From the IMG/VR virus record IMGVR_UViG_3300050821_014397: a DNA stretch of 20,000 nt, one strand, 5' to 3'. This DNA is from an uncultured virus (IMG/VR IMGVR_UViG_3300050821_014397) (Duplodnaviria > Heunggongvirae > Uroviricota > Caudoviricetes). A program made the position numbers and the translations under genes. Positions 1 to 20,000 of this stretch are shown one piece after another (position 1 is the first letter of the stretch; each line of letters begins with the position of its first letter). The notes beneath the pieces were generated by a model that was given only the letters and a program-made list of their open reading frames with translations, did not search any database and was not told the DNA's origin.

Positions 1-709
1 GAGCGGTGGCTCCGCTATACATACCGCTCTGCTGGAGCCGGGCGTTGGCGGCCTCGCCAGCGGCCTGGAGTTCCTCCCGGGTGGGTAGCATGCTGATGGC
101 GTCCTTGGCCAGTCGCGGCCCGTACTCGGCGAGGGCCTCCGGCACATTGTGCATCAGCCCGGTCATGGCGGCGCTGGCCAAGCCGCTGGTGACGGCCTGC
201 CCGGGCGTGTCGGCCTTCAGGGCGTCGGCGGCGGCTGCACCCAGAATGGGGTCGCCCGCCGTAGCTGCGGTGGCAAGGCCGTAGCGGGCGACGTCGGGGA
301 GCGTGCGCCCGGCGAACTGCATGGCATGCTGGAAGGGCTGGGTGCGGCCCGCCAGCTGATTCGGATCGGGGCCAACCTCTTCGCTGACTGCCTGGGAAAG
401 CGGCTTGTCGCCCGCCACCCTGCCGCCGTAGAGACCCTCGGCTGGCTTGTAGAGCATGTTGGTCAGGTCGCCCATGCCCGACTGGAAGCCCAGCTGGAGG
501 TCCAGGTTGGGATTGAAGCTGGTGTCCGGCTGGACCGGCTTCGGTTGCGCTGGTTGCACCGGCGCAGGGGGCTGCCACTTGTGCGCGGCCTCCGGGTCGA
601 TAGCGAGCGGCACGTCGGGGTTCCAGTCGCTCGCGGCGTTGGGGTTGACGTGGAGACTGGCGAGTGTCCGGCGGCGCAACCCCTGGGTAAAGGGGTCGTC
701 GGGAAACAT
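1..709 (-). CDS. Hypothetical phage protein, possibly virion/internal protein; runs off the left edge
   Basis: Not in the ORF track. ATG at 709, just after the portal stop, with GGGAG SD at 716-720. Open to the window edge: MFPDDPFTQGLRRRTLASLHVNP...ARLQQSGMYSGATA. Ala/Pro/Gln-rich. Confidence 0.75.
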   Translation of the reverse strand, partial: MFPDDPFTQGLRRRTLASLHVNPNAASDWNPDVPLAIDPEAAHKWQPPAPVQPAQPKPVQPDTSFNPNLDLQLGFQSGMGDLTNMLYKPAEGLYGGRVAGDKPLSQAVSEEVGPDPNQLAGRTQPFQHAMQFAGRTLPDVARYGLATAATAGDPILGAAAADALKADTPGQAVTSGLASAAMTGLMHNVPEALAEYGPRLAKDAISMLPTREELQAAGEAANARLQQSGMYSGATA

Positions 710-710
710 C

Positions 711-3287
711 CTACACTCCCTCGGGCGGCAGCGGCGGCGCTTCGTTGGGCGCGGGAGCCGTCTCCGGCCCCTCGCTCGGCAGGTTGCGCAGGACGGAATC
801 GATCCCGGCCTGATCCGCGTTGCGCTGGTGCTTCTCGCGCTCGACGCGCTGGGTCATGATATGCCGCAGGGTGTCGGCGTGCTCGCTCGCGTGGTGGCGG
901 TGACTGTCGGCGATCTCGCTTGCGTGGTGGCGGGTGTTTTCGGCGGTGACCTTGAGCATGGTCTGCCGCTCCTGGCTCTCGATCTTGGCGGCTTCGAGCT
1001 GGCCCTTCTGGGTGACGGCCTGCTGCTCGACCTGGAGCTTCGCCGTGTCGATCTGGTGCTTCGACTGCTGCGCCTGCTGTTTCAGTTGCAGCTCGGCCTT
1101 CTGCTGCTCGAGGATCGGGTCCTGCTGTTGCTGCTGTTGTTGCTGCTGCTGGTCCTCGGCCTGATTCTGCTGGAGCAGCTTGCTGCTCGCCTCCTGCACG
1201 AGGCCCGATAGCTCGTTCTCCGCATCCGCCGGTAGGCGCGCGCCCAAAGGCGGCAGCTGCGTGCCCAGCTTCTGCTGGATCTGGCTTCTGTACTCGTAGG
1301 CCATGTGCTCGTTGAGGTGCGCCCACATGGCCTGGGTGATGGACGGCCCGAGCGGGTTCTGGCCGAGCGCGGATTTGGTCGAGGGGTCGTTGAGGAAATT
1401 CTGATGCACCTGGATGTGCGCCATGTGGTTCTGCCACTCGAAGGCCTTGACCGGCTTCGAAGTGACCAGCGCCATGTTCTCGGCCACCGGGTCCATCGGC
1501 TCGGCGGCGGTCTTGTCGGGCACGATCTGCGCCGAGTTGTCGATGCCAAGGACCTCGAGGCAGCTGCGGTGCAGGAGCGGCAGGTCGTAGAGCTGCGGGG
1601 CTTGCGAGCTGAGCTGGATCGCGGCCTGATACTGCATGACTCTTTGGGCCATGGTCGAGGCTGCCGGATCAGAGACCGGCGTGACCGTGATCAGCTCGTT
1701 GTAGTCGGCCACCTTGATGTCGCGGCCCAGGCCGCCCGGCGGGTCGTACTCGTACTCGGGCGGGGTGTGGTCGCGGATGATCTCGGCGATCAGGCTCAGC
1801 TCCCGGGCGAGCGCGATATGCATGCGGGCCTGCACCGCCGTGATCACTTCGGTGGCGCGCTCGATGAGCGCGAGGATGGTGCCGACGGGCGCGTTCTGCG
1901 CGCTGGTGGTGATGTCCAGCTCGGCAATCGAGGCGAAGCTCTTGCCCTCTTCCACCAGCATCTGGAGCAGCTGGAACAAAACCGCCGACGGCTCCTTGTA
2001 GGGCAGGAATGCAATCGAGTCGAGGATCTTTCCGGCGGGCACGTCGACGTCCCGAAATTCTCCGGGCTGGATCGGGTCGTTGTCGCCCTTGATGCGCAGC
2101 TGGCGCGACTTGAGGCCGCCCGGCAGGTTGCTCAACGTGCCCGCGTCTACCAGCTGCCGCAGAATGCTGGTCGTGGAGTGGCCGATGCCGCCGATCAAAT
2201 GGATTAAGCCCAAGCCGTAGGCCCCCTTCCAGGGGACGTAGCGGTAATGCACCCAGCTCAGCACCTTGGCGTGGCTCTCGTCGCCTTCGCGCCAGTTGCG
2301 GTAGATCGAGAGCACCGCGCTACTGGCCTCGTCGATGGTGACGACGTAGGGCTTCGAGCTGCCGTCGATGGCGAGGTTGGTGGTGCATTCCCACAGGGTC
2401 AGCAGCTCGTTGCGCGAGTAGCTCGGGCCGATGCCGCTCAGCCGCTGGACCTTCTCCTCGATGCGGTCGGTGGTGAGGGTTGCGTTGCGGAACAGGGTCA
2501 CGTCGCGGTAGAAGCCGATCTGCTGCAGCTCGATGATGTCGCCGTAGGCCTTCTTCATGACGTGCGTGTAGCGCGGGCACGTCTCGAGGTTGGGGAAGCC
2601 GTAGGGCATCAGGAAATCGTTGGCGGGCACGTACTGCGCGACAGGCCGCTTCAAGAGCGGATCGTAGTAGACCTTCTTGAAGGCCGAGCCGTCCACCGGG
2701 ATGGCGAACAGGAGCTGCTCGGTCTCGTCGCGATACTCCAGCATCTTTTCGGTGAGCCAGAAGTTGATGTCGTCGCTGACCCTTTTGGCTTGCGCGATTT
2801 TGGCCTGATTGGATTCGCCGACCACCTTGGCGGTGGCGGGGCCGGTGGGCGGAAACAGGCGCGTGATGCATTTGCTCTGAAACCGGACGCTGGCTTCCAT
2901 GATCATCGGATGCACGACGCCGCAGGCCCCGGGCCAGGGCGTGGTGCGCAGCTCGTCCTTGATGCCGAGCAGGTCCATGCCCTTGGTGAGCGCGTCTTCC
3001 CAGTCGCGGCGGCCCTGCTTGTCCTCGTCGATGGCGTAGCGGATGTCGCTTGAGATCTGCGCGAGCAGGTTATCGGGGATCACCTCGGCGAGGTTCGTAT
3101 CGAAAGGCGCACTGGCGACGGATTCTTCCACCGACGGCGGTTCGCCTGCACCTTCGAGGTAGACGTCCACACTGCCATCGGAATTTTCGATAGAGAAGGC
3201 GTTGGGATCAACCGGCACTGAGGCCTGGGCAAGGCCGGTCGATCCCAGGCCATTGGAAAGTGGCGAAACCAATGGCCGGTCAATCAT
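711..3287 (-). CDS. Phage portal protein (P22-like class) with Gln-rich coiled-coil C-terminal extension
   Basis: 858 aa. Motifs typical of this portal family: PWPGACGVVHPMIMEA, GSAFKKVYYD, YGLGLIHLIGG, LRQLVDAGTLSNLPGGLK, PGEFRDVD, LPYKEPS, NAPVGT. Confidence 0.92.
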   Translation of the reverse strand: MIDRPLVSPLSNGLGSTGLAQASVPVDPNAFSIENSDGSVDVYLEGAGEPPSVEESVASAPFDTNLAEVIPDNLLAQISSDIRYAIDEDKQGRRDWEDALTKGMDLLGIKDELRTTPWPGACGVVHPMIMEASVRFQSKCITRLFPPTGPATAKVVGESNQAKIAQAKRVSDDINFWLTEKMLEYRDETEQLLFAIPVDGSAFKKVYYDPLLKRPVAQYVPANDFLMPYGFPNLETCPRYTHVMKKAYGDIIELQQIGFYRDVTLFRNATLTTDRIEEKVQRLSGIGPSYSRNELLTLWECTTNLAIDGSSKPYVVTIDEASSAVLSIYRNWREGDESHAKVLSWVHYRYVPWKGAYGLGLIHLIGGIGHSTTSILRQLVDAGTLSNLPGGLKSRQLRIKGDNDPIQPGEFRDVDVPAGKILDSIAFLPYKEPSAVLFQLLQMLVEEGKSFASIAELDITTSAQNAPVGTILALIERATEVITAVQARMHIALARELSLIAEIIRDHTPPEYEYDPPGGLGRDIKVADYNELITVTPVSDPAASTMAQRVMQYQAAIQLSSQAPQLYDLPLLHRSCLEVLGIDNSAQIVPDKTAAEPMDPVAENMALVTSKPVKAFEWQNHMAHIQVHQNFLNDPSTKSALGQNPLGPSITQAMWAHLNEHMAYEYRSQIQQKLGTQLPPLGARLPADAENELSGLVQEASSKLLQQNQAEDQQQQQQQQQQDPILEQQKAELQLKQQAQQSKHQIDTAKLQVEQQAVTQKGQLEAAKIESQERQTMLKVTAENTRHHASEIADSHRHHASEHADTLRHIMTQRVEREKHQRNADQAGIDSVLRNLPSEGPETAPAPNEAPPLPPEGV

Positions 3288-3305
3288 GGGTCAATCATAC
3301 CCCTC

Positions 3306-3343
3306 AAAAAAAGGCGGCGGAAGCACAATAGGCTCCGCCGCCT
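3306..3343 (-). terminator. Intrinsic terminator immediately upstream of the portal SD
   Basis: Stem AGGCGGCGGA (3312-3321)/TCCGCCGCCT (3334-3343). A7 at 3306-3312 gives a U-tract on the - strand. Confidence 0.8.
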
Positions 3344-3364
3344 GCTAAAACAGTGTCATCGCAC

Positions 3365-3396
3365 TTACAGGTTCGATTCTACACCAAACCTGCAAT
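3365..3396. promoter_or_regulatory. Operator-like inverted pair TTACAGGTT-N13-AACCTGCAA flanking a leftward -10 (TAGAAT, 3376-3381)
   Basis: Directly visible. The same AACCTGCA motif recurs in other intergenic gaps. Confidence 0.6.
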
Positions 3397-3414
3397 CGGA
3401 CTGCGTAAATTGGC

Positions 3415-3443
3415 TTGCATTGCCAACAGGCCAGATCTAGACT
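3415..3443 (+). promoter_or_regulatory. Sigma70-type promoter for the rightward small-gene operon
   Basis: TTGCAT (3415-3420), 17-nt spacer, TAGACT (3438-3443); 15 nt before ATG 3459. Confidence 0.6.
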
Positions 3444-3458
3444 TCCGATAGTCGGCAT

Positions 3459-3863
3459 ATGGGACTAACCAGCCAGAAAGTTCAAGCCCACGTGATTACG
3501 GAAGACGTCAAGTACGCGCCTTCCAAGAAATGTGTCGTCTGCGGCCTGCCGACTCGCATGGCCGCGCTGAAGTGTCTCCACTGCATCGAGGCGGCCTATC
3601 TGGCCGAGGAACGGGCCTATACGCGCCAGTGGCTTCTCGAGCATCCGGCGCTAGAGGTGGAGGTGGGGCACGACAAGCACGGGCTGCTGCATCTGTCGTT
3701 CCTGCGGGAGCGCCTGCGCAATGTGGGCTGGTGCGGAGAGCGGGTGACCCAGAAGCGGGACAAGCGCAAGCTGGTGGCGCGCCATGCGTTTCCGGCGACG
3801 GTGCCGGAGAAGATCTGCGTGCCGTGTCTGGCGGCCTGGGATGAGATGGGGCTGGGGTCATGA
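3459..3863 (+). CDS. Cys-rich putative zinc-binding phage protein
   Basis: 134 aa; CVVC, CLHC, WCG and CVPC motifs; ATGA overlap with next gene. Confidence 0.75.
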   Translation: MGLTSQKVQAHVITEDVKYAPSKKCVVCGLPTRMAALKCLHCIEAAYLAEERAYTRQWLLEHPALEVEVGHDKHGLLHLSFLRERLRNVGWCGERVTQKRDKRKLVARHAFPATVPEKICVPCLAAWDEMGLGS

Positions 3864-4033
3864 AGAAGACCAGCGTCGACGAGCTAGCGAGTTACCTCAC
3901 CAAGCTGATCCTGGGAGGCGCGACCGAGGTGGGCCTCGAATTCATGGCTGGCTTCACGGTCCTTCGTTGGAAGTTTCCCGACCAGCCGGGCGGCGTCCTG
4001 CCGCTCGAGATGGATATGGAGGAGAGCATATGA
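3860..4033 (+). CDS. Small hypothetical protein (57 aa)
   Basis: MKKTSVDELASYLTKLILGGATEVGLEF...MEESI; ATGA overlaps at both ends; below the ORF-track cutoff. Confidence 0.7.
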   Translation: MKKTSVDELASYLTKLILGGATEVGLEFMAGFTVLRWKFPDQPGGVLPLEMDMEESI

Positions 4034-4203
4034 CGCTTGCCGTATGGTTTTGGATCTTGATGGTCATCTGGCTGGTGTTTGGCTTTTGGAGCGGGTATAC
4101 GCCCGGCCAGCCTTATCCGGTTCGCAGCTGGGGCGGAAACATTCTGCTGTTCGTATTATTCGCGCTGCTGGGGCTGGCGGCGTTCGGCGGCCCCATCAAG
4201 TAA
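4030..4203 (+). CDS. Small two-TM membrane protein (57 aa)
   Basis: MTLAVWFWILMVIWLVFGFW...NILLFVLFALLGLAAFGGPIK; GGAGGAG SD and ATGA coupling favour this start over 3784. Confidence 0.8.
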   Translation: MTLAVWFWILMVIWLVFGFWSGYTPGQPYPVRSWGGNILLFVLFALLGLAAFGGPIK

Positions 4204-4210
4204 GGCGCAC

Positions 4211-4372
4211 GTGATTCTGCTTCCCCCAGAACCGAACTTGGCTCGCGAGCTGGAGCTGGAGTACGGCTGCGAGCGCTGCCACAAAGTACCGGCGACGGAG
4301 ATGTTCGACTCCCAGTTCGTCTGCTCTCCCTGCCGCCGGGAGCTAGAGGAGAAGTTGACCAAAAATGGATGA
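4211..4372 (+). CDS. Small zinc-ribbon protein (53 aa)
   Basis: GTG start after TAAGG; CERC...CSPC pair. Confidence 0.65.
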   Translation: MILLPPEPNLARELELEYGCERCHKVPATEMFDSQFVCSPCRRELEEKLTKNG

Positions 4373-4736
4373 ACAGAGCGAGTTTAATTTCACGCAGCGT
4401 GACGAGATTCCGCTGGCGCGCAAGGGCGACCCGGTCACCTCCCACATCGCCGCCGAGAAACTGGTCGAGAGCGGCAAGTGGCGCGGCCAGAAGGGCGTCG
4501 TATTGACCTGGATGCGGGAGCACAAGATCGACAAGGACCACAGTCTGACGGCGAGCGAGATGGCGCGGGAGAGTAACATCCGCCATCCGGTCTGTCACAA
4601 GCGGCTGCCCGATCTGGAGGCGGCGGGCTGGGTGCGGAAGTGCGTCAAGCGCATTTGCAAAGTCACCGGCGAGCTGTGTTGGACATGGTGTCTGACCACC
4701 GCCGAGGAGCGCGCGGCGCTATCGAGGGTGGCATGA
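4365..4736 (+). CDS. Winged-helix DNA-binding phage protein
   Basis: ARKGDPVTSHIAA N-terminal motif common in phage wHTH proteins; LTASEMA...HKRLPDLEAAGWV helix-turn-helix plus wing. Confidence 0.8.
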   Translation: MDEQSEFNFTQRDEIPLARKGDPVTSHIAAEKLVESGKWRGQKGVVLTWMREHKIDKDHSLTASEMARESNIRHPVCHKRLPDLEAAGWVRKCVKRICKVTGELCWTWCLTTAEERAALSRVA

Positions 4737-4891
4737 AGAATTGGGATCGCAACGAATACGTAAAGCAGTGCAACCTGCTCGGGAGCGCGCTGCGCCAGCT
4801 GGCCGACGTCCACAACCAGTGGGCCGAGGAGTGCCGCGAGCGGTACGGTGAGGGACCTGAGGAAGTGCTTTTGACGGGGTACGAGGAATGA
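4733..4891 (+). CDS. Small hypothetical protein (52 aa)
   Basis: MKNWDRNEYVKQC...; ATGA overlap, GAGGG SD. Confidence 0.65.
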   Translation: MKNWDRNEYVKQCNLLGSALRQLADVHNQWAEECRERYGEGPEEVLLTGYEE

Positions 4892-4892
4892 T

Positions 4893-5045
4893 ATGGGGGC
4901 CGTGAAGCAGTACGAGCTTGAGGAATTCTTCAAGGAAGAGGAGCGGCTGGATCGGGAGTGGGCGGAGGCAAACCCGGATCTGGTCCGGCAGGGCTTCGAC
5001 CGCGAACTGGATGAAGCGTGGGAAGAAGCGCTCGAAAAGGATTGA
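4893..5045 (+). CDS. Small highly acidic protein (50 aa)
   Basis: MGAVKQYELEEFFKEEERLDREWAEANPDLVRQGFDRELDEAWEEALEKD; 18 D/E vs 7 K/R; GAGGA SD; fills the gap between coupled genes. Confidence 0.7.
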   Translation: MGAVKQYELEEFFKEEERLDREWAEANPDLVRQGFDRELDEAWEEALEKD

Positions 5046-5049
5046 CTGA

Positions 5050-5706
5050 ATGACACCAACGCCAACAACTATGCGGCCCGAGCTGACTCCGCTGCCGCCG
5101 CGCATGCTGCACCTGAAGGTGGACGCGAGAGGCTACGTCGTGCCCTGGTTCGTCGCCTGGGTGGACGGGGTGCCGGAGTTCCGCGCGATGGACGGGCGCA
5201 AATGGGTGGAGGCCGTGCGCTACAAGCTCTGCTGGGTGTGCGGCACGCGCCTGGGCGCGCACTTCGCCTTCGTGGTCGGGCCGATGTGTCTGGTCAGCCT
5301 GACGGCGAGCGAGCCGCCGAGCCACCTGCAGTGCGCCACCTGGAGCGCGATCAACTGCCCGTTCCTGAGCCGCCCGCGCATGGTGCGCCGCGAGAACGAC
5401 CTGCCCCAGGGCATGGTTGATCCGGCGGGCCTGCCGATCCTGCGCAACCCCGGGGTCACGGCGGTCTATGTGACCAAGGGCTTCCGCACGTTCAAGGACG
5501 ACGCGGGCAAGCCGCTCATCAAAATGCCGGAGGAGCACACCGAGATCCACTGGTACGCCGAGGGCCGCAGGGCCACGCGCGATGAGATTCAGGAGTCCAT
5601 CGACACCGGCCTGCCGATCCTGATGGAGATGGCGGAGAGGGAGGGGCTGGAAGCGGTGAAGGAGCTGAATGGGATGGTGCGGAGGCTGGACCGATGGCTG
5701 GAATGA
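5050..5706 (+). CDS. Conserved-looking Cys/His hypothetical protein, putative zinc-binding
   Basis: 218 aa; GYVVPWFVAW, LCWVCG, GPMC, EPPSHLQCA and CPFL motifs; good codon bias. Confidence 0.8.
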   Translation: MTPTPTTMRPELTPLPPRMLHLKVDARGYVVPWFVAWVDGVPEFRAMDGRKWVEAVRYKLCWVCGTRLGAHFAFVVGPMCLVSLTASEPPSHLQCATWSAINCPFLSRPRMVRRENDLPQGMVDPAGLPILRNPGVTAVYVTKGFRTFKDDAGKPLIKMPEEHTEIHWYAEGRRATRDEIQESIDTGLPILMEMAEREGLEAVKELNGMVRRLDRWLE

Positions 5707-5996
5707 CCTTCCCGCCGATGCGCCCGCAGCTCGAGATCCAGCTCAAGCACGACATGCTGATGTGCCTGATGGGCGACTCGAGGCTGCTCCAGGCCATCGT
5801 TCCCCGGCAGTATCACGCGGCGCTCGCCATGGCGACGGACGCATTGTGCTGGGTGCTCCATCACGACGTGGAGAGCCACCCGCACTCGCATGCCGGGGAT
5901 TTCGCGCAGTGCCTGAAAGATATTCAGGAAGGGCTGGAAAGCATCGGTGGTCCGTTTGAGCCGCCGCCCGATACCGAGTACGTCGTGGAGGAATGA
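5703..5996 (+). CDS. Hypothetical phage protein
   Basis: ATGA-coupled start MTFPPMRPQLEIQLKHDML...ALCWVLHHD. Confidence 0.7.
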   Translation: MTFPPMRPQLEIQLKHDMLMCLMGDSRLLQAIVPRQYHAALAMATDALCWVLHHDVESHPHSHAGDFAQCLKDIQEGLESIGGPFEPPPDTEYVVEE

Positions 5997-6391
5997 TGCC
6001 CCGCTACCCCAAGCAGCCGCTCGAGGACAAGCTCGCCTGGATGCGCGACCGGCAGAACCAGAAGAAGGCCGAGGAGGATCTGCGCGCCAGGGAGGAGACC
6101 CGGCGCGCGCAGGTAGCCAGCGGGGCATCCTCCCCGGCGGAGGCCATACTGCGCGATCTGCTCCAGACCCTGGCGGCGCAGCGCCAGCCGGTGCGACCGG
6201 CACCGGCGGTGACGCGGCAGATGCTGCGCGTCGGTCAGGTGGCGGAGATCCTGTCGGTCTCGGCCCGGACGGTGCAGCGCTGGTTCGCCGACCGGGCCGT
6301 CATCGTCCAAGGGCCTACCAAGACCACCATGCTGATCCCCCAGCAGGCCCTGGACGACTGGTTGCGCGAGCATGCGCCGAAGGTCAGTTGA
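5993..6391 (+). CDS. Excisionase-like HTH protein (recombination directionality factor candidate)
   Basis: C-terminal MLRVGQVAEILSVSARTVQRWF...IPQQALDDWL has the MerR/Xis-type HTH pattern; the 3' end overlaps the integrase 3' end. Confidence 0.75.
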   Translation: MMPRYPKQPLEDKLAWMRDRQNQKKAEEDLRAREETRRAQVASGASSPAEAILRDLLQTLAAQRQPVRPAPAVTRQMLRVGQVAEILSVSARTVQRWFADRAVIVQGPTKTTMLIPQQALDDWLREHAPKVS

Positions 6392-7661
6392 CGCTCGCGG
6401 CTTCCGCCGAGGCGCAGGCTTCGGCGAAGTTCGCGGCCTGCTTGGCGGCGGCCTGCCGGTTCTCGACGGCTTCCTGCATGCCGAGCACGTAGGGCGCGTA
6501 ATACTTCTGGGTGGTGGCGATGGTGCGGTGGCCGAGCATGCGCCGCACGTCCTCGAGCGAGAGGCCCAGGTTGAGCATGTTGACCGCGAAGGAGTCGCGG
6601 AAGCGGTGCGGGCGCAGCGAGCCCTCGATCCCGAGCAGCACGCCCAGCTCGCGCAGCGGCGTGTCGAGCGCGATCTTCAGGTAGTTGTTGTGATCCTTGC
6701 GGGAGCCGTCGAAGAACGGATACATGCCCGCGCCGGGCTGGCTCGGATCGCCGCGCCACTTGAGGCAAGGCAGGGCGCGCAGCCGGTCAACCAGCGCCTG
6801 GGGCAGGAAGCAGACCACCTCATCGCTGGTCTTGACCTGCGCGGTGATGTATCTGCCGCCATGCCGCGTGTTCACGATCCAGTCGGGGCGGAAGATGAGG
6901 GCGTCACTGCGGCGCAGCCCGGTCTCGTACATCAGCCACAGCATGGTGAGGAAGGTGTCGGGGTGGCGGAGGAGCGGGTTCCCCCGGCGGATCTTCTGGC
7001 GGGGCAGCTGGCCGCGCACGAAGGCCGGAACGGCTTCCTGAATGCGCAGCCAGTTGGCGTTGCCCTTGCGGTCGAGCGGCAGGGTGGCAATGCCTTTGTC
7101 CTGCTTCTTGCCCGCCATGATGTCTTCCTTGGTCAATTTCTTTTCGGTGATCGCCTCGACCGGCTTCCAGGGGTTCTTGACGAGGTCGTGAAAATTCACG
7201 CAGTAGTTGAAGAGGCACGAGGTGTACTTGCGCCAGTTATGGATCGTGTTCAGGCTCTTCTTCCGCCAGCCCTCCTGCAGCTCGTTGAGGTGCTGGCTGG
7301 TGACGTCCTTGACGAAGACCACGCCCTTGGCGGTGAGCGGTTCGATCAGCACGTGCTTGACCGAGGAGTAGGCCTGCCATGTGGGCGAGTCCTCGACATA
7401 CCTCCCTTGCCCCAGCCAGAGGTTGTAGGCGTCGATCAGCTTCAGAGCCTCGGGCTCCTCGGGGGCCTCCTTCCTGGGCGGCCACTCGGTGACCTTCTCG
7501 AGTTCGATTACCCTGGCTTCGGCGGCCTGCCGGGTGAGCTTGTCGACCTTACCATAGCGGTCGTAGACGGCGATGTTGATCGTGTGGCGCTTGATCTTCA
7601 CGCCCATGTTATTCTTTCCCTCGACGTGATACCAGGGGCCTCGGATCTTCAGTTTCAGCAT
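6384..7661 (-). CDS. int: Tyrosine recombinase / phage integrase
   Basis: Catalytic set R (ETGLRRSD), K (VKT), HxxR (HRFRD), LGH, Y (KYYAP). Start ATG 7661 (MLKLKIRGPWY) with AAGGGAG SD preferred over 7706. Confidence 0.93.
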   Translation of the reverse strand: MLKLKIRGPWYHVEGKNNMGVKIKRHTINIAVYDRYGKVDKLTRQAAEARVIELEKVTEWPPRKEAPEEPEALKLIDAYNLWLGQGRYVEDSPTWQAYSSVKHVLIEPLTAKGVVFVKDVTSQHLNELQEGWRKKSLNTIHNWRKYTSCLFNYCVNFHDLVKNPWKPVEAITEKKLTKEDIMAGKKQDKGIATLPLDRKGNANWLRIQEAVPAFVRGQLPRQKIRRGNPLLRHPDTFLTMLWLMYETGLRRSDALIFRPDWIVNTRHGGRYITAQVKTSDEVVCFLPQALVDRLRALPCLKWRGDPSQPGAGMYPFFDGSRKDHNNYLKIALDTPLRELGVLLGIEGSLRPHRFRDSFAVNMLNLGLSLEDVRRMLGHRTIATTQKYYAPYVLGMQEAVENRQAAAKQAANFAEACASAEAASVN

Positions 7662-7926
7662 CAAAATCTCCCTTGCTTGCCGGACGTTTCTCGTCCAACG
7701 AGCCAATCCTACCAGGATCTGATGCTGAAAACAAGCTACTTATTGCTAGCAAGCAAGAACGTCTTGTTCTGGAACCTGCAATTAAGCGCCTATGCCTTAT
7801 TGATTCTACGGCTTAAGGCGTATCTTACATCACACGCAAAAACTACAAGAGTGACTGGTTCTTCAAACTTGCTGGACAAATTTTAGCCAAAAGGGAGAGA
7901 CGTGTCTTATTTGGGTAGGGCTGGGT
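7662..7926. other. AT-rich integrase leader / candidate attP region
   Basis: Non-coding, visibly lower GC than its flanks, several short inverted repeats, next to int. No tRNA-like core identified. Confidence 0.45.
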
Positions 7927-8175
7927 CTAGTCGAAGTCCTTCGACTCCTGGCGCGCGATCCCGGCGTTGGCCCACATCACGCACTCCTCGAGCTTGGTCA
8001 AAGCGAGCGACCGCTCGCGCCGGTCGGGGCACAGCTCGACGATGAGGAGGGCGAGCGCCTTCGCCTGATCGCGGAGCTTCTGATAGCGCGCAGGCTGATC
8101 GCCCTTCGGTGCGTGGAACGTGAAGTCGCCCTCGATCCGCTCCACGAGCATCTTGTCGGTGGCGCTGAGTGGCAT
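7927..8175 (-). CDS. Acb2/Tad1-like helical-hairpin protein (putative cyclic-nucleotide signal sponge, anti-defence)
   Basis: 82 aa; FTFHAPKGDQ...CPDRRERSLALTKLEECVMWANAGIAR resembles the SRExxxALTxxEExxMW hairpin of Tad1/Acb2-domain proteins. Confidence 0.75.
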   Translation of the reverse strand: MPLSATDKMLVERIEGDFTFHAPKGDQPARYQKLRDQAKALALLIVELCPDRRERSLALTKLEECVMWANAGIARQESKDFD

Positions 8176-8176
8176 G

Positions 8177-8785
8177 CTAGCTCCACTTCTGGGGCAGCCG
8201 GAAATAGAACAGCACGATGAGGCCCTGGCCTGCCGTTCCGCCCGCCATCCCGGCTACGTTGAGCCAGCCCTGAAACGGGACGACGGGAGCGACCGCGTTC
8301 CAGAGCGGCAAGCTGGTCGTGATGTTCTGATCGAGTTCGCCCCCTGCGGCTCCGAAGCTGCCGTTGGCAAAAATGTCCGTCAGGCCCGACTGCGATCCCA
8401 TGGTGAACGCCACCGGGCCGGGCGAGGCGTTGAACGGCGTGAAGCAAACCGACATCCACGAATAGAGGAAGCTGGCGGCTGGGAACGGAATCGCCAGCGA
8501 GAAGTTTCCCATCGTGTAGTCGAGCATCATCGCGAGCGCCAGCGGGGTGACACCGGCAACTTGCGGCCCGCCGGTCGGCCCGCTTACCACCGGACCCGCG
8601 AATTGCGTGGCCATTCCCCCGGGCAGGTTGGACATCATCTGCCGGTAGCTGGTGGGCGTGCGCCCGAGCAGGGGCGGCAGGCTGGCAGACAGCGTTACCG
8701 ACGGGGATTCCGGCGGTCGCTGGATGGGCAGCTGCGGCTGGTTGGGGTCAATGATGGTCGGTTCAATGGTGATGTCAGGTGCCAT
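8177..8785 (-). CDS. Putative minor capsid/decoration-type structural protein
   Basis: Start ATG 8785 (MAPDITIEP) lies 7 nt after TATAAT. Internal MATQFAGPVVSG motif and a beta-rich Gly/Thr C-terminal half ending GQGLIVLFY. Confidence 0.6.
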   Translation of the reverse strand: MAPDITIEPTIIDPNQPQLPIQRPPESPSVTLSASLPPLLGRTPTSYRQMMSNLPGGMATQFAGPVVSGPTGGPQVAGVTPLALAMMLDYTMGNFSLAIPFPAASFLYSWMSVCFTPFNASPGPVAFTMGSQSGLTDIFANGSFGAAGGELDQNITTSLPLWNAVAPVVPFQGWLNVAGMAGGTAGQGLIVLFYFRLPQKWS

Positions 8786-8792
8786 GTCGAGG

Positions 8793-8813
8793 ATTATACT
8801 TGATTGCAGGTTT
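8793..8813 (-). promoter_or_regulatory. AAACCTGCAAT-N4-TATAAT promoter/operator, likely giving a leaderless mRNA
   Basis: - strand reads AAACCTGCAAT caag TATAAT cctcgac ATG; no SD. Confidence 0.65.
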
Positions 8814-8819
8814 CGAGGA

Positions 8820-9428
8820 ATGGTCAAAGTCGAAATGCTTCCGGTCCCCCCGGAGTACGTGGATAAGTTCATGAAAGGGGTCTATCTGACCACGCTCCGC
8901 AAGATCCCCGGCTACGACCTGAAGCGCACGCACCAGCGCCTGCTGGTCGGACTCGACCAGCTCTGGGTCGCCTGCTCGCCGCAGGCCTGCTCGAGCATCT
9001 GGGGCGTTGTCATCACCACGATCAGCGACCGGCCACCGAGCAAACGGAAATGCTTCGAGCGCCAGGACCCCGCGCTGATGCGCTCTCTCACCGTCCACAT
9101 CGCCGGTGAGTATTACCTGGGCACGTGGCTGGAGAGCGCGATAGAGCGCATCATCCACTACGCGCGCCAGCAGGGCTGCCGCCAGCTGTTCCTCCTGTTC
9201 CGCAAGAACTGGCAGAGGCGCATCCTCAGGCCTTTCTTTTCGGCTGGGTGGGAGGCCGTCGCCATCAGCCGCGACCGGCCCACCAAGTCCACCTGCAAGG
9301 TGTACCGCCACCGCAACACGCCCGGCCATTTTCGAATCGTCATCCCGATCCCGGCCAAACGTTTTACCCGGCACATGTATCACATGACGGGCCGGTTCTA
9401 CCTGAAGGAGGAGGAGGCAGCAGCATGA
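8820..9428 (+). CDS. GNAT-like protein of the type that precedes podovirus internal-virion genes
   Basis: Start ATG 8820 with GAGGA. QLWV...GVVITTI...IAGEYYLGTWL...YARQQGC...FRKNWQR pattern. Position before the ejection genes. Confidence 0.6.
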   Translation: MVKVEMLPVPPEYVDKFMKGVYLTTLRKIPGYDLKRTHQRLLVGLDQLWVACSPQACSSIWGVVITTISDRPPSKRKCFERQDPALMRSLTVHIAGEYYLGTWLESAIERIIHYARQQGCRQLFLLFRKNWQRRILRPFFSAGWEAVAISRDRPTKSTCKVYRHRNTPGHFRIVIPIPAKRFTRHMYHMTGRFYLKEEEAAA

Positions 9429-10942
9429 CCCCAACGCCTCGCAAAGTGCGCTCCGGGCGCAGGCAGTTCGGCCCGAGCCCCGGCACCGACCAGGAATGGG
9501 CGAAGGTGATGGCGAGCCCGCACGTGCAGCGCGCCTTCAGCGATCCAGCGATCCAGCAGGCCCTCATGCAGCACATGCAGCAGCAGGCCGCCGCCGCGCC
9601 TCCAGCCGCGCCAGCGCCGGGCATGGCGCAAGGCGGCGCGCTCCACTTCGACACCGGCGGCGCGAACAACGCCACCGAGATCCACGACCTCGAGCGGCAG
9701 ATCGCCGATCTACCCGAGGGGGAGAAGAAGAACAGCCTGCGCATGCGCCTCGCCACGCTCCAGTCGCAGCAGTCGGCGAGCCCGTTCTCAATACCCGGCG
9801 GGGGCACCGTCTCCGGCAGCACCATGAGCGGCATCAACCAGATGGTCAAGCCGCCCACCATGGGGAATACCGCCCTCGCAGCGGGCATGGGCGCGCTGAT
9901 GGGTGCGGGAACCACCAGCCACCAGGGCCTGAGTGCGCTCGTGGGCGCGGGCCTCTCGGGCGCGCTCAGCTACCTGATCCGCAAATACGGCAAGAACGCG
10001 CAGGCCCAGAAAGACCAGCAGCAGAGCGGCGGCGGTGGCGGCTACACTGGCGGCTACACCCCGATGCAAGCACCGCAGGGCGGCGCAACGGGCAGCAGCA
10101 CACCGGCGCAGCCTTCGGTGACGCTCCCGACCTCCGGCCCCACCGGCGGGCCGCAGAGCGTGCCGGGCCTGGACAACGTCGGCGCGCTTCCCTCCGCGCC
10201 TCCCGGCGAGGGCCGCCTGATGATGGGCACGGCCAACTCGGATTCCGGCAACGTGATCTCCCGCGACGGCGGCAAGACCTGGGTGGACAGTCAAACCCAG
10301 AAGCCGTACCACGACGTGGTCGTCAACCAGACGCAGATCGATCCGGGGAGCAGCCTGACCAGCGCCGCCCCGGCCACCACGCCACCGGCGCAGACCGGCC
10401 TGGGCTCGGCGCTCGCAGGCAGCGCCGACACGAACACGACCACGCCGAATTTGATGGGGCCGACCTTCGCCGCAGGCCAGGAGAAGCGCCTCCAGCAGGG
10501 CCTGATCCCCCGGGGACCGGCGGGCGCGTTTGCGCCGGGCTGGGACGAGAAGCTCGGAAAGAACACCTTGCAGGGCACCACACCAACCGCCGCGCCAACC
10601 GACTCCTGGTTCGCGGGAGCCCCCGGCGACTTCGGCGGCGAGTTTGGTGAGGCCACCACGCCGTTTCAGAAGGGCGGCCCGGTCGCGAGCCCTGAGCCGC
10701 TGGCGCACAAGATGCCGATCCCGGTCCTGCACACCACCATCGTGATCGCGGGCAAGCCCAAGCAGGACGACAAGAAGCCCACCAAGAAGGCGGGCGGCGG
10801 GGTCTATCCCAAGACGCAGCTGCTTCCGCCCAAACGCGGCCCCCAGGACCACGAGGACCGGCCTCGCGCCCATGGCCGAGTGCAGGTTCCGCGCGGCAGC
10901 GGAGTCGCAATTAAAGGCAAACGATTCGGCGGCATCTACTGA
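9425..10942 (+). CDS. Low-complexity putative virion/internal protein (505 aa)
   Basis: ATGA-coupled start at 9425 with GGAGGAGG SD; G/P/T/A-rich; MAQGG, FDTGG, FQKGG motifs; C-terminal RGSGVAIKGKRFGGIY. Confidence 0.7.
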   Translation: MTPTPRKVRSGRRQFGPSPGTDQEWAKVMASPHVQRAFSDPAIQQALMQHMQQQAAAAPPAAPAPGMAQGGALHFDTGGANNATEIHDLERQIADLPEGEKKNSLRMRLATLQSQQSASPFSIPGGGTVSGSTMSGINQMVKPPTMGNTALAAGMGALMGAGTTSHQGLSALVGAGLSGALSYLIRKYGKNAQAQKDQQQSGGGGGYTGGYTPMQAPQGGATGSSTPAQPSVTLPTSGPTGGPQSVPGLDNVGALPSAPPGEGRLMMGTANSDSGNVISRDGGKTWVDSQTQKPYHDVVVNQTQIDPGSSLTSAAPATTPPAQTGLGSALAGSADTNTTTPNLMGPTFAAGQEKRLQQGLIPRGPAGAFAPGWDEKLGKNTLQGTTPTAAPTDSWFAGAPGDFGGEFGEATTPFQKGGPVASPEPLAHKMPIPVLHTTIVIAGKPKQDDKKPTKKAGGGVYPKTQLLPPKRGPQDHEDRPRAHGRVQVPRGSGVAIKGKRFGGIY

Positions 10943-10948
10943 TAAACT
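10940..10948 (+). promoter_or_regulatory. Possible extended -10 promoter (TGaTAAACT)
   Basis: TGnTAnnnT match overlapping the upstream stop codon. Confidence 0.4.
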
Positions 10949-11009
10949 GTAGTGCGATGGATCGTTTCGTTTCCGTTGTCGTTGTCAGTAACCCGGTTTG
11001 ATAGGGTGA

Positions 11010-11054
11010 GCGCCGGGCTCGTTCTCCCTTGCTCGGGTCCGGCGCGTTTTCTTT
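11010..11054 (+). terminator. Intrinsic terminator immediately upstream of the SD of the 11068 gene
   Basis: 12-bp stem GCGCCGGGCTCG/CGGGTCCGGCGC (2 GU pairs), then GTTTTCTTT, then GAGGG SD. Confidence 0.75.
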
Positions 11055-11067
11055 GAGGGCGCGTTAG

Positions 11068-13224
11068 ATGGGCTTCTTCTCTCCGTCTCCGGCGACCAGC
11101 ACCAGCACCTCCAGCAGTACGACCAACTACACCCCTTCACCGGCGATCCAGGGCCAGTGGAACGATATCACCGGCACCGCCTCGGGCCTCGTCACCGGCC
11201 CCGGCGGCATCGTCAACAACTACCAATACCCGGGCCAGATGGTCGCCAACCCGAGCGACCTGATGAATCAGTACTGGAATCAGGCGGGCTCGATGGGAGC
11301 CAACGCTCCCAACATGCAGCCGTACCAGCAGCAGATGACCGGGTACGGCTCGCAGCTCGCGGGCACGCAGGTCGATCCCAATTCGATCAACCTGCCCGGC
11401 TATAACCCGCAATCGTTCCAGCCCGGCCAGCTGAACCTGCCGCAGTTCGGCGCTACGCCCAACGTCACCGGCACCACCGGGCCGAGCGGCCTCGCCTCTT
11501 CCTATCTGGTCAACCCGGGGCAGGTGCAGGCACCGGCGGCCTATACGCCGCAACAGGTGCAGGCCATGAATGTCTCGGCACCCGGCTCGGTCAATCCGAT
11601 CACCGGCGTGCCCAATGTCAGTGCGCCCCAGCTCCAGCAGTATCAGATGAACCCGAACGCGTACCAGCCGGTGAGCGCGCAGGGCCTGCAGAACTTCACC
11701 ATGCAGGCGGCGGGCAACGTGGCACCGACGGGCCTTGCGAGCACGCAGAGCTTTACCGACCCGGGCGTGGCGCAGCAGTACATGAGCCCGTACACGCAGC
11801 AGGTCGTCAACAGCCAGCTCGCCCAGGCTCAGGTGCAGGAGCAGCAGCAGCTCCAGCAGCAGGGCGCGCAGGCGGCGCAGGCCGGGGCCTTCGGCGGATC
11901 GCGCTCGGCGGTGGAAGCCGCCAACACGTCCATCGGGTATCAGCAGCTGGCCTCGCAGATCCAGGCGCAGGGTCTGCAGAGCGCGTATCAGCAGGCCCAG
12001 CAGCAGTTCAACACGCAACAGCAGGCGGGCCTGCAGGCGCAGCAGTTCAACATCGGCACCGGCCTCCAGGCGCAACTCGCGAACCAGCAGGCGCAGCAGC
12101 AGGCCAACGTGCAGAACCTGTCGGCCTATCTGCAAACGCAGGGCCTCGGCGCGCAGACCGGCCTCCAGGCCCAGCTCGCCAATCAGCAAGCCGGTCTCTC
12201 GGTCGGACAGCAGAACCTGCAGGCCAACCTCGCCACGCAGCAGCTGGGCGCAACCACCGGCCTGCAGGCGGCGCTCGCCAACCAGTCGATGTCGTACCAG
12301 CAGCAGCTGGCCAACCAGCAGGCGCAGGAGTTCGGCTACGGCCAGCAGCTGCAGGCGGGCCTCGCCAATCAGCAGGCGGGCCTGCAGGCGCAGGGCATGA
12401 ATCAGTCGGCGGGCCTGCAGAGCGCGCTCGCCAGCATGGGCTATCAGTACGGCGCTTCGCAGGCCAACGCGGCCAACCAGCTGCAGGCCGGGCTTGCCGC
12501 GCAGCAGCTCGGCTACCAGGGCTCGCAGTTTAATGCCCAGCAGATGCAGCAGGCGGCGCTGGCCAATCAGGCCGCGCAGATGCAGGCGCAGGGCATGACC
12601 TACCAGGGCGGCCTCTCGGGCGCATTGCAGACCCAGAACCTGGGCATGCAGGGCCAGATCCAGGGCGGCCAGATGGGCCTGCAGAGCGCGGCCCAGCAGA
12701 ACCAGCTCCGGCAGTCGCAGCAAAACCTGAACATGGGCGCGATCCAGGGCGCGGCGGGCCTCCAGCAGCAGGCGGGAATGCTCGGCATGCAGGGCTACCA
12801 GACCGGCCTGCAGGGCCTCAATGCGCTGCAGCAGGGCGCGACCTCGAACCAGGGCTACAACCAGCAGGTGGCCGACGCGGGCTATCAGCAGTGGATGAAT
12901 TCCCTGACACTGCCGCTGCAGGGCCTGGGCGCGCTCGCGCAGCTGACCGCCATGCAGCCGCTCCCCTACACCATGAACCAGAGCGGCACCTCGACCGGCA
13001 CGCAGATGCCCGCCCAGGCCTCGCCCTTCAGTCAGATCCTGGGCGGCGCGTTCGGCGGCCTGGGCGCGGTGGGCAGCCTGTTCGGACGCGAGGGCGGCCT
13101 CGCCGAGAACCTGCCCGAGCTGAAGGCGAAGAAGCCCCGGAGCAAGCGCACCGGCCTCGCCGCCGTCGTCGCCATGCCCCAGGCTCCGGCCTTCCAGCGG
13201 CACGGCCTCGAGCGGGCGGCCTGA
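11068..13224 (+). CDS. Gln-rich DNA ejection/pilot (internal virion) protein
   Basis: 718 aa; N-terminal MGFFS-S/T-rich; YMSPYTQQVV and AGAFGGSR motifs; repeated GLQAxLANQQA; Gly-rich hydrophobic segment near the C-terminus. Confidence 0.75.
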   Translation: MGFFSPSPATSTSTSSSTTNYTPSPAIQGQWNDITGTASGLVTGPGGIVNNYQYPGQMVANPSDLMNQYWNQAGSMGANAPNMQPYQQQMTGYGSQLAGTQVDPNSINLPGYNPQSFQPGQLNLPQFGATPNVTGTTGPSGLASSYLVNPGQVQAPAAYTPQQVQAMNVSAPGSVNPITGVPNVSAPQLQQYQMNPNAYQPVSAQGLQNFTMQAAGNVAPTGLASTQSFTDPGVAQQYMSPYTQQVVNSQLAQAQVQEQQQLQQQGAQAAQAGAFGGSRSAVEAANTSIGYQQLASQIQAQGLQSAYQQAQQQFNTQQQAGLQAQQFNIGTGLQAQLANQQAQQQANVQNLSAYLQTQGLGAQTGLQAQLANQQAGLSVGQQNLQANLATQQLGATTGLQAALANQSMSYQQQLANQQAQEFGYGQQLQAGLANQQAGLQAQGMNQSAGLQSALASMGYQYGASQANAANQLQAGLAAQQLGYQGSQFNAQQMQQAALANQAAQMQAQGMTYQGGLSGALQTQNLGMQGQIQGGQMGLQSAAQQNQLRQSQQNLNMGAIQGAAGLQQQAGMLGMQGYQTGLQGLNALQQGATSNQGYNQQVADAGYQQWMNSLTLPLQGLGALAQLTAMQPLPYTMNQSGTSTGTQMPAQASPFSQILGGAFGGLGAVGSLFGREGGLAENLPELKAKKPRSKRTGLAAVVAMPQAPAFQRHGLERAA

Positions 13225-13225
13225 T

Positions 13226-15757
13226 ATGCCGGACATCAGCCAGATGACGAGCGACCTGCGCGGTCTGCCCGATCAGGTCCTGCAGCACGAGCTGATGCAG
13301 CCGAGCGGCGTCGTGCCCAGCTACCTCGTGCTCGCCGAGGCGCAGCGCCGCCAGCTCATGCGGCAGGCCGCGCAGAAGCAGCAGAGCCAGGGCCAGAGCG
13401 GCACGGTGATGGACGACGTGGTGCGCAACATGATGGCGGGCCAGCCGTCGCAGGACGGGCCGCCGCCACCGGCGGGCATGACGCCGCCCAAAGCAGGGCA
13501 AGGTCCTCCGCAGCAAGGTCCTCCCGGCATGCCGGGCGCGGCACCGCCGCAGCAGATGGGCTTCGCGCGCGGCGGCGTGATCCAGATGGCGGATGGCGAC
13601 CTCTACGAGGATGACGGTGAGGGTGAGGATCAACCTGATCAGCCGCAGGTGCAGGCGCAGGGCTCCGCCGACCGCGCCATGCAGCCGGTGAACGTCGACG
13701 ATCTGGCCGAGGCCATGATCCAGTTCGAAGGCTCGCGCAAGCCCGACTCTCCCGGCTACCACGCCAATAACCCGGGCCACCTGAAGTACGTCGGGCAGAA
13801 GGGTTCCATCGGCAAGGACGCGCTCGGCTTTGCGCGCTTCAACGACTGGAACACCGGCCTCACGGCGATGAAGGATCAGATCCGCACCAACCTCAAACGC
13901 GGCCTGACCTTGAGCGAAATGATCGGCGGCAAAGAAGGCGTGTATCCGGGCTGGGCTCCGGCGAGCGACAACAACAACCCGGCGAACTACATCAACTACC
14001 TCAAAAAGCAGACCGGCTACGATCCCGACGCGCTCATGCAAGAGGGCGGCGCGCAGGCCGCGCCGAAGCCGCCGGTGCTCGCGGCCTCGCAGGCAGACCA
14101 GGGACCGGCCACCGGGCCGGTGCAGGGCTCCGCCGACACGCCGACCGAGAAGCCGGTGCCTAAGCTGCCGCCTGCGGTGGAAGAAGAAACCGACGGAGAA
14201 GACGGAGATGGAGAGGCAGCGGCTCCGCCCGCGCCGCCCGCCAAGCCAGCGGCCCCGTCCTATGTCATGCCGTCGGCCCGGGAATTCGATCCCTACAATC
14301 CCGCCAACATCGACAAGCAGCGCCAGCTGTACTACACCATCTTCGGCGGCTCGCCCGAGCGCCAGCAGCAGCTCGAGGCGCAGCGCGCGGCCACCGTCGC
14401 GCAGCTCCAGGGCCTGCAGCAGGACACCATCAACCGCTACCGCAACCCGAGCCCTTGGGAGTTCCTGGCCAACATCGGCGCAGGCATGGGAGCCTCGCAT
14501 CAACTGTCCCTGCCGCTCATGTTCGCGCAAGGCGTCGGGCAGGCGTGGCAGGCGCGCGATCAGCAGCAGGACCGGGCGCTGACGCAGGCAGAGGCGCTGC
14601 AGCAGCACATCGATGCGATCCAGAACATCGGCGGGACGGAGCGCGAGCGCATGGGCCGCGATCTGGTTACGCTGCTCGGGCAGCAGAGCAAGACTCCTGG
14701 TGGCGCGGCCAAGTTCGAAGACTTCGTGAAGATGCCCGGTGCCACCTACGGATCAATCGACCCGAGTCAGGCTCCGGGGCCGGGCATGATCGGCGTGCCC
14801 GATCCGGGCCACCCCGGCTTCGGCGTATGGATCAGCCAGAATCAGGCTACCCAGGCCCCCAAGGGGCAGCAGCTGACCGGGATGTTCGAGAAAGACTTCC
14901 TGCCCGGCTGGGCGGAGGAGAACGGCACCTCCGTCGATAAAATGACCGGCACGCAGCGTCAGCAGGCCTTCAAGGATTACCGCGCCTCGCTGGTCGATCC
15001 CAGCATCAAGGAGGCCGCGCAGGAAATCGCCAAGGGCATCATGGAGGGCACCTCGCCGCCCGACATGAAGGGCCTGTACCGCTACGGCGGTCAGGTGCGC
15101 GCCATCCTGAACAAGAACGGCTACGACCTCACGACTGCGATGCGCGACTGGCAGAACCTGCAGAAGTATTACACCACGCTCAACGGTGCAAAACAGATCC
15201 AGATGCGTCAGTCCACTCAGTTTGTCGCCGAGAGCATCCCTTACATGCGCCAGCTGTACAAGGACTGGCAGGCCACCGGACTGCCGACGGGATTCAAAGA
15301 GTACAACAAAGCGGCTCTGGTGGCTGCTACCAACCTGCCCGGCGAACAAGGGGTCAAGGCGCGGCTGTTGCTCTCGCAGCTTTCCCACATGACTTCCGAG
15401 GTTGGCACGATGTACAAGGGCGGCAACAACTCCACCGACGATAGCCTGCGGCTGGCGGGAGAGAGCCTGCAGGCCGACTGGAACCCGGAGCAGTTCATGG
15501 GTGCCCTCGGCCAGCTTGAAAAAAACGTCCAGCTCCGCAGAAACTCGTGGAACTCCATCGCGCCTGCGGGCGTCAGCCCCGACTCGCAGTATCTGGTGAA
15601 GCCGGGCGGAGGAGCAGGGGGCGCGGGACCAACCGCCGGTAATGCGCCGCCGCGACCTGCCGGGATTCCGGCGGGTGCCGCCGCGCAGTGGAACCCAACG
15701 CGGCAGCAATGGCGCTATAAGAAGCCGGGAAGCGACACATGGCAGATCCTGCAGTAA
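13226..15757 (+). CDS. Internal virion/ejection protein with lysozyme-like (NNPG) peptidoglycan hydrolase domain
   Basis: 843 aa; QFEG...NNPGHLKY...FARFNDWNTGLTAM...WAPASDNNNPANY matches the NNPGN-type virion muramidase/transglycosylase pattern. Confidence 0.75.
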   Translation: MPDISQMTSDLRGLPDQVLQHELMQPSGVVPSYLVLAEAQRRQLMRQAAQKQQSQGQSGTVMDDVVRNMMAGQPSQDGPPPPAGMTPPKAGQGPPQQGPPGMPGAAPPQQMGFARGGVIQMADGDLYEDDGEGEDQPDQPQVQAQGSADRAMQPVNVDDLAEAMIQFEGSRKPDSPGYHANNPGHLKYVGQKGSIGKDALGFARFNDWNTGLTAMKDQIRTNLKRGLTLSEMIGGKEGVYPGWAPASDNNNPANYINYLKKQTGYDPDALMQEGGAQAAPKPPVLAASQADQGPATGPVQGSADTPTEKPVPKLPPAVEEETDGEDGDGEAAAPPAPPAKPAAPSYVMPSAREFDPYNPANIDKQRQLYYTIFGGSPERQQQLEAQRAATVAQLQGLQQDTINRYRNPSPWEFLANIGAGMGASHQLSLPLMFAQGVGQAWQARDQQQDRALTQAEALQQHIDAIQNIGGTERERMGRDLVTLLGQQSKTPGGAAKFEDFVKMPGATYGSIDPSQAPGPGMIGVPDPGHPGFGVWISQNQATQAPKGQQLTGMFEKDFLPGWAEENGTSVDKMTGTQRQQAFKDYRASLVDPSIKEAAQEIAKGIMEGTSPPDMKGLYRYGGQVRAILNKNGYDLTTAMRDWQNLQKYYTTLNGAKQIQMRQSTQFVAESIPYMRQLYKDWQATGLPTGFKEYNKAALVAATNLPGEQGVKARLLLSQLSHMTSEVGTMYKGGNNSTDDSLRLAGESLQADWNPEQFMGALGQLEKNVQLRRNSWNSIAPAGVSPDSQYLVKPGGGAGGAGPTAGNAPPRPAGIPAGAAAQWNPTRQQWRYKKPGSDTWQILQ

Positions 15758-17061
15758 CCGATCCGAACGAGGGCTGGATCGACGTCCCTGCGACCGCGCC
15801 AGCGGCGGCAGCTCCGGCGGCAGCTCCAGCGAGTGCGGACACCGGCTGGGTCGATGTGCCGGAGGACAAACCCCAGGGACCTCCGCCGCCATCGGCCACC
15901 GACTTCCTGCTCAATCAGGCACCGCACTCGATCTACCGCGCGGCTTCGAGTCTCACGCACGCGGTGATCCATCCCATCGACACCGCCTGGAACGCGGGCA
16001 AGCTGGTCGCGGGCACGCTCCGGGCGGCGGCGCGCGGCGCAGGCATGGACATGCCGGACAACGAGGCGGATCAGGTTGCGCGCCACTTCGTGGACTACGC
16101 GAAGAACCGCTGGGGCGGCGTGGATGAAATCAAGAACGCGCTGTATCACGATCCGGCGGGGATGCTGATGGACTTCTCGGCGGCCTTGAGCGGCGCGGGC
16201 GGCGTACTGCGCGGCGCGGGCGCGCTCTCCGGTGTCGAAGCAGCCAGCACGCTGGGCCGGGAACTGACTACGGCAGGCGAGGTAACCAACCCGCTGTACG
16301 TTCCGAGCAGGATCGCCTCGGGTACGATCAACCGCCTGATCACCAAACCCCCTCCGGCTCCGCCTGAGCCGCCAGCTTTCGATCCCAAGACGGTCACCTT
16401 CGCGAATGAGGAGGTCCCCTTCGATCCATCGACGGGGACGTTCCACGAGCAGCCGGGCGGCTACAAGTCGCCGCAGCCGCCGCAGGCCAAAACGGCGGCG
16501 CAGCAGCTGCGGGAGGAGTGGGGGGTCAAGGAGCCAGGGGTTGAGGCGTCTACCCCACCGCCGCCGCCCAAGCCCAAGCCGCAGCCCAAGCCCGCAGCAG
16601 CGCCACCGCCGCCACCCGCACCGCCTGCTGCAGCACCGCCGCCAGCTGGCAGCAAGCTCGCGCAGAACATTCGCACGGTCCTACAGAACCCGCTTAGCGG
16701 TGGTGCACTCACTTATGAAGCGATCAATCTGTTGACTCACCACCTTGCGGGAAGCATAGGCGGGGGACTGGTGGCTACTGCCGCCATCAAATATCTCCCA
16801 CAGCTCTTGAAAAGCGAGGCGGGTCAGCAGATGCTCGCCAGGATCGGCCCGGAGAGTAACGCGGCTGCGGTGGCTGGTGTCGCCAGGGACCTCGTACCCG
16901 CGCTGAACACGCTGTATCAGTCGCAGCTCAAGCAGCAGTCGATGGGGGAGCGCTCGGCTTTCGACCGGGCCAAGGGCGGCATGGTGAATCCCGAGCTGGC
17001 GCGCATCCAGCGCGAGCGCCTACACCTGCCCGGCATCCTTGGAATGCTTGAGCACAAATAG
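15739..17061 (+). CDS. Putative internal virion/ejection protein
   Basis: 440 aa; GWIDVP/GWVDVP N-terminal repeat, Pro-rich linker, C-terminal RAKGGMV; overlaps the previous gene by 19 nt. Confidence 0.7.
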   Translation: MADPAVTDPNEGWIDVPATAPAAAAPAAAPASADTGWVDVPEDKPQGPPPPSATDFLLNQAPHSIYRAASSLTHAVIHPIDTAWNAGKLVAGTLRAAARGAGMDMPDNEADQVARHFVDYAKNRWGGVDEIKNALYHDPAGMLMDFSAALSGAGGVLRGAGALSGVEAASTLGRELTTAGEVTNPLYVPSRIASGTINRLITKPPPAPPEPPAFDPKTVTFANEEVPFDPSTGTFHEQPGGYKSPQPPQAKTAAQQLREEWGVKEPGVEASTPPPPPKPKPQPKPAAAPPPPPAPPAAAPPPAGSKLAQNIRTVLQNPLSGGALTYEAINLLTHHLAGSIGGGLVATAAIKYLPQLLKSEAGQQMLARIGPESNAAAVAGVARDLVPALNTLYQSQLKQQSMGERSAFDRAKGGMVNPELARIQRERLHLPGILGMLEHK

Positions 17062-17175
17062 CACGATGGCCACAAAGAAGAGCAGCCAGCCCAGGAAGCC
17101 GAAATAATGCCCGACAATCGCCGAGCCCACCACCCCGACGATGATGCCCAGCCAGCTGTTACTGAAATCCTTCAT
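17020..17175 (-). CDS. Small two-TM membrane protein (51 aa)
   Basis: MKDFSNSWLGIIVGVVGSAIVGHYFGFLGWLLFFVAIVLFVLKHSKDAGQV; convergent with and overlapping the ejection-gene end. Confidence 0.6.
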   Translation of the reverse strand: MKDFSNSWLGIIVGVVGSAIVGHYFGFLGWLLFFVAIVLFVLKHSKDAGQV

Positions 17176-17233
17176 ACCGTCAACAGACGGTCTTACCCTG
17201 GCCCCGGATGCCCGCCTGGGGTGAAACCGGAAG

Positions 17234-17249
17234 TGTTTCACGTGAAACA
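17234..17249. promoter_or_regulatory. parS: parS centromere-like site (perfect consensus)
   Basis: TGTTTCACGTGAAACA, a 16/16 match to the chromosomal ParB/Spo0J site. A degenerate copy GGTTTCACGAAAAACA is at 17253-17268 and a half-site at 17221-17228. Confidence 0.88.
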
Positions 17250-17366
17250 GCAGGTTTCACGAAAAACACAAACCTGCAATGGAAATGCGCTACCATGAAC
17301 CGCGAAAGGCCGTGCACCCCTGATGGGATACGCGCAACCTGAAACATTAGAAAGGATTTACGTAAA

Positions 17367-17972
17367 ATGAACGGACAACTTTGCTACATCACGCCGGTTG
17401 GTTCCGGCCACCCGGATCAGGGTCTGCCGCCGGGTGTCCCCGGTGCGCCCGACCAGGGCTTGCCCACGCCCCCTGGCATCTGGCCGCCAGACTCGCTGCC
17501 GCCGCTGCCGCCTGGATTTGAGCCCCCGGTAGGCACTTGGCCACCGCAACGGCCCACCGTCCCCTCACATCCCATCGTGATTCATCCGCCGCATCCCGGC
17601 CATCGCCCGCCCCTGTCGCCGGGCGGAGGACATCCCAGCCAGGGGCTTCCGGGTGCGCCTGGACACCCCAGCCAGGGCCTGCCGGTAGCGCCTGGGCTGC
17701 CCAGCCAGGGCCTGCCTGGGACGCCGCCTGCGCCCGATCAGGGGCTGCCGGGTGCGCCGCCGGAAGTGGACAACACATTGCCCATGCCGCCAGCCACCGT
17801 CTGGCCGCCCTTGCCCCCGGGCACCGGAATCGCGGGCAAGTGCCTCATCCTGGTTTGGATCGTGGGCGTGGGCTATCGCTGGCTGGTGGTTCAGGGCACG
17901 GATACGTGGCCTCCGCAGCTTCCGCCGGGACGCCCCGACCAGGGCCTGCCGCCGGTCCCTCAACCCAAGTAA
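17367..17972 (+). CDS. Proline-rich repeat protein (P[D/S]QGLP x7)
   Basis: 201 aa; AAAGGA SD; seven P[D/S]QGLP units, one DNTLP variant, four WPP motifs, and a short hydrophobic LILVWIVGVGYRWLVV segment. Confidence 0.8.
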   Translation: MNGQLCYITPVGSGHPDQGLPPGVPGAPDQGLPTPPGIWPPDSLPPLPPGFEPPVGTWPPQRPTVPSHPIVIHPPHPGHRPPLSPGGGHPSQGLPGAPGHPSQGLPVAPGLPSQGLPGTPPAPDQGLPGAPPEVDNTLPMPPATVWPPLPPGTGIAGKCLILVWIVGVGYRWLVVQGTDTWPPQLPPGRPDQGLPPVPQPK

Positions 17973-18012
17973 AAAAAAAATAGGGGGTGGCTCACCCGGT
18001 GAGCTACCCCCT
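17971..18012 (-). terminator. Intrinsic terminator, U-tract on the - strand
   Basis: 14-bp stem AGGGGGTGGCTCAC/GTGAGCTACCCCCT with A10 at 17971-17980; positioned to end the RHH transcript. Confidence 0.8.
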
Positions 18013-18029
18013 GACAAGGAGAACGAACA

Positions 18030-18161
18030 ATGCCTCCTCTGGGCAATTACGCACAGCAACAACAACAGCCCGGCCAGCAGACGCAAGGTGCCCCCAGCGC
18101 ACCGCCTCCGCAGCCGCTTCCACAGAATGGCCCCGTCCCGCGCGGTCCCCAGCCGCGCTAG
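18030..18161 (+). CDS. Small Pro/Gln-rich peptide (43 aa)
   Basis: AAGGAG SD 8 nt upstream; MPPLGNYAQQQQQPGQQTQGAPSAPPPQPLPQNGPVPRGPQPR; shares a CTAG with the convergent RHH stop. Confidence 0.5.
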   Translation: MPPLGNYAQQQQQPGQQTQGAPSAPPPQPLPQNGPVPRGPQPR

Positions 18162-18466
18162 GCGGCCTGCCCCTTCTGCTTGTCGAGTTCATGGGCGAGG
18201 CGCACCGCCGAACGCGCAATGGCGTGCAGCCGCCGGATGCGGTCCTGCATGGGGCTGAGCTTGCGCACGGGCTTCAGGTCTTCCTCCTGATCGAGGCGCT
18301 GCCGGATGAAGGCGCGCAACAGATCGCCGTAAGAGTAGCCGGGACGTTCCACTCGCGCCCTCTCGAGAAGCACGGTCAATGCCCGATAATCGTCCCCCGA
18401 CACCAGCACACTGATCTGCTTGGAGGAACGGAACAGCTGTGGACGTCCCTGCATGATGGCTTTCAT
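18158..18466 (-). CDS. Ribbon-helix-helix-like transcriptional regulator
   Basis: KQISVLVS strand followed by two helices (DDYRALTVLLER...SYGDLLRAFIRQRL); start ATG 18466 preferred. Confidence 0.6.
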   Translation of the reverse strand: MKAIMQGRPQLFRSSKQISVLVSGDDYRALTVLLERARVERPGYSYGDLLRAFIRQRLDQEEDLKPVRKLSPMQDRIRRLHAIARSAVRLAHELDKQKGQAA

Positions 18467-18535
18467 TTTATATTTGTTTTCCCGCTGGGAAAAGACTTTT
18501 CTTCCAGGTACTGTATTTTGCGATAACCTGCATGC

Positions 18536-18943
18536 ATGGCGAAGCAACAGGACATCACCGTCTTCCAGGGCGACAACTGGGCCGCCATGGTCACGGTCTC
18601 TAACCCCGACCGCACCCCAGCCGATTTGACCGGCTACACGGCCAAGGCGCAGATGCGCGAGGGGATCGCGGACCAGTCGTGGTTCGTCGCGGCGGAGTTC
18701 ACCTGCGCCGTCGTCCTGCCCAACCTGATCTCGCTCTCGCTCACCAGCGACCAGACCACGCTCCTGAGGCAGAGCGCCTACCTGTGGGACTTGCAGGTCG
18801 TCTCACCCGCTGGCATCGTCAGCACGCTGCTCGGCGGTGCGGTGCAGATCCTCTTCGAGGTGACGCGCATCGTGCAAACCCCCATATCGCCGGTCGATGC
18901 GCGGCAGCTGGCCGAGGCCGACGCGCTGAGGAGGAATCGATGA
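18536..18943 (+). CDS. Tail-fibre adaptor-like Ig/beta-sandwich protein (BppU/LtfC-like)
   Basis: ITVFQGD...[12 protein letters not shown]...[10 protein letters not shown]...YLWDLQV...LLGGAV..EVTR pattern common in phage tail adaptor proteins; TAACCT 6 nt before ATG, no SD. Confidence 0.7.
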
Positions 18944-19242
18944 GCCAAGCGAGCTTCACCGCCAGCCTGCCGGGCGTCTCCGGCTTTACCGCCGCGCTCG
19001 CGCCGGGCATCCCGATCCCCGGCCCCGTAGGGCCACAGGGACCGCAGGGCGTCCCCGGGCCGACCGGGCCGATAGGACCGCTGGGCGTCGGCCCGATGGG
19101 GCCTGCCGGGCCGCAGGGCATCCCCGGCAATCAGGGCGTCCCCGGCCCGCAAGGGCCGCCCGGACCACCCGGGCCGAGCTACCTCGCGGTGCTCCAGCAG
19201 CTCGAGCAGCGCATCGCGGCCCTCGAGAGCAAGATGGGCTAG
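18940..19242 (+). CDS. Short collagen-like (Gly-X-Y) fibre protein with C-terminal coiled coil
   Basis: ATGA-coupled start MSQASF; about 17 GPx/GxP triplets with one interruption; ends [14 protein letters not shown]. Confidence 0.85.
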
Positions 19243-19246
19243 CCCC

Positions 19247-20000
19247 ATGGCCGCGCCCGACCTCGATTACTTCGAAAAGAATTTCGCGTTCCTCCCGGCG
19301 AACGTGCAGAACGCCGTGCGCGAGCAGCTGGTGCGGCTGCGGGGCGGCGATCCGGTGGTCGAGTCGCGCGAGAACTTCCTCTCCTTCGTGCGCCGCGTCT
19401 GGCCGCAGTACGTCCATGGCCGCCACCACGACGTCATGGCGGAGGCCTTCGAGCGCATCGAGCGCGGCGAGCTGAAGCGCTGCATCATCAACATGCCGCC
19501 GCGCTCGACCAAGAGCCGCTTCACGAGCATCCTGTTTCCGGCATGGTATCTGGGCCGCCACCCGGAACGGAAGATCTTCGAGGCCTCTCACTCGGCCTCG
19601 CTCAGTGGCGACTTCGGGCGCGACCTGCGCAACCTCGTGCGCACCGAGGAGTACCAGGAGATCTTCCCCGGCGTGATCCTGCGCCAGGACTCGCGCGCGG
19701 CCCACCGCTGGAGCACCAAGCAGGGCGGCGAGTACTTCGCGATTGGGAAGACCGGCGGCGCTGCCGGTAAGGGCGGCGATCTGGTCGTGATCGACGATCC
19801 CCATTCGGAGCAGGACGTCCTCAAGAACGCGCGCCATGAGTTCGCCAAGACCTGGAGCTGGTATCTGGCCGGGCCGCGCCAGCGCCTCCAGCCGGGCGCG
19901 GCAATTCTGGTCGTGATGACGCGCTGGGGGCCGGAGGATCTCACCGGCCAGCTGATCCGGCAGTACACCGAGACCGACGAGGAGCTGGAGCGCTGGGAGG
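19247..20000 (+). CDS. terL: Terminase large subunit, N-terminal ATPase domain (partial)
   Basis: Not in the ORF track (no stop in window). MAAPDLDYFEKN...; Walker A IINMPPRSTKS, Walker B DLVVIDDPH, coupling motif VVMTRW. Confidence 0.93.
   Translation, partial: MAAPDLDYFEKNFAFLPANVQNAVREQLVRLRGGDPVVESRENFLSFVRRVWPQYVHGRHHDVMAEAFERIERGELKRCIINMPPRSTKSRFTSILFPAWYLGRHPERKIFEASHSASLSGDFGRDLRNLVRTEEYQEIFPGVILRQDSRAAHRWSTKQGGEYFAIGKTGGAAGKGGDLVVIDDPHSEQDVLKNARHEFAKTWSWYLAGPRQRLQPGAAILVVMTRWGPEDLTGQLIRQYTETDEELERWE

Follow-up and report, generated by a model that had tools for sequence, protein, structure and literature searches.

Complementarity between a late-leader terminator loop and the integrase ribosome-binding site of an uncultured temperate phage

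The phage contig and its terminated leader cassettes

The window, i.e., the whole stretch of 20,000 nucleotides analyzed here from the virus record IMGVR_UViG_3300050821_014397, is part of a 48.6-kb phage contig which encodes a portal, a terminase, a xis-like HTH protein, a tyrosine integrase, and an Acb2/Tad1-domain protein, and we read this uncultured phage as temperate. A 67.6-kb contig encoding the same integrase (Int) is on record; our analysis covers 48.6 kb, so that about 19 kb of the phage lies outside it. The contig (G000:C412) was placed in the bin of a 6.5-Mb genome, the Hfq of which looks to be of the alphaproteobacterial type, whereas all Int homologues found in named genomes (8 of 8) belong to Acidobacteriota, and the bin is therefore probably not the host. 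A member of the Acidobacteriota is the likely host, and the contig appears to be mis-binned. To our knowledge, the phages of this phylum are almost unstudied.

The int gene (positions 6384 to 7661, minus strand) encodes a 425-residue tyrosine integrase (PF00589, phrog_1). Upstream of it, a candidate promoter, TTGTTT-17-TAGGAT with a TG extension, was inferred from the sequence at 7706 to 7734 on the same strand. The neighboring Acb2/Tad1 hairpin-domain gene (7927 to 8175, minus strand; PF24729, E value 1e-20) probably encodes a cyclic-nucleotide sponge, and genes of this kind lie near int or virion genes in many relatives. The palindrome CAGGT(T/A)-N13/14-AACCTG is present in three intergenic regions (3368, 17251, and 18505), with half-sites at 7773 and 8805, and might be a phage operator. 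No tRNA marking attP was found near int in the seven sources inspected, and none was seen in this phage; tRNA-like 3' halves, identified by eye, adjoin int upstream in G005 and G004 and downstream in G007, and they probably represent attP cores.

On the plus strand, 125 nt separate genes 9425 and 11068, and this interval is arranged in the order TG-n-TAAACT, 8 nt, ATG, upstream open reading frame (uORF), hairpin, and U-tract. The candidate -10 element TAAACT (10943 to 10948) is preceded by TG, as in an extended -10, and from it we infer a promoter at this position; no good -35 element was found for it, and it is not among the promoters listed by the consensus scan. The hairpin of the intrinsic terminator (11010 to 11045) has 12 bp, including two G-U pairs, and is computed to be unusually stable (z = -3.4, with none of 200 shuffles equally stable). 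Its loop has 12 nt (11022 to 11033), of which 11023 to 11033 are the seed complementary to int, and the U-tract TTTTCTTT follows at 11047 to 11054. The terminator folds at -24.6 kcal/mol on the plus strand versus -16.2 kcal/mol on the minus strand, and the G-U pairs together with the U-tract favor an RNA made from the plus strand. The predicted terminated leader RNA would thus have about 98 nt (10957 to 11054; the fold of 10955 to 11054 has z = -2.8). Immediately after the U-tract comes the Shine-Dalgarno (SD) sequence GAGGG (11055 to 11059) of the gated gene (11068 to 13224), whose 718-residue, Q/A/G-rich product has homologues of 51 to 63% in related phages and no Pfam or PHROG match; judged from context alone, it is probably an internal virion or DNA-ejection protein. 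An Rfam search of the window returned three matches with E values up to 5, none of them within 10943 to 11067 and none near the gathering score, and according to the covariance models the leader RNA is not a member of c4 or any other Rfam family.

A second cassette of promoter, short leader, and terminator lies directly before the portal gene (3310 to 3390, minus strand; hairpin z = -4.2). It carries a 4-codon uORF in a layout of -10 element, 50 to 60 nt, and terminator, and it shares with the first cassette a TTTGAGGG end and a TGTA(A)GTGCGATG start. By eye, the portal gene is also preceded by a -10 element and a terminator in 8 of 16 relatives, with unrelated leaders, and short terminated late leaders are therefore a trait of this phage group. 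In the contig, the three copies of the motif CTGTA-N1-4-TGCGAT, at 3370 (minus), 10947 (plus), and 18511 (plus), each lie upstream of a probable virion gene of the same orientation; shuffled sequences (100) contain zero or one copy of this motif, which was defined post hoc and is possibly a late-promoter element.

Two complementary sites in the integrase mRNA

As the original prediction had noted, TCTCCCTTGCT occurs twice in the window, at 7667 to 7677 and 11023 to 11033, both times on the plus strand. Since int lies on the minus strand, its mRNA has AGCAAGGGAGA ahead of the ATG, with 5 nt (TTTTG) in between, so that the sense of the motif is opposite in the leader and int transcripts, in agreement with what antisense pairing requires. 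The duplex of the loop with this ribosome-binding site (RBS), referred to here as site 1, has -20.1 kcal/mol.

Repeated 11-mers are ordinary as such (500 distinct ones in the window), and in 15 of 200 shuffles the loop 11-mer finds at least two matches with at most one mismatch. The position of the match is what sets it apart. Among the 58 called RBS windows of the phage, the loop matches 11 nt at int and 6 nt at the next best. An 11-nt match was seen at none of 758 RBSs from 12 related phage records, at none of 307 from 400 kb of the Acidobacteriota genome G019, and, with 11 to 12 nt, at 3 of 5,612 in the binned genome, whose untranslated regions (UTRs) served as a background set only. Random 12-nt loops built around an anti-SD core reach 11 nt on some RBS of this phage in 0.22 to 0.41% of cases (200,000 trials per core). 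The arrangement AGCAAGGGAGA-N3-9-ATG was found 83 times among the matches listed, in 67 of 401 Acidobacteriota genomes, which gives a rough estimate of 6e-5 per gene; when the loop is extended, 19 of its 43 matches elsewhere stand before a start codon and are thus often real RBSs. The 16S rRNA tail of G019 is the standard CCTCCTTT. If whole terminator RNAs of about 95 nt are considered instead, matches of at least 11 nt are no more frequent within the own genome (3 of 60) than across genomes (28 of 640), and since such matches are less rare, the case hinges on the placement of loop against SD. Genes and starts were called with a simple codon-score caller, and some starts are wrong (those of the portal and of int in several relatives), with a slight effect on the RBS set. 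On these grounds, the match between the loop and the int RBS is real and beyond chance.

The seed costs only 1.5 kcal/mol to open. Among the 58 phage RBSs, with opening costs included, the proposed int target came out first, with a net energy of -14.8 kcal/mol. Net binding to int amounts to -15.3 kcal/mol for a transcript starting near 7700 and to -13.3 kcal/mol for longer ones, the next loop target having -8.1 kcal/mol. A full 11-bp helix within a 12-nt loop is topologically strained and probably requires opening of the top of the stem. With an accessible seed, a translation initiation region as target, and a match beyond chance, the element resembles trans-acting small RNAs (sRNAs), and Hfq is present in both Acidobacteriota genomes tested. 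The SD of the 18030 peptide, for which near-complementarity had also been predicted, fares differently: the complementarity exists only with a bulge and two stem bases, the loop alone gives -9.4 kcal/mol, and only -5.3 kcal/mol are left after opening costs, so that we do not retain it as a target. We likewise set aside a hidden RBS on the minus strand of the loop, which has no start codon downstream, and a wobble version of the seed, hinted at by cofolding in the G/U-rich 5' domain, for which int ranks third to fourth among the 58 RBSs and 4 to 15% of control UTRs score equally.

Further features of the int leader concern the accessibility of its RBS. A transcript from the candidate promoter is predicted to start near 7700, and its RBS would then lie behind a 5' hairpin and be fairly open (5.2 kcal/mol). 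An inverted repeat detected by folding (7653 to 7730, minus strand; 7720 to 7730 with 7653 to 7663) masks the SD and AUG only in transcripts begun upstream of about 7731, where opening costs rise to 8.4 to 10.6 kcal/mol; the RBS is also buried in the int genes of several relatives that have an SD. Insertion sequence transposases are likewise shielded from outside promoters, and the inverted repeat, acting in read-through transcripts, resembles this protection. Farther upstream, a cis segment (7751 to 7762, minus strand) is complementary to the int RBS over 12 pairs (-18.6 kcal/mol) and agrees with the loop region in 13 of 16 positions, as read from the printed sequences. Taken with the inverted repeat, this segment suggests an int leader built for repression at the RNA level.

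The int mRNA contains a second complementary site, GGCAAGGGAGG, at codons 84 to 87 (7401 to 7411, minus strand), which forms 11 pairs with the loop, the two terminal ones being G-U (-19.1 kcal/mol). When both strands of the 48.6-kb contig were searched and the hairpin's own complement was excluded, the two best loop duplexes (-20.1 and -19.1 kcal/mol) were both in the int mRNA, and the third reached -17.6 kcal/mol. The chance of such a site per 1.3 kb is 0.003 in related phages and 0.010 in G019; under synonymous recoding, it is 0.001 for the nine codons and 0.0025 for the whole gene. Recurrence of a gene's own SD 11-mer, in seed-compatible form, within its own coding sequence was found in 0 of 252, 0 of 96, and 8 of 2,620 control genes (8 of 2,968 overall), and in 1 of 25 genes of this phage, namely, int. 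All differences between the two sites are A-to-G changes in site 2, which are tolerated through G-U pairing, and the codons of site 2 are nonpreferred ones (CAA, 11%, and AGG, 6% phage-wide). It falls in an indel-tolerant loop of Int; relative to the seven closest of 25 aligned homologues, this loop has two additional residues (GR), and its length varies among more distant ones. The site is poorly accessible, costing 7.8 kcal/mol to open. An internal start at this position was rejected, since the sole ATG is out of frame and separated from the SD by just 1 nt. About ten tests, including the failed one on the 5' wobble copy, had preceded the post hoc detection of site 2, and the statistics of this site should accordingly be discounted roughly tenfold. 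The joint chance of sites 1 and 2, as the product of the two rates and before forking paths, is about 1e-5 to 4e-5 per loop.

Leader uORF, alternative fold, and conservation in relatives

The original prediction had overlooked a possible explanation in cis for part of the loop, which combines a uORF with an alternative helix. The leaderless uORF MDRFVSVVVVSNPV (10957 to 11001, plus strand) has 14 codons, six of them for Val and four of these in a row, and a second stop follows at 11002 to 11004. Given the ATG, a Val run of this kind has a shuffle P value of 0.0006, with criteria set after the uORF had been seen, and run-bearing uORFs occur at 4 of 1,532 other terminators, none of which also has a -10 element that would render the uORF leaderless. 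The 5' strands of the alternative, antiterminator-type helix lie at 10991 to 11012 (10991 to 10996 with 11033 to 11038 and 11003 to 11012 with 11020 to 11029), and within it 7 of the 11 seed bases are paired in cis. In the nascent RNA up to 11040, this helix has -20.5 kcal/mol versus -10.0 kcal/mol for the partial terminator. With a ribosome at codon 7 or earlier, or with none, the fold keeps -20.5 kcal/mol and 13 cross pairs; with a ribosome at the stop, no cross pairs are left, a loss which is partly by construction of the calculation. Later stalls (Val8 to Val10; codons 9 to 11) give a weaker alternative helix (-12.5 versus -10.0 kcal/mol). The helix has a P value of 0.025 when the upstream part is shuffled and is not significant in shuffles of the whole region (z = -0.87), which lends the cis explanation weak support as far as the helix is concerned.

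The leader thus has the short ORF with a run of regulatory codons that a ribosome-dependent attenuator needs. Gene 11068 shows no sign of supplying the sensed amino acid, its product being 3.5% Val, and a comparable uORF with helix was found at none of 198 terminators in 12 related phage records. Of 19 Acidobacteriota ilvB loci examined, with one locus left out, 6 have visible attenuator-type leaders upstream of the gene, and five of these, which served as positive controls, behave in the same calculation as the phage leader does. The distance from uORF stop to hairpin is 8 nt in the phage versus 22 to 34 nt in these controls. The Acidobacteriota leaders (L433, L435, L436, L440, L444, and L452) consist of Ile/Val/Leu-rich leader peptides and terminators before ilvB, and a literature search gave no description of ilv attenuators in Acidobacteria.

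When we inspected related phages for the element, four relatives were found to carry the C terminus of 9425, with gene 11068 adjacent in three; the junction consists of 14 nt in L004, 10 nt in L226, and an unrelated 85 nt in L006, and the element is absent from all three. A BLAST search of 401 genomes gave no homologue (best E value 0.002 over 28 nt), and neither did three viral pattern scans and INPHARED. A single-sequence covariance model run on 77 sources (1.0 Mb) recovered only L119, which had been preselected by its similar pattern, and on 151 genomes it gave two weak matches with no evident uORF or U-tract match. Two look-alike hairpins were rejected, as the one in L106 lies within an ORF and the 5-kb record containing that of L119 gave no integrase match. 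Among 39 terminator-bearing int loci (of 46 with a called start), a trans loop match of at least 10 nt was present only in this phage, in a survey where most contigs are short and starts are automatic; no family-wide loop-to-RBS signal was found among related phages and int loci. The relatives are distant (51 to 63% for gene 11068), so that absence from them indicates a recent element rather than an inert one.

By eye, the int genes are leaderless, with no SD to target, in 5 of 11 related whole records, and the layout TAnnnT, 6 to 8 nt, and ATG is found upstream of several int genes of this group. Int homologues of 58 to 74% identity include P0002 to P0006 and P0009; among them P0002 (74%), available as protein only, has an N-terminal extension (...QQAREIL...) compatible with a similar RBS. 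No prophage with the C terminus of 9425 was found in the 401 genomes by a search run without a positive control.

Possible roles of the leader RNA

The original prediction held that the leader RNA may double as a trans-acting sRNA which silences the integrase. The second site and the accessible seed strengthen the statistical side of this proposal, while conservation does not bear it out, as the element has no homologue and the relatives lack it. We regard repression of int in trans by the terminated leader RNA as evenly poised between right and wrong. In this mechanism, a lineage-specific cassette of promoter, short leader, and intrinsic terminator would front the probable ejection-protein genes; transcription stopping at 11054 would keep these genes off and release an RNA of about 98 nt, whose loop would seed on the int RBS with 11 bp in vivo and block 30S loading. 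A second contact of the loop at codons 84 to 87 would further lower Int synthesis, and read-through would depend either on the Val-rich uORF or on an antiterminator of the phage. Both the direction of the effect, from leader to int, and its sign are what we infer. The roughly 19 kb beyond the contig could contain a better target for the loop.

The leader might instead act purely in cis as a ribosome-dependent attenuator, which we consider possible at a rather low probability. A ribosome at the uORF stop would mask 10991 to 11012 and let the terminator form, whereas a stall at the early Val codons, or no translation, would allow the alternative helix and read-through into gene 11068; the resemblance of the loop to an anti-SD would then come from its pairing with AGGGUGAG, and the int matches would be incidental. 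This account draws on the rarity of the Val run (P = 0.0006 given the ATG; 4 of 1,532 control terminators comparable, none leaderless) and on a fold that switches with ribosome position like those of the five ilvB leaders. It has to reckon with an alternative helix at P = 0.025 and a whole-region z of -0.87, with the small difference at the Val8 to Val10 stalls (-12.5 versus -10.0 kcal/mol) and a stop effect partly built into the calculation, and with post hoc uORF criteria and a Val-poor downstream gene, to which no supply-and-demand logic applies. It also leaves site 2 and the full 11-nt RBS match unexplained, the null model having already fixed the anti-SD core. A plain late-leader terminator is somewhat unlikelier still. 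The late leader of phage lambda (pR'/tR', 6S RNA) consists of a promoter and a short terminated leader before the late genes and is subject to Q antitermination, and we know of no targeting of int by it. The layout of our leader fits this model, although an antiterminator gene, which a terminator of this type would need, was not identified in the 48.6-kb contig. The portal-gene cassettes of this phage and, judged by eye, of 8 of 16 relatives, the TTTGAGGG end and start motif common to both cassettes, the recurrence of C/U-rich loops (8 of 32 long loops in the loci examined), and the lack of conservation all agree with it, the loop being then a generic C/U-rich one and the int matches and the uORF being then chance products of a large scan. 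The joint chance of the two sites (about 1e-5 to 4e-5 per loop before forking paths) speaks against such an origin, as does the portal-cassette loop, which has no comparable target.

Two further accounts appear improbable. In one, GCAAGGGAG would be a binding site for a protein (Int, Xis, or a repressor on DNA, or an RNA-binding protein), with no RNA-RNA pairing. It is present in three same-strand copies (7410, 7676, and 11032), AGCAAG/CTTGCT occurs 4 times in the 275-nt region upstream of int versus 25 times in 48.6 kb, and short direct repeats are found directly upstream of int in relatives; yet the third copy, lying 3.4 kb away, falls exactly in an RNA loop, the motif is transcribed in opposite senses at int and leader, and site 2 departs from site 1 just by changes that G-U pairing tolerates. 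In the other, which we rate marginally lower, the int leader would bind nascent 11023 to 11033 in trans, break up the alternative helix, and favor termination, so that the ejection genes would be off in cells expressing int. Blocking 11023 to 11033 does shift the nascent fold from the alternative helix (-20.5 kcal/mol) to the terminator stem, but fast cotranscriptional binding by a probably scarce mRNA would be needed, and the position of the target at the RBS would have no reason.

Repression of int in trans and the ribosome-sensing switch in cis could also be joined in one dual-function attenuator, a combination that we put forward only tentatively and to which we assign a low likelihood. 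With healthy translation, the uORF would be read through, transcription would terminate, and the released RNA would silence int at two sites, one of which would have arisen via an in-frame insertion in Int; stalled ribosomes would turn the virion genes on and free Int for excision.

Known systems offer partial parallels. According to PMC6614838, rnTrpL (RcsR1) of Sinorhizobium meliloti is a 110-nt RNA from a terminated short-ORF leader which acts as attenuator in cis and by base pairing in trans, the apical part of its stem-loop 1 pairing with the trpD coding sequence, and it is conserved across genera. Compared with rnTrpL, our leader is alike in being an attenuator-released RNA predicted from sequence to pair in trans, and it differs in that its seed is a terminator loop, its targets are the RBS and coding sequence of a phage integrase, and it is not conserved. 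The c4 antisense RNA of P1/P7 (PMC12197685) has loop sequences which pair around the RBS of the antirepressor mRNA; a phage RNA, loop-placed sequences, and a regulatory mRNA of the same phage contacted near the RBS are likewise predicted here, with the difference that a terminated late leader and int are involved and that no such Rfam family matched the window. The branched-chain amino acid leader-peptide attenuator of ilvBNC in Corynebacterium glutamicum (PMC11857589) and the ilvB leaders share with our element a near-leaderless Val-run ORF and a U-tract followed by the gene, and their overlapping antiterminator and terminator have a candidate counterpart in it, whereas a Val-poor phage gene stands downstream here, with no biosynthetic operon and no conservation. 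The leader RNA belongs to none of the rnTrpL, c4, and ilvBNC families.

Literature searches, in a collection with few subscription journals, listed no case of an integrase repressed in trans by an sRNA and none of phage late genes controlled by a leader-peptide attenuator. If our preferred reading, repression of int in trans, is true, this phage would encode a trans-acting RNA that controls its integrase and derives from a late-gene leader, without a gene of its own, and prophage stability would be tied to virion-gene control, possibly through the translation status of the host. If the dual-function reading holds, nutrient status, morphogenesis, and prophage recombination would be linked through a single RNA. 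Site 2 suggests a general screen for phage SD 11-mers which recur both in the gene's own coding sequence and in a terminator loop.

Other possible antisense arrangements were noted as well. The minus-strand transcript of the 100-residue gene at 18158 to 18460 would end at the terminator at 17985 to 18014 and be antisense to the whole 43-codon ORF at 18030 to 18161, including its RBS. In G003:C1, a terminator-proximal stretch near 57036 to 57140 (plus strand) is perfectly complementary over 23 nt to the beginning of the gene that ends at 56387, and this stretch may represent either an antisense RNA or a duplicated gene start, left uncalled, on the opposite strand.
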